From: a virus | Reading direction: 5' to 3' (one strand) | Length of the DNA: 64,000 nt | IMG/VR virus record: IMGVR_UViG_3300021364_003460 | Location: 32,001 to 96,000 of that record | Shown here: one piece after another, positions 1 to 64,000 of the stretch | How positions within the stretch are numbered: the stretch's first letter is position 1 | Layout: the number at the start of each line of letters is the position of its first letter | The notes under the pieces: model-generated | Database searches by the model: none | Seen by the model: only the letters and a program-made list of their open reading frames with translations | Told to the model about the DNA's origin: nothing | Position numbers and translations under genes: made by a program

Positions 1-9
1 TTTTTTACT

Positions 10-660
10 ATGCACTATTTACTAGAAACAAAAGAATGTGAAGAGTATGGAGGTATAGGATTTATTATCAAAGGTAAACCTAACAGACCTCATTTTCAAC
101 CATCTCAATCAGCATTAGGGTTAACCCATGATATACTAGAACATTCTTATAAACCAATAGGTAATGCTGTAGAAGATGAACTCTTTGCTTTAGGAGCCTT
201 TTACTATATAAGAATACTAGGTTGTTATGATAATGGTTGTAGGTACTCTACAGTACAAGATTTAGGAAGTGAAATAGCAGACTTATTAGGATATCAAAAA
301 GACTATCTGCAAGATCCTAAACAATACTGGACTAAAGATAAATATGTTAATGCTGACTTAAAAGAAGCAGCTAGAAAAGGTATTAAACTTTATAAAGAAG
401 AATACCAAGATGAAGATTACATACCAGACTTTAATCAAAAATATATAATAGGTTGGTTAGCTAAAGGTTACTCCTACACTAAGGTTAGATATAAGAAATG
501 GGATTCTTATGAGTTGGCTTACAAGTTTAAAAGAGTATCTAATCAGCTAGAAAAATTAGTTAAGTCTATAGATTATGAAGGTCAGCAGTTTAAGCTAAAC
601 ATAAACCTGCAAACAGATAAAGTTACTTGGGAGGAATTACATGAAGAAGCTTACTATTAA
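10..660 (+). CDS. hypothetical protein
   Basis: 216-aa ORF; HDILEH could be a metal-binding motif; no family recognised. Confidence 0.6.
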   Translation: MHYLLETKECEEYGGIGFIIKGKPNRPHFQPSQSALGLTHDILEHSYKPIGNAVEDELFALGAFYYIRILGCYDNGCRYSTVQDLGSEIADLLGYQKDYLQDPKQYWTKDKYVNADLKEAARKGIKLYKEEYQDEDYIPDFNQKYIIGWLAKGYSYTKVRYKKWDSYELAYKFKRVSNQLEKLVKSIDYEGQQFKLNINLQTDKVTWEELHEEAYY

Positions 661-766
661 GCAGACGGAAGATAAATTAATTTTAAAGTTTGACAATATT
701 AGTCAACATGAAGCTGATTACTGGGAAGGTATTTATCTCAAGCAGCTTTACTATAACACTATGTAA
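641..766 (+). CDS. small hypothetical protein (41 aa), possibly frameshifted
   Basis: GAGGA before ATG 641, overlapping the previous gene; another frame continues ISSSFTITLCKWLVEVKDRNLL*. Confidence 0.35.
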   Translation: MKKLTIKQTEDKLILKFDNISQHEADYWEGIYLKQLYYNTM

Positions 767-827
767 ATGGCTAGTAGAAGTTAAAGATAGAAATTTATTA
801 TAGTTAACAATCCTGAAAGTAAACAAA

Positions 828-1373
828 ATGACTAGAATAATTACAGTAACAGGTCATAGACCTAAGTATTTTAAAAATGGCTATAGTGAGCAGCATAATA
901 AACTTCTCTATAACTTATTTTATAACTGGCTATTTAAAGCTCACTCTGAGAATACAATAGATATCTACATCTCAGGTATGGCGTTGGGAGTAGATATTCA
1001 GTCAACTAAAGCTGCTTTAGATTTAGAGATACCTGTAATAGCAGGAGTACCATTTAAAAACCAAGATGCTAGGTGGTCAGTTAAACAACAAGCTGAGTAC
1101 AGACATTTGCTAACTTTAGTAAAAGAAGTAGTTTATGTAGATGAGCTAACTGACTCCCAATACTTAGTTAAGAACAGTAAACCAGGTTTATATAATCCTT
1201 ACAAACTGCTATTAAGAAACAACTGGATGATTGACCAATGTACAGAAGTGTTAGCCCTTTGGAACAGAAACCCAGAGGGAGGAACTTATCAGGCAGTAAA
1301 GTATGCTAAAAGTAAAGGGCTAACTATAACTAACTTGTGGGATAAATATGAAACTTACAATCAAAGAAGCTAG
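828..1373 (+). CDS. SLOG superfamily protein (YspA/DUF1273-like)
   Basis: Motifs VTGHRP, ISGMALGVD, RNNWMID, GGTYQAVKYA. Confidence 0.85.
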   Translation: MTRIITVTGHRPKYFKNGYSEQHNKLLYNLFYNWLFKAHSENTIDIYISGMALGVDIQSTKAALDLEIPVIAGVPFKNQDARWSVKQQAEYRHLLTLVKEVVYVDELTDSQYLVKNSKPGLYNPYKLLLRNNWMIDQCTEVLALWNRNPEGGTYQAVKYAKSKGLTITNLWDKYETYNQRS

Positions 1374-1581
1374 ATATCTAGTTAAAGGGTTAGAAGAGTT
1401 AATCAGCAGTATAGATTTACTAGCTGAAATTTATGCACCTACTGACAAAAAAGAAGAGATTGCTGAGATTGTAGAAAAGCAAAGTGAGGGGTTACTTAAA
1501 TTACACAGAGAGTTAAGTGAATATATAACTAAAGTTGAGTGTACAACTCAAATAGAATTTAACTTTGAAGATTACTTATGA
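1348..1581 (+). CDS. hypothetical protein
   Basis: 77-aa ORF overlapping both neighbours. Confidence 0.6.
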   Translation: MKLTIKEARYLVKGLEELISSIDLLAEIYAPTDKKEEIAEIVEKQSEGLLKLHRELSEYITKVECTTQIEFNFEDYL

Positions 1582-1842
1582 ACTTAGAAACTATACAAGT
1601 TTAAAAAAGTGCAATGGGTACAGATATTTATGTACCTTATCTTAGTAATCTAAATAATAAAAAGATAATTTGTGTTACTGTTTCAGATAGTGAAATTAAT
1701 TTAGCTTCTACAAGTACACTTAATAAAACAGGTCAACAAGCTCTACAAGATGGTTTACTTCTAGCTAAGTTGTTACAGAAGTATAATATTGATATAAAAA
1801 GTTAACCTAGAACCTTCTACTATTAAGAGACTTTTAAATTAA
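1578..1842 (+). pseudogene. disrupted hypothetical gene
   Basis: ATG 1578 (ATGA overlap) is in frame with ORF 1614 across TAA 1602-1604; a shift at the A5 run 1796-1800 gives VNLEPSTIKRLLN* ending in a TAATG overlap with the next gene. Confidence 0.55.
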
Positions 1843-2162
1843 TGAATAATTATGCAAATTTAGCAAGAGAAAAAATACGTTCTATTATAAATAGAGAAAA
1901 TAATAGAAGAGAACTGTGGTTAAAAAGTTGCTGTAATAAACTCTACCCTACCCTAAGTATTGAAGAGTTATCTAGAATAATAAAGTGCATGGAGCTAACT
2001 ATCTATAAAGATGTAGATAATGACGTAGAATACTTAGCTTATGCACGTGACTTTGTAGAAGGAAAACATATAGATTACATAGCTAGTTTTTATAAATAAG
2101 GTTATACTTTACCTACTTTTAAAGATGGAGAACTACAGAAAACTAGGCATTACTATGAATAA
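1842..2162 (+). pseudogene. hypothetical gene with probable premature stop
   Basis: After TAA 2097-2099 the frame stays open (GYTLPTFKDGELQKTRHYYE*) until it overlaps the next ATG at 2155. Confidence 0.45.
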
Positions 2163-2760
2163 AGTAGAACAAAAGATTGTGTTTGGGGTAGATGGAGTAG
2201 CTAGAGGTAATTATGCAGGTATCAACATTTGGTGTATATGCTGAATACCTGAAGGAGTTATCTTACCTGTAAAAGACTCTAAGAAGACTAACAAAAAACA
2301 GAGAATAGAGATAGTAAACCAGATTAAGGATAAGTGTATATGGAGTTTAGGTAGTAGCACTCCTCAGCAAATAGATAGTTTTATTAATGGTATAAATGCA
2401 GCAGAACAACTATCTTTAATGTCAGCTTATAAAGTATTAGAAGAAAGAGGATACCAAGTTAAAGAGGTATATGGAGACTTAGGTATGCCTTCTATATCAG
2501 GATTTAAATCTATTAAACTAAAAGATGCAGATGATTCTATTCCAGCAGTCTCAGCAGCTTCTATCTTTGCTAAGTATGCTTTGGATTTATATTGGGAAAG
2601 GGTTCATGAATATTACCCTCAATATGAGTTTACTAAGAATGCTGGCTATGGAGTCAAAGCTAAAGAAAAAATAACTGAGTTTGAGTTGATTGAAGGCGTA
2701 CATAGATGTAGTTACAAACCTTGTAGTAAGTATTTAGAATCATGCTTGAACAAAGTTTAA
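2155..2760 (+). pseudogene. rnhB: ribonuclease HII, disrupted
   Basis: GVDGVARG..AG (canonical GVDEAGRG), VKDSKK, SAASIFAK, NAGYG, HRCSY; in-frame TGA at 2242-2244; ATG 2155 is in frame with ORF 2419. Confidence 0.85.
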
Positions 2761-2960
2761 TCAATTATTTAAATAAGTTGTTACCTATCATTACAAATGA
2801 AGATTTAAACATAGTAGAAATAGTAACTATTTTCCAAGAAATAGACTTACATTTAAGTAGAGAATTAAATAATGAAATAAAAGGTTACTATTCTTCTTAT
2901 GATGAAGAAGAAGGTATTTACTTTATGTATGATAAGTTTTTAGGGTGGCAAGTAATATGA
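2742..2960 (+). CDS. hypothetical protein
   Basis: 72-aa ORF with overlaps on both sides. Confidence 0.55.
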   Translation: MLEQSLINYLNKLLPIITNEDLNIVEIVTIFQEIDLHLSRELNNEIKGYYSSYDEEEGIYFMYDKFLGWQVI

Positions 2961-3424
2961 GAAAAGTAATTAGAGATAACAAAGTTGCAGTCATCTTAGG
3001 TAACAGGTGGTACACCTCTAACAAAGTATTAGAGTGGGCTTTCTTACCAGAATTAGTTGAGTTAATAGAGTCAGTAGCATATCAAGACATGACTGAAGAA
3101 AAGTCTTATTTTTATAGAGAGAAAAAGCAGCAAATGGTGATAGATTGTTTGCTTAAAGTAGGGTATCAGTTTACTGAAAAAGATTTAGATATTAATAATT
3201 ATTTAAGAGAGTCTGATATTGACACACTCTCAAATATAGAAATAAGTGAACCTGTAGTAATTGCTGATAAATATCTTAATAATAAATTAATTAATGGAGA
3301 TAATTTATATATAGAGTGGGCTGATTGTAATAGAGACTTCTCAATTGATTATTCAGACTATGGTGAATACATAATCTATAAAGATAATATTAAGTGGCTA
3401 AATATAGATGAAAAAGATAACTAA
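2957..3424 (+). CDS. hypothetical phage protein, paralogue of 44953..45483
   Basis: Shared N-terminus RK.IRDNKV..I....WYTS......FLPEL.E..ES; ATGA overlap favours start 2957. Confidence 0.65.
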   Translation: MRKVIRDNKVAVILGNRWYTSNKVLEWAFLPELVELIESVAYQDMTEEKSYFYREKKQQMVIDCLLKVGYQFTEKDLDINNYLRESDIDTLSNIEISEPVVIADKYLNNKLINGDNLYIEWADCNRDFSIDYSDYGEYIIYKDNIKWLNIDEKDN

Positions 3425-3983
3425 AGAAGAGCTATTGACCTATACTAAACCTACTATATTTGAAATAACTTCATGTACTGATACTGAAGAAGAAAAACAT
3501 TATCCAGATAGTTTATGTTTATATGTGAGTCCCCATTGTGAATGTGAAGGATTTGGAGCTTACTTAATTGGAGAGTTTCATACAGAGTATAGCTATGAAA
3601 CTCTTTATTTAACAAGAAGTATAAACTGGGTCTGGGTTTATGAAGAACAAGATTTAATTAACTTAAGAAATCTAATTGATGGAGTTTTAAAAGGTATTAG
3701 TGTAATAGATGTAGAGTGTAGGATAATCAATGAAAATAGTTTACTAGTTAGAGGATACTATTTACCTCTGTATATTAAAGAAGAATTAAAGAAAACTAGT
3801 TTACTTATTAAAGCTATTAATAAGGTTTTAGATTATAAGGGCTACAAAGTAATAGGAATTATTAAAGAAGAAATAATTATAGGTGGTTGCTATAACTATT
3901 ACAGTCACCCTTATGATACTTCTTTACTAGATAAAATATTAAGTTTTGAAGGTTGTGAATTTAAAAAATATAAAGGAGAATAA
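3408..3983 (+). CDS. hypothetical protein
   Basis: 191-aa ORF. Confidence 0.6.
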   Translation: MKKITKEELLTYTKPTIFEITSCTDTEEEKHYPDSLCLYVSPHCECEGFGAYLIGEFHTEYSYETLYLTRSINWVWVYEEQDLINLRNLIDGVLKGISVIDVECRIINENSLLVRGYYLPLYIKEELKKTSLLIKAINKVLDYKGYKVIGIIKEEIIIGGCYNYYSHPYDTSLLDKILSFEGCEFKKYKGE

Positions 3984-3986
3984 TAT

Positions 3987-4850
3987 ATGTTTGACACAAT
4001 TGAATCAAGTAATTTACCAGCTAACTGGGATAACTATACATTAGAAGAAAGATTACAATATTTAGATAGACAAGAGGCTGCCAAACAAGTTAGAACTTTT
4101 GATTATCCTTTAGACAGTAGCAAACTTAGTAGAAGAAATCCTACAGTTAATGATAAATATATTAATCTGATAAAAGTATTCTTTGCTATTAGAGAAGAAT
4201 GCCATAGGGGTAACTTGGGTACTACATCCAGAGGACAACTAAAAGAATTAAGGTCTATTGAAAAGTTTGAGAAAGTATTTATGTTAAGGTTTACTAACTG
4301 TAGACCTCAATTCTTTAGCTTCAAAAAAGCTGCTGAACTAACAGGACTTTCTGTAGAAGATATAAATAATATTAAAGCTAAACCAAACGGTAAGTATGAA
4401 GGTATTAGATTTGATATTACAGACTTCTTTAACTTGATTGAAGAAACTACTAAAGCAGACTGGGAACAAGATATCTACTCTGCTACTTTGTTTGATAGTG
4501 ATTTAGAAAGGTTGTTGTATAGAGATGTTTTCTATCAAGATAAGATGGTGCAGCTTAAAGAGCATTACTGTTTTAGAAAGCTGTGTACTTATGAGAATGA
4601 AAGAATCAACCCTAATAAAGTTGAATATGCTAAGTTCACTCCAGAGGATAAACAACTACCTGATTGGTATATTCACTTTAGATATGGTACTTTTGATGAA
4701 CTTAAAAGAAAAGAACAATTAGTAGCGTTCTTTAATAACTATGATGATAGATATGATTCTAATGTAGATTACCAAGTTGAGCCAGCTACAGAAGAGCAAA
4801 TTAAAATACACAGAAGTTGGAAGAATAATAACAAAGAAGTGAAAAACTAA
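3987..4850 (+). CDS. hypothetical protein
   Basis: 287-aa ORF preceded by GGAG. Confidence 0.65.
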   Translation: MFDTIESSNLPANWDNYTLEERLQYLDRQEAAKQVRTFDYPLDSSKLSRRNPTVNDKYINLIKVFFAIREECHRGNLGTTSRGQLKELRSIEKFEKVFMLRFTNCRPQFFSFKKAAELTGLSVEDINNIKAKPNGKYEGIRFDITDFFNLIEETTKADWEQDIYSATLFDSDLERLLYRDVFYQDKMVQLKEHYCFRKLCTYENERINPNKVEYAKFTPEDKQLPDWYIHFRYGTFDELKRKEQLVAFFNNYDDRYDSNVDYQVEPATEEQIKIHRSWKNNNKEVKN

Positions 4851-4866
4851 AGGAGGAACTTTATAT

Positions 4867-5454
4867 ATGTTCAATACTATTGTTAGAGTAGATACAGTTT
4901 TAAGAAACTTAGGAGCAACTATACCTAGTGCAGTATGGAATAATATTAGAAATAAAGATGGAGAAATCTTTAACTATGTAGTAATGAAGGATAAAGAAAC
5001 TGGAGTAGAATATATTCAAGAGTCTGCATTAGGTTTACTTAAATCTATGTATCAAAGATTATATGAAGAACCTAATTATCCTACTACAGAAAACTTAACT
5101 AAGCAAAAAGTTCAGTTAATCACTCAATACAAATATGTAATTGAAGGTAAAGGTTTCAATGACTCAGAAGAATTAAGATTATACTTATCTCAAATGTTGA
5201 GGTCTTATAAAGAGAATCAAAGTTTAACTCAACAAGATAAAGCTTTCTTGGGAGACTTGCTATCTAGGAGTCTTATTGTCAAAGATGAAGTTAATAAATA
5301 TGGTAAAGTAGTTGACTTGATGGTGGCTATTAAACCAGGACACAAGAGTAAAACTTTTCATATAATCTACTCTAATGGTAGAAAGCAGAGTATTAGTATG
5401 AAGAATTATGTTGACCCTGGTAAAGAAGTGTTGGTTAATATTTGGGAAAATTAA
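4867..5454 (+). CDS. hypothetical protein with possible DUF3223-like C-terminal domain
   Basis: AGGAGG RBS; D.AFL.DLL...KSKTFHIIYSNG..QSISMK resembles DUF3223 from memory. Confidence 0.4.
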   Translation: MFNTIVRVDTVLRNLGATIPSAVWNNIRNKDGEIFNYVVMKDKETGVEYIQESALGLLKSMYQRLYEEPNYPTTENLTKQKVQLITQYKYVIEGKGFNDSEELRLYLSQMLRSYKENQSLTQQDKAFLGDLLSRSLIVKDEVNKYGKVVDLMVAIKPGHKSKTFHIIYSNGRKQSISMKNYVDPGKEVLVNIWEN

Positions 5455-6288
5455 ATGAATATTAGAGCTACTGAATATTTAATTAACAATAAAGGTAAAC
5501 AAGGTATTTATTTCTATGGTTCTAAAATCTATAGTTTTGATGTACCTGACCAATTAGCCAGCTATGAGTTTGTCCTGTTTCTAAAAGATAATGAAGGTAA
5601 TGTAGAACCTATTACTTTTATAGATACCTTAAATTTAAGAAATTTACCTACTAAGCAAATTAAATTACGTAAATTCTTAGATACTGATAACCCTATTAAA
5701 ACTATAGTTGACTGGGATACTTTTGTACAACAAACTCAACCTGAACTTTATAAGTACCATAAAAAAAGGTTACTTAGAAAAGCAGCTAAAGTTATACCTT
5801 CTAAAAAAGAGATAGTAGTGCCTTGGCTTAGTGAAGAGGATAAGTTAGATTTCTTAGAGTTTACTAATAACCATGCTTTTAGTTTTGAGCTAGAAAGTAA
5901 ATATGGAGCAGCAGCTTGTATAAGTAGTTCCCAAATATTTGGTTACTCTAATTATCCTTTTGACCTAGCTCCTCTAGAAGAAGTCTGGAGAGATGTAGAT
6001 TTACCCTATGGATTTACTTATAAATCTACAAGAGATAAAGTAATAGACTTTAATAATTTTCCTTTAAATATACAATTAGAGTTAGCTAAAAGGTATATTA
6101 ATTCCATTAAGCACTCAGAGAAGTATTTACCTTACCAGGTTTATCTAGCAGGTACAGATGACTTTTCTTATAGTAAATACTTTTGTACTTTAGAGGAAGC
6201 TGAACAAGAGTTAGATTACTTAAGAATGATGCAACCTTTAGACGTTAAATTAGATATTTTAGATAGAGGATATTTGTTTACTAATTAA
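5455..6288 (+). CDS. hypothetical protein
   Basis: 277-aa ORF abutting the previous stop. Confidence 0.6.
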   Translation: MNIRATEYLINNKGKQGIYFYGSKIYSFDVPDQLASYEFVLFLKDNEGNVEPITFIDTLNLRNLPTKQIKLRKFLDTDNPIKTIVDWDTFVQQTQPELYKYHKKRLLRKAAKVIPSKKEIVVPWLSEEDKLDFLEFTNNHAFSFELESKYGAAACISSSQIFGYSNYPFDLAPLEEVWRDVDLPYGFTYKSTRDKVIDFNNFPLNIQLELAKRYINSIKHSEKYLPYQVYLAGTDDFSYSKYFCTLEEAEQELDYLRMMQPLDVKLDILDRGYLFTN

Positions 6289-6290
6289 CT

Positions 6291-6569
6291 ATGATTGATA
6301 CATTAAACTTATACCCAGACTTTGTAATGTCAGAAGTTTGGAACTATTATCTAACTAAAATTAGAGAGCTCTCTCCTAAGTTAGCTGATATTATTAACAA
6401 ATATGGAATAGGCACTAAAGTTAACTTAGATGGGTATGACTTTGAAAGTGGACAGCTATTAGATGACATTCCTAAAGTTTACAAAAAAGAGATATATGAG
6501 TCTACTGTTTATGATTTAATATGTGAGTTAGCTAATGAATATGGAAATTGGTGTTTACAGCATAGCTAA
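6291..6569 (+). CDS. hypothetical protein
   Basis: 92-aa ORF. Confidence 0.55.
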   Translation: MIDTLNLYPDFVMSEVWNYYLTKIRELSPKLADIINKYGIGTKVNLDGYDFESGQLLDDIPKVYKKEIYESTVYDLICELANEYGNWCLQHS

Positions 6570-6762
6570 CTGCCCTAACTGTAAAAAGTTAGTAATACCT
6601 ACCTCTTCTGGTGGAGTGGGCTATGTACACAAAGAATACTTTTATGAAGAGCAAGAAGTTTGGAGTTACACTTGCCCTGAATGTAACTACTCTGATATAG
6701 ATGATAACTGGAGTATTGAAGAAGGATTTTGTAATTTAGAAGAGAAGGAATATTATACTTGA
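6535..6762 (+). CDS. zinc-ribbon protein
   Basis: CPNC and CPEC pairs. Confidence 0.55.
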   Translation: MNMEIGVYSIANCPNCKKLVIPTSSGGVGYVHKEYFYEEQEVWSYTCPECNYSDIDDNWSIEEGFCNLEEKEYYT

Positions 6763-7181
6763 CTGAACTAATTAAAATAGCTTCAATGAGAGGTAATCTA
6801 TTTCCTGAATTAGGTTATATAAATATTAGAGTAGATAGAGCTTCTGTACTGGGTAATCCTTTTGAGCTAACTAAAGAAGAAGATAGAGATAGAGTATGTG
6901 ATGCTTATGAAGAGTGGTTTCAATTTAACTTAAGTGAAAGTTACAAAGAAAATCACTATATTGATTTATCTTATTGGACTAATAAAGGTTTTAAGATAGC
7001 AGCCAAGTTTAAAGAACCAAGTTGTCAGCAAGTTACTAATGAAGTTAACAGACATGTAGATTTATTGTTTGAGGGTAAAAAGATTAGGTATATTTGTTGG
7101 TGCAAAAAACCTAAAGTAGAAGTTAGATGTCACGCTGACTCCATTAAAAAAGAAGTGTTAAGGAAATATAATACAAACTAA
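6759..7181 (+). CDS. DUF4326 family protein
   Basis: RVDRASVLGNPF and ICWCK....CHAD motifs. Confidence 0.75.
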   Translation: MTELIKIASMRGNLFPELGYINIRVDRASVLGNPFELTKEEDRDRVCDAYEEWFQFNLSESYKENHYIDLSYWTNKGFKIAAKFKEPSCQQVTNEVNRHVDLLFEGKKIRYICWCKKPKVEVRCHADSIKKEVLRKYNTN

Positions 7182-7199
7182 AACAAGAGAATTATTTAA

Positions 7200-7427
7200 C
7201 TTTGTTGTACTAATAAAAAATTCCCATATTGGGACTTTTCTAACTATGCTCCTACAGCAGATAATAAGTTTATTAGCCTCTATTGCTAAGAAGATACAGG
7301 TACTATAGATATTAGTTTACTAGATAATAATATGACTAATATATCAACAGTCTTAGAAGTAGGTGATCGCTCACAGATAACTACAGTGCTAGATATACTA
7401 CTGTTTGCTATAGAAAAAGATGAATAA
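7200..7427 (+). pseudogene. disrupted hypothetical gene
   Basis: Frame LCCTNKKFPYWDF...SLYC*EDTGTID...FAIEKDE* with TAA 7287-7289, ending in an overlap with ATG 7420; start not identifiable. Confidence 0.4.
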
Positions 7428-7602
7428 AACTATGTGGGTTGAAGTTAAAAAGCCAACTACTTTAAATAAGTTTACAGAGTTAATACTCTTACAAGAAGAA
7501 ATAGAAAAGTTATTAAAAGAGTATGCTAACTTAAACAAAGAAGATGCAGAATTCAAAGAAGTATACCTTGAATATGGAAGAAAGGATTTAATAAAAACTT
7601 AG
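7420..7602 (+). CDS. hypothetical protein
   Basis: 60-aa ORF. Confidence 0.5.
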   Translation: MNKTMWVEVKKPTTLNKFTELILLQEEIEKLLKEYANLNKEDAEFKEVYLEYGRKDLIKT

Positions 7603-8067
7603 ATGAATACTTTAAACATCATAAACAAAGATATTCTAACTGTAGAGAAAGGTATCATAGTTCAACAAGTTAATGCTATAGGTAAAACTGGAGCTGGGCT
7701 AAGTGGAGCTATTAATACTAAGTATCCTAACGTTAGAGAACTATACTTAAAGATTAAAGAGTTAGATGGATTACAAATGGGAAATGTTATCTGGTCTAAA
7801 CCAACTAAAAACCTTTTCATAGCTTCTATAGTAGGGCAACAAAATGTAGGAACTTACAAAGTGCAAACTAATTTTGATGCCTTAAGAAAAGGATTACAAG
7901 AAGTAGCTAGGATAGTTAAAAATGGACATGAGGTGTTCATCCCTTACTATTTAGGTTCTGGCTTAGGAGGAGGACCAACTCAACAGACTAAACAAGAAAC
8001 ATGGGAGAAGGTAAGTAACATTATTTGGGAAGAAATACCTGATGCAATCATTTGTAGGAAAGTTTAA
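7603..8067 (+). CDS. macro domain protein (Poa1p/TARG1-like ADP-ribose hydrolase)
   Basis: KDIL, IIVQQVNA.G..GAGLSGAI..KYP, T...ALRKGL, IPY.LGSGLGGG..W. Confidence 0.8.
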   Translation: MNTLNIINKDILTVEKGIIVQQVNAIGKTGAGLSGAINTKYPNVRELYLKIKELDGLQMGNVIWSKPTKNLFIASIVGQQNVGTYKVQTNFDALRKGLQEVARIVKNGHEVFIPYYLGSGLGGGPTQQTKQETWEKVSNIIWEEIPDAIICRKV

Positions 8068-8086
8068 AGATTCTCTTTAGAGAAAG

Positions 8087-8106
8087 CTCAGTTAAAGCTG
8101 ACTGAG
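8087..8106 (+). terminator. putative intrinsic terminator
   Basis: CTCAGT/ACTGAG stem followed by TTTATTTT. Confidence 0.45.
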
Positions 8107-8141
8107 TTTATTTTAATAGTTAAAGTTTAGAAAACATAATA

Positions 8142-8789
8142 ATGACTACAGAAGTAAGACTAAAGAAAACTTACAAGTCTGGCAGCAATGGGGATACTGG
8201 AATGAGTTATGTATTACATAACAGACCTCCTATTCTCAAATCTTCTCCTGCTTGTAAAGTTCAAGGTGAAATAGAAAAAGTAAGGCATAACATAGAAGAG
8301 TTACTGTATTCTTGTACTCTAATTCAAGAAGACTTAACTTATGTTCTTACTTGGTTAGATAGAAATCTATTTTCTCTAGCTAGTTTCTGTTATATGAAAG
8401 GAGAAAGTAGCAATCATGTATTACCTACAGAGTTGTTAGATTTCTTAGATAAGAAAACTGCTGAATTGAAAGTAGAAGTAGGTGATTGCCAAGACTTCTT
8501 AAATCAATCTCACATTAATCTGATTAAGTTAGATGGTATTAGAATTGAAGTTAGACAACTAGAGTCAGCTTATGTAGCTTGGTGGCATACTCAAGAAATG
8601 ATATCTTTCCTTATGGATAGAGATGACTTAATTACAGGAGTAAAACATCATGCAGCTATATTAAATAGATTGTCAGCTTACTTGTTTGAAGCTACTAGAA
8701 TGGAAGCTAAACTAATGAATACTAAAGATATTTATGTAGAGCAAAGACCTTGGCAAGCTAACTTAGAATCTTTTAATCCACCTTTATAA
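8142..8789 (+). CDS. pduO: PduO-type cob(I)alamin adenosyltransferase-like protein
   Basis: TYKSGSNGDTG (cf. YTxTGDxG), K.S...K..G.IE, RIEVRQLE (cf. RtvcRRaER), LNRLSAYLF (cf. LNRLSDxLF); directly upstream of nrdJ. Confidence 0.7.
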   Translation: MTTEVRLKKTYKSGSNGDTGMSYVLHNRPPILKSSPACKVQGEIEKVRHNIEELLYSCTLIQEDLTYVLTWLDRNLFSLASFCYMKGESSNHVLPTELLDFLDKKTAELKVEVGDCQDFLNQSHINLIKLDGIRIEVRQLESAYVAWWHTQEMISFLMDRDDLITGVKHHAAILNRLSAYLFEATRMEAKLMNTKDIYVEQRPWQANLESFNPPL

Positions 8790-8828
8790 TAGAATTTATA
8801 TAAACTTACAATTTAATAACAACTAAAC

Positions 8829-11800
8829 ATGCAGACATTACAAGTAAATACTTTTAAAGCTTACTTTGACTTGCTCTCTCCTAAGTATGTAGATTGGGAA
8901 TTTTATAGTAAATATTTAGACAAAGAGCCTCCTTTTGGTGAATTAGGAGTAATAGTATTTTTAAGAACTTACAGTAGATTTATTGAACAATTAGGTAGAA
9001 GAGAATACTGGAGAGAAGTATGTTTAAGAGTCGTTGAGTACAGCCTGTCTTTAGATAAAGTAACTCCAGTTGAATTAAAAAAAGAAGAAGCTAAAAAGTT
9101 ATTTGATATGATGTTTAATCTTAGAGGATTTCCTGCTGGAAGGACTCTATGGATTGGCAACACTAAGATTACTGAAACAAATGGAACAGCAAATTTTAAC
9201 TGTTCTGCTGCTACTACAGATAGTATTTCTAAGTTTGCAGAATGTTTTTATATGTTACTAGTAGGTGCAGGATATGGCTTTAGTGTAGAAGACAAATACA
9301 TTAGTAACCTGCCCACTTTTTATCCTGGTAAAACTTTAGTCAATAAAGAGTATAACTACAACAAATACTTAAAAGTAGATGATACAGAGATTGAGTTTTA
9401 TAAAGATAATAAATTTCTGTCTTCAGTGGTTTATACAGAAAAGTCTTTATGTATAGAAGAAGATAATAAGTATTTATCTGTACCAGAAGACTGCAATAAA
9501 GTTAATATTCTGGTAGGAGACAGCCGTGTTGGTTGGGTTAACACTCTAAGACTTCTACTTACTTTACATACTTATTCAAATATAAAAGTTGTTGAAGTAG
9601 ATTATGATTATGTTAGACCAGAAGGTGCAATCTTAAAAACATTTGGAGGCAGGTCTAGTGGTCACACTGCTCTAGAGACTTTACTAAATAGAGTTGTAGA
9701 AATTATAAATGAGTTATCTAAACCTGGAAAATTAAGTAGCGTTCAATGTTTAGATATTAAAAATTCTATTGGTATAGCTGTAGTAGTTGGTGGAGTACGT
9801 AGGTCAAGTGAGTTAGTATTAGGAGATTTATTTGACACTAATTTTATTAATTCTAAAAAAGACTTGTGGAGTGATGAAAGTTTAGCTAATAAAAGAGCTA
9901 CTAGAGTTATGAGTAATAACTCAGTAACCTTATATGAAAACCCTGGTTTAGAATACTTTAAACAATTAATGGAAAGTGTTAGAACATCAGGTGAACCAGG
10001 AGTATATAGCATAGGTAACGCTCAAAAAAGAGCAGCTAACAGAAAACTTACCAACCCTTGCTTTACTGGTAGTATGAAACTTCTTACTAGTGAAGGTTAT
10101 GTTGAATTTAAAGAACTAGAAGATAAAGAAGTAGAAGTAATTAATAAAGAAGGTAATATTACTAAAAGTAAAGTTTGGTCTTCTGGAATTAAAGAGTGCA
10201 TTGAATTAAGACTTTCTAATAAAGAGACTCTACAATGCACTCCTGATCATATATGGTTAACAAATGAAGGAGAAATACAAGCTAAAGATTTAAAGAATAA
10301 ACAATTAGTACCTTTTCTAAAAGAACCTGATTTAGATATTAATTATACAAGATATGGTTTTATTCAGGGAGATGGCACTTTAAATAGACTTACTTCAGTT
10401 ATACACAAAGGGTTGGAAGTAAACATAGGATATAAAGATGGAGACATTTATTCTTTATTTGAAGGTTTAAATTATACAAATAAGAGTTATAGAGTTATTT
10501 ATTTAAATGACTCTAAAGACCTAGAGGTGATTAAATCTTTAGGATATCAAGCAGTTAAATTACCTCAAAGAACTTTACCAGATAAATATCCATCTTTCTC
10601 TTTCAAAGAGAAAGCTTCCTTTTTAAAAGGTTGCTATTCAGCAAATGGTTCTGTTCTTAGCTGTGGTAGAGTCACTTATAAAGCAACTTGTAAAGAATTA
10701 TTAGAACAAATTCAAGAATCTTTATATTTAGACTTTGGAATTGAATCTTATATAACTACTAATAAGTCTAAAGAAGTGCAGTTTAGTAATGGTGTTTATA
10801 CCTGTAGAGAAAGTTATGATTTAAATGTAAATAAGTTTACTGATAAAGTTAACTTCTTTAATGAAATTGGTTTTGTTCAAAGATATAAAGTTGAATTATT
10901 AGCTAAACACTTATTAAAATCTGCACCTTATATAACTTCTATTAAAAATATTGGTGAACATAAAGTTTATGATTTTACTGAACCTGAAACTCATTGGGGT
11001 GTAGTAAATCGCTTTATAGCTCATAATTGCGGTGAAATCCTCTTAGACGACAGAGGAGTGTGCAACTTAACTGAAGCTAATGTATTAGCTCATGTTAAAG
11101 AAGATAACACTTTTGATTGGGAAGTTTGGAAAGATACTATTACTTGGGTGACTAGAATGGGATCTAGAATAACCTTAGTTGATATGTGGCATCCTAAATG
11201 GCAAGAAACTCAGCAAAGAGATAGGTTACTTGGAGTATCAATGACAGGTATAGTAGAAGCTTTTGATGCTCTTAATTGGTCAGAAGAAGACATTACTTAC
11301 TTTTATAAAAAGACTCAAAGTATTGTTGATCTTGTTGCAGATAACTATCATAACTATCTAGGTATTCCAAAAAGTTTACTTAAAACTACTATCAAACCCA
11401 GTGGTTCATTGTCGCAATTGCCTACAGTTTCATCTGGTATACATAGACCTTATGCGCCTTATTACTTAAGAAGAATTAGAGTTAGTAAAACAGATCCTTT
11501 AGCTAAAACACTATATGATTTAGGATTAATTCCTGTTCCAGAAAACAGTCAAGGTGATGACTTGTTTGGAGAATACTGTAACACTTGGGTATTTACTTTC
11601 CCAGTTAAAACTAAAGCTAAATTAAATTCAATTGATGAACCAGCTTTAGTTCAGTTAGAAAGATATAAACAAGTAATGCAGCATTATGTTCAACACAACT
11701 GTTCTATTACTGTATCTGTTGCTGAACATGAATGGGAAGAAGTAGCTCAATGGTTGTATGAAAATTATGATTACTATATTGGAATAGCATTCTTGCCTAG

Positions 11801-12008
11801 ATTTGATCCATTAGATAAAGATGGGAAGGTTCTATATCCTAACTTACCTTATCAAACTTCAAATGAAAAAGAATACTTAGAACTTAAAGATAATACTCCC
11901 AATTTAACAGAAGGAGAATTAATTGAATTGTTAACTAAGTATGAAAAACAATATGAAGAATTAGATTTAGGTTCTGATTGTGCCTCTGGAGCTTGCCCCG
12001 TGCGCTGA
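8829..12008 (+). CDS. nrdJ: class II (adenosylcobalamin-dependent) monomeric ribonucleotide reductase, intein-containing
   Basis: VFLRTYSR, PAGRTLW, NFNC, GGVRRS, NP|CGEI, VCNLTE, TTIKPSG, C-terminal CASGACPVR. Confidence 0.95.
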   Translation: MQTLQVNTFKAYFDLLSPKYVDWEFYSKYLDKEPPFGELGVIVFLRTYSRFIEQLGRREYWREVCLRVVEYSLSLDKVTPVELKKEEAKKLFDMMFNLRGFPAGRTLWIGNTKITETNGTANFNCSAATTDSISKFAECFYMLLVGAGYGFSVEDKYISNLPTFYPGKTLVNKEYNYNKYLKVDDTEIEFYKDNKFLSSVVYTEKSLCIEEDNKYLSVPEDCNKVNILVGDSRVGWVNTLRLLLTLHTYSNIKVVEVDYDYVRPEGAILKTFGGRSSGHTALETLLNRVVEIINELSKPGKLSSVQCLDIKNSIGIAVVVGGVRRSSELVLGDLFDTNFINSKKDLWSDESLANKRATRVMSNNSVTLYENPGLEYFKQLMESVRTSGEPGVYSIGNAQKRAANRKLTNPCFTGSMKLLTSEGYVEFKELEDKEVEVINKEGNITKSKVWSSGIKECIELRLSNKETLQCTPDHIWLTNEGEIQAKDLKNKQLVPFLKEPDLDINYTRYGFIQGDGTLNRLTSVIHKGLEVNIGYKDGDIYSLFEGLNYTNKSYRVIYLNDSKDLEVIKSLGYQAVKLPQRTLPDKYPSFSFKEKASFLKGCYSANGSVLSCGRVTYKATCKELLEQIQESLYLDFGIESYITTNKSKEVQFSNGVYTCRESYDLNVNKFTDKVNFFNEIGFVQRYKVELLAKHLLKSAPYITSIKNIGEHKVYDFTEPETHWGVVNRFIAHNCGEILLDDRGVCNLTEANVLAHVKEDNTFDWEVWKDTITWVTRMGSRITLVDMWHPKWQETQQRDRLLGVSMTGIVEAFDALNWSEEDITYFYKKTQSIVDLVADNYHNYLGIPKSLLKTTIKPSGSLSQLPTVSSGIHRPYAPYYLRRIRVSKTDPLAKTLYDLGLIPVPENSQGDDLFGEYCNTWVFTFPVKTKAKLNSIDEPALVQLERYKQVMQHYVQHNCSITVSVAEHEWEEVAQWLYENYDYYIGIAFLPRFDPLDKDGKVLYPNLPYQTSNEKEYLELKDNTPNLTEGELIELLTKYEKQYEELDLGSDCASGACPVR
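10059..11027 (+). mobile_element. intein (323 aa) with LAGLIDADG endonuclease
   Basis: Begins CFTGS and ends VYDF...FIAHN before a +1 Cys; YGFIQGDG and FLKGCYSANG motifs; removal restores TNPCGEI. Confidence 0.95.
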
Positions 12009-12014
12009 TGAATT

Positions 12015-12176
12015 ATGACAGCTTTATTTCCAAACTATGTAATATTATCAACCTTTAGTTTAATTCATTTAAAAGAACTATCCTTATTTTATGGATTAAA
12101 GCTACCTCAGATTTATTACCTAAGTAAGCATCAACTTATTATAGAAATCTTAAAGTATTATTCTTGGTTTAATTAA
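12015..12176 (+). CDS. small hypothetical protein (53 aa)
   Basis: Own translation MTALFPNYV...YYSWFN*. Confidence 0.35.
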   Translation: MTALFPNYVILSTFSLIHLKELSLFYGLKLPQIYYLSKHQLIIEILKYYSWFN

Positions 12177-12184
12177 ACTTTACT

Positions 12185-12240
12185 TAGCCAGCCTAATAGT
12201 TCCTCTTGACAGAGAGAGCTTCCTAACAAGAGGCTGGCTA
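12185..12240 (+). other. bulged stem-loop followed by a U-rich tract (terminator or structured RNA)
   Basis: TAGCCAG/CTGGCTA and CCTCTTG/CAAGAGG helices, then CTTTTATT. Confidence 0.55.
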
Positions 12241-12249
12241 CTTTTATTA

Positions 12250-12513
12250 ATGATAACTAGACGTGGTAATTTTATTCAACTAAACAAACCTGAGTGGTTT
12301 AAAGATAAAGCTTTCTTAAGCTGCCTTGAAAATGAGTGGACTTGGTACAGCATTCAGAAGTCTCCTGAGTTTTGGGATACTATATTTCACTATGAAGAGA
12401 ATGCTGGCAGTCTTGACTATTTACCTCACTATATAGCTGAGGAATTAGAAAGTATATGTAAATCAGAATGTTTAAGAGAAGGATTAATATGGATAACAAA
12501 CCTACCAAACTAA
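12250..12513 (+). CDS. hypothetical protein
   Basis: 87-aa ORF. Confidence 0.55.
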   Translation: MITRRGNFIQLNKPEWFKDKAFLSCLENEWTWYSIQKSPEFWDTIFHYEENAGSLDYLPHYIAEELESICKSECLREGLIWITNLPN

Positions 12514-12761
12514 AGTTTCATAACTTTAAAAATAGACAATATAAAAGACAACCTTATATACTAGAATTTAATATTTGGTATAAGTCTTTTATATTATGTT
12601 TCTATCCTCCTTGTATTGATACAGTTAACACATTTAGAGGAATAGATTATTTTCTTTCATTACCTGGATTTAAGTTTTCTTATAAAGATTACAAAGAATA
12701 TCATTATGAAAACTTAACTGATAATGATTGGTATAACTTACTAGAGGAAGAGCCTTTTTAA
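12468..12761 (+). CDS. hypothetical protein
   Basis: 97-aa ORF; true start may be downstream. Confidence 0.5.
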   Translation: MFKRRINMDNKPTKLKFHNFKNRQYKRQPYILEFNIWYKSFILCFYPPCIDTVNTFRGIDYFLSLPGFKFSYKDYKEYHYENLTDNDWYNLLEEEPF

Positions 12762-12763
12762 TT

Positions 12764-12907
12764 ATGAGAATTGAAATATCTGATTTTGGTAGATTAGAAA
12801 TCTTACTAGGTTCTCTCTACTTTGTTTTCAACTGTAGACCAACTCAATTTAGTGAGTTTGGTTACACTACTGTCTACTGGAATGGTAGACCTGTTTGGTA
12901 CGCTTAA
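12764..12907 (+). CDS. small hypothetical protein (47 aa)
   Basis: Own translation MRIEISDFG...RPVWYA*; fills the intergenic gap. Confidence 0.45.
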   Translation: MRIEISDFGRLEILLGSLYFVFNCRPTQFSEFGYTTVYWNGRPVWYA

Positions 12908-12940
12908 TTTATATTTTTAAATTTATTAAAACTAAATATT

Positions 12941-13375
12941 ATGTATAACAATCAAACTATCTGGTTAACTTTAAAGTCTGATGTTCCTAATAACTTACCC
13001 CAAGTATTTACTTTAGCTGATGGGGGTAAATTAGTTTACTATCCAGATGGTAATATTAATAATTCAAAAGGAGTTAAGAAAATAAATTCTAACTCCTATA
13101 AAATGTACTCTCCTTGTGGTGAGATTGTTGAAGTTACTAATTTAAGTAGCTTTTGTAAAGCACTATTTGGTACTACAGTAAATACTGATAGACCTAAGTT
13201 TGTATCTTCTTTTAGTGATATGTTTACTGGTATTAGAAAGGAAAATAATGTAATGGGCTGGACTAAGTTTCAAGAACCTAATGTTGCTGAACCTCAACAA
13301 CAAGAACCTGACAATCCTAATGGTGAAGAGGAAGAAGAGGATACAGAAGCCTTAGAACTATTATGTGTAGCGTAA
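12941..13375 (+). CDS. protein with a homing-endonuclease-type C-terminal DNA-binding module and acidic tail
   Basis: YKMYSPCGEIVEVTNLSSFCK...GW pattern; no nuclease motif seen; preceded by AACTAAATA. Confidence 0.5.
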   Translation: MYNNQTIWLTLKSDVPNNLPQVFTLADGGKLVYYPDGNINNSKGVKKINSNSYKMYSPCGEIVEVTNLSSFCKALFGTTVNTDRPKFVSSFSDMFTGIRKENNVMGWTKFQEPNVAEPQQQEPDNPNGEEEEEDTEALELLCVA

Positions 13376-13397
13376 GCTAAGTAATACCTAAGTTATT

Positions 13398-14126
13398 TTA
13401 ACTTGGCATCTCCCAACCTATCTTCCAATCTAAAGCAAGTAATCTAGTAATAGCTTCTTTTTCAGTCTCCATTTGAGTCTGCTCAAAAGCTCTAACTACA
13501 TCTAACCATTTACCTCTAGTGCCAGCTATAAAGTTAGCATAGTTAATTAAGTATTCATTAGATTGAAGTATCTGGTTAACTACTGCTAACAACCCAGCTT
13601 TAAACTCAGGTAGATTAGTATCTGTAATACCAGTTCTTACTATATGTTGAGCAGTTAGGTTAGGAGCATCTAAAGAATTTTGGCTAACTGAATATGCTTG
13701 TGCTTCAGGTAATATTGTAGTAGTCCACCTATCTCTTTCAGCATCAGAGTAATCAGATACAGCTTGTCTTTGTAAACTAGATGCGTAACTATAAATATCT
13801 TTTTCTACTTGCAACTTAGCTTCTACTAAAGTTTGAGGAAGTAAGTCTTCAATAACTTGCTGTCTTAACTCTTCTTGTAGTTCTAGGTAAATAGTTATTT
13901 TAGTAATGTAATAATCATATACTTCATTACTAGGATTTAAAGATTCTACAGTACCATTAAAATGTCTTAACTCATACAATACATCAGGATAGTATTCTAC
14001 TTGTTTGATATTAACAGGCAAACTAAAGGTAGATTCTAATTGTAGAAATTCTTCTCTAGTAGACTTTAATGTACTAACTTCATCATAAATCTGAATGTAG
14101 TTATCTCTAATTATAAAGTGTTTCAT
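13398..14126 (-). CDS. tail fibre assembly/chaperone-like protein
   Basis: Follows the tail-collar gene; YSDAER..W....EAQAY...AP.L pattern. Confidence 0.5.
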   Translation of the reverse strand: MKHFIIRDNYIQIYDEVSTLKSTREEFLQLESTFSLPVNIKQVEYYPDVLYELRHFNGTVESLNPSNEVYDYYITKITIYLELQEELRQQVIEDLLPQTLVEAKLQVEKDIYSYASSLQRQAVSDYSDAERDRWTTTILPEAQAYSVSQNSLDAPNLTAQHIVRTGITDTNLPEFKAGLLAVVNQILQSNEYLINYANFIAGTRGKWLDVVRAFEQTQMETEKEAITRLLALDWKIGWEMPS

Positions 14127-14127
14127 C

Positions 14128-15276
14128 TTATTTTACTTTTACTATGTAGTTGAGAACTATATAAGGCTGCATGTTGTTGTGAGCTGCTCCTCCTCCAGTG
14201 TTACTTGTAGGAGTAGAGGAAGAAGAGATAGTAATGCCTGTAGTTGATGTACTTACTAAATCTTTGTCTGCTGAGTTTTTAGAAATATAATCTTTATTTG
14301 TTGGATAAACTCCAGCAACTTCTCCAGCTACAGCAACATCTAAAGATGGTCTTAAAAAAGAATCAACATTTATATCAGAGTTTCCTCCCTCACTTCCTCC
14401 TCCTAACTTCCAAGCATATAAATCATGAGAGTGTCCTGCCCCTTCTTCTACTGTATGGGTATGTTCATTACTATGACTATGTGCAGGTAACTCACTTTCA
14501 GTTAATGTATGTGTAGCTTCACCTCCAGTAGACCCTAAAGCAAATCCAATACCAACTCCTACAGGTATTTTTTGTTCTAAGTTAGGTAAGTTAAAGGTAG
14601 AGCTGCCATCTCCTGCACCATAAGTAGTACCAAATCTACTAAACAAAACATTATAAGTTGTTCTATTAATAGCTTGACCATTAGCAAACATAAAGTTGTC
14701 ATCTGGTACAACACTACCTCCATAAGGGATAATTGCACCTACAGGTAAACTACCCCCTACAGAAGTAATATAACCAACAGTAGCTATTTGATTTGGGTCT
14801 GCCTCAGCTAGAGGAGTAGGAGCTTTAGGAATACCTGTAAAAGTAGGGCTATTAATATTGGCTTTACTGTTTTGTAAGCTAGTAATAGAGTTAGATATAG
14901 AAACTAAACTACTATTGATAGTTGCAATGTTAGTTTCTGCTGTGGTGACTCTTAAAGTGAGGGCAGTCAAATCAGCTTGTAACTGAGTTATCTCTAATAG
15001 TAAATCATTTCTTAAATTGTTAATAAGAACAGATAACTCTCCATCTCCAAAAATAGAGTCTTGTAAGTTAGTTAATTGATTAGTTAATTCAGTACAGCAT
15101 TGTTGAAGTGCAGCAATGAAATCATAGTTTTCTACTGTAGTGTAGAGGTCTGAAATGGTGCTGCTCAGTTGAGTTCCTGTGTGAAGGGATCTGTCAAGTA
15201 CAGCTAGAAAATTGTTATCTAACGTTTGGCAATCTAAGGGCGTATTTTGATTACCTCTTAAAGTTAATACTGGCAT
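14128..15276 (-). CDS. tail fibre protein with phage tail collar domain
   Basis: PVGAIIPYGG..ANGQAINRTTY..LF..GTTYGAGDGSSTFNLPNL; HNNMQPY; coiled-coil N-terminal half. Confidence 0.9.
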   Translation of the reverse strand: MPVLTLRGNQNTPLDCQTLDNNFLAVLDRSLHTGTQLSSTISDLYTTVENYDFIAALQQCCTELTNQLTNLQDSIFGDGELSVLINNLRNDLLLEITQLQADLTALTLRVTTAETNIATINSSLVSISNSITSLQNSKANINSPTFTGIPKAPTPLAEADPNQIATVGYITSVGGSLPVGAIIPYGGSVVPDDNFMFANGQAINRTTYNVLFSRFGTTYGAGDGSSTFNLPNLEQKIPVGVGIGFALGSTGGEATHTLTESELPAHSHSNEHTHTVEEGAGHSHDLYAWKLGGGSEGGNSDINVDSFLRPSLDVAVAGEVAGVYPTNKDYISKNSADKDLVSTSTTGITISSSSTPTSNTGGGAAHNNMQPYIVLNYIVKVK

Positions 15277-15390
15277 GTATACATTTTTATAAAGTTAACT
15301 TACTTCCAGTTAACTAGATTTCACATGAATAAATAAGGCAATAAATTTAACTTGTTAAATTTACACTTTTGTAAACAAAGCAATAATCAC

Positions 15391-16647
15391 ATGGCATTTT
15401 TAAGTATTGAAAGTAGCAATCCAAAGTTCAGTTACATTATTAATAAGAATCCTAGTAACCCTGCTATAGCTAAACCTATTAGGCAAGGTACTGCTATTGG
15501 GTGGTTTGCTAATGAACAGAAGTATTGTGTTAGGTTTGTAGACCCTCCTCAAAAGATGTCTTACAACAAAGCTGAGTATGAATACCTTGATGTGACAGCT
15601 TTGAGTTCACCAGCAGCTTACAGTAATCTTATTAGAGATTTCTTTAATGGATTGTTAAAAAAAGAAAGTGAGTTTGATGTAATTGAGCATGACTTTCATA
15701 AAATAGAATTAGGATTTATTAAATGTAGTAAAAGAAACCTTGAACACTTTACTAAGTTCTTTCCACAAGTTACCTATATAGAACTAGCTAAAAATACTTA
15801 TCAAGTAACCTTTTTTGATAAAAAATTAAGTTCTCTTAGAAAGCTACTTCATTTAACTAATCTATTCTGTATCTTCATGATGGTAGCTGATGATGACTTC
15901 TATGTTGACATTAATGAAGATGTTATCAAAAAGTATCTAGTTTCATTACAAGTTATAAAAGTTCCATACTATATAGCTAACCTATTCAAAATACAGTTTC
16001 TCAAAACTAAAGCTCTGTTTACTAAGTTTGCACCTACCTTACAAGAAGCCTGCACTGAAGAAGTTACCTTTGAGTTTGGTACTGTATTAGATGCTAGAAA
16101 GAGGTGGATTGAAAGTAACCTTTCTTTTAAGAACAATATAGTAGACATTGGTGCAGGAGAAGACTTTAACTACGCTTACCTGTCTAGAAACATTAAAGGC
16201 ATCTATTACCCAGTAGATAGAGATGAAGAAGCTAGAAAGTCTATTACTAGAAAGATTGAGTATAAGAAGTTTGATAAGGTAGCTGAACCTTTAGCTGACT
16301 GGAATGAAATTAAGGAACTATTAGATAGTGACACTGAAGTTATTTTAACTGAGATACTTGAACATAATAGTTTGAAGGAAGCTAGAGCTTTGTTAACAGA
16401 GGTCTTAAGTCATCCACAAGTTAAACGTTTACTTATAACCTTACCTTGGATGCCTTTCAACAAATACTATTTATTAGATACAGAGTTTAGGCATGATGAC
16501 CACAAATGGGAAGCTGATAATGAAGTATTAACTAAACTTTATTATGTTGTCAGATCAGAAAAGAAATATAAAGTTGCAGAAGCTTTTATAGGGGATTTAA
16601 TTTATGGAATATCTCCAACAGTAGGAATAATTATTGAGAAGGTGTAA
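15391..16647 (+). CDS. hen1: Hen1-like 3'-terminal RNA 2'-O-methyltransferase (N-terminal ligase-activating domain plus MTase domain)
   Basis: FSYIINKNP (cf. LGYLLHKHP), VDIGAGE, LTEILEH, FRHDDHKWE (cf. RHxDHxFEW); adjacent to pnkp. Confidence 0.85.
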   Translation: MAFLSIESSNPKFSYIINKNPSNPAIAKPIRQGTAIGWFANEQKYCVRFVDPPQKMSYNKAEYEYLDVTALSSPAAYSNLIRDFFNGLLKKESEFDVIEHDFHKIELGFIKCSKRNLEHFTKFFPQVTYIELAKNTYQVTFFDKKLSSLRKLLHLTNLFCIFMMVADDDFYVDINEDVIKKYLVSLQVIKVPYYIANLFKIQFLKTKALFTKFAPTLQEACTEEVTFEFGTVLDARKRWIESNLSFKNNIVDIGAGEDFNYAYLSRNIKGIYYPVDRDEEARKSITRKIEYKKFDKVAEPLADWNEIKELLDSDTEVILTEILEHNSLKEARALLTEVLSHPQVKRLLITLPWMPFNKYYLLDTEFRHDDHKWEADNEVLTKLYYVVRSEKKYKVAEAFIGDLIYGISPTVGIIIEKV

Positions 16648-16651
16648 TTAC

Positions 16652-19291
16652 ATGACAATTAATATTCAAATACCCATGCACACTGTAGTCACTATGGTGG
16701 CTCCTTCATGCTCAGGTAAATCTCTACTAGTAGAAACATTAGTAAATCAATTAGAAAGAACTTATCAATTAGGTTTAAGTAAACTCAACTTCCATGTAAT
16801 CTCTTCAGATGATATACGTAGAGAGCTTATTGGGGAAGACTTACATAAACATGACAATGAAATGCTTTATGCTTCTGGGGCTGCATTTGATTTACTATTT
16901 TGTAAGTTGAGAAACCTACTTCAGTTTCCTCTTAGTTTAAAGAATGCAGTAGTGTTTGTAGATACTACTGGTTTAAGTAAAGAGTTTAGAGACCAGGTAA
17001 ATAAAGTAGCTGAGAGATATGGTTATAATACAGCAGCCATTGTATTAGACTACAAAGAATATCAAGACTACTTTAAGTTAGCTGAAAATGATGAGAGAGT
17101 AGATAAGTCAGTTGTTAGCAATCATGTAAAAAGACTCAGAACTAAAACTCTACCTCAAATGAGGAGGAAAGACTACTCAGCAGGTATCTTTAAAATTAAA
17201 CAGCTAGATTACCTTTGGCACAACGTTGAAATTCAGTTAACTAATGCAAATGAATATATCAACTGTAGGCTACCTATTAAAACTGCTGAAGGGGAAAGGA
17301 TAGAGTATACTTGTTTAGGGGATAGTCATGGTTGTTATGATGAGGTAATACAAGTATTAACTAAAGCTGGGTTTACTATTGAAGAGGGGTTAATTAAAAA
17401 TCCTGGCAACAAAAGAATTGTTTGTTTAGATGACTACATTGATAAAGGAAGTAAGCAAAAAGAGCTTATTCAATTCTTCTATAACAACCAAGATTACATT
17501 TACCATGTTTTAGCTAATCATGAGGATTTTGTTGTAAGGTACTTTACTGGAGATATCAAACCAGATAAAGACTCTTTACAATACTTTGATTCTATTAGCT
17601 GGCTTAAAGATACTCCTGAGTTGGAAGAATTAAAATGGCTACATTCTCAAGCTAAACCCTTCTTAATTCACCCTGACTTTATCTGTACTCACTCTCCTTG
17701 TAAACTAAAACACTTAGGTAAACTAGATAAGGAATCTAAGAGAGCTCAACTTAAGCATAGACTACCTTCTATCTATGGTAAAGACTTTGATACTGAGGAA
17801 GAATACAAAAATGTACTAGAAACTAATTTAAATTGGTTAAAGGAGCAAGCTGTAGCTAACTTTCCTTTTATCTTCTCTGGTCATCTTTCATTCAGTAATG
17901 TTGTCAGACTAGGTAGCCAAGTAATGTTAGATACTGGAGCAGTCTATGGGAATAAACTTACCGCTTGTACTGTAAAAGGAAGAAAGCTAGACTTTACTCA
18001 AGTTCAAGCTAAAGAAGCATACTACCCTATTAAGTATCTAACAACTATCTTTGATACTAAAGATAAAGTTAACTTAAATAGTCTAGACTCTAGGGAACAG
18101 AGAAGAATTAAGAGAGCTTTAGGAGAGAAACCAATCAACTGGCTATCAGGAACTATGTCACCTAGTGCTAGTAATGATTCTCAGTTAGAACCTATTGAAA
18201 CAGCATTAGAATACTATAAATCTAAAGGTGTTACTGACCTAGTAATGCAATGTAAAGAAATGGGCAGTAATGCTTCCTTCTATTGGCTGCCTAATCCAGA
18301 AGACTGCTACATGGTTAGTAGAAATGGCTATCTTATTAATCAAGTAGACATTAAACCTATAGTAGATAAGTTCCACTCTCTAATTGCAGAAAGGTTTCCT
18401 GATGCTACTCAAGTAATAGTTTTTGGAGAATTGAAACCTTGGTCTGCTTTAGGTAAAGGTTTAATTGACCACCACTTCATCCCTATCTACTCAGGGATGA
18501 AAACTGAGTTAGAGTTCTCTAAAACTAATGGTTTTGATACAGCTTTCTCTAGTTTGTTATCTCAAGCTAAAGAAGAGTTTGCTCATGACAGAGGTAAGTT
18601 ATCTAAAGCTGAGTTAAGGGCTAAGTATGGAGATGCTAAAGTAGAGTGGTATAACAGTGTACTACAAGCTGCTAAGTATGTTAATCCTGTAGATATTGAT
18701 TTAGCTGAGGTAGAAGCCTACAAGGAAGAGTTAGATGGGTATACTCAAGATAGTGAGTTAGATTTCCAACCTTTCCAAGTATTAAAGATTGAAAGAGGTG
18801 ATAAAGTAGAAGTGTTACCTTTTGATAACTATGAAGGGTTTAAACTATTTAACTCTAATCAAATTATAAAATTAGATTTAAATTCTAAGGAAGGTTATGA
18901 TACTGAAGTTTTGTATGCTAGATATGTGTACAAAAACTGGGTATCTGCTCCACAAGACTTCTTTGGTTATACTAAGTTAGAAGGTGTAGTTATTAAACCT
19001 TTAGACCCTAAGCTGACTAATGTAGCTCCTTATATTAAAGTAAGAAATCCTCAGTACCTTAAGTTAGTGTATGGGCCAACTTACAATTTAGAACCTACCT
19101 ATAGTAAACTAGTTAAATCTAAAAGGATTAGTAGAAAGATTAAGTCTTCCATTAATGAATGGCAGCTAGGTTTAGAAATGTTAGGTATTCATTCTAGTCA
19201 GATGACATTAGATAACTCTAAAGCAGTAGACTTAATGATTAAGTTTATTGCAGAAGAAAGGAAAGTGGAAGTGTTAGATCCAAGGTTGTAA
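16652..19291 (+). CDS. pnkp: polynucleotide kinase-phosphatase-ligase (bacterial Pnkp type)
   Basis: Kinase APSCSGKS/SSDDIR; metallophosphoesterase GDSHG, DYIDKG, ANHE, DTGAVYG; ligase CKEMGS, GELKPWS, EGVVIKP, KVRNPQYLKLVYGP, DPRL end. Confidence 0.95.
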   Translation: MTINIQIPMHTVVTMVAPSCSGKSLLVETLVNQLERTYQLGLSKLNFHVISSDDIRRELIGEDLHKHDNEMLYASGAAFDLLFCKLRNLLQFPLSLKNAVVFVDTTGLSKEFRDQVNKVAERYGYNTAAIVLDYKEYQDYFKLAENDERVDKSVVSNHVKRLRTKTLPQMRRKDYSAGIFKIKQLDYLWHNVEIQLTNANEYINCRLPIKTAEGERIEYTCLGDSHGCYDEVIQVLTKAGFTIEEGLIKNPGNKRIVCLDDYIDKGSKQKELIQFFYNNQDYIYHVLANHEDFVVRYFTGDIKPDKDSLQYFDSISWLKDTPELEELKWLHSQAKPFLIHPDFICTHSPCKLKHLGKLDKESKRAQLKHRLPSIYGKDFDTEEEYKNVLETNLNWLKEQAVANFPFIFSGHLSFSNVVRLGSQVMLDTGAVYGNKLTACTVKGRKLDFTQVQAKEAYYPIKYLTTIFDTKDKVNLNSLDSREQRRIKRALGEKPINWLSGTMSPSASNDSQLEPIETALEYYKSKGVTDLVMQCKEMGSNASFYWLPNPEDCYMVSRNGYLINQVDIKPIVDKFHSLIAERFPDATQVIVFGELKPWSALGKGLIDHHFIPIYSGMKTELEFSKTNGFDTAFSSLLSQAKEEFAHDRGKLSKAELRAKYGDAKVEWYNSVLQAAKYVNPVDIDLAEVEAYKEELDGYTQDSELDFQPFQVLKIERGDKVEVLPFDNYEGFKLFNSNQIIKLDLNSKEGYDTEVLYARYVYKNWVSAPQDFFGYTKLEGVVIKPLDPKLTNVAPYIKVRNPQYLKLVYGPTYNLEPTYSKLVKSKRISRKIKSSINEWQLGLEMLGIHSSQMTLDNSKAVDLMIKFIAEERKVEVLDPRL

Positions 19292-19294
19292 ATT

Positions 19295-19486
19295 ATGGAA
19301 ACTTATTATGTCATGTACTTTTATGAAAATGAAGAAGTGCATTCTGTAATAGAATTACAGGCTTCTTATTTACACTCTGATTTGCTAAGTAAAATAGAAG
19401 CAAATGCACCAATGGAAGATTACTATTATCAGGTAGTCACAAAAAAAGTATATGAAGACTATAATTCTAGCAAACCAGAAACCTAA
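19295..19486 (+). CDS. hypothetical protein
   Basis: 63-aa ORF. Confidence 0.5.
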   Translation: METYYVMYFYENEEVHSVIELQASYLHSDLLSKIEANAPMEDYYYQVVTKKVYEDYNSSKPET

Positions 19487-19563
19487 GTACAGTTCTCTTC
19501 ACTTTACTACTCAGTACAAATTTAGTAATCTAATAATATAAACTTTAACTTAACTATATATCT

Positions 19564-19974
19564 ATGAAACTAAATACTACTCCTTACATTGTTCAAGAAC
19601 TCTTAGATAAAGGTTACATTAGTTCTGACAATAAAGATAAAGTAGCTGAAGTGCTTGCTAATGAAGGTAAGCTTAGTAAAGAGTACCAGGTTAAAAGTAA
19701 GATTCTAAACTATCTAGAATACTTCTCTGGTTCTCTAGTTAAAGAAGTAGATGTTAATTCAATTTACTCTAATATCAAAGCTAAATTTAAAGAAGATGCT
19801 GAACTTGAAAATGGTGATATTAGATACCAAGTATTAGATTATCTAAAGAAAGAAAAGAAGTTAAGTCATTATGCTGAATTGAGTGAAACATTAACTGATT
19901 CATTAAAATTAACTACTAATGTAGTTGAAATGTTAAAGCCTTTTCAGGTAGTAGGATATAGGAAAATATTGTAG
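19564..19974 (+). CDS. hypothetical protein
   Basis: 136-aa ORF. Confidence 0.6.
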   Translation: MKLNTTPYIVQELLDKGYISSDNKDKVAEVLANEGKLSKEYQVKSKILNYLEYFSGSLVKEVDVNSIYSNIKAKFKEDAELENGDIRYQVLDYLKKEKKLSHYAELSETLTDSLKLTTNVVEMLKPFQVVGYRKIL

Positions 19975-20040
19975 TAGACTGACCACCTAACTCAAGTTAA
20001 CTAGTCCATTATGGTAAATAATCTTTATTTTAAAACCATA

Positions 20041-20793
20041 ATGGCTAGAAAGAAAAGAGTTACTAGAAGGGCTAAAGTTGAGTATACTGAATCTAAACTT
20101 ACTTATCAAGAAACTGAATACAAGCAGTTTACAGGAAAGATTCAGACTACTAAATTGATTAGACCTCTGAATCCTAGACAAAGAGAATATATTTGGTTAA
20201 TTAAAGAGAAGACTGTTATCATTGCCCAAGGAGATAGCGGCACTTCTAAGAGCTTTCTAGCCCTACATACAGCTATTCAACTGTTCAATAATGAGTCTTC
20301 TCCAATAGAGAAGATTTTTTATATTAGGGCTAATGTAGGACTTAGTGAAGAGAAAGACTTAGGGTACATGAAAGGTGATTTGAAAGAGAAAATATTACCT
20401 CTAGCCTACCCAGTCTTAGACTCTTTAATAGGATTCATGAATGAAAGTCAAGCTAAGTATTTAGTAGAATCAGGTAAAATAGAAGTCTTACCTGTAGCTA
20501 TGGTTAGAGGGCGTACCTTCAACAACTCTATAGTAATTGTTGATGAAGCTCAATCATGTAGTCCTACTAGTATACTCACCTTACTTACTAGAATAGGTCA
20601 GAATAGTAAAATGCTTCTACTGGGTAACTGTTCTAACTACCAAAAAGATACTAAAGCTAATATTAATGATGGGCTTAATGATGCTATTAATAGACTTCAA
20701 GGATTACCTGATGTAGGTTATATCAGATTTAGAAGAGAAGATATAGTTAGAAATAGTGTTATCAAAAACATTTTAGCTAGGTATGAAGATTAA
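20041..20793 (+). CDS. phoH: PhoH family ATPase
   Basis: N.RQ..Y, GDSGTSKS, LGYMKGDL.EK, RGRTF, DEAQ, LTRIG, DIVR; alternative start at 20011. Confidence 0.92.
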   Translation: MARKKRVTRRAKVEYTESKLTYQETEYKQFTGKIQTTKLIRPLNPRQREYIWLIKEKTVIIAQGDSGTSKSFLALHTAIQLFNNESSPIEKIFYIRANVGLSEEKDLGYMKGDLKEKILPLAYPVLDSLIGFMNESQAKYLVESGKIEVLPVAMVRGRTFNNSIVIVDEAQSCSPTSILTLLTRIGQNSKMLLLGNCSNYQKDTKANINDGLNDAINRLQGLPDVGYIRFRREDIVRNSVIKNILARYED

Positions 20794-20810
20794 TAAGTAA
20801 ACAAATCAAT

Positions 20811-20832
20811 AGGAGACTAATTACAGTCTCCT
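20811..20832 (+). terminator. putative terminator hairpin
   Basis: AGGAGACT/AGTCTCCT 8-bp stem after phoH. Confidence 0.6.
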
Positions 20833-20864
20833 TAAACTTTTATTAACTAACATTTATTAAACAA

Positions 20865-21104
20865 ATGAGAACAACATTAATTAAAAAAAAAGATATTCAA
20901 TCTCAAAACTCTGGAGAATACAACTATGAAGATTACAGTAAAACAAAAGCTTTTAAAAGAATTCAAGTGTTGGAGGTCACTGGTGTAAAAAAGCTTAAGT
21001 GGGAGTGGACTGCTCCTACACCTAATGAACTAGGAATACATCCTTACTCTAGAAGAACAATTAGAAAGTATACATTTCATGAACTTACAACAAGCAATTA
21101 TTGA
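20865..21104 (+). CDS. hypothetical protein
   Basis: 79-aa ORF. Confidence 0.5.
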   Translation: MRTTLIKKKDIQSQNSGEYNYEDYSKTKAFKRIQVLEVTGVKKLKWEWTAPTPNELGIHPYSRRTIRKYTFHELTTSNY

Positions 21105-21393
21105 ATTAGAGTGCTGCCTTAGTAAAGTAGTAAAAGTATCTGAATCAGAAGCCTATCAGTTAGCTACTAAAGAGGGTCACTCAAGTTTAGCTACTGACTT
21201 AGAAGATGTTAAACATAACTTAGAAAATACTTTAAATAACTTACAGGACTTGTTAGATATTGAGTTTATAGAATCTTTAGAAATAGATTTAAATGAATGT
21301 GTGCCTTTGACAAAAGAAATGTATGAAAGGGCTACTAAACTTACTAAAAATATGGAAGTTGATTTAAATGAAGATTTAGAAGGAGACTTTTAG
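21079..21393 (+). CDS. hypothetical acidic protein
   Basis: 104-aa ORF. Confidence 0.55.
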   Translation: MNLQQAIIELECCLSKVVKVSESEAYQLATKEGHSSLATDLEDVKHNLENTLNNLQDLLDIEFIESLEIDLNECVPLTKEMYERATKLTKNMEVDLNEDLEGDF

Positions 21394-21395
21394 TA

Positions 21396-21551
21396 ATGGC
21401 TAATAGAAATTATGTACATGAATTAAGTAAATTTCTTAAAGAAAATGTAATGTCTTCTCCTCAAGAACAACATTTTGAAACTATAGTTTATCTTAAAATT
21501 AATAAGTTTCTTTCTGATAATAATTTAGTTATTACTACAAAATGGGATTAA
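21396..21551 (+). CDS. small hypothetical protein (51 aa)
   Basis: Own translation; FLSDNNLVITTK resembles FLQENNLQVINTK in the next gene. Confidence 0.45.
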   Translation: MANRNYVHELSKFLKENVMSSPQEQHFETIVYLKINKFLSDNNLVITTKWD

Positions 21552-21931
21552 CTCTAATGACTAATGAAGAGTTTGCTAAGAAGTTAATAAGTAAATTATG
21601 TAGTAGAAATTATATTAGTTGGCAAGAAGGTATACAAGGAGAAGTAACTCAGTTTCTACAAGAAAACAATCTCCAAGTTATTAATACTAAAGATCAACTA
21701 TTAGGTTACTGTGTTGAAGATGTAATTATCTATTACTTCCAAGAATTAGAGCATTATCAAGAGAAGTATGGAAGTAATATACCATCAGAACTTACTAGAG
21801 AACAAAGTCAGTATTTACTAGAGTTAGCTGATAGATTAAACAGCAAGCATGAATTAACTTTTTGTTGGGATGACATTGATGAAGCAATTGAAGAATGGTT
21901 AGGTGAAAACTATGCTACCTCATTGGACTAA
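21542..21931 (+). CDS. hypothetical protein
   Basis: 129-aa ORF. Confidence 0.55.
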   Translation: MGLTLMTNEEFAKKLISKLCSRNYISWQEGIQGEVTQFLQENNLQVINTKDQLLGYCVEDVIIYYFQELEHYQEKYGSNIPSELTREQSQYLLELADRLNSKHELTFCWDDIDEAIEEWLGENYATSLD

Positions 21932-22103
21932 AGTTAGACTTACTGAAGATATTGCTTGCTCTACAGTAGAAAAAGGTGATGAAGGTGTTGTGATAGATTC
22001 CATTCTAATACCAAACAAAACTTTTTATTTAGTTCAAGTAACAGATAAAGAAGAAATTATTACAGCGGTAGAAGAAAGTTTAGTAAATGTGGATTTAAAC
22101 TAA
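21903..22103 (+). CDS. small SH3-like beta-barrel protein
   Basis: KVRLTEDI...KGDEGVVID...YLVQ pattern. Confidence 0.45.
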   Translation: MKTMLPHWTKVRLTEDIACSTVEKGDEGVVIDSILIPNKTFYLVQVTDKEEIITAVEESLVNVDLN

Positions 22104-22104
22104 T

Positions 22105-22272
22105 ATGACTTTTAAGAAAGGTGACAAAGTAAAGTTAACTAAAGACTTTCCTCCTAAGTATAAACAAGGTGAAGAAGTCAATGTAACAGAAGCTTATGAA
22201 GCGGTAGATTACTCTACTATGTATTATGAAGTTAACGCTGACATTACTGTAGAAGAAGAGGATATTGAATGA
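22105..22272 (+). CDS. small SH3-like protein (55 aa)
   Basis: Own translation MTFKKGDKVKLTKD...; ATGA overlap with nblA. Confidence 0.5.
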   Translation: MTFKKGDKVKLTKDFPPKYKQGEEVNVTEAYEAVDYSTMYYEVNADITVEEEDIE

Positions 22273-22499
22273 TGGATGAATTAGACAACTTATTAGACAA
22301 CTATAGTAAACCTGATTTAGAAATACCTTTAGAAAAAAGATTTGAAATAGCTAAATTTAATAATCTTATTGAAGGTGCTAGTAAAGAGCAAGCTATTGAG
22401 TTAGCTAAACAAGCTTGGAAATTGATGCTTATTAGAGAGCATACTATGAATGAACTACTCAAGTATGAATGGGGATTAACGGATACCAAAGCTGCATAA
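22269..22499 (+). CDS. nblA: phycobilisome degradation protein NblA
   Basis: LEKRFEI..F...I...S.EQA......W..M..RE....ELLKYEWGL aligns without gaps to recalled Anabaena NblA LEQQFSI..F..QV..MS.DQA......Y.QM..RE..YQELLKHQWGL. Confidence 0.9.
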   Translation: MMDELDNLLDNYSKPDLEIPLEKRFEIAKFNNLIEGASKEQAIELAKQAWKLMLIREHTMNELLKYEWGLTDTKAA

Positions 22500-22500
22500 A

Positions 22501-22881
22501 GTGGATATTAAATATGAAGCTCTTAATAAAGGGTTATTTAAACACACTACTAATCCAGGATTAATAAAAGAAGTTCTGTTAGAAAACTACATTGAAAAGT
22601 GTCCTAACAGAACTAGGTTAGTAAAAGAAATAGCTTACTGTCTTGTTACTTCTATTGGAGAAAGAGTTGTTAGGAAAGAATACAGAGTAGCTTACTATAG
22701 CTGCTCCACTACTGATTGGAAATATAAAGTAGTCTTTCCTAGAGTTAAATACTTTAAGTCACTTAATGATTTGATAATAATAGATATCTCTATTTTAGAA
22801 ACAAATAGAGATATATTATTTGATAAATATAGATGGTTTAAAGAAGATTTAATTAAAGAGTTAGAAAACTATGGAGAATGA
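22501..22881 (+). CDS. hypothetical protein
   Basis: 126-aa ORF, GTG start. Confidence 0.5.
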   Translation: MDIKYEALNKGLFKHTTNPGLIKEVLLENYIEKCPNRTRLVKEIAYCLVTSIGERVVRKEYRVAYYSCSTTDWKYKVVFPRVKYFKSLNDLIIIDISILETNRDILFDKYRWFKEDLIKELENYGE

Positions 22882-23104
22882 AAAATATTTTGTATCTCAG
22901 GCGTTATTAGAAAATAATAGTAGTAAACCTTTACTAATTAGAAGCCCAGATTTTCCTGAGTTAAATAATCAAAGTTTACCTGTTGGATTTAGCGGTATTA
23001 TGCAGTTTATTTACCCTAGTGATTTAAAGTTAAGAAAAGATAGCTGGATTAATAGTAAGGGTACTCCTGTGGTCTATTTAGAATTAGTAGATAAAGATTT
23101 CTAA
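22871..23104 (+). CDS. hypothetical protein
   Basis: 77-aa ORF. Confidence 0.5.
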   Translation: MENEKYFVSQALLENNSSKPLLIRSPDFPELNNQSLPVGFSGIMQFIYPSDLKLRKDSWINSKGTPVVYLELVDKDF

Positions 23105-23505
23105 ATTGTACCAACTAAAAACAAAGTTAAATCTATTGCTTCTACAGAAGTATTTCTAATAGTAATAGTATTAGAATTAAGAGTAGTTGGTAATGCAGCA
23201 GGCACTATATTATCTACAAACAGAATAGTACCTTCTACAACTTGAGTACCATAGGTTAACTCTATCTTTTGAGTAGTATCTACAGCTATAGACTTTAGAA
23301 ACTTAATTCCTAAGTCAGCTAATACTACATTAACAATCTGACCAGCAGTTAACAAATAAGGTAGCTTGTAAGATTTACAGTTCTCAATTACATTATCATT
23401 AGCTTGCAGAATGAAGTGTTCTTCTCTTTCTTTATAAGTAGAAGGACTTGTACCGCTAACTTCTTTAGTATTGTAATTTAAATTATATGAGTAAAGTAAA
23501 GACAT
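23101..23505 (-). CDS. hypothetical beta-rich protein
   Basis: 134-aa minus-strand ORF filling the gap between plus-strand genes. Confidence 0.6.
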   Translation of the reverse strand: MSLLYSYNLNYNTKEVSGTSPSTYKEREEHFILQANDNVIENCKSYKLPYLLTAGQIVNVVLADLGIKFLKSIAVDTTQKIELTYGTQVVEGTILFVDNIVPAALPTTLNSNTITIRNTSVEAIDLTLFLVGTI

Positions 23506-24046
23506 GATTTATAATGAAAGTAATGAATACTTATTCTGCCCTGAATACTTTAGACTTAACTGTGCAAGCTATGAAGTAAAGTGTTCTGAGTGTGGAGGCT
23601 GCACTGGTGAAGGTAGTTTAGAGTATATTCCTATTAAACCTTATCCTTTATTAGCTAAGAAAAAACATCCTTATTTACTACATCAAAAGAAAACTAAGAA
23701 AGATGCTACTAGAAAAGAAAAGTTAGCAAAGAGGTCTACTGAAACTAGTAAGATTGTTAAGAAAGCTCTTAGAAGTGAACGCAACAGTCTAAAAAGTATA
23801 GGAGCTAAAGGTACTATTGCTAGTGGAAGGTTTGATGGTTCTGGAGATGGATTTATATCAATCAATGATATCAAATACTATATAGAAGTAAAAACTAGAT
23901 ATTCTGATAATGCTTCTATGTTTCCTACTAGTGCTGAATGGAATAAAGCAACCAACCAAGGCTGCAAGTTATTTGTAGTAGAATCAGCTAGAGGTAGTAC
24001 AGTTACTATGAGTAAAGAAACATTTATGGAGATATTAGGTTTATAA
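23504..24046 (+). CDS. PD-(D/E)xK nuclease (Hjc/restriction-like) with Cys-rich N-terminus
   Basis: GSGDGF...YYIEVKT; C..C..C cluster. Confidence 0.55.
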   Translation: MIYNESNEYLFCPEYFRLNCASYEVKCSECGGCTGEGSLEYIPIKPYPLLAKKKHPYLLHQKKTKKDATRKEKLAKRSTETSKIVKKALRSERNSLKSIGAKGTIASGRFDGSGDGFISINDIKYYIEVKTRYSDNASMFPTSAEWNKATNQGCKLFVVESARGSTVTMSKETFMEILGL

Positions 24047-24048
24047 TT

Positions 24049-24393
24049 ATGCAAACTATAATAATGATGGCTGAGTTTGAAGGTAAATGCTTCTGGCAAC
24101 CTAAAAATGATTACTCAGCAGAATGGAAATTATGGCTACCTACTGGAGCAGCTATTGATATAGAAGACTTACCTTTAAGTTGGGAACTAAATAATCAACT
24201 AACTGAATGGGTAGAGTTCTATGATGAACACTTTGATAATACCAAGTTAATTTCTTTAGCAAAAAAAGAAGTAGCAAAAGATAACTTTGATATTTTAGGT
24301 AAACATTTATGGCAGCTAGTTAAAGAAGAATTAGCTGGTGAATATAATGTAGTTTACTATAGTGAGTTAGAAAAAAAGGTGTTAGATGCTTAA
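24049..24393 (+). CDS. hypothetical protein
   Basis: 114-aa ORF. Confidence 0.55.
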   Translation: MQTIIMMAEFEGKCFWQPKNDYSAEWKLWLPTGAAIDIEDLPLSWELNNQLTEWVEFYDEHFDNTKLISLAKKEVAKDNFDILGKHLWQLVKEELAGEYNVVYYSELEKKVLDA

Positions 24394-24550
24394 TGAAGAA
24401 TTGAAAAAAGAATTAAAAGAACTAATTATACAATTATTAGGAATGGGATTAATATTAACTATTCTTGCTTTAGTTGTAATACCTTTTTGTTTTTTACTAA
24501 CAGTTTTATCTTATTATATAATTACATTTTTAATAGACTTACTATTTTAG
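24386..24550 (+). CDS. small membrane protein (54 aa)
   Basis: Own translation with a long hydrophobic run LLGMGLILTILALVVIPFCFLLTVLSYYII. Confidence 0.5.
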   Translation: MLNEELKKELKELIIQLLGMGLILTILALVVIPFCFLLTVLSYYIITFLIDLLF

Positions 24551-24688
24551 TTATGACTAAAGAAAAGAAAGAAGAGCAGCAGGAAAAAGAAGATAAGAAA
24601 GAAAAGTATGTAAATAAACCTGGTGGTAGAAAGTAATACTTAGAGAAGCTCAGGTAGATAACAACAGTTAAATATACAACTGAATAAT

Positions 24689-25747
24689 ATGTCAGATGAA
24701 ATCACTTCATTGAAAGAATTAAAAGCTTTAGACTCTCAAATGTTTAAAATGTTTGGGGAGGATTATTATGGTATAACTAATAGGAAAAAAAATGTACAAA
24801 AATATACTTTCTTTCCTACTAGATGTCACTCTATTAATAAAGCTTTAGGTGGTAAAGGTATACCAGAAGGGGGAGTAATTAACATAGCAGGTCAAAAATC
24901 CACAGGGAAATCAGCTTTAGCCCAACTAATAATGGCTGATTTCCAAGCTCAGAATAAAATAGTAGCTTATTTTGAAGCTGGTGAAGCTTCCTTTGACCCT
25001 AGAATAGCTAATTCTTTAGGTCTAGATATAAATAAAATGATTTATGTACCTGGACCTGCCTCTGCTGAACAGATATTAGAAGGTATGAGAACAGTAATTA
25101 AAAGTGGGGTAGTTTCTTTAGTTTGTTTAGATTCAGTTAGTGGACTTAGCCCTAGAGTAGAACAAGAAGAAAAGTCCTTAGATGAAGCTACTATGGCTAT
25201 TGTACCTAGATTGCTTAGTAGATTACTAAAAGAAGTGGCTCCTATTTGTAGAAAAAATAAAACCACATTATTATTTATTAACCAAGTTAGGTCTAATTTA
25301 GGAGGTTATGGAAGTAGTGAAGTAGAACCAGGAGGTAATGCTATACCTTTTTATGCAACTATATTAGCTAAAACTAGAAGAGTAGAAATATTAAAGAAAG
25401 GAGCTAATGAAATAGGTATAAAAATAGAACTTAAAACTAACAAAAACAAAGTAGCTCCTCCCTTTACTAAAGGTACTTTTGATATCTTATTTGGGGATGA
25501 GAATGAACCAGGTTGTATAGATATCTATGGAGATGTAATAGATATAGCTTTTGATAAAGGTATAATTAAAGGTAGTAAATCTTGGATGGAATACCCTGCT
25601 GGTAATAAAATTAATGGTAGGGAAAAAATGAGAGAATACTTAAAAGATAACTCTAATATATTTACTCAATTAAGAGAAGAATTAAAACATGACAACACCA
25701 CTACAGAAACCACAGAGGAAAAAGACTACCAAGAAGAGGCAGCTTAA
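24689..25747 (+). CDS. recA: recombinase RecA
   Basis: ALGG.GIP.G, GQKSTGKS, LDSV, FINQVR, PGGNAIPFYA, KNKVAPPF. Confidence 0.97.
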   Translation: MSDEITSLKELKALDSQMFKMFGEDYYGITNRKKNVQKYTFFPTRCHSINKALGGKGIPEGGVINIAGQKSTGKSALAQLIMADFQAQNKIVAYFEAGEASFDPRIANSLGLDINKMIYVPGPASAEQILEGMRTVIKSGVVSLVCLDSVSGLSPRVEQEEKSLDEATMAIVPRLLSRLLKEVAPICRKNKTTLLFINQVRSNLGGYGSSEVEPGGNAIPFYATILAKTRRVEILKKGANEIGIKIELKTNKNKVAPPFTKGTFDILFGDENEPGCIDIYGDVIDIAFDKGIIKGSKSWMEYPAGNKINGREKMREYLKDNSNIFTQLREELKHDNTTTETTEEKDYQEEAA

Positions 25748-26192
25748 TAAACTACCTGCTAGTCTACCTAACTATAAGTATGAAGCTTTTAGTTATAAAG
25801 ATATTCAGAGAGCTGCCAGTTACTTCCAAGCTGAGTTAGCTAAAATTGAAAAGCTTATAGGTAAAGTAACTCAAATTAATAAACCTGAATCAGTTAGATA
25901 TGGTAGTACAGTAAATACTCCAAACTTCTATAATGCTGCTTTTACTCAAGCTACTAATCCTGCTAGTTATCTAGATTTACCTCCTCAACCTCCTAGAGTA
26001 TTCCCTGCTGGTACAGGAATCAATCCATATCAGCCTGGTATTGCTGGAGCTACTTTAGATATGCCAACTGTAGGTGGAGGTATTACTCCTAAAGCAGAAG
26101 TGTATGAGACTTTACAACAACCCGCAATAGTAGATAACAGTGCCGACTTAGAAAGTGAACTAAAAGATATGTTAAATCAGAATGCAAATTAG
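25689..26192 (+). CDS. hypothetical Pro-rich protein
   Basis: 167-aa ORF overlapping the recA 3' end. Confidence 0.55.
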   Translation: MTTPLQKPQRKKTTKKRQLNKLPASLPNYKYEAFSYKDIQRAASYFQAELAKIEKLIGKVTQINKPESVRYGSTVNTPNFYNAAFTQATNPASYLDLPPQPPRVFPAGTGINPYQPGIAGATLDMPTVGGGITPKAEVYETLQQPAIVDNSADLESELKDMLNQNAN

Positions 26193-26364
26193 TTTAAAAG
26201 ATAGTATTGAACACAAGGCAAAGTTAGCTTATCAAGAATTCTATAATGAATACAAACATTCTTTCTGTTTAGGTAGCTGGGAACAGTTAATTGAAGAGCA
26301 GAAGCAACATTATAGAAAAAAAGCTGCTAAACAAATATGGTCTAGTTGGGACTATGAGAAATAA
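26182..26364 (+). CDS. hypothetical protein
   Basis: 60-aa ORF. Confidence 0.5.
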   Translation: MQISLKDSIEHKAKLAYQEFYNEYKHSFCLGSWEQLIEEQKQHYRKKAAKQIWSSWDYEK

Positions 26365-26372
26365 ATAAAAGT

Positions 26373-26398
26373 AAAGCTCTCTAGTAATAGAGGGCTTT
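26373..26398 (+). terminator. putative terminator with GNRA loop
   Basis: AAAGCTCTCTA-GTAA-TAGAGGGCTTT. Confidence 0.6.
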
Positions 26399-26405
26399 TA
26401 AACTT

Positions 26406-27131
26406 ATGTCTAACAAAGGATTAAGTAAACACACTTTAAAAAGCTACAGTAAAAAGAAACCTCAGTTACGTAGGTATATTAAACAAGGTTATGAAGAACA
26501 TACTTTGTTACCTAATAGAAGTATTAGACATAGAAAATGGGATAGAAGAAATCCTTATAAAATAGTTGAAAAGTATTTAGAGTCTAAAGTAGGTTGCAAC
26601 TGGAATGATGTTTACTCAGAACTTAGAAGTAAAATAGGATATTTTAAAGTAGAAGATTATATCAAATCTTTTACTATTAAAAAATATAAAAGACTAACTT
26701 GGAGTAGATATGGTAAAGTTTACTATTCTATAGATAAAAAAATTAAAGGTATTAGACCAGGTGAATTTTATATAGACTCAAATAACTTACTTCAACAAGT
26801 ACCCAAAAAGAGAAAGATAAATAAAGTAAAAAAACCTATAGTTATCAAGATAGATGATAACCATGAGTATAGATATTTAGAGAATAAAGCTAGTTGGTAT
26901 TACTATTACAAAGATATTACTAAAAAAGTAAAGAAAAGATTAGTAGTAGACAGTAAAGGCAAACCTGTTTTTTACAATAGACTTAACTGTAAAATATTAG
27001 ACCCTATGTTGTTAGGTACTCCTATGTTTACTTATCAGACTGTAGAAAAGGTAACTTGGGAAAGAGATCCTATAGATACGTTTGGTAATTATCATAGATT
27101 AAAACTTAGAAATTTAGGAGTGTTCTTATGA
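26406..27131 (+). CDS. basic hypothetical protein
   Basis: 241-aa Lys/Arg-rich ORF; YLESKVG..WNDVYSE motif. Confidence 0.6.
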   Translation: MSNKGLSKHTLKSYSKKKPQLRRYIKQGYEEHTLLPNRSIRHRKWDRRNPYKIVEKYLESKVGCNWNDVYSELRSKIGYFKVEDYIKSFTIKKYKRLTWSRYGKVYYSIDKKIKGIRPGEFYIDSNNLLQQVPKKRKINKVKKPIVIKIDDNHEYRYLENKASWYYYYKDITKKVKKRLVVDSKGKPVFYNRLNCKILDPMLLGTPMFTYQTVEKVTWERDPIDTFGNYHRLKLRNLGVFL

Positions 27132-27140
27132 TAGTAAAAA

Positions 27141-27437
27141 GTGGTCAAGATGATTATGACTGGCATTAGAGAAAAACTCTACTCTGAAATCTTTGTTGAG
27201 TTACCTATATTAGCTAAAGAACAAAAGTGGGCTATAACTGCTGACCACTGTATAGGAAGAATAATTTATGACTCTGTAATGAGTTGTAAGTGGAGTAAGG
27301 TAGTTAAGTCACCTTTCTATAAGAATGCTGAGTTGAGTAAAGTTGAGGAAGCTCTATTAGTGTGCGATCGCCTAAAGGTGGAAGGTAAAATATTAGCTGA
27401 CAAGTTGAATGAAGAGAGTTTGAGATATAGAAAATGA
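27141..27437 (+). CDS. hypothetical protein
   Basis: DHC..RI..D....W......FYK...LN..SL.YR pattern; contains the HIP1 site. Confidence 0.55.
   Translation: MVKMIMTGIREKLYSEIFVELPILAKEQKWAITADHCIGRIIYDSVMSCKWSKVVKSPFYKNAELSKVEEALLVCDRLKVEGKILADKLNEESLRYRK
27364..27371. repeat. HIP1 octamer GCGATCGC
   Basis: Exact match read in the sequence. Confidence 0.8.
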
Positions 27438-28531
27438 TAGATATTTACAGCTTAAATGAGATACCTAAAAAGTTTAATAAACAAGGACTCTGTTATTTTG
27501 GTAAGCTGACTAAAGAAGAGTTGCCTTTAGATTGTGAGCTAGAGTATGTTCCAGGCTATACCAATATATACCTAAACTCATTTGAAGAAGACTTTGTGCA
27601 GTTTGAGTACATGGATGGATTTAGTCCTAACCTTAATAAGAAGCTACACTTAGGTCATCTTAGTAACTTTATCTTTGCTAAAACTTTTCAATCACTGGGA
27701 GTTAGTAAACAAACTATTGCTATCTATGGAGATACCTTAAAAGGAACTGACTACACCAATAAAAATCAGATAATGTTTGACTACAAAGTAGATAAAGAAT
27801 ACTTTGCTAGTCAGATGACACTTAGTGATGACAGTATATTAAGTAATGGTAAGGGTAAGTATGAAGGTGCTAAAGTCTGGCAAGATAATGTAATGATTAA
27901 GTCCAATGGAGGTACTACATACTTCTATCAAGATGTAGCTCTAAGACAGCATCTAAAGTTACCAACTCTATACTTAACTGGACAAGAACAAGTAAATCAC
28001 TTTGCTGAACTTAAAAAGTATGATGGCAATGTTACTCATATAGGATTAGGTTTAGTCAACCTTAATGGCAGCAAGATGAGTTCTAGAGAAGGTAATGTTG
28101 TCTTTATGGAAGAAGTTGTAAGTAAACTAAATGAAGGTTTTAATAACTTAAAGTTAACTTACAATGTGCTGGCTGGTAGTCTTATTAAAAGTAATCCCAC
28201 TACTAATAAGAATATAAACATGACTGACTTAATGGATGTAAAGAAATCATTAGGTCTGTATGTGAGCTATTCACTGGCTAGATTAGATAAGCTACCTATT
28301 GAGTTTGAAAAGGTAGAAATTAGCCCTTTAGTTAAGTATCTGTATGCTAAGTCTAAAATTAAGTTGAATCCTTCTATATTGTTCAATAAGTTAGTAGAGG
28401 TGTGTCAAGCTTTCAATGGAGACTATGAAAGTAAAAGTAGTCAGGAGAATGTTGAGTTGTATTCTCAATATAAGGTAGATGCGGAGTATATGTTTGATAA
28501 GTTAGGGTTGTATAAGGTTGAGAAGGTGTAG
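27434..28531 (+). CDS. argS: compact arginyl-tRNA synthetase-like protein
   Basis: PGYTNIYL, FSPNLNKKLHLGHL (HIGH), KSNGGTTYFYQDVA, YLTG.EQ..HF, KMSSREGNVV, GLYVSYSLARL. Confidence 0.8.
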   Translation: MIDIYSLNEIPKKFNKQGLCYFGKLTKEELPLDCELEYVPGYTNIYLNSFEEDFVQFEYMDGFSPNLNKKLHLGHLSNFIFAKTFQSLGVSKQTIAIYGDTLKGTDYTNKNQIMFDYKVDKEYFASQMTLSDDSILSNGKGKYEGAKVWQDNVMIKSNGGTTYFYQDVALRQHLKLPTLYLTGQEQVNHFAELKKYDGNVTHIGLGLVNLNGSKMSSREGNVVFMEEVVSKLNEGFNNLKLTYNVLAGSLIKSNPTTNKNINMTDLMDVKKSLGLYVSYSLARLDKLPIEFEKVEISPLVKYLYAKSKIKLNPSILFNKLVEVCQAFNGDYESKSSQENVELYSQYKVDAEYMFDKLGLYKVEKV

Positions 28532-28694
28532 ATAGCAAGTATCAAGCTTGTTCAACTTTTCCATTCACCTTTTCAGACTTTTCTTTGAGTCAAATAGGTT
28601 GTAGCCTTTCTATTGAGCAACTAGACAAATAACAAGAGTAAGTTAACCTAAAGATAGTAAGATAAGTAAGACTACTAGAAGTCAACCTAGAATA

Positions 28695-28748
28695 AGACCT
28701 CTAAGTGAGAACCTAAGAGGTCTAAGACTAAGTAGTCTATCTAGATAG
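28695..28748. repeat. cluster of three inverted repeats
   Basis: AGACCTCT(28695-702)/AGAGGTCT(28716-723); AGACTA(28725-30)/TAGTCT(28733-38); palindrome CTATCTAGATAG (28737-48). Confidence 0.75.
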
Positions 28749-28758
28749 CAACCCTAAG

Positions 28759-30234
28759 CTAAGTTATAAGACCTCCCTCTAAGTCTGTAGTTATCCTAAG
28801 TAAGGAAGCTTGCGCCCTAACAGCCTCCTTCATTTTACTCTCTAAAGACTTTACTAAATTACCTTTATTGTAGTGTACTGTAAATCCATCATGCTGAAAG
28901 AGAGTAATAGACATATATTTACTATTCTCTTTAGCTATATCAAAGACTGGCTTAAGTAATACCATCTCCATTAGTTGAGCCTCCTGAGCTAACAAAGACT
29001 TAACACAGTCATGTCTTTCTTTATCAGTATTACCTTCTACTAAAAGTTCTCTACCATCATGCCAGTCTAAAGTTAACTTACCCTCTTCTAAGACTTTAGT
29101 TATCTTAGCTTCTCTGGCTTTATAAAGAGCTGCCATAATGGGACGGGCTAACACATCAGCACCCTTCTTGGCTATCTTTAGTTTCTTAAATCCTTTAGTC
29201 AGTCTAGCTAATAAACATGACTTCTTCATACCATAAATAAGAGAATAAAGACTTTCTTTAAGTAAACCTTTGAGAGCATCAAACCAACCAGGGTTATTTA
29301 ATTTATTGTAAGTATAGTTAATTCCTAAATGAGTAAAGAGGGAAGTCCAGATATGGTTGCCTGATTGTAAGAATTCTTGTACTTCTGTTATGTTCCATAG
29401 TTTAGCTACTATAGCCAACTGACTACTAACTAAATCATACTCATACCAACCCTTACAGATGGCTTTTCTTAGCTTTCTACAAAGAAGTAGTATACTTTCC
29501 CCATGAGGAAATATCCTTACTGTTCTACCAGCACTGCTAGGTTTGTAGTAAGGCTTAGGATTCTCATATATAGATAGAAGTATCTTAGTTTCTATTTCTC
29601 TTAAAGTAGCGTCCTTAGTAGGCTTGAGTTTAGGGTTAGTTTCATTAGACTCTAATCTAGCCAGCACACTAGACACATGGTCAAGGTTTTCTTTAACTTT
29701 GCTAGTAAAAAGATTAGAAGGTAAATTATTTAAGTATTCTAATAAAGGTAGTGCCTCTACAGAAGCATTATCATAGAATCTCTTAACTTCCTCTTCTAAC
29801 TCCTTTCTAATTTCACCAGGAGTATTCTTATTAGCTTTCTTTAAAGTAATAAAGTTGATCATGTTTGTACTGTTACCTATAGGAAAATAACCTAACTCTT
29901 TTTGAATATAATACTGTACTTCTAAAGCAAAGTAAGGAATAGCTGACCTAGCTTTACCTTCTTCATAACTGTACTCTTTAATAGCTAACTTTAAACCTGT
30001 TTCTTCTTGAAATTTAGTTAGATAGTTGCCTGCATTGTAGCGGTGATTTTTAAGTTTCTTATAGCAACCTTCACAACTAGCTAAAGTATGTCTATCTAAA
30101 ACAGTATAGTTTTCTTTGTTCTTACTAAAGATAAGTTTGAGAACTAGCTTTCTGTAACCAGCATTATCTTTAAGAACTGGGTAATGTTCAAGAAGAGAGT
30201 TAGTTAACTCTTGAGATATTAATCTTTTTATCAT
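28759..30234 (-). CDS. minimal family A polymerase-like protein (TV-Pol-like)
   Basis: Minus strand (CAT at 30232-30234; track strand is wrong). Motif A YEYDLVSSQLAI, motif B K...YSLIYG, motif C FQHDGF; no exonuclease domain. Confidence 0.65.
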   Translation of the reverse strand: MIKRLISQELTNSLLEHYPVLKDNAGYRKLVLKLIFSKNKENYTVLDRHTLASCEGCYKKLKNHRYNAGNYLTKFQEETGLKLAIKEYSYEEGKARSAIPYFALEVQYYIQKELGYFPIGNSTNMINFITLKKANKNTPGEIRKELEEEVKRFYDNASVEALPLLEYLNNLPSNLFTSKVKENLDHVSSVLARLESNETNPKLKPTKDATLREIETKILLSIYENPKPYYKPSSAGRTVRIFPHGESILLLCRKLRKAICKGWYEYDLVSSQLAIVAKLWNITEVQEFLQSGNHIWTSLFTHLGINYTYNKLNNPGWFDALKGLLKESLYSLIYGMKKSCLLARLTKGFKKLKIAKKGADVLARPIMAALYKAREAKITKVLEEGKLTLDWHDGRELLVEGNTDKERHDCVKSLLAQEAQLMEMVLLKPVFDIAKENSKYMSITLFQHDGFTVHYNKGNLVKSLESKMKEAVRAQASLLRITTDLEGGLIT

Positions 30235-30361
30235 ATAATTAAAATATATATTGAGATTGGATTGAAATATATAAGTTAGACTTAGTAGTTAAAGAGGGAG
30301 TTATTAGAAGTAGCTGCCTCTATTTTAATGTATACATTTATAGTACCAAAAAGGGCTAGTT

Positions 30362-30511
30362 ATGGCAAGGAGAAAGTGGGTTGAAAAAAGAATTAAAATA
30401 AGCTTTTCACAAACAGAAATAGATAAATTAGAAGCTTATTGTGAAAAGCATGAAAGAGAATATAGTGATGTGATTAGAGAGCTAGTAAGAAATCTAAAAG
30501 TGGAGGATTAA
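30362..30511 (+). CDS. ribbon-helix-helix (CopG-like) DNA-binding protein (49 aa)
   Basis: Own translation RIKISFSQTEIDKLEAYCEKHEREYSDVIRELVRNL; absent from the ORF track. Confidence 0.75.
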   Translation: MARRKWVEKRIKISFSQTEIDKLEAYCEKHEREYSDVIRELVRNLKVED

Positions 30512-30513
30512 AA

Positions 30514-30744
30514 ATGACAACTTACATTGAAGTAGAATCAACCTTAGACTTGCATAATAAAGTAGATGAACTAATAGGAGACTTACCTATTGCTTGGTCT
30601 ACTGCTAACAGATTACAGTATCCCCATGCAGAAGTAACTTATGAAACTTCTTATATTAATGGACTTAAAAAAGCTAAAGTTAGATTAGTTAAAGATGTAT
30701 ATGATGAATCTAAAGTAGAGGAGTATGAGGTAACTTTAAAATGA
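30514..30744 (+). CDS. hypothetical protein
   Basis: 76-aa ORF with GGAGG RBS. Confidence 0.55.
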   Translation: MTTYIEVESTLDLHNKVDELIGDLPIAWSTANRLQYPHAEVTYETSYINGLKKAKVRLVKDVYDESKVEEYEVTLK

Positions 30745-31841
30745 TTAACCTTTACCTTAAAGACAGTTTAACCAACCAACTAAAACTGTTTACTCCTATT
30801 CAACCTAACCATGTAAACATATATGCTTGTGGAATAACCCCTTATGATTTCTCTCATATAGGTCATGCTAGATCAGCTATTACATGGGATATTTTAATCA
30901 GGTATTTAAAGTACCTTGGTTATTCAGTCAACTACATTAACAACGTAACTGACATAGATGACAAGATTATTGAGAAAGCAAAAGTTAATAATGCTCCTGC
31001 TTTAGAAGTTAGTGATTACTACTTTAAAGAATATCAGAAAGAGTTAGCAGCTTTAAATGTGATACCTGCTGATAACTACCCTAAAGTTAGTGAAAATATA
31101 CCTCATATTATTAAGTTTATTCAAGAGTTAATTGCTAAAGAGGCAGCTTATGTGGCAGGAGATGGAGTTTACTTTAACCTCAACTCAGCAGCTAACTACG
31201 GTAAATTATCTAACAGAGATAGTCAAAGTTGCAGCTATCAAGACTTTGCTTTATGGAAATTAACTAAAGATAATGGCTGGGATAGTCTTTGGGGTTATGG
31301 TAGACCCGGCTGGCATATTGAGTGTTCTACATTTATAAAAATTTATATAGGAGATACAGTAGATATACATTGTGGAGGTAGTGATTTAGTATTTCCACAT
31401 CATGAGAATGAAATAGCACAGTCAGAAACCTTAACTGGTAAACCTTTAGCAAACTATTGGTTACATAATGGTATGGTTAAAATTGATGGTAAAAAGATGT
31501 CTAAGTCATTAGGTAATACTATTACTATCAAAGATGTGTTAGCTAAATATCATCCTCACACTCTTAGAATGTTATTCCTACAAACTGGGTATCACAAACC
31601 AGTTAACATTACAGAAGAGTCTTTAAAGGCTGCTGAAAATGCTTATCTTAAATTAGAGAAATCTGCTAACTTATCTCATACTTATATACTATCTGAAGAA
31701 AATCCTTACCTTAAAAAGTTTGAAGAATATATGTCAGACGACTTAAATACAGCTAAGGTATCTGCACTAATGTTTAAGTTAGCTAAAGAAAAAAAGTATT
31801 CTATTTTAAAACAAATAATGAATTTAGTTGGATTACTATGA
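30741..31841 (+). CDS. cysS: cysteinyl-tRNA synthetase-like protein, C-terminally short
   Basis: YACGITPY..SHIGHAR, DIDDKII, DFALWK, GRPGWHIECS, DIHCGG.DL.FPHHENE, KMSKSLGN, DDLNT; 366 aa. Confidence 0.92.
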   Translation: MINLYLKDSLTNQLKLFTPIQPNHVNIYACGITPYDFSHIGHARSAITWDILIRYLKYLGYSVNYINNVTDIDDKIIEKAKVNNAPALEVSDYYFKEYQKELAALNVIPADNYPKVSENIPHIIKFIQELIAKEAAYVAGDGVYFNLNSAANYGKLSNRDSQSCSYQDFALWKLTKDNGWDSLWGYGRPGWHIECSTFIKIYIGDTVDIHCGGSDLVFPHHENEIAQSETLTGKPLANYWLHNGMVKIDGKKMSKSLGNTITIKDVLAKYHPHTLRMLFLQTGYHKPVNITEESLKAAENAYLKLEKSANLSHTYILSEENPYLKKFEEYMSDDLNTAKVSALMFKLAKEKKYSILKQIMNLVGLL

Positions 31842-32044
31842 GTAGAAAGCAAACAATAGAATTAGAGTGGTTTAATATAGAAGATAAAGAACCTGACCCT
31901 TTAACTCCTATAATTACAGATTGGGACTATTCATACATTTTAGTAAAAGAAGAAGATAGTGGATACTATGTTAAGGCTAATGACGTAGATGACTTTTCAA
32001 TAACCAAAAGTGATTTTACAGAGTGGGCTTACTATCCTTTTTAA
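31838..32044 (+). CDS. hypothetical protein
   Basis: 68-aa ORF. Confidence 0.5.
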   Translation: MSRKQTIELEWFNIEDKEPDPLTPIITDWDYSYILVKEEDSGYYVKANDVDDFSITKSDFTEWAYYPF

Positions 32045-32047
32045 AAT

Positions 32048-32323
32048 ATGAATAGTTGGATTGCAGATTACTTTGTAGATAGCTTTAAAAGTATAGCTTC
32101 TGAACTACCTAGCTATTCTCTCTGTAAAATAAATAAAATATTAGTAGATGAAATGCTAAGTAGGTATGATAAACTTAATCAGCAAACTAATCTATCTACT
32201 AAGGAACAAAAAGAGCTGACTCTAATTAAAGACTTTATTAGAAAAGAGGATACTAGAATTGTAGAGTCTGGTAAATTGGAAGATAGAATTAATAAATATT
32301 TGGATGAACATTTACCTAAATAA
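32048..32323 (+). CDS. hypothetical protein
   Basis: 91-aa ORF. Confidence 0.55.
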   Translation: MNSWIADYFVDSFKSIASELPSYSLCKINKILVDEMLSRYDKLNQQTNLSTKEQKELTLIKDFIRKEDTRIVESGKLEDRINKYLDEHLPK

Positions 32324-32471
32324 AACTTATGTTTACAATCTTTATGTTAACTTGTATAGTAGTCTTTTATATGATAGCAATGAATCTATTATCTGATTAG
32401 TATTGCATTCTAAACAAACATAAGCTACTATAGTTAAACATTAAAATAAACAATTAAATATAAAACTAAAT

Positions 32472-32792
32472 ATGGATAGTACATTAGAAAGCCAAGTTAT
32501 TGAAACAGTTTACCCAGAAGGTAGCCCTTGTGCTAGTGGAGCTTGTCCCATGCCTGCTGAATTAGAAGTAGAAGAAACTCTAATTGCTAAAAATGACTTA
32601 GTAATCTTCAATCTTAGAGGTAATGTACGCTCAGGTAAAGTAATATCTAAAGGTAAAGTTCACTTAGGTATTGATACTATTGGTATGAAGTCTAATACTA
32701 AAATTCCTGTTACTACAGAATTAGTTCCTATGACAGTATTTGTAGAGAAAGCTATCTTAGATAGTTTGGAAGCTGAAGTAGAAGCAGCTTAA
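32472..32792 (+). CDS. hypothetical protein carrying an NrdJ-tail-like CASGACP motif
   Basis: CASGACP is identical to the NrdJ C-terminus in this window. Confidence 0.65.
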   Translation: MDSTLESQVIETVYPEGSPCASGACPMPAELEVEETLIAKNDLVIFNLRGNVRSGKVISKGKVHLGIDTIGMKSNTKIPVTTELVPMTVFVEKAILDSLEAEVEAA

Positions 32793-32821
32793 ATATAATT
32801 AGTAAAATACAGTAAACAAAA

Positions 32822-32841
32822 AGCTCTCTATTAAGGGAGCT
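32822..32841 (+). terminator. putative terminator
   Basis: AGCTCTCT/AGGGAGCT stem then ATTTT; resembles the 26373 hairpin. Confidence 0.55.
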
Positions 32842-32847
32842 ATTTTA

Positions 32848-33108
32848 ATGTCTACTAAAGGATACATATACTTCATAGTTGACTATGACAAGAGAGAAGT
32901 TAAAATAGGGTATTCAAAACACCCTCAACAAAGACTAAAAGAACTAAAAACTTCTAACTCTGGTAATCTTGTATTAGCTAAAGTAGTACCTGGAACTAGA
33001 ATAGATGAAAAGAAATATCATAGAGTTTTCTGTCATAGTAGAATACGTAGAGAGTGGTTTCAGTTAACTCTAGAAATAGAAGAGTTTATAAATAGAGAAG
33101 CTGCATGA
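32848..33108 (+). CDS. GIY-YIG family nuclease (T5orf172/MUG113-like)
   Basis: YIYFI....VKIGYS..P.QRL.EL.T...REWF. Confidence 0.8.
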   Translation: MSTKGYIYFIVDYDKREVKIGYSKHPQQRLKELKTSNSGNLVLAKVVPGTRIDEKKYHRVFCHSRIRREWFQLTLEIEEFINREAA

Positions 33109-33338
33109 ATTTAAAAGAGCATTATAAATGGAAAGAGTATATTAATCTACCTTTAATAGAACTTATAAAAGAATATGAAACTTGGATAGATGATATAGCT
33201 AAAGAAGAAATATCTTATAAAATCTATCAATATTATTTAAAACATAAATGTTTAACCGTTAAACAAAAAGAACAAATAGTTGCTAAATTGGTAGACTTAT
33301 ATGTTATATATGATTTAGATGAAGGCATGGTTATATGA
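33105..33338 (+). CDS. hypothetical protein
   Basis: 77-aa ORF. Confidence 0.5.
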   Translation: MNLKEHYKWKEYINLPLIELIKEYETWIDDIAKEEISYKIYQYYLKHKCLTVKQKEQIVAKLVDLYVIYDLDEGMVI

Positions 33339-34402
33339 ATCTAGGTATTTACATATCTAACTTAAAGTGTTTTGAAAAGTATGAAGATGCTAATGTTATC
33401 TTTCAGTTGTCTTCCACTTTTGAACATACTATGTCTAAAAAACTGGATAAGTATGTTGAAAGTAAAGTGCACTACAATTTTGATATAACTAATAATCCTA
33501 AATTTATTACTACATACACAAGAGAATTTGAGAAGACTCAATCTCTACCTACTGTTAATGAAAAATGTAATAAAATGTTTAATTATTACAGACCTACATA
33601 TAACTTAGAAACTGGAGAGTACAACATCTTTCCTGGTAGGGATTATCTTTTACATTACAAACTTCTGTATAGTTATCAAAGTAATAAGCTTAATGCAGCC
33701 TCTAAATTACAGAATCCTAGAGAGATTGATCTACCAGGTATTCCTCATCATTTAATATGGGATAGTTTAAAAGTACCAACTAATCTTAATAAGACTGTAA
33801 TTTTAGGTTATGTAGAAGCTTTCCATGATTTAGAGCCAGATGCTTGGGGAGAGCTTCATTATGATAAGAATTATGAGTTTGGTTGGTGGAATCATGTTAA
33901 TAAACCTATTACTTTATTAGGATGTAATTATAGTTATTGGGGTGATATCTCCTCAGTTCTCATTCATAAGTTAGCTAGCTATGGGGTAGAAAATGTACTT
34001 TACATAGGTAAATTAACTTCACTAAATGGAGTATCTGCTCATCTTAGTTCTATTGTTTCAGGTAACATATCCTATCTTAAAGGAGAAATGATTGATTGGA
34101 ATAGTAATAACTTATGTAGTGAGCTAAACCTACCTCAAGTTAGACACTATACTTTACCCAGTCACATGCTAGAGACTAAAGCATGGGCAGTAAAAGCTAG
34201 AACTATGTTTGATATTACTGATAGTAAGATTGGTTACATGGCTAAACAATCTATTAACTGTGGTATTAATTTTGGCTATATAGGTTTGATTACTAGATAC
34301 CTATTTAATGAAGAGAATGAATTAGATATACATAAGTTTAAAAGTAAGAAAAGAAAGTCATTTAGTAATATAAAAGATTTAGTTAAAAAGCTACCTATAT
34401 GA
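33335..34402 (+). CDS. nucleoside phosphorylase-fold protein, divergent
   Basis: YWGDI...L...G...VLYIGKL, HYTLPS.M.ET, D....GYMA, FGYI.LI. Confidence 0.45.
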   Translation: MNLGIYISNLKCFEKYEDANVIFQLSSTFEHTMSKKLDKYVESKVHYNFDITNNPKFITTYTREFEKTQSLPTVNEKCNKMFNYYRPTYNLETGEYNIFPGRDYLLHYKLLYSYQSNKLNAASKLQNPREIDLPGIPHHLIWDSLKVPTNLNKTVILGYVEAFHDLEPDAWGELHYDKNYEFGWWNHVNKPITLLGCNYSYWGDISSVLIHKLASYGVENVLYIGKLTSLNGVSAHLSSIVSGNISYLKGEMIDWNSNNLCSELNLPQVRHYTLPSHMLETKAWAVKARTMFDITDSKIGYMAKQSINCGINFGYIGLITRYLFNEENELDIHKFKSKKRKSFSNIKDLVKKLPI

Positions 34403-34587
34403 CTACAAAACAACAAATAGAAAAGTTTAGACAATACTGGGGTATTTCTGAAGTAGAAATGTCTAAGTTGCAACAGTTAATTATAGATGATTTTCTAGAA
34501 ATAAAGAAAGCTAAGTTAGAAAAACAGTTAGAAGAATACTGTAGTCAGATTACTTTTACTAACTATCATGGAGAAGTATTGTGGTAG
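34399..34587 (+). CDS. hypothetical protein
   Basis: 62-aa ORF. Confidence 0.5.
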   Translation: MTTKQQIEKFRQYWGISEVEMSKLQQLIIDDFLEIKKAKLEKQLEEYCSQITFTNYHGEVLW

Positions 34588-34600
34588 ATAAAAGGATAAC

Positions 34601-34780
34601 ATGAGTTAACCTTTTAGAAGTGAAGCCTACAGTAAAGAGTTTGATTTAGCAGATGATGGATTAAAGTTAACAGATGTTACTGAGGTGTTTGATTCTGCTG
34701 CTGATGCTATGATAGAAGACTTCAACATTCCTACAGATGAAGAAGTCACAGCAGTGTTTATTAGAGAGGTAAGTGAATGA
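34601..34780 (+). pseudogene. small acidic ORF with a stop at codon 3
   Basis: AAAGGA RBS, ATG AGT TAA(34607-09), then an open frame to a TGA overlapping ATG 34777. Confidence 0.55.
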
Positions 34781-35226
34781 GAGGTACTTTAAGTTTACGC
34801 AACAACACTATAACAGTAAACCAAAAGTATAGATGTACAGATGCTATACTAGTTGATTTTATTACTCACCTTACATTGAACGCCCCTCCAGAGAATACTG
34901 TTACTGCTGACAGAGGTAGCTTTCAAGAGTTAGAGCAATACCTAGCAGCTAACTTTCCTGAGTATACCTTTGGATTTAAGTTAGATAAAGTAGCTCAACC
35001 CGCCAGCTTTGATAAGCTAGATAAACCCTTCTTGATAACAGAAGATTGGGTTTACTTTCAGATGTATCAAGGAGGTTTAAGACAACCTAACTTATTCCTA
35101 CTAGTAATCTCAGAAGCTAAGTCTTTAATAGAAAAAGTTAAAGGTAAACAAAGTTATCTCATCTTGAAATGTGTAGAAGACAAAGGTAAAGTCAAGTTAG
35201 TTGAAGTAAAAGATAACTATTTGTAG
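34777..35226 (+). CDS. hypothetical protein
   Basis: 149-aa ORF. Confidence 0.55.
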   Translation: MRGTLSLRNNTITVNQKYRCTDAILVDFITHLTLNAPPENTVTADRGSFQELEQYLAANFPEYTFGFKLDKVAQPASFDKLDKPFLITEDWVYFQMYQGGLRQPNLFLLVISEAKSLIEKVKGKQSYLILKCVEDKGKVKLVEVKDNYL

Positions 35227-35247
35227 TTAGTTTAAGCTGGCTGAAAT

Positions 35248-35928
35248 ATGTCAGCTATATCATATATGAAAAAAGTAACAATATGGAAAGCTATAGATAG
35301 CACAAAGTTTAGTAATGCAGCAGATTGTATTACTTATGAAAGTAAAATAAACCCTCAATATAAAGAGTACCTTACAATTACAGATTACTTAAAAGATATT
35401 TATGCTAGAGTAACTGTTCAACTTTATAAACACTATCTTACTAAAATGAATAATAGTTGGTCTTGCCTGTTGAGAAGTAGACAAGATTACGGTTACAAAA
35501 TAGCCCACTGGGTAAAGATTTTAGAGAATAATAGAGCTATTTGGGATTACACTAAAGTTCCAGCCAATATACCTTTAAGTGAGTTTATTTATAATAGAAA
35601 TCTTATTCAATCTAATTGTAGTGAGGTAGTTCAAATATACTTACCAAAGAAGCTGCTAACTTTAGACGTATTAGAAGATGTCTCTGAACAAGTAAAGTAT
35701 AAAGTTAATAATATTGAAGGATTTTATAAAGTTAGAATTGAATATGTAAGTTCTACTGTTTTTAGAGGTGCCTCTTTGTACTTATATACTTTAACTAATA
35801 AGAACAAGTTAACTTATGAAATTAGTAGAAGTTTGTATGATGTCTACTCAATCAAAGCTTACGTAAATGACACACCCACTACTTTAAAAGAACAGTATAA
35901 GAAGCTAATTATAGATTTACAAACATGA
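35248..35928 (+). CDS. hypothetical protein
   Basis: 226-aa ORF. Confidence 0.6.
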   Translation: MSAISYMKKVTIWKAIDSTKFSNAADCITYESKINPQYKEYLTITDYLKDIYARVTVQLYKHYLTKMNNSWSCLLRSRQDYGYKIAHWVKILENNRAIWDYTKVPANIPLSEFIYNRNLIQSNCSEVVQIYLPKKLLTLDVLEDVSEQVKYKVNNIEGFYKVRIEYVSSTVFRGASLYLYTLTNKNKLTYEISRSLYDVYSIKAYVNDTPTTLKEQYKKLIIDLQT

Positions 35929-36110
35929 AAGGAAATATAGAAAAGGGTGAACACTATGTTATAGATAGTAAACCTTATGAAGACACTACTTAGTTAGAGA
36001 GAATAGAGTTTAAAGATGGAGAGATAGTTTATACAAAAGACTATGTATTAGTAGATAGTGAAGAGGTTAACTTTCTTATTTTAGATGGAACTATATTAGT
36101 GAATTATTAA
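35925..36110 (+). pseudogene. small ORF with in-frame TAG
   Basis: ATGA overlap at the start; TAG 35991-93; the frame continues 38 codons to TAA 36108-10, just before polA. Confidence 0.55.
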
Positions 36111-36118
36111 AATTGAAT

Positions 36119-37582
36119 ATGCTTCAACTTACAGTTGGAAAGGAAGTAGATTACTTTTACATAACTAATGCTTCTGATTTAATAGAGGCAGTTAACAATA
36201 TTGAAAAAGCATTAGAATCTACAGATAAAATACTTGCAGTAGATACAGAAACCTATCCTTTATATAACATTTATGGAGATAGAGCTGATTTTAGAGACCC
36301 ACACACAACAGCTACTAGATTAATACAGGTCAATGTATCTTATAATAATACTCCTTATATCTTTGACTTCTTAAAAATAGGTAGAGAAGGTTTTCAACCT
36401 TTAGTTGATTTATTAATGAGGAAAGATATAAGAAAAGTAGGTCACAATTTTAAGTATGATATTAAGCAACTTAAAGCAAGTTTAAATGTGTGGCTACCTA
36501 ACTCCTGGTGTACTTTGGTGATGGCAGCTAGAGTTAATGTATGTACTGGATTCAGAGCAGGTCAAATGAGAGGTAACTCTTTAAAAGCATTAGCTAGAGA
36601 TTACTTTGGTATTGATTTATCTAAAACAGAACAAAAATCAGACTGGTCTAATCCTAATCTTGCTTCTGAACAGTTAGAATATGCTGCTTTAGATGTTAGT
36701 AAAGGAAAAAGCCATACTCAACTAAAGCATTCTGTACTGCTAGATTTATATTATCTATTTCACAATCTACTTTATACTCCTGCACCTAAAGGTTTTGGAG
36801 GTCACTGTAAACTTAAAGACTTTAAAGAACCTATTGAAGTAGACCAAGCAGCTAACTCTATACTTGCTAAGATTGAGTATAATGGAATGCCAGTATCTAA
36901 GAAGATGCTAGACCTAATTTACTCTACAGCTAGTAAAGAAGTAGAAGAATTAAAGTTGTATCTTTGTAAGAGCTTTGGTTTACCTATTCAACAAGCACTT
37001 GATTATACAGATGAAGGGGCTAAAGTAATCACTATTCTTAGTGAGGAAACTCAAAAGACTCTCAATAATCCTAAGAAACTAGTACAATTAGTTAATAAGA
37101 CTTTGAAGAAACAAGGGATTGAGTTAACTAATGTATTGTCAGATTCACTAGAGGAAGCTTTGAAGAAACTAAAAGCTAAAGAGTCTGAAGAAGAGCCTGA
37201 TGAAGAAGAGGAGTTTTATTGGGAAGATGAGGAGGAAAGCGTAGAGTGGAATATAGATTTAATAGACAAATTAATTAAGTATAAAGAGTTAAGTAAATTA
37301 GTTAGTATTGACTATAGAAAGTTGATTAACCCTGTTACTGGTAGAGTTCATAGTAGTTATCAATGTATTGGTGCTAGTACAGGTAGAATGAGTAGTGGAG
37401 GTAAAGGTAGCTTTAATGTGCAACAGATTTCGAGTAAAACAGTAGTTATAGAAATAGAAGAAACTGATCATCCTTATATCAGTTCTTCTCAAATAAACTT
37501 TACGCAGCTTTCTGACTTAGAAGATAATCTTGAGATTGATAAAACTGTTGAGCTTTGTCATACTTCCTCTGCATATAAATAG
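36119..37582 (+). CDS. polA: DNA polymerase A, N-terminal part (3'-5' exonuclease and thumb)
   Basis: AVDTET, GHNFKYD, YAALDV, IEYNGMPV, TGRVHSSY, TGRMSS..FNVQQI; TTG at 36113 is an alternative start. Confidence 0.92.
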   Translation: MLQLTVGKEVDYFYITNASDLIEAVNNIEKALESTDKILAVDTETYPLYNIYGDRADFRDPHTTATRLIQVNVSYNNTPYIFDFLKIGREGFQPLVDLLMRKDIRKVGHNFKYDIKQLKASLNVWLPNSWCTLVMAARVNVCTGFRAGQMRGNSLKALARDYFGIDLSKTEQKSDWSNPNLASEQLEYAALDVSKGKSHTQLKHSVLLDLYYLFHNLLYTPAPKGFGGHCKLKDFKEPIEVDQAANSILAKIEYNGMPVSKKMLDLIYSTASKEVEELKLYLCKSFGLPIQQALDYTDEGAKVITILSEETQKTLNNPKKLVQLVNKTLKKQGIELTNVLSDSLEEALKKLKAKESEEEPDEEEEFYWEDEEESVEWNIDLIDKLIKYKELSKLVSIDYRKLINPVTGRVHSSYQCIGASTGRMSSGGKGSFNVQQISSKTVVIEIEETDHPYISSSQINFTQLSDLEDNLEIDKTVELCHTSSAYK

Positions 37583-38381
37583 TAGCACCTACATACAAAT
37601 AATCTAAAAGTTTATTTAAATTAAACCTACCACCAAATCTTATATCAGAAGTATACTCATTACCATTTTTATAAGCAACAACTGAAGAAGTTATATTATG
37701 TTTTTCTAATAAGTAATCTTTAAGTTGATTACAAAATAAACTAGAACTAGTGATGCTTACTCCTGTTTTGTTAAGATCAGTTAAATTATTTATTGTTTTA
37801 GGAATAATTATACATCCGTCTCCATCTAAATAACCTCTTACAAAGTGTCTCATTAAATCAGCAGGAACTCCAATTGGCATTTCTAAGATTTTAGATTTTG
37901 CAGGAATACACCCTTTTGCAATAAGAGATTCTACAAAAGGCTTGTTGTATATACTTAATGTAGTAAAAGGGTTGCCGTTCTTTTCTCCATAACCTGCTGT
38001 TTTATAATAGGTTCTTATATCGCAATTAGATTCTAAACAATCTCTTAAATTATACAACAAGTATTCATCAGATTGAGTTAAGGTTATAGCAAACTTATGA
38101 GTATACTTATGTATGCTAGTATTTCCATCTGCAAAAATTAAACCTAAAAAGTAAGCTTTCTCTTCAGAATCTATTACTTCAAAATAAGTGTAGTTTAAAG
38201 TATGCCAACTACTAGCATCCTGATAACCCTTAATCTTAATACCTCTTCTTTTTAATACACCTAATATAGCTTGAGGAGAAACATTATATTCCCTTGACAA
38301 TTCTACAGACCTTTTTCCAGCTAAATAACTATTTACAATATCAATCTTTTGTTGATCATTCAATCTATTAGGTATTCCCAT
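37500..38381 (-). CDS. free-standing LAGLIDADG homing endonuclease with N-terminal HTH, antisense within polA
   Basis: Minus strand (CAT at 38379-38381; track strand is wrong); KAYFLGLIFADG and FVRGYLDGDG. Confidence 0.92.
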   Translation of the reverse strand: MGIPNRLNDQQKIDIVNSYLAGKRSVELSREYNVSPQAILGVLKRRGIKIKGYQDASSWHTLNYTYFEVIDSEEKAYFLGLIFADGNTSIHKYTHKFAITLTQSDEYLLYNLRDCLESNCDIRTYYKTAGYGEKNGNPFTTLSIYNKPFVESLIAKGCIPAKSKILEMPIGVPADLMRHFVRGYLDGDGCIIIPKTINNLTDLNKTGVSITSSSLFCNQLKDYLLEKHNITSSVVAYKNGNEYTSDIRFGGRFNLNKLLDYLYVGATIYMQRKYDKAQQFYQSQDYLLSQKAA

Positions 38382-38447
38382 AGTACATTTAAATTAAACA
38401 TTAAAGTGTACTTTACATAGAACAAAGTAATATTAAATAGGCAATTA

Positions 38448-39461
38448 ATGAAAAAGAAAACAAGAGTAAGTTTAAGACATGCTTTTGTAGCCCCTAAAGG
38501 TATGCTTATTGCTAGTAGCGATTTCTCTGCTCAGGAATTTCGCAATGCAGGGGCATTATCTAAAGATGTAAACATAGCTAAAATTTACAAACTAGAAAAA
38601 GAATATATAGATAAAATAAGACCTAAACCCATTAACCCTTTAACTAATAAATCTTATGATGACCCTGCCTGTGACCCTCATATTCAAGCAGCAGTACCTT
38701 TAGACAATGAAGTTAAAAGAATAGTATTAGAAGAACCTTGGAGAGCTATAAAAGAAGACCTACATGTAGGACCTTGGAGGCAGAAAGGTAAGGTAATGAA
38801 TTACAGACTTATTTACTTATGTTCTGCTATGTCTTTAGCTCCAGAATTAGGAGTAAGTAAAGAAGAAGCTCAAGCTTTTATAGATAAATATTTCTCATAT
38901 CCTGATGGATTCTATGGTTTAGGTGAATATTTAAAATCAACAGCTCTTATAGGTAGTGAAGTTAGATGGGTTAGAACTGCTACAGGAGAACTTATTTTTG
39001 TGAATGAATCAAACAGCAAGGGTTTATCTGACTCAGGTGCAGCAAGTCGTAAAAGTGTAAATAGTCCAAATCAAGGTTTAGGTTCTACTCAAAAAAAGAT
39101 AGCTTTAGCTTTAGCTGATAAAAAGTTTACTAAATTAAATGATAAATATAGAAATGTAATTAGAGGAAGAGAGGGTGTACTAGGAGGAGAGATCCATGAT
39201 GAGTCGTTAGCTTTTATACCAGGAGAATGTTACTTCCACTTAGTACCTGATGAAAAGTTAAATGAAAAATATAATACTGATATCTATGTTAAACCTCAGG
39301 TAGAGTTTGATGAAAATATAGGGGAACATGCTTTAGCTTTAGAATATGGAGCAGCCTTAAAAAGTTCTATGGAAGAAGCAATGCAAGAAACCTTTGATAT
39401 TATAGGAACTGATATTCCTCCAGGAAGTTCAGTAGAAGTAGCTCCTTGGTGGATTCACTAG
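38448..39461 (+). CDS. polA: DNA polymerase A, C-terminal part (palm and fingers)
   Basis: LRHAFVAP, motif A SDFSAQE.R, motif B RQKGKVMNYRLIY, NSPNQG, motif C IHDE. Confidence 0.92.
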   Translation: MKKKTRVSLRHAFVAPKGMLIASSDFSAQEFRNAGALSKDVNIAKIYKLEKEYIDKIRPKPINPLTNKSYDDPACDPHIQAAVPLDNEVKRIVLEEPWRAIKEDLHVGPWRQKGKVMNYRLIYLCSAMSLAPELGVSKEEAQAFIDKYFSYPDGFYGLGEYLKSTALIGSEVRWVRTATGELIFVNESNSKGLSDSGAASRKSVNSPNQGLGSTQKKIALALADKKFTKLNDKYRNVIRGREGVLGGEIHDESLAFIPGECYFHLVPDEKLNEKYNTDIYVKPQVEFDENIGEHALALEYGAALKSSMEEAMQETFDIIGTDIPPGSSVEVAPWWIH

Positions 39462-39504
39462 ATTAATACTTATTTTACACAACCAACACAAAAAGACAAC
39501 TTAA

Positions 39505-39708
39505 ATGAAGTTTACTTACAATCAATCATTTTTTAGTAAATACACTTTAATTATTAATGATGATGACACTGTATTTTTATCTAATAATAATTATAGTGCC
39601 AAAGACGGGTTGTGTAATGTACCTTTTATACTTCCTTTTTTAAAAGATAGAGGTTTAACTGTAGAAAACTTTACAGGATTAAAAGAATATTTAGAAGAAG
39701 ACAACTAA
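39505..39708 (+). CDS. hypothetical protein
   Basis: 67-aa ORF. Confidence 0.5.
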   Translation: MKFTYNQSFFSKYTLIINDDDTVFLSNNNYSAKDGLCNVPFILPFLKDRGLTVENFTGLKEYLEEDN

Positions 39709-39769
39709 ATGAAGTTTTCTAACTAAGACTTTACCTTTCTTAAGTAAACTAACTTACTCCCATAACTAA

Positions 39770-39814
39770 TACAGTTAACTAACTTATTCTTTATTTAGAG
39801 TTTAGTTAACTGTA
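39770..39814. repeat. 13-bp perfect inverted repeat
   Basis: TACAGTTAACTAA (39770-82) / TTAGTTAACTGTA (39802-14); the last base is the A of ATG 39814. Confidence 0.7.
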
Positions 39815-39984
39815 TGAAAAAAGAAAGTATACTAACATTTATACAATTCTTATTTAGTTTTATAACTATAGTATTCTGTATGTACCAGATTAAACATACT
39901 TCAGGGGATGTATCTGTTTATATATCTTTGATATCAAGCATACTTGGTTATTGGCTACCTTCACCTATAGAAAATAAAAGATAA
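39814..39984 (+). CDS. small two-TM membrane protein (56 aa)
   Basis: Own translation with two hydrophobic segments ending GYWLPSP; TAATG overlap with the next gene. Confidence 0.6.
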   Translation: MKKESILTFIQFLFSFITIVFCMYQIKHTSGDVSVYISLISSILGYWLPSPIENKR

Positions 39985-40427
39985 TGGGAACTTACTATTT
40001 CTTATATAGAAAAGATAATAATACTGCTTTTGACTTAGGTAAAAGTAATTTTGCTACTAACTTTGGATATTCTGTATCTACTAAAGATAATATCCTAAGT
40101 ATTATAGACAAGGAGGATCTTCTAAATTGGGTAGTCTTAGCTTACTCTTACAATGAATTTGTTAATCCTGCTGATTGTTTATTAATAAGAGATAGGTTGT
40201 TAGACTTTTTAAAAGGAGCTTACAAGAGAGATGTATGTTTTATAAGAGATGAAAGTTTAGGAGACCTTTTAGAAAGAAATATTTATGAGATAGTTACTCA
40301 CGATATCTATATTAATAGAGAAGAAATAAGTAAATATGTTTTTATTAGTAATATTGAAGAGTATAGTAAAAATCCTCTTAGTTGGTTTAAGAAAAATAAT
40401 ATAAGTAAATTAGGCAGTAATGACTAA
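39984..40427 (+). CDS. hypothetical protein
   Basis: 147-aa ORF. Confidence 0.55.
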   Translation: MGTYYFLYRKDNNTAFDLGKSNFATNFGYSVSTKDNILSIIDKEDLLNWVVLAYSYNEFVNPADCLLIRDRLLDFLKGAYKRDVCFIRDESLGDLLERNIYEIVTHDIYINREEISKYVFISNIEEYSKNPLSWFKKNNISKLGSND

Positions 40428-40590
40428 AAAAATATTCTTAATTAATGATGACAATCCTAAAGGTAAAAGAGTTTATCAGGAGTTCAAATCTAATGAAGAA
40501 GATATAGCAGATGAAATATTAGAGACTGCTGAAAAAGAAGACTTACCCTTTAGAAAGTTTACTTTATTTACTAATGATAAAAAGAAATAA
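40420..40590 (+). CDS. small hypothetical protein (56 aa)
   Basis: Own translation; overlaps both neighbours. Confidence 0.5.
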   Translation: MTKKIFLINDDNPKGKRVYQEFKSNEEDIADEILETAEKEDLPFRKFTLFTNDKKK

Positions 40591-41194
40591 GCCATATTGT
40601 TTTATTATCTGGGGTTACTCTGATTCAGGTAAAGATACAGTTTATTCTTTATTACAAAAACATATACCTGAATTACAAAATATAAAATGGGTTGCTCCAG
40701 CTAAGAGAATGCTAGAAGATTGGTTGCAAATACCAGTAGGCTCTCTAGATGACAAAAGTTTTAGGAAATATACTAAAGTTAAAAATACTGTTACTGAAGA
40801 GTTAGAAAGTAGAACTTATGGTGATTTAATTGTAAGTTCATTTCATGCTTGGGAACATTTAACCCCAGGAGGCTGGCTAACAGTTGGTCATGTAGTTGAT
40901 CAATTGTTAACTAACTACATAGGTAAAGATAGTAGATTTGATATAGCATTTACTGACACTAGAAAACCTATTGAATTAGAAGCTATCAAAACTAAGTTGG
41001 CATGTCACTATAATTTAGTGTTCATTAATATAGTAGGTAGAGGAGAACAAAAGTCATCTGATAAGTTTCTTAGTGTAGAAGACTTTATGTTTATAGATAA
41101 TATGTACTGGATATTTAATACACCTGATGTAACTTTAGATGAGTTAGAGTCTAAAGTGAAAAGGATATTGAATAACCTACTAAATGAAGAATAA
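40574..41194 (+). CDS. deoxynucleoside monophosphate kinase
   Basis: GYSDSGKDT P-loop, A.AKRM, FTDTR...E, N..TLDEL. Confidence 0.75.
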   Translation: MIKRNKPYCFIIWGYSDSGKDTVYSLLQKHIPELQNIKWVAPAKRMLEDWLQIPVGSLDDKSFRKYTKVKNTVTEELESRTYGDLIVSSFHAWEHLTPGGWLTVGHVVDQLLTNYIGKDSRFDIAFTDTRKPIELEAIKTKLACHYNLVFINIVGRGEQKSSDKFLSVEDFMFIDNMYWIFNTPDVTLDELESKVKRILNNLLNEE

Positions 41195-41349
41195 AGAAGA
41201 AATTTTATATGAAAGAAACTTAGAAGCTATAAGTTTTTTTTCTTACCATATTAATTATCTGTCAAATCGTAGTTAGTCCTTTTGTGGCAGCTTACTTTTT
41301 TGTCAGAATAGAAAGTATAGAAAACCAATGTGATATTAAAACTAAATAA
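41184..41349 (+). pseudogene. membrane protein gene frameshifted in a T8 run
   Basis: Removing one T at 41234-41241 gives ...ISFFLTILIICQIVVSPFVAAYFFVRIES...KTK*. Confidence 0.5.
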
Positions 41350-41361
41350 CAACTAAATATT

Positions 41362-42096
41362 ATGACTATAGAATTGGAAATCAAAAGCTTAGTTGAGAAT
41401 CCCACAAAACTGCAAACTAAAATTGAAAGTAAGTATGATATGAGTCTCTGCACTAAAACTTATAGTGAGCAGTTAAACCATTACTTTAGTGGAGATAAGG
41501 AAGCTTTAATTGAATTATCTACTTATGGCAGACATGCACCTTATCTTATTTTTGATAGCTACTTAGATGAACTTTTATCAGCTAGTAAGTTAGCAGTTAG
41601 AACTAGATGGGACTCTATTCAAGGTACACTACTTATATTTAAATACAGTCTAATTGATGAGAACTCAATTAATGGTACTACTAGAAAAGAACTAGAGTTT
41701 CCTTTACCTATTACTTTAGAAGAGTTAGACAAAAACTTATTACTTGCTGGTTTTACTTACCAATCTAAGTGGAGTAGAAAGAGAACTCAGTACAGTTTTG
41801 ACTCTGGTTGGACTTTATGTTGTGACCAGAATGCAGGTTTTGGAAGCATTCTTGAAGTAGAGTATATAGCTACTGAAGAAGAATATGCTGAGAAGAAAGA
41901 TTACTTGATGTACAAAGCGAAAAGGTTTTTAAAAACATTAGGTTTAATTGAGTTAGATAGTAAGTTATTAGAAAAAATGTTTAATTGGTATTCATCTAAT
42001 TATAATGAGTTCTATGGTACAGATAAGTTAATCTGGAATGACCCAGCTTTTCCCTACAGAAGAGATGGTACTCATAAATATACAGTAATTAGATAA
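41362..42096 (+). CDS. CYTH (triphosphate tunnel) domain protein
   Basis: ELEIK (ExExK), VRTR, RKELE, RKRTQY, LEVE. Confidence 0.85.
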   Translation: MTIELEIKSLVENPTKLQTKIESKYDMSLCTKTYSEQLNHYFSGDKEALIELSTYGRHAPYLIFDSYLDELLSASKLAVRTRWDSIQGTLLIFKYSLIDENSINGTTRKELEFPLPITLEELDKNLLLAGFTYQSKWSRKRTQYSFDSGWTLCCDQNAGFGSILEVEYIATEEEYAEKKDYLMYKAKRFLKTLGLIELDSKLLEKMFNWYSSNYNEFYGTDKLIWNDPAFPYRRDGTHKYTVIR

Positions 42097-42102
42097 TTAT
42101 AA

Positions 42103-42122
42103 AGGCTCCAACTTAGGAGTCT
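42103..42122 (+). terminator. hairpin between CYTH and HD genes
   Basis: AGGCTCC/GGAGTCT stem. Confidence 0.4.
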
Positions 42123-42129
42123 ATTTAAT

Positions 42130-42708
42130 ATGAATGAAACAATACAATTAGTTAACTTTCTAATTGAAGCGGGTAAGTTAGGTAATGTAGAAAGAAAGCT
42201 TCATGCTATAGATTCTACTAGAAGAGAGAATGTAGCAGAACATACTTATCACATGATTCTAACAGCAGTTTTATTGTTAGAAGATAAGTTATCTGCTGAA
42301 GAGTTACTTAAAGTCATTAAAATTATATTAGTACATGACTTAGGTGAGATAGGTGCAGATGACTTGGCTTTTAATAAAAAGACTGCTAATCAAGTAGAAT
42401 TAGAAAAACAAGCTTACAACAATATGGTAAGTTTACTTCCAGTAGATAAACAAAAAGAATACTTTGATTTATGGTTAGAGTTTGAGAATCTATGGAGTAA
42501 GGAAGCTTACTATGCTAAAGCTATAGATAAGTTACAGTCTCAAATAGTTGTTTACTCACATTTAATAAATAAACCTAATTATAAGTATATTAATCAGTCT
42601 ACTGTTAGTGAAACAGAAAGGTTGATATGGGATTATATTAGGTTTATTTTTGAAAGTCAGTTTGAGTTTATTATAGATAAAATAAAACCAAGTTTAGTAC
42701 AGGAATAA
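42130..42708 (+). CDS. HD-domain phosphohydrolase (YfbR-like 5'-deoxynucleotidase)
   Basis: RENVAEH, LVHDLGEI, E..YAKAIDKL. Confidence 0.85.
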   Translation: MNETIQLVNFLIEAGKLGNVERKLHAIDSTRRENVAEHTYHMILTAVLLLEDKLSAEELLKVIKIILVHDLGEIGADDLAFNKKTANQVELEKQAYNNMVSLLPVDKQKEYFDLWLEFENLWSKEAYYAKAIDKLQSQIVVYSHLINKPNYKYINQSTVSETERLIWDYIRFIFESQFEFIIDKIKPSLVQE

Positions 42709-42715
42709 AAATAAT

Positions 42716-43738
42716 ATGTCAGAGCAAGCTTACTTAAATTTACTTCAAGATATTTTAGATAATGGAGTAAAGAAATCTATTTATGCTGAGAATGGTAAAA
42801 CTTTACCAACAGTTGATAAAAATAAATACTATGAAGTAGACAAAAATAGTAAATACCTTTCTTCTGTAGTTGGTAAAATTCTTAGATTTGATTTAACTGA
42901 TAATAAGATTCCTCTTTATACTACTAAAGCAGTTTATTATCCTGGAGCTTTTAAAGAATTTTTATGGTTTCTTAATGACAGAGGTGATGTAAGTAAACTG
43001 CATCAAGCCGGTTTTCCTGGTTGGAATGGTTGGGCTTACAAACATTATCTAAAAAATAAAACTGAAGATGAAATTACTTTAGAATATGCTGATTTTGTAA
43101 ATCATTATCTTAGTATTCCGGGTAAACCTTATTTTGTAGAAGTACCTTATACAGATATGACTGGATGGGAGTATCCAGATTGGGCTGAATCTTTTAGACA
43201 AGGAGTACCTTGTTATAAAAAGGTTGACCAAACAAGATGGTTAATAAAATCAGTTAAAAAAGCTCCAGATAGAAAAAGCTATTTAGTTCAAGCATGGAAT
43301 CCTCTACGTTTATATGAAATGTCTAAGCAGTGTGGTAATGCTTCTGTAGAGTTAGCTGCTTGTCATTATTCTCATCAAGTTATTGTTCAAGGTGGATATT
43401 TAACTTTGATTGTTAATATCAGATCAAATGATATGCCAATTGGAAATCCGTTCAATGTTGCACAATATGGTTTACTAGCTCACATGTATGCAAAATGTAT
43501 TGGATATCCTGCTGGAGAGTTAGTAGTAATGATAGGAGATGGACATTGCTATTCAGATCAAAAAGAAGGAGTGTTAGAACAAATAGATAAACCTATAAAT
43601 AATTTAGCTCCTACATTAACTATTAAAGATAGAGGACAACAATACCTAACTGATTTTAAATATTCTGATTTTAAAGTACATAACTATTTTCCAGAAGAAA
43701 GTATTAGAATGCCTTTGACTATTGTAGGAGGGTTTTAA
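42716..43738 (+). CDS. thyA: thymidylate synthase, divergent
   Basis: YLNLL.DIL.NG, RFDL, EFLWF, AWNP, LAACH, RSND..G.PFNVAQY, GDGHCY. Confidence 0.92.
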   Translation: MSEQAYLNLLQDILDNGVKKSIYAENGKTLPTVDKNKYYEVDKNSKYLSSVVGKILRFDLTDNKIPLYTTKAVYYPGAFKEFLWFLNDRGDVSKLHQAGFPGWNGWAYKHYLKNKTEDEITLEYADFVNHYLSIPGKPYFVEVPYTDMTGWEYPDWAESFRQGVPCYKKVDQTRWLIKSVKKAPDRKSYLVQAWNPLRLYEMSKQCGNASVELAACHYSHQVIVQGGYLTLIVNIRSNDMPIGNPFNVAQYGLLAHMYAKCIGYPAGELVVMIGDGHCYSDQKEGVLEQIDKPINNLAPTLTIKDRGQQYLTDFKYSDFKVHNYFPEESIRMPLTIVGGF

Positions 43739-43881
43739 TTACTACTCCAGATAATAAAGAAATCATAGTTGTTAATTTAAATCAGTTTTGTAAAGAAAAT
43801 AATTTAACTAGCACTAATATGTATAAAGTAGCAAAAGGAAAAACTCCTCATCATAAAAAATACAAATGTAAAATTTTATAA
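43732..43881 (+). pseudogene. relic C-terminal DNA-binding domain of a homing endonuclease
   Basis: Startless frame LITTPDNKEIIVVNLNQFCKENNLTSTNMYKVAKGKTPHHKKYKC overlapping the thyA stop. Confidence 0.7.
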
Positions 43882-43890
43882 TTATAAAAA

Positions 43891-44163
43891 ATGTGGAACC
43901 CTTTTAAGAAACCTAAACCATCCTCCTTGCCTGAAGTAGGAGACCTATTAGGAGATGAAATAATAATAGAAGCTCAACCAACTATGGATTTAGAAAAAGG
44001 TTGGTGGACTAAAGTTACTACTGAAACTATTGAAGGTAAACAGCATGTTTATGAAAGCTGGGTAGATAACCATAAGAATAAAAGAATCTACAGAAAGAGT
44101 AAACATTATAACCCTACTTATAATGCAGAAACAGATAGTAAATTTAAAGTATTTAAGAAGTAA
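43891..44163 (+). CDS. hypothetical protein
   Basis: 90-aa ORF. Confidence 0.55.
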   Translation: MWNPFKKPKPSSLPEVGDLLGDEIIIEAQPTMDLEKGWWTKVTTETIEGKQHVYESWVDNHKNKRIYRKSKHYNPTYNAETDSKFKVFKK

Positions 44164-44176
44164 GTAAACTATATTC

Positions 44177-44197
44177 AGGTCTCTAATACAGAGACCT
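44177..44197 (+). terminator. putative terminator
   Basis: AGGTCTCT/AGAGACCT stem then CTTT. Confidence 0.55.
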
Positions 44198-44204
44198 CTT
44201 TACT

Positions 44205-44477
44205 ATGGAAACAAAACAGAAACATTTAAGACTGTTAGCTAAACATTACTTAACTAATATAGTTGCTGATCCTAACTCTGAAGCTTATTATGTACTAAAT
44301 CCTAATAAAGTTTTTGGTATATATAACAACAGTGTAGAGGAAGACATATTAGAGTTATTAGGTTTTGAAAGAGATGAAGAGTTCCAAGATACTTATCCTT
44401 TTTGGGAAACTGACTATGCTGCTGATTTATATAAAGAGTTAGGTAGCTACTTAAGACAAATAGGAGAAAACTTATGA
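44205..44477 (+). CDS. hypothetical protein
   Basis: 90-aa ORF. Confidence 0.55.
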   Translation: METKQKHLRLLAKHYLTNIVADPNSEAYYVLNPNKVFGIYNNSVEEDILELLGFERDEEFQDTYPFWETDYAADLYKELGSYLRQIGENL

Positions 44478-44669
44478 GTTATAAACAACTTATATTAAAG
44501 ATACAAGCAAACTTCTACAGTAAACTCCAAGAAAAACCTAACTGGAGTAGTGTGGGCTAGACTTTATGATGACTTTGTAGGCACAGTTAATATAGATTCT
44601 AAAACATACATTAATCTCTATGGACAAGTAGTTTGTAACTTTGTTAACAGATTTGAGAGAGTACAATGA
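44474..44669 (+). pseudogene. small gene frameshifted in an A5 run
   Basis: ATGA overlaps at both ends; removing one A at 44532-36 gives ...QENLTGVVWARLYDD...FERVQ*. Confidence 0.55.
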
Positions 44670-44977
44670 TTGACTTAACTAAAATCAAACACCTAGACAT
44701 CTATAGTGATTTATATTATGAACTTCAACTAGACCTAATTGAACTTAATAGAAAACTTCCTTTATTCAATTGGGTAGTAGATAATGAGTATACTAGGTTA
44801 CTAAGAATTAATGCTACTAATACAAGTAAAGATATAAGATTCTATTGGGATGAGGCTGCTAATATTATCTGCACTGTAGATAACTTTGAAGTGGCAGCTA
44901 ACTGTACAATGCAAGAAACTATTAGTGAACTTAAAGATTACTTAGTAGAGCAATGGATAATCAAATTAGAAAACTAA
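44666..44977 (+). CDS. hypothetical protein
   Basis: 103-aa ORF. Confidence 0.55.
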   Translation: MIDLTKIKHLDIYSDLYYELQLDLIELNRKLPLFNWVVDNEYTRLLRINATNTSKDIRFYWDEAANIICTVDNFEVAANCTMQETISELKDYLVEQWIIKLEN

Positions 44978-45483
44978 TTAGAGATAACAAAGTTGGGATC
45001 ATTATATCAGATAGCAAATGGTATACTTCTCATGGAGTAGAACAACTACTTTTCTTACCTGAACTTATAGAAACCTTAGAGTCTGAAGAATATAACAATA
45101 CTTTAAGCGAGTTAAATAAAATAGAAAAACAGGTTAGTGAACTTAAGTTTTATCTAAACAGTACAGGCAATAAATCTCCAGATAAAGTTTTACAACGCAC
45201 TAATAAGCTGAGTAAAGCTATCATAAAGAAATCAGAAGTAGAGTTAACTCTTTATACCTTAATCAAAAAAGCCCTACTAAGTTATCCCTTAATTACAGAT
45301 GATCCAGAAGACAACGTTTACTATGTAAGGTATGCAGAAAAAAATATATACATACCTCTGGGTTTAAAAGTAAAGTGGGTTAGTTTAAATACTTACTTTA
45401 GGGTAATTTATGACTGTGAATATAATGATGAGGAATATTTAGAAATCTTTGACCCTAATGAGTGGATGAAAGTAGAAGAATGA
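44953..45483 (+). CDS. hypothetical phage protein, paralogue of 2957..3424
   Basis: Shared N-terminal block and a W..F.I/V.Y C-terminal block. Confidence 0.65.
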   Translation: MDNQIRKLIRDNKVGIIISDSKWYTSHGVEQLLFLPELIETLESEEYNNTLSELNKIEKQVSELKFYLNSTGNKSPDKVLQRTNKLSKAIIKKSEVELTLYTLIKKALLSYPLITDDPEDNVYYVRYAEKNIYIPLGLKVKWVSLNTYFRVIYDCEYNDEEYLEIFDPNEWMKVEE

Positions 45484-45989
45484 ACTTAATAGCTTGTATA
45501 TCTTTAAATCATTGTATAGGTAAAGAAGGTAAATTAGCTGTCAGAATCCCAGAAGACTTAAAGAGATTCAAGAAGTTAACTACAGGTAACATTGTAGTAA
45601 TGGGAGCTAACACTTTCTTTGGTGATTTAAAAGGGGAGCCTTTACCTAATAGAATTAATATAGTATTAACTACAAGAACTAATGATATAGATTACAAGTT
45701 TACTTTACCTACCAACCTTTACTTTGTAGACTCTATTTCCTCTTTAAATAATTTACTTGGTACTTTTGATAAAACTAAAGAGGTTTTTATCATAGGGGGT
45801 TCACTACTGTATGAACAGTTTGTAAAGTTAGTAGATATTATGTATATTACTCATACTAACTCTATAGTAAAAGATGGTGATAGTTTCTTTAATGTAGACT
45901 GGTCTAGATGGAATGTAGAAGAAGTAGAGTTTGCTGATAGCTGCACCTTTGTAAAATATGTTAAAAAGAACAAAAATATATATACATAA
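45480..45989 (+). CDS. folA: dihydrofolate reductase
   Basis: IG.EGKL...IPEDLKRFKKLTTG..VVMG..TF, PLPNR.NIVLT, FIIGG..LY, DGDSFF. Confidence 0.95.
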   Translation: MNLIACISLNHCIGKEGKLAVRIPEDLKRFKKLTTGNIVVMGANTFFGDLKGEPLPNRINIVLTTRTNDIDYKFTLPTNLYFVDSISSLNNLLGTFDKTKEVFIIGGSLLYEQFVKLVDIMYITHTNSIVKDGDSFFNVDWSRWNVEEVEFADSCTFVKYVKKNKNIYT

Positions 45990-46487
45990 ATGTGGAATAA
46001 ACAAGAAGAAGCTTTAGAGTTATTAGGTGAATTAGGTAAGATTGAGTTAAACCCTACTTCTAAAGTTTATATATTAAAACAAAACATAGGTAAAGTTAAT
46101 TTACCAACTATTCCTGTTGACTTTGCTTATCTATTATTTACTTCAGATAACATTCTTAAGGCTGGTAAGTTAATAGTCTACTTTGAGAAGACAGAGTTAA
46201 ATGCTAACTTAACCTTAGATTATCAATGTTATCTAAGTGAAAAAGCATTAACCCCTGCTACCTTTCCTAAGCTTTATGCAAGTCTTAAAGAAGACTTAAA
46301 GTATTTAAAGTCTTTGATGGAAGAGTATAGAGAGTATGCAGAAAAGTTATTAACAGAAATGATGTCTACTTCCAAAAAAGGTAGTAAGAATGAAGCTACT
46401 AAAACTGAAGTAGATAGATTGGATGCGGTTAGAAAAAGTCTAGAGAATTTAGATATACTTAAAGAGGAAGATAATAATGAAAATTAA
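45990..46487 (+). CDS. hypothetical protein
   Basis: 165-aa ORF. Confidence 0.6.
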   Translation: MWNKQEEALELLGELGKIELNPTSKVYILKQNIGKVNLPTIPVDFAYLLFTSDNILKAGKLIVYFEKTELNANLTLDYQCYLSEKALTPATFPKLYASLKEDLKYLKSLMEEYREYAEKLLTEMMSTSKKGSKNEATKTEVDRLDAVRKSLENLDILKEEDNNEN

Positions 46488-47607
46488 AGTAAATGCTGCT
46501 ACCTGGAAAACAGCAGTTACAAAAGCTAACTCACTGGCAGGTAAAGTATCAGGTAATCCTAATGAATCTTGTGTACAAATTAATATTAAAGAGAATGATA
46601 GTTATTTGTATGTAGTAGAAGCCGGAGTTCACAATACTAAAATTAACTTAACTGATATTGAGATTATTGAAGAAGGTAATTGCTACATTCAAGTTAACTC
46701 TCTATCTAACTTAACTAAAGCTTTGTTTAGTAAAGAGTTGATTATAGAAGCTAATAATAATAAACTAATTTATCATGTAGAGGGGTTAGGAGCTAACAGT
46801 GAGCCTATCTTTCACAATCAAAGTCCCTTTCATGGAATGGTGTTTGCCGCAGAAGATTACAGTTTAGTAGCTGAAGGTGAAACTACATTTAGTAAACTAT
46901 TAAAAAATAACATTAAACATTTTATTGATGACTTAGATAAGAATACTAAAACTTCTATTAATGTAGTTTTAAATGGAGAGTCCTCTGTTATCTCTGGAGA
47001 TGCTTCTTTGTCAGGAGGATTAGTGTACACTTTTACTTCTGAATTAGAAGGTAGTTTTTCTATTAAGACTTCCCTACTAAAAAGTATGTCTTTTATATTA
47101 GAAGATTTAGATAGCTTTAAATTAGAAAAGGGTAATACCACTATTAAAATATCTTCTAGTAAAGGTGAATCTATTCTTACTATTAGTAAAGTTAATGAAA
47201 CATCTCTTAACTATAGAATCAAATCCTTTACTGATACAGAAGACAGTTTAGCTATGGTTAAATCAGAAGAATTATCTAATGCAGTTAGGTGGCAGTCCTA
47301 TAATGCTGAGGATGGTAACTGCATTAGTATTCAATCTCAAGAAGATAAATTATTGATTAAAGGTGATAAGACTGAAGAGGCATCTAGCTTAGAATACAAT
47401 GAGTCTTCTCCCTTCAACTTAATTAAACTAACAGCAGATGGGTTTACTAAAGCTGTAGCTACCTTACCTAAAGATAATGTAGCCACTCTCAAAACTACAT
47501 TGACTGAGATTGTTGGTAGAGATCCTATTAAAAGCATTCTTGTTATCCATGAAACTGATGACTACACAAGTACAGCTTACCTTAGTGAACCAATGCTATT
47601 AAGCTAA
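46477..47607 (+). CDS. dnaN: DNA polymerase III beta-type sliding clamp, divergent
   Basis: 376 aa; N-terminus MKIKVN...W..AV..A..L resembles DnaN; apparent three-domain repeat; dnaX nearby. Confidence 0.6.
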   Translation: MKIKVNAATWKTAVTKANSLAGKVSGNPNESCVQINIKENDSYLYVVEAGVHNTKINLTDIEIIEEGNCYIQVNSLSNLTKALFSKELIIEANNNKLIYHVEGLGANSEPIFHNQSPFHGMVFAAEDYSLVAEGETTFSKLLKNNIKHFIDDLDKNTKTSINVVLNGESSVISGDASLSGGLVYTFTSELEGSFSIKTSLLKSMSFILEDLDSFKLEKGNTTIKISSSKGESILTISKVNETSLNYRIKSFTDTEDSLAMVKSEELSNAVRWQSYNAEDGNCISIQSQEDKLLIKGDKTEEASSLEYNESSPFNLIKLTADGFTKAVATLPKDNVATLKTTLTEIVGRDPIKSILVIHETDDYTSTAYLSEPMLLS

Positions 47608-47615
47608 CTTTCTAT

Positions 47616-47630
47616 GGGAGTCTAACTCCC
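47616..47630 (+). terminator. short GC-rich hairpin
   Basis: GGGAGT-CTA-ACTCCC. Confidence 0.4.
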
Positions 47631-47666
47631 TCTCAGTAAACATTTATTTTAAAAAGAGAAAGATAC

Positions 47667-48356
47667 ATGAAAACTACATTAACTTGGACTGCTGCTTCTA
47701 ACTGCCCTGCTAATCAGTTAACTCAAATTGAACCTAATAGATTTGCTATTATTGCACCTTATTCTACTTATATTAAATCACTATCAGACTCAGATAACTA
47801 TACTTGGGAAGATGGAGAGTTACTAACTAACTTAGACAGCTATTCTCTAATGGGACCTATTCAAGTTCAACAAGGTATCAGATTGGTTAACAAATATCTA
47901 GTTAAGTTCACTGATTCTGCAAGAAGAGAATTAGTTAAATACTTTAATCAAGCTGGCTTTATACAGTTTACTGAAGTTCCTGAAGGTTTCCTACTATCTA
48001 ATAATGTAGACATTAAACAGGTAGAAAAGTTAGATGGTGTTAATGCTGTTGAATCAGTAGCTATGGTGCAAAGAAGAAAGTATAAACCTACTTTAATCAA
48101 TACAGGAGTATTTATTGATAAATTACCTTGGCATCTGCTCAACCAACCAGCTAGTTTTAATCCTTTTAAACTAGCTAGTGATAGAGTAGTAATAAGCTCT
48201 ATAGGTGAATTACAGATTGCTTTGTATCCAACTAATGAAGCTGATTATAGTATTGTAAGAGAAGGTGAAATAATAGCAGAACTAATGTTATTTACTAATA
48301 ACAAAGAAGTTAAGCTAGTTAGAAAAGATAATAATATTACTGCTAATGCTATATAG
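47667..48356 (+). CDS. hypothetical protein
   Basis: 229-aa ORF. Confidence 0.6.
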   Translation: MKTTLTWTAASNCPANQLTQIEPNRFAIIAPYSTYIKSLSDSDNYTWEDGELLTNLDSYSLMGPIQVQQGIRLVNKYLVKFTDSARRELVKYFNQAGFIQFTEVPEGFLLSNNVDIKQVEKLDGVNAVESVAMVQRRKYKPTLINTGVFIDKLPWHLLNQPASFNPFKLASDRVVISSIGELQIALYPTNEADYSIVREGEIIAELMLFTNNKEVKLVRKDNNITANAI

Positions 48357-49119
48357 ATTTGAAGTAGATAAAAAGTGTAATAAATGTACACTTAATTGCA
48401 AAGAGGGAACTGTTAGTGGACAATCTAAAGTTCCCTTTTCTAATGTTAAGTTAATAGTAGTATCAGCTTACCCAGGGAATAGAGAATACAAAACTCAAAT
48501 GTCTCTGGCTAGTAATCCAGATAGAAGAGGAATACCTAACTCTAATAAGTCTCCTGTAGGTGCAGGGGAATTCTTAAGGTTCTGTATGAAGATAATAGAT
48601 AGAGAGCTACCTCAAGAGTACAGACCTATAGAAGACTTTACTTACTTTACTAATGCTATTAAATGCACTCCGCAGCATGGTAAAGATAAGATTACTGTAA
48701 CTGAAAGACATATTAAAACTTGCAGAGATAGTTGGTTACTTAAAGAACTAGATATGTTTCCTCCTAAAGTACCTATCTTTGCTTGTGCTAGTGAAGCAGT
48801 AAAAGGCTTGTTAGGTACTAAAGAATCTCTCTATAACAACAGAAATAAAGTTAACTACTACAAAGAACACCCTGTTATTGTTTCTACTAACCCAGTTGAT
48901 TGGGAAAAATATGTTATGAAATATGTTTCTGACATAGAGGAAAGCAGACAGTATGTAACTAAGCTAATGAAAACATCTTCTTTTAGTAAATATAAAAAGA
49001 AGATAGATGAAGTTATTGGAGTTAAGAAATGGGAAGCTTTACCAGGCAGCCCACTTTACTTTGTTAAACAAGACTTCAAATTAGTAACACAAGAAATTAT
49101 TAAATATATAAATAACTAA
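48346..49119 (+). CDS. uracil-DNA glycosylase family 4-like protein (Fe-S), degenerate motifs
   Basis: C..C.L.C, VSAYPG..E (cf. GEAPG..E), G.AGE.L, TNAIKC.P, I..C...L..EL, STNP (cf. TYHP). Confidence 0.7.
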   Translation: MLYRFEVDKKCNKCTLNCKEGTVSGQSKVPFSNVKLIVVSAYPGNREYKTQMSLASNPDRRGIPNSNKSPVGAGEFLRFCMKIIDRELPQEYRPIEDFTYFTNAIKCTPQHGKDKITVTERHIKTCRDSWLLKELDMFPPKVPIFACASEAVKGLLGTKESLYNNRNKVNYYKEHPVIVSTNPVDWEKYVMKYVSDIEESRQYVTKLMKTSSFSKYKKKIDEVIGVKKWEALPGSPLYFVKQDFKLVTQEIIKYINN

Positions 49120-49131
49120 AAGGAGAAATAT

Positions 49132-50049
49132 ATGTCAGCATTACCTAAAAGACCTCAAACAGTAGATGACTTAACAGAGAGCGAAGCTTATTCTCTTGTT
49201 AAATACAATTGGTATGATTTGCAAAATAAAGTTAATAAAAATATAACTGATAAAAAAGATAAAATTAAAGATATTGAAGAACTTAGAAGAGTTAACGTAA
49301 TAGGCTTACTGTTAGGAATAAAAGCTCCTGCTTGGAAAGAGAATGAACTATATAAACTTATTCAAGGTCAATGGGATTACTTCTCTTCTATTGGAACAGT
49401 AAAAGACTTTACTTACTTACTAAGTTATAAAGCTATTGTTTATTTATTGAGATTATATGGTTACTCTCTAAAAACAAATTATGATCAGATATATTCTGTT
49501 AAAAGAGTAAAGTCAACTAGCTTTAAATATACAGAAGAACAATCCTTAGATATTCTTAAACTTAATAAAGAGAAATTAGAGGAGTCTAGTGGAGTTTCTA
49601 TTTATGAATTAAAGAATACTACTAACCTTACTAAAGCTCTCAAGACTAACCAAACTTACTTATATAGAACTCTTAAAGAAAACCTTGCTGAGTTAGAACT
49701 ATTGGGTTGCTCTAAAACTACCACTTATAATTTAACTTATAGAGGTGTAGTATTCTTATTGCTTAATGCTAAGTATCCTTTAGATTTAGATATTGAGAAG
49801 CAGCCTACAACTAAAGTAGTATATCTAAAATCAAAACAGGTTACTTCTGTAGTAGAATCAACTGTAAATACTAAACCTAACACTGAACAGATTAAAACCT
49901 TCCTCAAAAAAGCTGTTGAGGATAAGAAAGCTAAAGCTCTGGCTGACATAAAGAAAGCTAAAGATAGTAAATTAGAATTACAGATTGTTAATGATGCTTT
50001 GTGGCATATTGAGCAAGCTGAAGAATTACTACAAGAGGTTAATGTGTAA
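49132..50049 (+). CDS. hypothetical protein
   Basis: 305-aa ORF with AGGAG RBS; internal repeat LSYKAIVYLL / LTYRGVVFLL. Confidence 0.6.
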   Translation: MSALPKRPQTVDDLTESEAYSLVKYNWYDLQNKVNKNITDKKDKIKDIEELRRVNVIGLLLGIKAPAWKENELYKLIQGQWDYFSSIGTVKDFTYLLSYKAIVYLLRLYGYSLKTNYDQIYSVKRVKSTSFKYTEEQSLDILKLNKEKLEESSGVSIYELKNTTNLTKALKTNQTYLYRTLKENLAELELLGCSKTTTYNLTYRGVVFLLLNAKYPLDLDIEKQPTTKVVYLKSKQVTSVVESTVNTKPNTEQIKTFLKKAVEDKKAKALADIKKAKDSKLELQIVNDALWHIEQAEELLQEVNV

Positions 50050-50258
50050 TGCACGTTAGATTACAAAGAGCTATTAATGAGGCTATAGAAGAGTTAACTA
50101 TTTGTGAAGAAACTTATTACTCTGCTAGTAAACTTAAAATTGACAGAAAGTTAGCTGAAAAGATATTAGCAGAATGGATAAGTACCTTTCTTTGTAAGTA
50201 TTATTTACAAACAGTAGAGTTAAAATTAATACCTAAAGTTTTATTAGTGATGTTTTAG
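50049..50258 (+). CDS. hypothetical protein
   Basis: 69-aa ORF. Confidence 0.5.
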   Translation: MHVRLQRAINEAIEELTICEETYYSASKLKIDRKLAEKILAEWISTFLCKYYLQTVELKLIPKVLLVMF

Positions 50259-50307
50259 ATAATACAGATCCTTATACGGAAGAAATAGTTAAAGAACAGT
50301 TAGGTTT

Positions 50308-50742
50308 ATGATACATATATTTAGTAGTGAATTTAAAGTAGATATTTTAGATGAAGTTGCTTTAACTATTCTTATAGAAGATAAGTGTAGATTAAAGTTA
50401 CATAAAACAGATAAAGGTAAATATTACTTTACTGGAGATAGTGAAGGCTGGTTAACTACAGTTCCTATTCTCAAACAAGATGCAGATAACTTAGGAATAG
50501 AAAACTACACTTTATTAGATGACTTTAATCCAACTAATCATTCTTTAGTAGAAGTGCTTTTCTTTGATGTAATATGCGCCTTATTAATTAAAAATAGCTG
50601 TATGACCTATTTTGAAGTAGATATAGATTCTCTTCAAACATGGACAACTAGAGTTTGGTCAGAGCCAGAAAATGAAATAACATGTTGTACATCAAAAAAA
50701 GAGGATTTATTTGATGCTATATATAATTCTTATAATAAATGA
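50308..50742 (+). CDS. hypothetical protein
   Basis: 144-aa ORF. Confidence 0.55.
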   Translation: MIHIFSSEFKVDILDEVALTILIEDKCRLKLHKTDKGKYYFTGDSEGWLTTVPILKQDADNLGIENYTLLDDFNPTNHSLVEVLFFDVICALLIKNSCMTYFEVDIDSLQTWTTRVWSEPENEITCCTSKKEDLFDAIYNSYNK

Positions 50743-51008
50743 AAACTAATATTCAAGAAAACTTACAAAAGGTTAAGTCTATTGTTAGGTATCTTATTGA
50801 AAGAGATATTAAAGGAGACTTAATCTCAATAGCTAACTTTATGATTGCTAACAAGAAAGATATACAAGGTAAAGAGTTGTTGGCTTTGACTGCTTTACTA
50901 GCTATTGATGATGCCAAAGAAGGTAAGCCTACTAGTAAAAATGAAAGTTATATGTTTCTATATAACATTGCTAGAGAAGTGTTAAGTGAAACAGTGGAGG
51001 TTAAATGA
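50739..51008 (+). CDS. hypothetical protein
   Basis: 89-aa ORF. Confidence 0.55.
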   Translation: MKTNIQENLQKVKSIVRYLIERDIKGDLISIANFMIANKKDIQGKELLALTALLAIDDAKEGKPTSKNESYMFLYNIAREVLSETVEVK

Positions 51009-51178
51009 ATGCAGAAAAGTTAGCTGAGAAGTTGGCTAATGAAAACAGACCTAGATTCTTTAGAGATTACTTAACTCAAGGAGAAGGAGGTCCAGTTGAT
51101 GTTATTAAAAATGTTATATCTAAAAACTTACATAGTCAGTTAGGTAATTTAGGTATATTTGGTAATAGTGGTACAGGT
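51005..51178 (+). CDS. dnaX: clamp loader ATPase (DnaX gamma/tau-like), exon 1
   Basis: LA.ENRP..F.D...Q; ends FGNSGTG, which joins KSALA of exon 2 to form Walker A. Confidence 0.9.
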
Positions 51179-51221
51179 AGATTAAACAGTTACCTACAAA
51201 ATTAAGTAACTAATATAGTCT

Positions 51222-51255
51222 CATAATAATTACTCAATAAATAGTAATTATTATG
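51222..51255 (+). promoter_or_regulatory. hairpin sequestering the endonuclease start codon
   Basis: CATAATAATTAC/GTAATTATTATG perfect 12-bp stem whose 3' arm ends with ATG 51253-55. Confidence 0.65.
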
Positions 51256-52257
51256 AATAGAAAAGTAAATATTGAAGAACTATTAGGTTTGTGGAATAAA
51301 GGACTTACTAGAGAACAAATTGCTAAAATTTTAAAAGTACATGTAGCTACAGTAAGTAAACATTTAAATTCTAAATTAGATTATATAGAGAGAAGACATT
51401 CTAAAGATAAACTTATTCATCTAGATATGAATAAAGTTAAAGAGTTAAGAGAAAAAGGTTACACAAGTAAAGAAATAGAAACAGAACTAAATATTTCTGA
51501 TAGTTGTTTGTATTTAGCAGGGATGTCAAAATTTCCTTTTAAAAGAAAAGGAATACACACTTACTCAAAAGATTTAGAATTCTTTAATAAAATAGACTCT
51601 TCTGAAAAAGCATATATAATTGGATTTTTACTTACTGATGGTTCAATAAATAAAAGAGGAAATATATCAATAGAAATTAAATCAGAAGATGATTATATTC
51701 TACAAAGTATAAGAGATTTAATCTGCCCTAATAAACCTATACCTAAATCTATCAGAACAAGAACAAGAGGAAAATACACTTGGACTTCTGAAACAAGTAG
51801 ATTAAATATAAAATCTGTAGAGTATATTCAACCCCTATCTAATTTTGGTATTGTACCTAATAAAACTTACAAAGACATACAATTACCAAAATTAGATGAA
51901 AAATATATGCCTGATTTAATAAGAGGTATATTTGATGGAGATGGTTCTATCTGGTCAAATAAAACAAGAAATAGAGGGCATGCTGTTAACTTTACAGGCA
52001 ATTATGTTTTACTAAAAGATATTTTTGATTACTTAAAATCTAACAATATTATAAAAGCCAATACTTCTGTAAAGAAAAAACCTCATCAGGCTGATTCCTA
52101 TTTTGTTTTCTCTTCAAAGAAAGATGTAATTAACTTTGGTAAATATATTTATTCCACAAATTGTTCTTTATATCTAAAAAGAAAATACTTAAAATTTGTA
52201 GATGCAGGTTTGCCTGTTAACTCCATGAATTGCTGGGATAACTTGAAGGCTAGTTAA
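51253..52257 (+). CDS. intron-encoded LAGLIDADG homing endonuclease with N-terminal HTH repeats
   Basis: KAYIIGFLLTDG and LIRGIFDGDG; same family as 37500..38381. Confidence 0.92.
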   Translation: MNRKVNIEELLGLWNKGLTREQIAKILKVHVATVSKHLNSKLDYIERRHSKDKLIHLDMNKVKELREKGYTSKEIETELNISDSCLYLAGMSKFPFKRKGIHTYSKDLEFFNKIDSSEKAYIIGFLLTDGSINKRGNISIEIKSEDDYILQSIRDLICPNKPIPKSIRTRTRGKYTWTSETSRLNIKSVEYIQPLSNFGIVPNKTYKDIQLPKLDEKYMPDLIRGIFDGDGSIWSNKTRNRGHAVNFTGNYVLLKDIFDYLKSNNIIKANTSVKKKPHQADSYFVFSSKKDVINFGKYIYSTNCSLYLKRKYLKFVDAGLPVNSMNCWDNLKAS

Positions 52258-52513
52258 CTACAACATAATCTGTAAAGGTAAGTGTGAATGTTTGAAAATA
52301 ACTAGTTATAAGTCAATCAGCAGCCAAGCTGCCAAGGAATTGGTAGAAGGTTCAACGCATAGTACAAGGAGTCCCAACACTTAATATGTAAGTAGTGGAT
52401 GGTAAAGTACCAAGAGTGTGGAGATTTACTTTAAAAAGTAAATAAGATATATGCTGAACTACTAGGTGACTAGTAGAACTAAAAGATAAAAAGCTTTTAG
52501 GATAACATAATTG

Positions 52514-53584
52514 AAATCCGCTTTAGCTAAGTTATATGCTACATCTACACTCTGTTATAACAGACCTGAAGGAGAGTACGAACCCTGTGGAGAATGTCCA
52601 GTTTGCTTAGGTGAAGATGTCAGCAATATTTCTCACTATACTATTCACAATACTACTTCAGCTTGGGAACCTATTAGAGATTTAGTATTAAAGAGTAAGA
52701 CTGCTCCTGAAGTTAATAGAGAAGGTGTTAGAGCAGACCAATATAGAAGGTTTATTATTCTAGATGAGATACAAAATGCTAGTCCTGAACTGTTAGCTCT
52801 TCTGTATGATGCCTTAGAGTATGCTCCTTCTACTACAACTTGGATAATTATATCTATGGATTTAGATAAGTTAGTTTCCAAGAATGCTGCTACTGCTGAA
52901 GCTATTACAGGTAGGTGTGCTGAATTACATTTACCTAGCTTTGCTGACTCTACTATTGCTACTGCTATAGCTAACAAAACAGACTTGAATTATGAAGCTG
53001 CTTTAGCCATAGCTAAGTTGAGTAAAGGTAACATGAGAAAAGCCTGGACTAACTTAGCTCAATTTAAAACTTTAGTAGAAGAAGAGAGTGAGATAACAGA
53101 AGATTTAGTTCTTTATTCTAGAAGTGGTGGGGCTACTAAAGAAAACAGATTAGCTATGTGGAAAGCATTAGCTAATGGAGATGGTAAAACAGTAAAAAGA
53201 CTTATAGATGACTGGACTGAGAAAGCTGCTGACATTAAATTAGTTGGTAGCTTACTACAAATGGATATTATAGAAAACTTAAATTCTCCATCTAAAGAAA
53301 TACAGTCTTTGTTAGCTGCATTAGGTAGATGGTATACTGGATTTAACTATCCTCTAGTTACTGTTTTTATGAGTCATCTTGGTACTAAAGTTATCCAGTT
53401 TCCTAATGCTGAAGAAAGAGAGTTGAGAAAGCAAGTTAGAGAACAAAAAGTAGAAGCTGTAGTAAATGTAGCTGATGTAGTATCACAGCAGTTGATAAAA
53501 GGTCAAGCTAACACATTTAAGTTACCTCCACTGTTAATAGCTACAGATTATAAAGAGTTAATGCTGCATTATGACAGAAACTAA
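52514..53584 (+). CDS. dnaX: clamp loader ATPase (DnaX gamma/tau-like), exon 2
   Basis: KSALAK, Zn motif PCGECPVC, ILDEIQ (Walker B), GRC (SRC-like), GNMRKA; spliced product 414 aa. Confidence 0.9.
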   Translation, partial: KSALAKLYATSTLCYNRPEGEYEPCGECPVCLGEDVSNISHYTIHNTTSAWEPIRDLVLKSKTAPEVNREGVRADQYRRFIILDEIQNASPELLALLYDALEYAPSTTTWIIISMDLDKLVSKNAATAEAITGRCAELHLPSFADSTIATAIANKTDLNYEAALAIAKLSKGNMRKAWTNLAQFKTLVEEESEITEDLVLYSRSGGATKENRLAMWKALANGDGKTVKRLIDDWTEKAADIKLVGSLLQMDIIENLNSPSKEIQSLLAALGRWYTGFNYPLVTVFMSHLGTKVIQFPNAEERELRKQVREQKVEAVVNVADVVSQQLIKGQANTFKLPPLLIATDYKELMLHYDRN

Positions 53585-53846
53585 AGTAAATAGAGTAATA
53601 AGAATCTTTGATAAGTTCTCTGACTCTTTAGTAGAAGAAATTTATATAAATGTAGAAAATAAATCAAAAGAGTTAGAAATTCTACAAATTCTATTTGGAG
53701 TAGAAAAAGATAATCTCATGTATGATTGCTATCCTATTACTACAGAAGAACAGTTTAGGTTTCTAGCTTTAAATTTTGATGTACCTTTAGATACTTTTGA
53801 TGATGACACTAAAGAGTATTTTCTAGAAGCAGATGCAGTTAATTAA
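53571..53846 (+). CDS. hypothetical protein
   Basis: 91-aa acidic ORF. Confidence 0.55.
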   Translation: MTETKVNRVIRIFDKFSDSLVEEIYINVENKSKELEILQILFGVEKDNLMYDCYPITTEEQFRFLALNFDVPLDTFDDDTKEYFLEADAVN

Positions 53847-54016
53847 GTTTAAAGAACTTCCAGTACCAACTTACTTTACTTATGAAAACATTCATTACCA
53901 AAAGATGACTAAAACTAAAGTAAGAGAGTTTGGTACTACTACAAAAAGGGTAATTAGAAGTGATCCTAAAGTTACTTATTGAAGACAAGACATTAATGAA
54001 ATGTTAATAGGAATTA

Positions 54017-54844
54017 ATGAAAGTAACTGATGCTCCTCTTTCTCTAGTCTCCTATCATATACAGCAAAAGGAAAAGATAATTCCCAACCTGTACAGACCT
54101 GAGACAGAGAAGGAGTTATTAAGTGTACTAAGGTTGGGGACTCCTTATGAACCAACCTTTAGTTTGATAGAGTACAAAGATAAACCACCTGCCAACTTAC
54201 AGGTAAGTGCATTTAATACAGTTTATCTTTGTACTAAAGAAGTAGATAGCTGGAGAGAACTTAATAAGAGTTGGATAGAAATACTAAAGTTATATCCAGA
54301 ACTTTATAAAGAAAACTTAAATAGATTTAAGAAACTATTTGACTTTGAAGCGCAAGATTACTTATGGGAAACCTACAAGAACTATCCCAAGAAGTTAACT
54401 TCAGAAGTAATTAAAATAGTATTAACACACCCTAAAAGAAAGCAGACTATAGAAGACTTAGGTGTAAAGAACCAAAAAGAAGTAAATGTCTTTTTAGATA
54501 TCTGTCTAAACTTAGGAAATGTAGAATACTCTAAAACTATATTTGAGTTATCAGAAAGTTCTCTCAAATTGCTATTTATTGGTAGTGATAAAAAACCTCC
54601 TTATATTTATTACTTTCTAGTAGGTAGTAAAAGGAAAACAGGTAATAACCCAGAGTTATGGCAAGCTGTACAGATATTACAGGAAGCAGTTAATAGTAAA
54701 TACATTCCTATAAATATAGGTGCAGTATTGTTTAACCAATGGGTTAGTAGTGTAACAAAGATACAACTTAATTATAAGAAGTATCAATATCAGTTTGATT
54801 GTAATAATTTAATTGAATTAGAAAGTTTACTTAAAGGATTTTAA
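54017..54844 (+). CDS. hypothetical protein (possible clamp-loader delta-like subunit, by context only)
   Basis: 275 aa next to dnaX; no diagnostic motif. Confidence 0.3.
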   Translation: MKVTDAPLSLVSYHIQQKEKIIPNLYRPETEKELLSVLRLGTPYEPTFSLIEYKDKPPANLQVSAFNTVYLCTKEVDSWRELNKSWIEILKLYPELYKENLNRFKKLFDFEAQDYLWETYKNYPKKLTSEVIKIVLTHPKRKQTIEDLGVKNQKEVNVFLDICLNLGNVEYSKTIFELSESSLKLLFIGSDKKPPYIYYFLVGSKRKTGNNPELWQAVQILQEAVNSKYIPINIGAVLFNQWVSSVTKIQLNYKKYQYQFDCNNLIELESLLKGF

Positions 54845-54858
54845 AAAGGAAATTAATT

Positions 54859-56025
54859 ATGTCAGATTTAGCATTAGTCAACAATGACGCTATTTTAGAT
54901 GAATTAGCTTTGTTATATGGAGTAGAAACAGAAGAACCAGAAAGACATCAAGGTAATAGAATTGTTTATACAAATAAAACTAAAGTAGATGGAATTAGAG
55001 TAGTTAAAGGTAAATCTTGGCAAGAAGGAGACACTTTTAAATGGAATGTTCCCAACTCAGAAGAAATAGAAGACTTTGAAGATGAATTACCTGCTGTACA
55101 TGAAATTGAAGGGTTTATTGTACATAGTGAAATTCAACCTAAACTAGATATAGAAAATGAAGATAACTCAGAAAGAGCTACTAAAACTATTTGTTCTGTA
55201 GTTGGCTATAAAAAAGGAGATAACTATGTTAAAGAATTACCTTCTACTATTAATTTAGGTTACAGAAATGGTTCTGTTTATGGAAGTATGTATGGTGGCT
55301 GGATTAAAACAAGTGAAAAGAGTCATCCAGATCATCTTAAACCTAATGCTGACTTAGAACAATATGGATTCTTAGGAAGTAGAGGTAAATCCTGTTTAGA
55401 TTGCATTAAATGTGGTGAATCTACCTACACTAATAATAAGGGTAAAACTTTTGAGTGTACTCCAGATGCAAGAATCTTTGTCTACGTAACTCACTTTATT
55501 AGAAATAAAAAAAATGAGCAAGTGAGAGTTTCAGTTAAAGACCTCTTAGGTGAAGATGGGGTTATTTTGATGTTTAGCCTATCTCATAAATTAGGTATGG
55601 TGGGTAATTACAACAAAGATAATCCTGAGTTAAACAGAGACTCCTACTTAAGATTCTTATCTAATTTACATAGAGCATTCTGGAGCAAAAAAGCTACTTA
55701 TGCTGAGATTGATCCTAGAGTAAATCACCAAATTAGAATTTCTATCAAACCTCCACTACCTAAAACAAAGAACACTAAAAACTATTTACATTTTACTGAA
55801 ATATTTCCTTGTGACAAAGGAGCTTTAGTGCAGGCAGCTAAGTATTGGAGAACATTATTACCCCCTAAAGAAACAGAAATCTTAGATCCCTCTAACTGGG
55901 TTATTAATGGAGTAGGAGGTACTACAGTCTACTCTTCTGCTAAAGTAGATGACTCTGTAGATTATGAAGTCTATCCTGCTTTACCTGAATCAGAAGATGA
56001 GCCCGATTCAGGTATCCCATTCTAA
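54859..56025 (+). CDS. putative ssDNA-binding or annealing protein
   Basis: Acidic tail ESEDEPDSGIPF resembles the SSB DDDIPF tail; CxxC..C motif; replication context. Confidence 0.45.
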   Translation: MSDLALVNNDAILDELALLYGVETEEPERHQGNRIVYTNKTKVDGIRVVKGKSWQEGDTFKWNVPNSEEIEDFEDELPAVHEIEGFIVHSEIQPKLDIENEDNSERATKTICSVVGYKKGDNYVKELPSTINLGYRNGSVYGSMYGGWIKTSEKSHPDHLKPNADLEQYGFLGSRGKSCLDCIKCGESTYTNNKGKTFECTPDARIFVYVTHFIRNKKNEQVRVSVKDLLGEDGVILMFSLSHKLGMVGNYNKDNPELNRDSYLRFLSNLHRAFWSKKATYAEIDPRVNHQIRISIKPPLPKTKNTKNYLHFTEIFPCDKGALVQAAKYWRTLLPPKETEILDPSNWVINGVGGTTVYSSAKVDDSVDYEVYPALPESEDEPDSGIPF

Positions 56026-56047
56026 ATTAGTCTAGTTTACTAATAGT

Positions 56048-56074
56048 ACACTTAGGTGAACTTCACCTAAGTGT
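56048..56074. repeat. 27-bp interrupted palindrome
   Basis: ACACTTAGGTGAA-C-TTCACCTAAGTGT. Confidence 0.8.
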
Positions 56075-56098
56075 CTTTAACATTTACAACTGAATAAG

Positions 56099-57565
56099 AT
56101 GACTAAAGTAAATATAAGATTTAATGCAGCTATCTGTAAGATAGAAGGTTTAAATAGGGATATTGTAGAAGCTATTAAATATAGATTTAGAGTTGAACTA
56201 ACTGAAGAAAGATATCAAGATTACAAAACTAAAACTAGACTACCTTTAACTAAAGAAAGTGCTAACTATTATTTAGTAGAAGAGTTTGATAAGTATATTC
56301 AGATTCCTACAGGTTTACTTTTAAAGTTAGTTAACTATCTGAAAACTATTAAAGTTGAATATAATTTACATAAACAAATTCAACCTGCTGGTTTAGATAG
56401 AAAACCTTATATATCTCTTAGAGAGGAGCAACAGTTAGCTGTAGATAAGTTTATTGCTAACAAGAGAGGTATTATTAAGGCTCCTACCTCATGGGGAAAA
56501 TCGAGAACAATAGCTGAATTATGTAGACAATTTAGTAATCAAACTAAAATACTTATTTTAGTACCTACAGTTCTTTTGCTTTATCAGATGCAGCAGGATA
56601 TAGTTGACTATATTGGTATGAGTAAAGAAGATATAGGTCTAATTGGAGATGGTAATTACATTACTAGAAATCTTATTACTGTAGCTATACCTGATACTTT
56701 AGCTAGTAAAATACAAAACTTAGACTCTGAAGTAATTAGTTATTTACATTCAGTAAATGTAGTAATAAATGATGAACAGCATACTCATTTAACTCCTACT
56801 ACTTTTGCTATCAGTGATTTTTTAGTAAATACAGAATACAGATTTGGATTATCAGCTACTCCTACTTTAGATAATTTTAGTGAAGCATTAATAGGAACTA
56901 AACTTCATGAGTTCTCTGTAAAAGAAAGTATGAAAAGTAATACTATTGAGACTCCTGAAATTATATTTCATAAGATTACAAAGAAGGTAGATATCACTCC
57001 TAAATTAGCTAACTTTAAGTTTGAACAATTTACCCCTAAAGAAATGAAAATATATAACAATCTTTATGATAAAATAATTTGTTCTAACTCATATAGAAAT
57101 CAGTTAGCAGCTTCAATAGTAGAACAAGAATTAGAAGAAGATAGGATCATATTAGTTTTAGTTAAGAAAGTAGCTACTTCTGGAGGAACAGTTAACCATG
57201 CTGAGATTATGCAAACTTATTTAGCTGCATTAGGAATTAACTTTGAGATTGTGCATGGTAAATCTAAAAACAAACAGGAGCTACTAGATAAGTTAGCTAA
57301 TGAAGAGATTAAAGGTTTAATAGCCTCTGTAGGTATTCTGTCTGAAGGAGTATCTATTAACTCTATATCTAGTTTAGTAAATCTTAGTGCTGGCTCTAAT
57401 GAAAAAGACTTTATACAAAGAGCTGGTAGAACATTAAGAAAAGGAAGACTGCAACCTAGAATACATGACTTTGTAGACTGTCAATATCCTTTTAATAATC
57501 AATCTAAAACTAGATTAGAGATTGCTAAGAAAGAGTATGGTTCAGAAAATGTAATAGTAATTTAA
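56099..57565 (+). CDS. SF2 helicase (UvsW/ResIII-like)
   Basis: EEQ, APTSWGKS, NDEQH, GLSATP, LSEGVSI, QRAGRTLR. Confidence 0.9.
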   Translation: MTKVNIRFNAAICKIEGLNRDIVEAIKYRFRVELTEERYQDYKTKTRLPLTKESANYYLVEEFDKYIQIPTGLLLKLVNYLKTIKVEYNLHKQIQPAGLDRKPYISLREEQQLAVDKFIANKRGIIKAPTSWGKSRTIAELCRQFSNQTKILILVPTVLLLYQMQQDIVDYIGMSKEDIGLIGDGNYITRNLITVAIPDTLASKIQNLDSEVISYLHSVNVVINDEQHTHLTPTTFAISDFLVNTEYRFGLSATPTLDNFSEALIGTKLHEFSVKESMKSNTIETPEIIFHKITKKVDITPKLANFKFEQFTPKEMKIYNNLYDKIICSNSYRNQLAASIVEQELEEDRIILVLVKKVATSGGTVNHAEIMQTYLAALGINFEIVHGKSKNKQELLDKLANEEIKGLIASVGILSEGVSINSISSLVNLSAGSNEKDFIQRAGRTLRKGRLQPRIHDFVDCQYPFNNQSKTRLEIAKKEYGSENVIVI

Positions 57566-57590
57566 TAACTAAATATAAGGAGATTTAAGT

Positions 57591-58871
57591 GTGACTACTG
57601 AATTAGAGTCTATTTCAGGCTGCCCTGGTTCTGGAAAAAGCTTTCTACTTAAACAAAAACCTAATACTTTACTTACTTCAACTACAGGTATCACTGCTCT
57701 TAATTTAGGAGATAGTAATAGAACTATTAACTCTACATTAGGGTTCTTTAATAGAAAAGAGTTAGCTGCAAAGTCTAGCTTAGGAGAAGTGTTTCCTAGA
57801 TTGTTAAAAATTAGTAGTTTATATAAGTATATTGCTATAGATGAAATAAGTATGCAGTCAGGAGAAGTAACTGACTTAATTGTTAAAGAGATAGCTAACC
57901 ATAATAAAATAGTATCTGAGTCAAAAAAATATTCTAAAAAACATAATTTATTAGGTTTAATTTTAGCTGGGGATGCAGGGCAACTCCCTTATGTAGCAGA
58001 CAAAGATGATATTAGAAATGGTATATCTAATAAACCTTATTTTAAAGCAGCTACTTATAAATTCTTTAAACAGACAAATTTAACTGAAATAAAGAGACAG
58101 AATGATAAACAGTTTATTGAAGCTCTTAATTATCTCAGATATGGTAAAGCTAAAGAAGTGGTAGACTGGTTTATAGATAAAGTAGAGTTTAGTAATACTA
58201 TAGATGACAATTGGGAAGGATCTACTTTTTTTGCTATTAATAAAGAAGTAGATGAGTATAATTATGAAAGGTTAGAAAAGTTAAATACTCCTGAGAAAAC
58301 TTACTATGCAGAATACTCAGGTATACCTAATAAAGATTGGGATAGAAACATACCTAATTCTATTACAGTAAAACCAGGTATGAAAGTAATGATTCTAGTT
58401 AACAACTTTGAGGAAATGTATGCTAATGGAGATTTAGGTATTCTAATAGATTGCTTTCCTCAAGGAGTATTAGTTGAGTTAGCTAGAGATAAAAGACAAG
58501 TTTTAGTAAACTACAGAACAGTCTATAATACATCTATCTCTATTAGTAAAAAGACTGGATTGCCTTATGAAAAAAGAATAGGTAGTTGTAATTATCTTCC
58601 TATTAGACAAGGAGACAGTTCAAGTTTTCATAAAGCACAAGGACTTACTTTAGATAAAGTCCAACTATCTATAACTGGCAAAGGTGGAGACTTTTTAAAA
58701 AGACTTAGTGGGGGGCTCTATACAGGCATTACTAGAGTAACTGACTATAAAGGTCTTAGAATAGTAGGTACTAAAGATGACTTTATTAGAGCTTGTTATA
58801 TTAATCCTCTATATCTAGACTACCTACTCAAATTAGACTCACTAAATCAACCTCAACTTATGGCAGCCTAA
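57591..58871 (+). CDS. Pif1/RecD-like SF1B helicase
   Basis: GCPGSGKS, TTGITA, TINS, IDEISM, GDAGQLP, RQND, KAQGLTLD, TGITRV. Confidence 0.9.
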   Translation: MTTELESISGCPGSGKSFLLKQKPNTLLTSTTGITALNLGDSNRTINSTLGFFNRKELAAKSSLGEVFPRLLKISSLYKYIAIDEISMQSGEVTDLIVKEIANHNKIVSESKKYSKKHNLLGLILAGDAGQLPYVADKDDIRNGISNKPYFKAATYKFFKQTNLTEIKRQNDKQFIEALNYLRYGKAKEVVDWFIDKVEFSNTIDDNWEGSTFFAINKEVDEYNYERLEKLNTPEKTYYAEYSGIPNKDWDRNIPNSITVKPGMKVMILVNNFEEMYANGDLGILIDCFPQGVLVELARDKRQVLVNYRTVYNTSISISKKTGLPYEKRIGSCNYLPIRQGDSSSFHKAQGLTLDKVQLSITGKGGDFLKRLSGGLYTGITRVTDYKGLRIVGTKDDFIRACYINPLYLDYLLKLDSLNQPQLMAA

Positions 58872-58900
58872 ATTACCTATAGTTTTAGAGTAATTGTTAT

Positions 58901-60178
58901 ATGTTATCCCCTCAAGAAAGAAAAGAAAGAATACTAAGTGAAATTAAGATTAGCCAAATAGTTAATGTAAAAGATTATGGGAGTTCTACTTGTCCTTGTT
59001 GTGGTAAGTCTAATAAATTTAGTATTCATAGTAATAGAGGTAAATGCTGGTCTAGCTACTGTGAGTTAAACAAATCATTAGATGTAATTAGTCTTTATCA
59101 ATGGAAGCATAACTTAGCTGATAGATGGGAAGCTACTAAAGCTATAGAACAAGAGTTTAATTTACCTGTAGGTAGTAATAAACCTAATGAGAGAAGTCAA
59201 TTATTAGAGCAATGTTTAATTATCTACCAAAAGTATTTATGGTCTAATCAGCAAGCATTAGATTACTTAAGGAATAGAGGCTTTTTAGAAGAAACTATTA
59301 GAGAACTAGGTTTAGGTTATGCACCTGATTTTAGCTGCCTTACTAAACAGGGTATTAAAACTACTGACTTACAAAGAGAAGGATTATATAAAGAAGGTAA
59401 AGAATACTACTCTAAAAGAATCATCTTTCCTATTAGAAATAAATTTGGGCATTTAGTTCACTTTCAAGGCAGATATATATTGCCTATAGCTAAAGATGAT
59501 AAAGGTGAAGATACTATTCCTAAATATAAAGATAGTAGACCTGCTAACAATAAAACTACTAAAGACTTTCTCTATTTAGAAGAACATATAGAAAAATATC
59601 TTAAGTCTAGTAATATGTTATATGTAGCTGAAGGTTGTCCTGATACTATCTCTTTATGGCAGAAAGGATTACCTGTGGTTGGTTCACTAGGTTTAGAGAA
59701 ATTAACTAGTCACATTAATAAACTAAAGAAGTTTGATTACATAGTTTTTATGTTTGACAATGATACTTACCCTTCTCACCATCCTAAATATTCTTTAGAA
59801 TATAAAAGCTGGGTTAGAGTTATACCTCAACTAATAGACTTACAAATAGCTTTACCTACTACTAACTTTTATACTTGCTTAGTTCCTCATCATACTATCC
59901 ATAAACAAAATAAGTATGCTGTTGAGACTAAGGATATTAATGAGTGGTTAACAATAGGACAGCTAACTAAAGATGAAGTAGAAAAGTACATTAATTCTAA
60001 GAAAAAAGAGTTTGTTAGTTCTCTAGTTGAACAAGAAGGTAGTAACATTAGCTATCACTTTAACTTACTTAAACTTATTCAGGTTACTGGTAAACACTAT
60101 CTTAAAGAAGAGCTATTTAGATTCCTACCTCCAATGAAGTCTCCTATAGATTATGCTTGTGAAGTGTTGGCTGCTTAA
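58901..60178 (+). CDS. dnaG: DnaG-type primase
   Basis: Zn finger CPCC...C..C, YL.NRG, LGYAP, RIIFPI, FQGR, KY, EG..D, FDND, KDINE. Confidence 0.92.
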   Translation: MLSPQERKERILSEIKISQIVNVKDYGSSTCPCCGKSNKFSIHSNRGKCWSSYCELNKSLDVISLYQWKHNLADRWEATKAIEQEFNLPVGSNKPNERSQLLEQCLIIYQKYLWSNQQALDYLRNRGFLEETIRELGLGYAPDFSCLTKQGIKTTDLQREGLYKEGKEYYSKRIIFPIRNKFGHLVHFQGRYILPIAKDDKGEDTIPKYKDSRPANNKTTKDFLYLEEHIEKYLKSSNMLYVAEGCPDTISLWQKGLPVVGSLGLEKLTSHINKLKKFDYIVFMFDNDTYPSHHPKYSLEYKSWVRVIPQLIDLQIALPTTNFYTCLVPHHTIHKQNKYAVETKDINEWLTIGQLTKDEVEKYINSKKKEFVSSLVEQEGSNISYHFNLLKLIQVTGKHYLKEELFRFLPPMKSPIDYACEVLAA

Positions 60179-60180
60179 TT

Positions 60181-60807
60181 ATGTTATATGCTTTCTCTTA
60201 CATATTAGATGAGATTAATGTAATACTTCCTTTTAATATAGTTGCTATTAAGATTCCTGAAGATAACAAAAAGGAAGTATACTCTTTAGTAAAAGATTTA
60301 GACTTAAAAAACATTAATTTTAGAACCTCTAAAAGTATACTTACTAAACTTAAAAAAGCTAATATCAAATATAGTTACTTTGAGTTAGGTAAATTTGAGG
60401 TAGAAAAATATGGACTTGAATCAGCTTACTACAGACAGATTAGATATTTTAGTAATTTAGATGACCTAACAGTAAGTAATCTAAATTCTAACCTGTCTAA
60501 CTTTCCTGAAGGTATTACCTACTTTAAAGAGTTTAGTAGTGTACCTGAATTAACAATAAGCTATCTTTACTCAAAGTACATTAGAGAATACTATTTAAAA
60601 AGAATAAATCTACAATATCCAGAACTTCAAATAATTAAACATAAAGGAAAGTTAACCAAACAACATAAGCGTATATTACTTAACTTAAATAATCTACCTA
60701 ACTTTTATAATGAAAGTTTTCTAATTAACTATTTCTTAAGTAAACAGATAGTACCTAAATGGGCTAACAACTATATTAAAACCAATTATGAGCAGCTTAT
60801 TAAATAA
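60181..60807 (+). CDS. hypothetical protein
   Basis: 208-aa ORF. Confidence 0.55.
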   Translation: MLYAFSYILDEINVILPFNIVAIKIPEDNKKEVYSLVKDLDLKNINFRTSKSILTKLKKANIKYSYFELGKFEVEKYGLESAYYRQIRYFSNLDDLTVSNLNSNLSNFPEGITYFKEFSSVPELTISYLYSKYIREYYLKRINLQYPELQIIKHKGKLTKQHKRILLNLNNLPNFYNESFLINYFLSKQIVPKWANNYIKTNYEQLIK

Positions 60808-61183
60808 ACTATTTATAGATTCTTTCTCTTACTTTGAGAAGAAAGAGTTGACTATACCAGAAGCTCTTAAAGTTACCGATATCTTATTGCTAAGTATAAA
60901 TGTAAATACTTCTAAGTCAGATGAGTTTACTTCTTATCTAGATAACTTTATTGAGTTAAACAAACTATTGTCTAATCACTTTCCTAACCTTACAGAAAAG
61001 GAAACAGAGATGTTAGATAACAGTAGGTATGAGTTAGTAAAAACATTAAAGGAAGAAAAGAAACCAGAGGCTTTAGCTAAGATTAAAGAAAGAAGATTAG
61101 AACTTTATAATAAACATCATTCAGAGTTAGTTAGTAAAGTCAAAGAATACAAAAATGAATTAACCAATATTAAAGCAGCATAG
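60788..61183 (+). CDS. hypothetical protein
   Basis: 131-aa ORF ending -KAA. Confidence 0.55.
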   Translation: MSSLLNKLFIDSFSYFEKKELTIPEALKVTDILLLSINVNTSKSDEFTSYLDNFIELNKLLSNHFPNLTEKETEMLDNSRYELVKTLKEEKKPEALAKIKERRLELYNKHHSELVSKVKEYKNELTNIKAA

Positions 61184-61192
61184 AGGAGCATA

Positions 61193-61534
61193 ATGAATGA
61201 CCAGTTTAAACAATTAGTAAATACAGATGAGAGAGTAATAAAAGGTAAACTACCTGTATTACAAAAGTCCAATGACCCAGATCACTATGAAAGGAGAAAG
61301 CAACAGAGAGCTATTACTGAGGAAATGGTAGCTTTATGTCTATCTTATGGTGAAAAGAAAAGGATTAGAGGCGCATTGACTTATACTATTCTAGATAAAA
61401 ACTTGAAAGATACTAGATACCAAAAGTACCTATCTGAATTAAGGGGGTTAAGAGTTGTTTTAAATAAGTTAAATGAAGATTCCTTATTAGGTATCCATAC
61501 AGTTTACTGGGTAGACTCTGTTAGAAAGAAGTAA
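61193..61534 (+). CDS. DUF4258-like protein
   Basis: H..RR.QQRAI........YG...RVV pattern; GAGGAG RBS. Confidence 0.55.
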   Translation: MNDQFKQLVNTDERVIKGKLPVLQKSNDPDHYERRKQQRAITEEMVALCLSYGEKKRIRGALTYTILDKNLKDTRYQKYLSELRGLRVVLNKLNEDSLLGIHTVYWVDSVRKK

Positions 61535-61551
61535 AATATATTACTACTATT

Positions 61552-62124
61552 ATGCCTACTATTATTTCTATTGACCCTGGAGCTAAAGGTTTTATTACTG
61601 TATTAGAATTAGTAAAACAATATCCTGTTGAGTGTATTCCTATTCCCACTATTAAAATAAAGATTAATAAAAGAAATAGAACTAAAATTGATGAGGATAT
61701 GTTATCTAAACAGTTACATATATTAGTAGACAAATACAGACCTATTGAAATAGTTATTGAAAAACAGCAAGTTATCTCAGGCAGTAAAAATAATAAAGGT
61801 GAAATAGTTAATCAAGGTATAGTTTCATCTGCTTCTACTATGGAACACTTTGGTTGGTTAAAAGGTTTTTGTGATGGTAAACAAATTAAGAGAACTGTAG
61901 TAGCTGCTAAAACCTGGCAGACTATATATCCAGAGTATGTAAAGAAAGCAGACAAAGTAACAACTAAAGATAAAAGTAAACTGTATTGCTCTATTTTATT
62001 TCCTGACTTAGACCTTAAAAAGTCTGCTAGAAGTAAAGTAGTTAGTGATGGTAAAACAGATAGCATTCTTATTGGAGTATGGAGAGCAAGACAACTTCAG
62101 TTAGATAACCAAATAGCAGCTTAG
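61552..62124 (+). CDS. ruvC: RuvC-like Holliday junction resolvase
   Basis: ISIDPG..G, IVIEKQ, G.LKG, KTWQ, DG..DSILI. Confidence 0.8.
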   Translation: MPTIISIDPGAKGFITVLELVKQYPVECIPIPTIKIKINKRNRTKIDEDMLSKQLHILVDKYRPIEIVIEKQQVISGSKNNKGEIVNQGIVSSASTMEHFGWLKGFCDGKQIKRTVVAAKTWQTIYPEYVKKADKVTTKDKSKLYCSILFPDLDLKKSARSKVVSDGKTDSILIGVWRARQLQLDNQIAA

Positions 62125-62154
62125 TGTAAACAGCTCAATAAAACTAAATAACAA

Positions 62155-63306
62155 ATGAATATTACTAAGAAAGTAGTTCAGTTAGATAATAAACCTGAGA
62201 TGTATTCAGTTTCCAAGCTTAAAAAGTTTGGTGAATGTAGTCAAGCATATAAGTATACTTACATTGATAAAATTAAAGTATTTAGTCAATCTAACTCAAC
62301 TATTATAGGTTCTTTATTACATGACTCTTTAGAAATCTATTTACACTCAGATAACTCTTTACCTTTTATAGAAGTATTTGAGGAGCAATCTAAAAAGACT
62401 TTTATTAAAAGAAAGTACATTGTAGAAAACCTGGAAGAGGCTACTCTTAATAGACTTTATACTCAGTTAGTAGATTACTCTAGAGACATTAGAACTTTAC
62501 ATTACAGAGCTAGTGCTAACTACACTGGAAAGAATGCTATTAGGACTGCTAAAGGTGATGTACCTTCTAATCCTATGATGACTAGTGGTTGGAAACAGGC
62601 TGCTAAGAATCTTAATTTAGAGAGTAGGTATGAGGCTTTAAAAGAACAGTTTACTTTTATATCCAACTTACCTGAGATTGATTTAGTAGAAGCCTTTACT
62701 GAAGCTTACACACTAGCCTGCAATTATGAAACTCCAGTAGAGATAGTAGAAACTTTACATTTAGAGTTTCCATTATCAGATTACAACTATGAAACTAAAG
62801 AGTTTACTAACCCTGTGTTAATGCCAGATGAGTATGGTGGAGATTCAGGTATCTATCTTAATGGTTACATTGACTGGGTAGGTTATGTTAACTTTCAAGG
62901 TAAAAAGAGGTTTGCTCTTATAGATTACAAAACTAGTAAAGAGAACCTTACTGAAGATAAGTTAGAGTATCATGCTCAATTGTTAGCTTATGTTTATGCA
63001 GTGGAGAAACTATTAGGAATTGAAGTAGAAGTTATTGGGGTTCACTCTCTCAGACATAAGAAGTTAGCTTTAACTTTAGTTGATAGAGAGATACTGCAAG
63101 AAGCTAACAGAAGTCTATTTAGTAAACATAAAAAGATAGCTGCCTGTCAGTTTGAAAAAGATCATTTACCTGATAGCCAATACTCCCCATGTCTAAATAG
63201 TTTTTCCAGAGAATGCCCATACTTGTCACTCTGTTATCCTAAAATCTATAACAAATTACATCCTGAATCTTTAGCTAACCAATTAGAAAGTTTACTGGCT
63301 TCTTAG
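62155..63306 (+). CDS. PD-(D/E)xK exonuclease (RecB/AddB/Cas4-like)
   Basis: S.S.L..F..C...Y, G..LH..LE, GYIDWV, IDYKT, QL..Y, C-terminal C...C...C. Confidence 0.85.
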   Translation: MNITKKVVQLDNKPEMYSVSKLKKFGECSQAYKYTYIDKIKVFSQSNSTIIGSLLHDSLEIYLHSDNSLPFIEVFEEQSKKTFIKRKYIVENLEEATLNRLYTQLVDYSRDIRTLHYRASANYTGKNAIRTAKGDVPSNPMMTSGWKQAAKNLNLESRYEALKEQFTFISNLPEIDLVEAFTEAYTLACNYETPVEIVETLHLEFPLSDYNYETKEFTNPVLMPDEYGGDSGIYLNGYIDWVGYVNFQGKKRFALIDYKTSKENLTEDKLEYHAQLLAYVYAVEKLLGIEVEVIGVHSLRHKKLALTLVDREILQEANRSLFSKHKKIAACQFEKDHLPDSQYSPCLNSFSRECPYLSLCYPKIYNKLHPESLANQLESLLAS

Positions 63307-63404
63307 AAATGCTCACTTTATACTAGTATTTTATAGACATTTAATGCCTACTTAATATACACTTTAGTAATATTAATAATATTATTTTAAAGTTTATATT
63401 AAGA

Positions 63405-63797
63405 ATGGCTAAACCTAATCCAGTATTGAATACTTTTATGAAGTATTTACGTTCAGAGTTTCCTGAACAAGGTAATTTAGATTTGAGTAATGTCTTAGAT
63501 GAAAACTTAAGTAGAGTAAAATTTACTTATCTTGAAGTTAAAGAAGCAATGTTAAAGTTCAAGACAGTAGACCCTGATTTACATAGGTTGCTGGCTTATT
63601 TTTGGCAGAGTACAAGAAGTAGAAATGCTATTGCAGAAGCCTTACACTTTGATCCTTCTACAGTTAAACGTAGAGCTAACAAAGGTATGGGAATCATATT
63701 GAACTATCTAGTAAATAGTGAAGTGACTGCTGACTTAGAACCTATTGATATCTACTGGATTGAAGCTAAAAAAAATGGTACTCTAGCTAACGCTTAG
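63405..63797 (+). CDS. sigma-70 region 4-like HTH protein
   Basis: LL..FW...SRNAIAEALHFDPSTVKRR...G. Confidence 0.55.
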   Translation: MAKPNPVLNTFMKYLRSEFPEQGNLDLSNVLDENLSRVKFTYLEVKEAMLKFKTVDPDLHRLLAYFWQSTRSRNAIAEALHFDPSTVKRRANKGMGIILNYLVNSEVTADLEPIDIYWIEAKKNGTLANA

Positions 63798-63822
63798 AAA
63801 GTAATTAAATAAAACAAAGGAA

Positions 63823-63850
63823 AGGAAGTCTTCTGTAAAGTTGGCTTCCT
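63823..63850 (+). terminator. putative terminator
   Basis: AGGAAGTC/GGCTTCCT stem then ATTTT. Confidence 0.55.
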
Positions 63851-63877
63851 ATTTTAATATTTATTAGAGAATAAAAT

Positions 63878-64000
63878 ATGACAACAGAAAGCTTAAACTT
63901 AGCAACTATTGAGGTTATTGAAGATATCTTTCCTCACCCTGACCCTGAAGTAGAAAGATTAGAGATTGCTAAAGTTCTCAATTTTACTTGTGTAGTAAGT
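63878..64000 (+). CDS. RNA ligase, DRB0094 family (5' partial)
   Basis: Own translation LATIEVIEDIFPHPDPEVERLEIAKVLNFTCVV matches the recalled DRB0094 N-terminal pattern LA.I..I..I.P.P.AD.LE.A.V.GW..VV. Confidence 0.7.
   Translation, partial: MTTESLNLATIEVIEDIFPHPDPEVERLEIAKVLNFTCVVS

Follow-up and report, generated by a model that had tools for sequence, protein, structure and literature searches.

The stretch of DNA analysed here (the window: 64,000 nucleotides, positions 32,001 to 96,000 of the IMG/VR virus record IMGVR_UViG_3300021364_003460) raises the question of how a replication ATPase can be made from a gene whose Walker A codons are separated by more than a kilobase of DNA that includes in-frame stops and a second reading frame. 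The virus is Ma-LMM01-related and cyanophage-like, with a genome of roughly 191 kb, in which a genome search found a single clamp-loader homologue and nhmmer a single copy of the interrupting element; hence, expression of the gene must go through splicing. We conclude that the interruption is very probably a mobile group I intron, lodged in a clamp-loader gene at the point where the Gly codon of Walker A meets the Lys codon, and propose splicing, homing and hairpin-mediated regulation as its activities. The main parts of the locus are:

51005-51178 (+): clamp-loader exon 1, from the ORF list; 58 codons with GNSGTG at the end
51179-52513 (+): predicted group I intron, 1335 nt; from the junction, Rfam RF00028, covariation and the ORF-less homologue L005
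51203-51205 (+): in-frame TAA closing the ORF 51005-51205, which stops exon-1 translation 8 codons inside the intron
52513 (+): omega-G, the terminal intron guanosine, from sequence; the 3' splice site lies directly after it
52514-53584 (+): clamp-loader exon 2, starting KSALAKLY; phrog_5846, TIGR02397 and 35 homologues

Exon 2 matches the clamp-loader family phrog_5846 (E = 4.6e-20) and the NCBIfam model TIGR02397, dnaX_nterm (E = 2e-13), the latter at 50 bits against a family cut-off of 250 bits. These alignments begin at profile positions 52 and 49, respectively, that is, at the Walker A lysine, and the N-terminus encoded by exon 1 is colinear with intronless homologues (P0002-P0018). Exon 2 contains a zinc module (CGECPVC), a Walker B motif (ILDEIQ) and a TGRC motif of the SRC type, and the spliced product thus shows Walker A, zinc module, Walker B and SRC-type arginine finger motifs. 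Thirty-five homologues of exon 2 were found; a search of viral contigs with exon 2 as the query yielded four distant loci, all four intronless, and megablast of positions 50700-53900 against phage records gave no match. The initial annotation had named the gene dnaX: its identity as a DnaX/HolB-like clamp-loader gene stands, but dnaX proper does not (50 versus 250 bits). Judged by its sequence, the product is probably a divergent DnaX/HolB-like phage clamp-loader AAA+ ATPase and no equivalog of bacterial DnaX, for which 'dnaX-like' would be the more accurate term.

The exons meet at GGT ACA GGT (G T G), the end of exon 1, and AAA TCC (K S), the start of exon 2 at 52514. Excising 51179-52513 fuses GNSGTG to KSALAKLY to give ...LGIFGNSGTGKSALAKLYA..., which is colinear with the intronless homologue P0004 (...LGLFGNSGVGKSALALLYA...). 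The spliced Walker A is a gap-free match to about 28 uninterrupted homologues of 400-422 aa, which bears out the splice of 51178 to 52514, giving GNSGTG-KS, that was originally put forward (a hyphen within a motif or sequence marks the insertion point). Five more intronless alleles were read at the DNA level. The expected spliced mRNA is ...GGUACAGGU-AAAUCC..., with GGTACAGGT-AAATCC as the DNA-sense junction and GGTACAGGTAAATCC as the predicted ligated-exon junction read. The sole alternative junction with identical mRNA, 51179/52515, would end both exon and intron in A, leaving 51178/52514 as the only canonical group I choice. The omega-G position is kept in the related introns L005, L008, L009 and L035.

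The insertion is polymorphic among relatives. Loci whose clamp loader is 94% identical (L005-L007) carry an ORF-less intron of 314 nt at the identical site, in which P1 is consequently a simple hairpin. The same codon junction is occupied in L008 (76% identical) and L009/L010 (34% identical), and every intron-bearing clamp-loader allele reads GGTACAGGT-AAA. All these introns share the insertion point and the P7 variant with the window, and those of L008 and L009 also its endonuclease family. They differ in that the L005-7 introns are without the window's 1021-nt ORF cassette, while L009 has a core only 65% identical to that of the window and an ORF placed after a complete local P1 hairpin rather than inside L1. 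The window core is 95% identical to the ORF-less L005 core, with the helices preserved.

The core (52207-52513) matches the Rfam model RF00028 (Intron_gpI) with E = 3.3e-5 and 27.3 bits, short of the gathering score of 50, a threshold that belongs to one curated model and is no defining biological feature. The match spans window positions 52196-52476 (cmscan model positions 39-253), and the ORF-less L005 intron is matched over the full model (1-253; E = 1.6e-5, 28.6 bits). Rfam scans of the whole window at the gathering score, and of 51100-52600 at E <= 10, returned no group I match because the model cannot span the 1-kb P1 insert; narrowing the search to 52196-52530, or running it on the ORF-less L005 intron, recovered RF00028. 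In an alignment of 11 related phage introns, selected with a search pattern in which the P7 5' strand was fixed, pairing is seen in 92.3% of cells as opposed to 30-41% in slid controls. Compensatory changes occur in 54 of the 83 pairs and the covariation score is 0.515 (0.07-0.11 in slid controls), with none of 500 shuffles reaching the observed values; the 11 sequences show no variation in P4, in P6 or in five of the six P7 pairs, which are uninformative on pairing. The Rfam E value, these covariation statistics and the ORF-less copy at the same site in a relative make a chance resemblance untenable. Together, the Rfam match and the covariation sustain the earlier contention that all the core pairings can be traced, with the P4-P6 and P3-P7-P8 domains and the P/Q/R/S sequence elements:

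52221-52227 (+): P3 5' strand CUCCAUG, paired with 52417-52423; pairing in 100% of cells, compensatory changes in 5 of 7 pairs
52230-52323 (+): P4 and extended P5 arm, from the Rfam alignment; P4 is 52230-36/52317-23 (invariant)
52241-45/52309-13 (+): P5; like P5a-P5c, from the Rfam alignment and covariation
52250-56/52299-305 (+): P5a; 7 of 7 pairs covary
52263-66/52282-85 (+): P5b
52268-71/52276-79 (+): P5c, with GNRA loop GUAA; 7 of 8 P5b/c pairs covary
52324-52350 (+): P6 (CC/GG) and P6a (CUGCCAA/UUGGUAG), from the Rfam alignment and covariation
52355-52361 (+): P7 5' strand (A52355, bulged C52356, GCAUA), paired with 52450-52455; R/S consensus elements align
52362-52410 (+): P7.1/P7.2-type extension that links P7 to P3' and is IA-like, from covariation; its helices are the weakest of all, with pairing in 68-87% of cells and a poor alignment
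52417-52423 (+): P3 3' strand UGUGGAG, from covariation
52424-52443 (+): P8 hairpin, 7 of 7 pairs covarying, then J8/7 AAGAUAU, which matches the Rfam consensus
52450-52455 (+): P7 3' strand UAUGC plus U52455, from the Rfam alignment and covariation
52459-52500 (+): P9 (GNRA loop GUGA) and P9.1, from covariation; in P9, 5 of 5 inner pairs covary and 2 outer ones are near-invariant; in P9.1, 6 of 7 covary

As had been noticed at the outset, P7 carries a compensated double change, reading GCAUA (52357-61)/UAUGC (52450-54) in place of the GACUA/UAGUC of the Rfam consensus and of phiKZ, LPJP1 and AM1. This doubly compensated variant is common to at least 36 viral contigs, and the outer pair A52355-U52455 becomes G-C in 4 of the 11 aligned sequences. 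G52357-C52454, beside the bulged C52356, is the predicted guanosine-binding pair. The intron is IA-like and without P2.

Two further segments are predicted to align the exons:

51173-51183 (+): P1 5' strand, made up of ACAGGU from the exon and AGAUU from the intron; U51178 directly precedes the 5' splice site
52207-52217 (+): internal guide sequence (IGS); GCCUGU (52212-17) is the partner of the exon end, whereas GGUUU (52207-11) can pair either with the first intron bases (P1) or with AAAUC of exon 2 (P10)

The guide GCCUGU lies 3 nt upstream of P3 and forms a U·G wobble (U51178-G52212) at the 5' splice site. The P1 duplex (51173-51183/52207-52217) has 11 bp and -13.4 kcal/mol and is the best partner within the intron; P10 comprises 5 bp between AAAUC (52514-18) and GGUUU (52207-11). 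A distance of 1033 nt separates the guide from the 5' splice site, with the endonuclease ORF in between; this agrees, as does the ORF-less relative, with the previous placement of an endonuclease ORF of about 1 kb in L1 and an IGS over 1 kb from the 5' splice site. Similar pairings recur in several host genes, where guides beside P3 match their own exon ends via a U·G wobble, the partners being 800-1030 nt apart across an ORF: GCCUGU/ACAGGU in the window, GCCACA/UGUGGU in L035, GGCUCC/GGAGCU in L020/L034 and GGGACU/AGUCCU in L045/L028. The long-range P1 faces two competitors, a chance duplex near 51940, weaker by just 0.8 kcal/mol, and a local hairpin at 51175-51195 (-3.7 kcal/mol). The latter (AGGUAG/UUACCU) was rejected as P1 itself, being of low stability, having a U-A pair at the splice site and being absent from the ORF-less allele. 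AAUCUGU (about 52266-52272) was likewise discarded as guide or P4 strand, as the alignment of relatives puts P4 at UUGCUGG (52230-36) and AUCU in the P5c hairpin.

The remainder of the intron is taken up by the endonuclease gene and its immediate surroundings:

51183-52203, equivalently 51179-52199 (+): ORF cassette, 1021 nt, missing from the ORF-less allele (window versus L005)
51221-51256 (+): hairpin of 14 bp whose 3' arm holds the endonuclease AUG (51253-55); z = -3.78, 0 of 200 shuffles fold as well
51253-52257 (+): homing endonuclease ORF, 334 aa, with N-terminal HTH domains and two LAGLIDADG motifs (LLTDGSI, FDGDGSI)

The ORF is full length, with both LAGLIDADG motifs, their acidic catalytic residues and a DNA-binding module in one chain; it sits in the P1 loop (L1) and its final 19 codons overlap the IGS, P3, P4 and P5. 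It matches Pfam LAGLIDADG_3 in two stretches (E = 3.5e-9), HTH_7 (E = 1.3e-7) and, over residues 19-315 of 334, the phrog_4645 endonucleases (E = 8e-36). The cassette is flanked by a 4-nt repeat, AGAT. A candidate endonuclease target can be read in the intronless L052 allele as GGTGTAGGT-AAATCT, or, in a longer reading, as ...AATAGTGGTGTAGGT-AAATCTGCT..., and the AUG hairpin may have a regulatory role.

From this RNA anatomy, its conservation and covariation, the exact junction at the protein level and the presence/absence polymorphism, we propose the following course of events. On folding of the transcript, the exon end ACAGGU would pair with the guide GCCUGU 1 kb downstream, just before P3, and an external guanosine held at the P7 G52357-C52454 pair would attack after U51178. 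P10 would then align exon 2 (AAAUC) on the same guide, and attack of the 5' exon after G52513 would yield the mRNA for a 414-aa clamp loader with its P-loop, GNSGTGKS, intact. Ribosomes arriving from exon 1 would be stopped by the in-frame stop 8 codons into the intron. The endonuclease gene has its AUG within the 14-bp hairpin and its reading frame extends across the IGS and P3-P5, so that its translation and the folding of the ribozyme on one transcript should be mutually exclusive. The endonuclease product would cut intronless alleles (e.g. ...GGTGTAGGT-AAATCT...) in co-infecting relatives, into which the intron would be copied.

The Rfam score below the gathering threshold, the kilobase between guide and 5' splice site and a core that would be traversed by endonuclease translation could instead be taken as marks of a decaying group I intron that does not self-splice, with a protein cofactor being needed or the clamp-loader gene being dead or dispensable. 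We regard this as unlikely, given that the core pairings are all intact and covary with those of relatives, that none of the U·G pair, omega-G and P10 is missing, and that the core remains 95% identical to the ORF-less L005 copy with its helices preserved. Further, open reading frames are retained in both exons and in the endonuclease gene, and no second clamp-loader gene was found in the 191-kb genome.

A truly split clamp-loader gene, with a free-standing homing endonuclease between two halves that are translated separately and come together again, a situation found in certain split genes of the T4 type, would accommodate both the annotation of exon 2 alone from an internal TTG/ATG in relatives (P0001, P0005, P0019, P0035) and the LAGLIDADG paralogue elsewhere in the same genome. 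However, a break between G and K inside the P-loop would be intolerable for a split ATPase, the gap is filled by a conserved, covarying ribozyme of 300 nt that the ORF-less allele retains with no endonuclease to account for a split, and exon 2 is without an evident ribosome-binding context; we therefore give this arrangement very little credence. It is similarly hard to credit that the insert is an intein, belongs to the group II introns or is spliced at other sites, even though inteins are classically found in P-loop proteins, DnaX among them (PMC4760082, PMC2853384), and its 1335 nt are a multiple of three: in-frame stops from 8 codons into the insert (TAA 51203-05) exclude an intein, there is neither an Rfam group II match nor a reverse transcriptase, the ORF being of the LAGLIDADG type, and other splice sites would add or delete residues relative to the approximately 28 homologues or lack the U at -1 and the G at omega. 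The mobile group I intron joined at 51178/52514 thus remains the reading on which the following considerations are based.

The closest relative of the window ribozyme (L035; 81% core identity, same endonuclease family) is inserted at GPSNCG-KS of a polynucleotide kinase-phosphatase-ligase (Pnkp) gene. Other Walker A insertions are found at ATRGIG-KT (L094), at APTGVG-KT and AGTSVG-KT in DnaB-like helicases (L100, L101), at GVKGTG-KT in an AAA ATPase (L126) and at AVGSFG-KT in an SF2 helicase (L155); these have P9.1 and the 3'-terminal block in common, but not the P4 motif. In a terminase (L096) and a further SF2 helicase (L136) exon 2 starts KS/KT, the Walker A side being known from exon 2 only. 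The Walker A cases came from exon-2 starts, and an IGS-based 5'-exon search over about 100 family loci resolved only known loci. We tentatively suggest, at somewhat less than even odds, that the window copy belongs to a phage group I intron lineage that has recurrently colonised the Walker A Gly-Lys junction of non-homologous P-loop NTPase genes. The guide form ...UUU-GCC... complements GGU-AAR, and hence the RNA itself could predispose the element to Gly-Lys sites. Such a preference might come about by reverse splicing or because splicing-competent insertions are selected, and the endonuclease would subsequently fix the element at the most conserved Gly-Lys site.

The literature searched contained no report of a clamp-loader, dnaX or Walker A group I intron, matching the initial view that none is known in dnaX. 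The element type is ordinary, and it is the clamp-loader host gene for which no earlier report was found. The clamp loader joins the replication and nucleotide-metabolism genes known as phage group I intron hosts. In practical terms, gene callers present this essential replication gene as two pieces, a stub of 66 aa and a 'hypothetical protein' of 357 aa without a P-loop, an error repeated in at least 4 database clusters (P0001, P0005, P0019, P0035). The natural ORF-plus, ORF-minus and intron-minus alleles offer material for homing studies in Ma-LMM01-type cyanophages, and the result of a co-infection can depend on an intron endonuclease (PMC11620839). The 1-kb P1 loop, with an endonuclease frame running through guide and P3-P5, also provides a natural case of translation set against long-range ribozyme folding.

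Among described introns, those of phiKZ (gp180/gp178), Lactococcus phage AM1 nrdE, Listeria phage LPJP1 and Staphylococcus and Flavobacterium phages share a P3-P4-P5-P6-J6/7 block of about 100 nt with 73-81% identity, and in phiKZ the ORF gp179 lies 5' of P3, as in the window. These copies have other host genes, mostly HNH rather than LAGLIDADG enzymes, and the canonical P7 GACUA/UAGUC (observed over its full length in phiKZ alone). PhiPA3, a related jumbo phage, has an HNH endonuclease in a putative group I intron of its virion RNA polymerase gene (PMC11620839). Neither the L1 placement nor the P7 variant is peculiar to the window copy; both characterise a widespread family of phage introns.

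Phage group I introns with homing endonucleases are known from T4 td/nrdB/sunY, the SPO1 and Bastille DNA polymerase genes, Twort nrdE and orf142, and nrdE/nrdF of B. cereus-group phages (PMC3984707, PMC2988022). The window intron resembles them in its P1-P10 ribozyme of the self-splicing type with R/S elements and P7.1/P7.2-type extras, in its location among strongly conserved codons of a gene for DNA metabolism, in an endonuclease ORF that overlaps the core, in a stop soon past the 5' splice site and in its sporadic occurrence among close relatives. It differs in its clamp-loader Walker A host, which is absent from the reviews' lists, in having the ORF in the P1 loop instead of P6, P8 or P9, and in its structure (no P2, an extended P5 arm with a GNRA cap and P7 GCAUA/UAUGC). 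On phage endonuclease ORFs in the P1 loop, the literature searched yielded nothing relevant. A like arrangement exists in the I-PpoI intron PpLSU3 of Physarum, whose endonuclease ORF lies in the P1 region; this intron, which lies in the nuclear rDNA of a eukaryote and whose enzyme is of the His-Cys box type, is unrelated in sequence to the window intron.

Finally, inteins occur in the P-loops of DnaX, DnaB, RFC and terminase (PMC4760082) and, like the window intron, are selfish, LAGLIDADG-bearing elements of the Walker A region of replication ATPases. They differ in splicing at the protein level as in-frame inserts beside Ser/Thr/Cys, as opposed to the in-frame stops and ribozyme of the window. 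If true, the recurrence of related introns at the Walker A Gly-Lys junction of unrelated ATPase genes would mirror, at the level of RNA, the known concentration of inteins in P-loops.

The gene at 51005-53584 belongs to a virus record of 190,865 bp, of which the window comprises bases 32001-96000. Its nearest counterparts in sequenced isolates are those of Microcystis phage Ma-LMM01 and the MaMV phages (43.5% amino-acid identity), which carry the annotation 'clamp loader of DNA polymerase' or 'holB-like ATPase'; on these sequence grounds the host gene of this cyanophage-like virus is predicted to encode a divergent AAA+ clamp loader of the DnaX/HolB type. In Ma-LMM01, the sole isolate record inspected, the gene is uninterrupted. 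The window contains three ORFs across this interval:

51005-51178, plus strand: exon 1; ORF 1 starts at 51005, 66 codons, reading GNSGTG, then 8 codons, then TAA
51179-52513, plus strand: intron (1335 nt)
51253-52257, plus strand: ORF 2, 334 codons, the endonuclease ORF
52514-53584, plus strand: exon 2; ORF 3, 357 codons, opens at an internal TTG (52511), its second codon being Lys AAA at 52514

Exon 2 matches the clamp-loader family phrog_5846 (E 4.6e-20, from profile position 52) and TIGR02397 dnaX_nterm (E 2e-13, from profile position 49), both alignments beginning precisely at the Walker A lysine. With 51178 joined to 52514 the product reads ...LGIFGNSGTGKSALAKLYATSTLCYNR..., residue-for-residue colinear with intronless homologues of 400-422 aa, such as the homologue P0004 (...LGLFGNSGVGKSALALLYARSTLCYNR...). 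This bears out the product GNSGTG/KS (the slash marks the splice junction) proposed in the initial annotation; for the host, which it named a phage dnaX, dnaX-like is the better term, the protein being so divergent a DnaX/HolB-type ATPase. One alternative cut, 51179/52515, yields an identical mRNA, but as it leaves both exon and intron ending in A, U51178 and G52513 are the sole canonical group I splice-site choice.

We consider it very probable that 51179-52513 is a functional group I intron with the junction 51178/52514. Splicing is to be expected because the clamp-loader homologue and the intron each occur only once in the genome, both exons and the ribozyme are intact, and some close relatives carry the intron where others lack it, a sporadic distribution that is usual for mobile introns in an active state. 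Inteins are well known in DnaX (PMC2853384, PMC4760082), but one is ruled out here by the in-frame stops, and nothing resembling a group II intron was found.

With the ORF included, an Rfam search gave no group I match. The segment 52196-52530 alone matched Intron_gpI (27.3 bits, E 3.3e-5, model positions 39-253) and an ORF-less relative (locus L005) covered the full model at 28.6 bits, both under the gathering score of 50. These alignments place P3, P4, P5, P6, the R element (GGUUCAACGCAUA), P8, the S element (AAGAUAUAUGCU) and P9 as traced by hand. In blastn, the post-ORF segment matched about 120 phage records over its first 100 nt, including the phiKZ gp180-gp178 gap, the split nrdE of Lactococcus phage AM1, and Listeria phage LPJP1. 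When the structure was scored on an alignment of eleven family members with uninterrupted cores, standard pairs filled 92.3% of cells, against 30-41% with partners slid by 1-3 columns, and compensatory double changes were seen in 54 of 83 pairs; the covariation score was 0.515, against 0.07-0.11 in the slid controls, and none of 500 shuffles reached any observed covariation measure. The covarying helices are P3 (5 of 7 pairs), P5a (7 of 7), P5b/c, P6a, P8 (7 of 7), P9 and P9.1. P4, P6 and the five central pairs of P7 do not vary in this alignment and hence carry no information on pairing; the outer P7 pair changes from A-U to G-C across the bulged nucleotide, the pattern expected around the guanosine-binding pair, and the weakest support (68-87% paired) falls in the P7.1/P7.2 region. 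Both Rfam and covariation thus agree with the earlier tracing of the core pairings. P7 had likewise been correctly described as a compensated double change, two adjacent pairs being exchanged (A-U to C-G, C-G to A-U) relative to GACUA/UAGUC. The latter form occurs in the Rfam consensus, phiKZ, LPJP1 and AM1 (seen in full only in phiKZ), and a pattern search found the GCAUA form common to at least 36 IMG/VR contigs; the variant characterises a lineage and is not peculiar to the window copy. The subgroup is IA-like at most, with a P7.1/P7.2-type insert, no P2 and an extended P5.

The guide hexamer GCCUGU (52212-17), 3 nt 5' of P3, complements the exon end ACAGGU, with the pair U51178·G52212. Extended with the intron start, this duplex reaches 11 bp (-13.4 kcal/mol) and is the top partner of the splice-site region intron-wide, though a chance site near 51940 comes within 0.8 kcal/mol of it. 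GGUUU (52207-11) can alternatively pair with exon 2 AAAUC to form P10. Three loci (L005-L007) with a 94% identical clamp loader carry a 314-nt ORF-less intron at the identical site (L005:2690-3003), which reads ACAGGU/AGAUGCAGGUUUGCCUGU, a plain P1 hairpin. The window differs from it by exactly a 1021-nt cassette in the hairpin loop with an AGAT repeat at both ends, which suggests that the endonuclease gene was precisely lost, or gained, via microhomology. In family members in unrelated genes, the guide hexamer at the homologous position complements its own exon end 800-1030 nt upstream across the ORF: GCCACA with UGUGGU (L035), GGCUCC with GGAGCU (L020/L034), and GGGACU with AGUCCU (L045/L028). 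The ORF-less allele and these matched pairs show that the ORF-in-L1 architecture first noted in the window, where it puts 5' splice site and IGS over 1 kb apart, is real and common within the family. A GCAGGU shortly 5' of the guide is a copy of the exon end ACAGGU, and the two elements could fold into a short CAGG/CCUG hairpin of guide and copy (52204-52216); because the same bases make the P1 loop of the ORF-less allele, it is inherited P1-loop sequence, not a product of ORF insertion.

The 334-codon ORF combines HTH_7-type helix-turn-helix modules with two LAGLIDADG motifs (LLTDGSI, FDGDGSI), matching Pfam LAGLIDADG_3 (E 3.5e-9) and, over its full length, phrog_4645 (E 8e-36); the ORFs of the intron-bearing loci L035 and L009 share 39-40% identity with it. 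Its final 19 codons come from the guide, P3, P4 and part of P5, exactly the coding sequence that the ORF-less allele keeps; endonuclease translation and ribozyme folding would be mutually exclusive on one transcript. A perfect 14-bp hairpin (51221-51256; z -3.78) holds the endonuclease AUG in its 3' arm and would limit translation. By analogy with the translational throttles described for T4 intron endonucleases, it may serve as such a throttle. A second LAGLIDADG paralogue lies at 37560-38318 on the minus strand (28% identity to the intron ORF), and beyond the window, genome coordinates 188487-188726 give a weaker match confined to the HTH.

The same codon junction is occupied by a 65%-identical intron (L009:1891-3003) in loci L009/L010, whose clamp loader is 34% identical and whose LAGLIDADG ORF follows a complete local P1 hairpin rather than lying inside L1. 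All intron-bearing clamp-loader alleles, these included, have the exon flank GGTACAGGT/AAA, while the close intronless allele L052 has GGTGTAGGT/AAA, a difference explicable by co-conversion during homing or by selection for P1 pairing.

The window ribozyme is closest (81%) not to L009 (only 65%) but to an intron in L035/L047 (L035:179-1503), which interrupts a polynucleotide kinase-phosphatase-ligase (Pnkp) gene (domains AAA_33, Metallophos, PNKP_ligase) at GPSNCG/KS, so that here too Walker A is split between Gly and Lys. At its start the L035 intron (AAUUUUGCCUAG) looks like the P1 3' strand of L009, a hint of recombination between intron lineages. A search with the P9.1 block returned more than 110 viral contigs among the matches listed, with exon 2 beginning Lys-Ser or Lys-Thr at 11 of their 102 distinct 3' junctions, among them the following.

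More distant introns at or immediately 5' of the Walker A Gly/Lys junction (locus; host gene, by Pfam; junction)
L094; no Pfam match; ATRGIG/KT
L096; terminase large subunit; exon 2 starts KS, exon 1 off contig
L100; DnaB-like helicase; APTGVG/KT
L101; DnaB-like helicase; AGTSVG/KT
L126; AAA ATPase; GVKGTG/KT
L136; SF2 helicase; exon 2 starts KT (junction read from exon 2 side)
L155; SF2 helicase; AVGSFG/KT

These copies are without the UUGCUGG P4 motif, and are thus more distant relatives of the window intron; the 5' ends of L094, L101, L126 and L155 were set by protein continuity alone. L101 and L155 have members of the window intron's endonuclease family (28-32% identity). A UUU-GCC-type guide fits GGU/AAR and may bias the family toward Gly-Lys sites. 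The recurrence at Walker A, which we regard as the most interesting lead of this analysis, may reflect either transfer from one P-loop gene to another or convergence on the best-conserved site.

It is textbook knowledge that phage DNA-metabolism genes host group I introns with homing endonucleases (PMC3984707, PMC2988022), and recent work on a jumbo phage showed its intron endonuclease mediating competition between phages during co-infection (PMC11620839). Full-text literature searches returned no report of a group I intron in dnaX, clamp loader, DNA polymerase III or Walker A, in line with the initial annotation, which knew of no dnaX intron; the window intron therefore appears new in its host gene and insertion site, though ordinary in class. 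Its L1 architecture and the natural ORF-plus, ORF-minus and intron-minus alleles make it a convenient study system. In the records of phiKZ, AM1 and LPJP1 the exons are entered as separate genes. The same intron family is present, unannotated, in all three: in phiKZ between gp180 and gp178 (L002:2501-2960), with gp179 upstream of P3; in AM1 inside the nrdE fragments (L003:2440-3500); and in LPJP1 between two hypothetical genes (L001:2440-2830).
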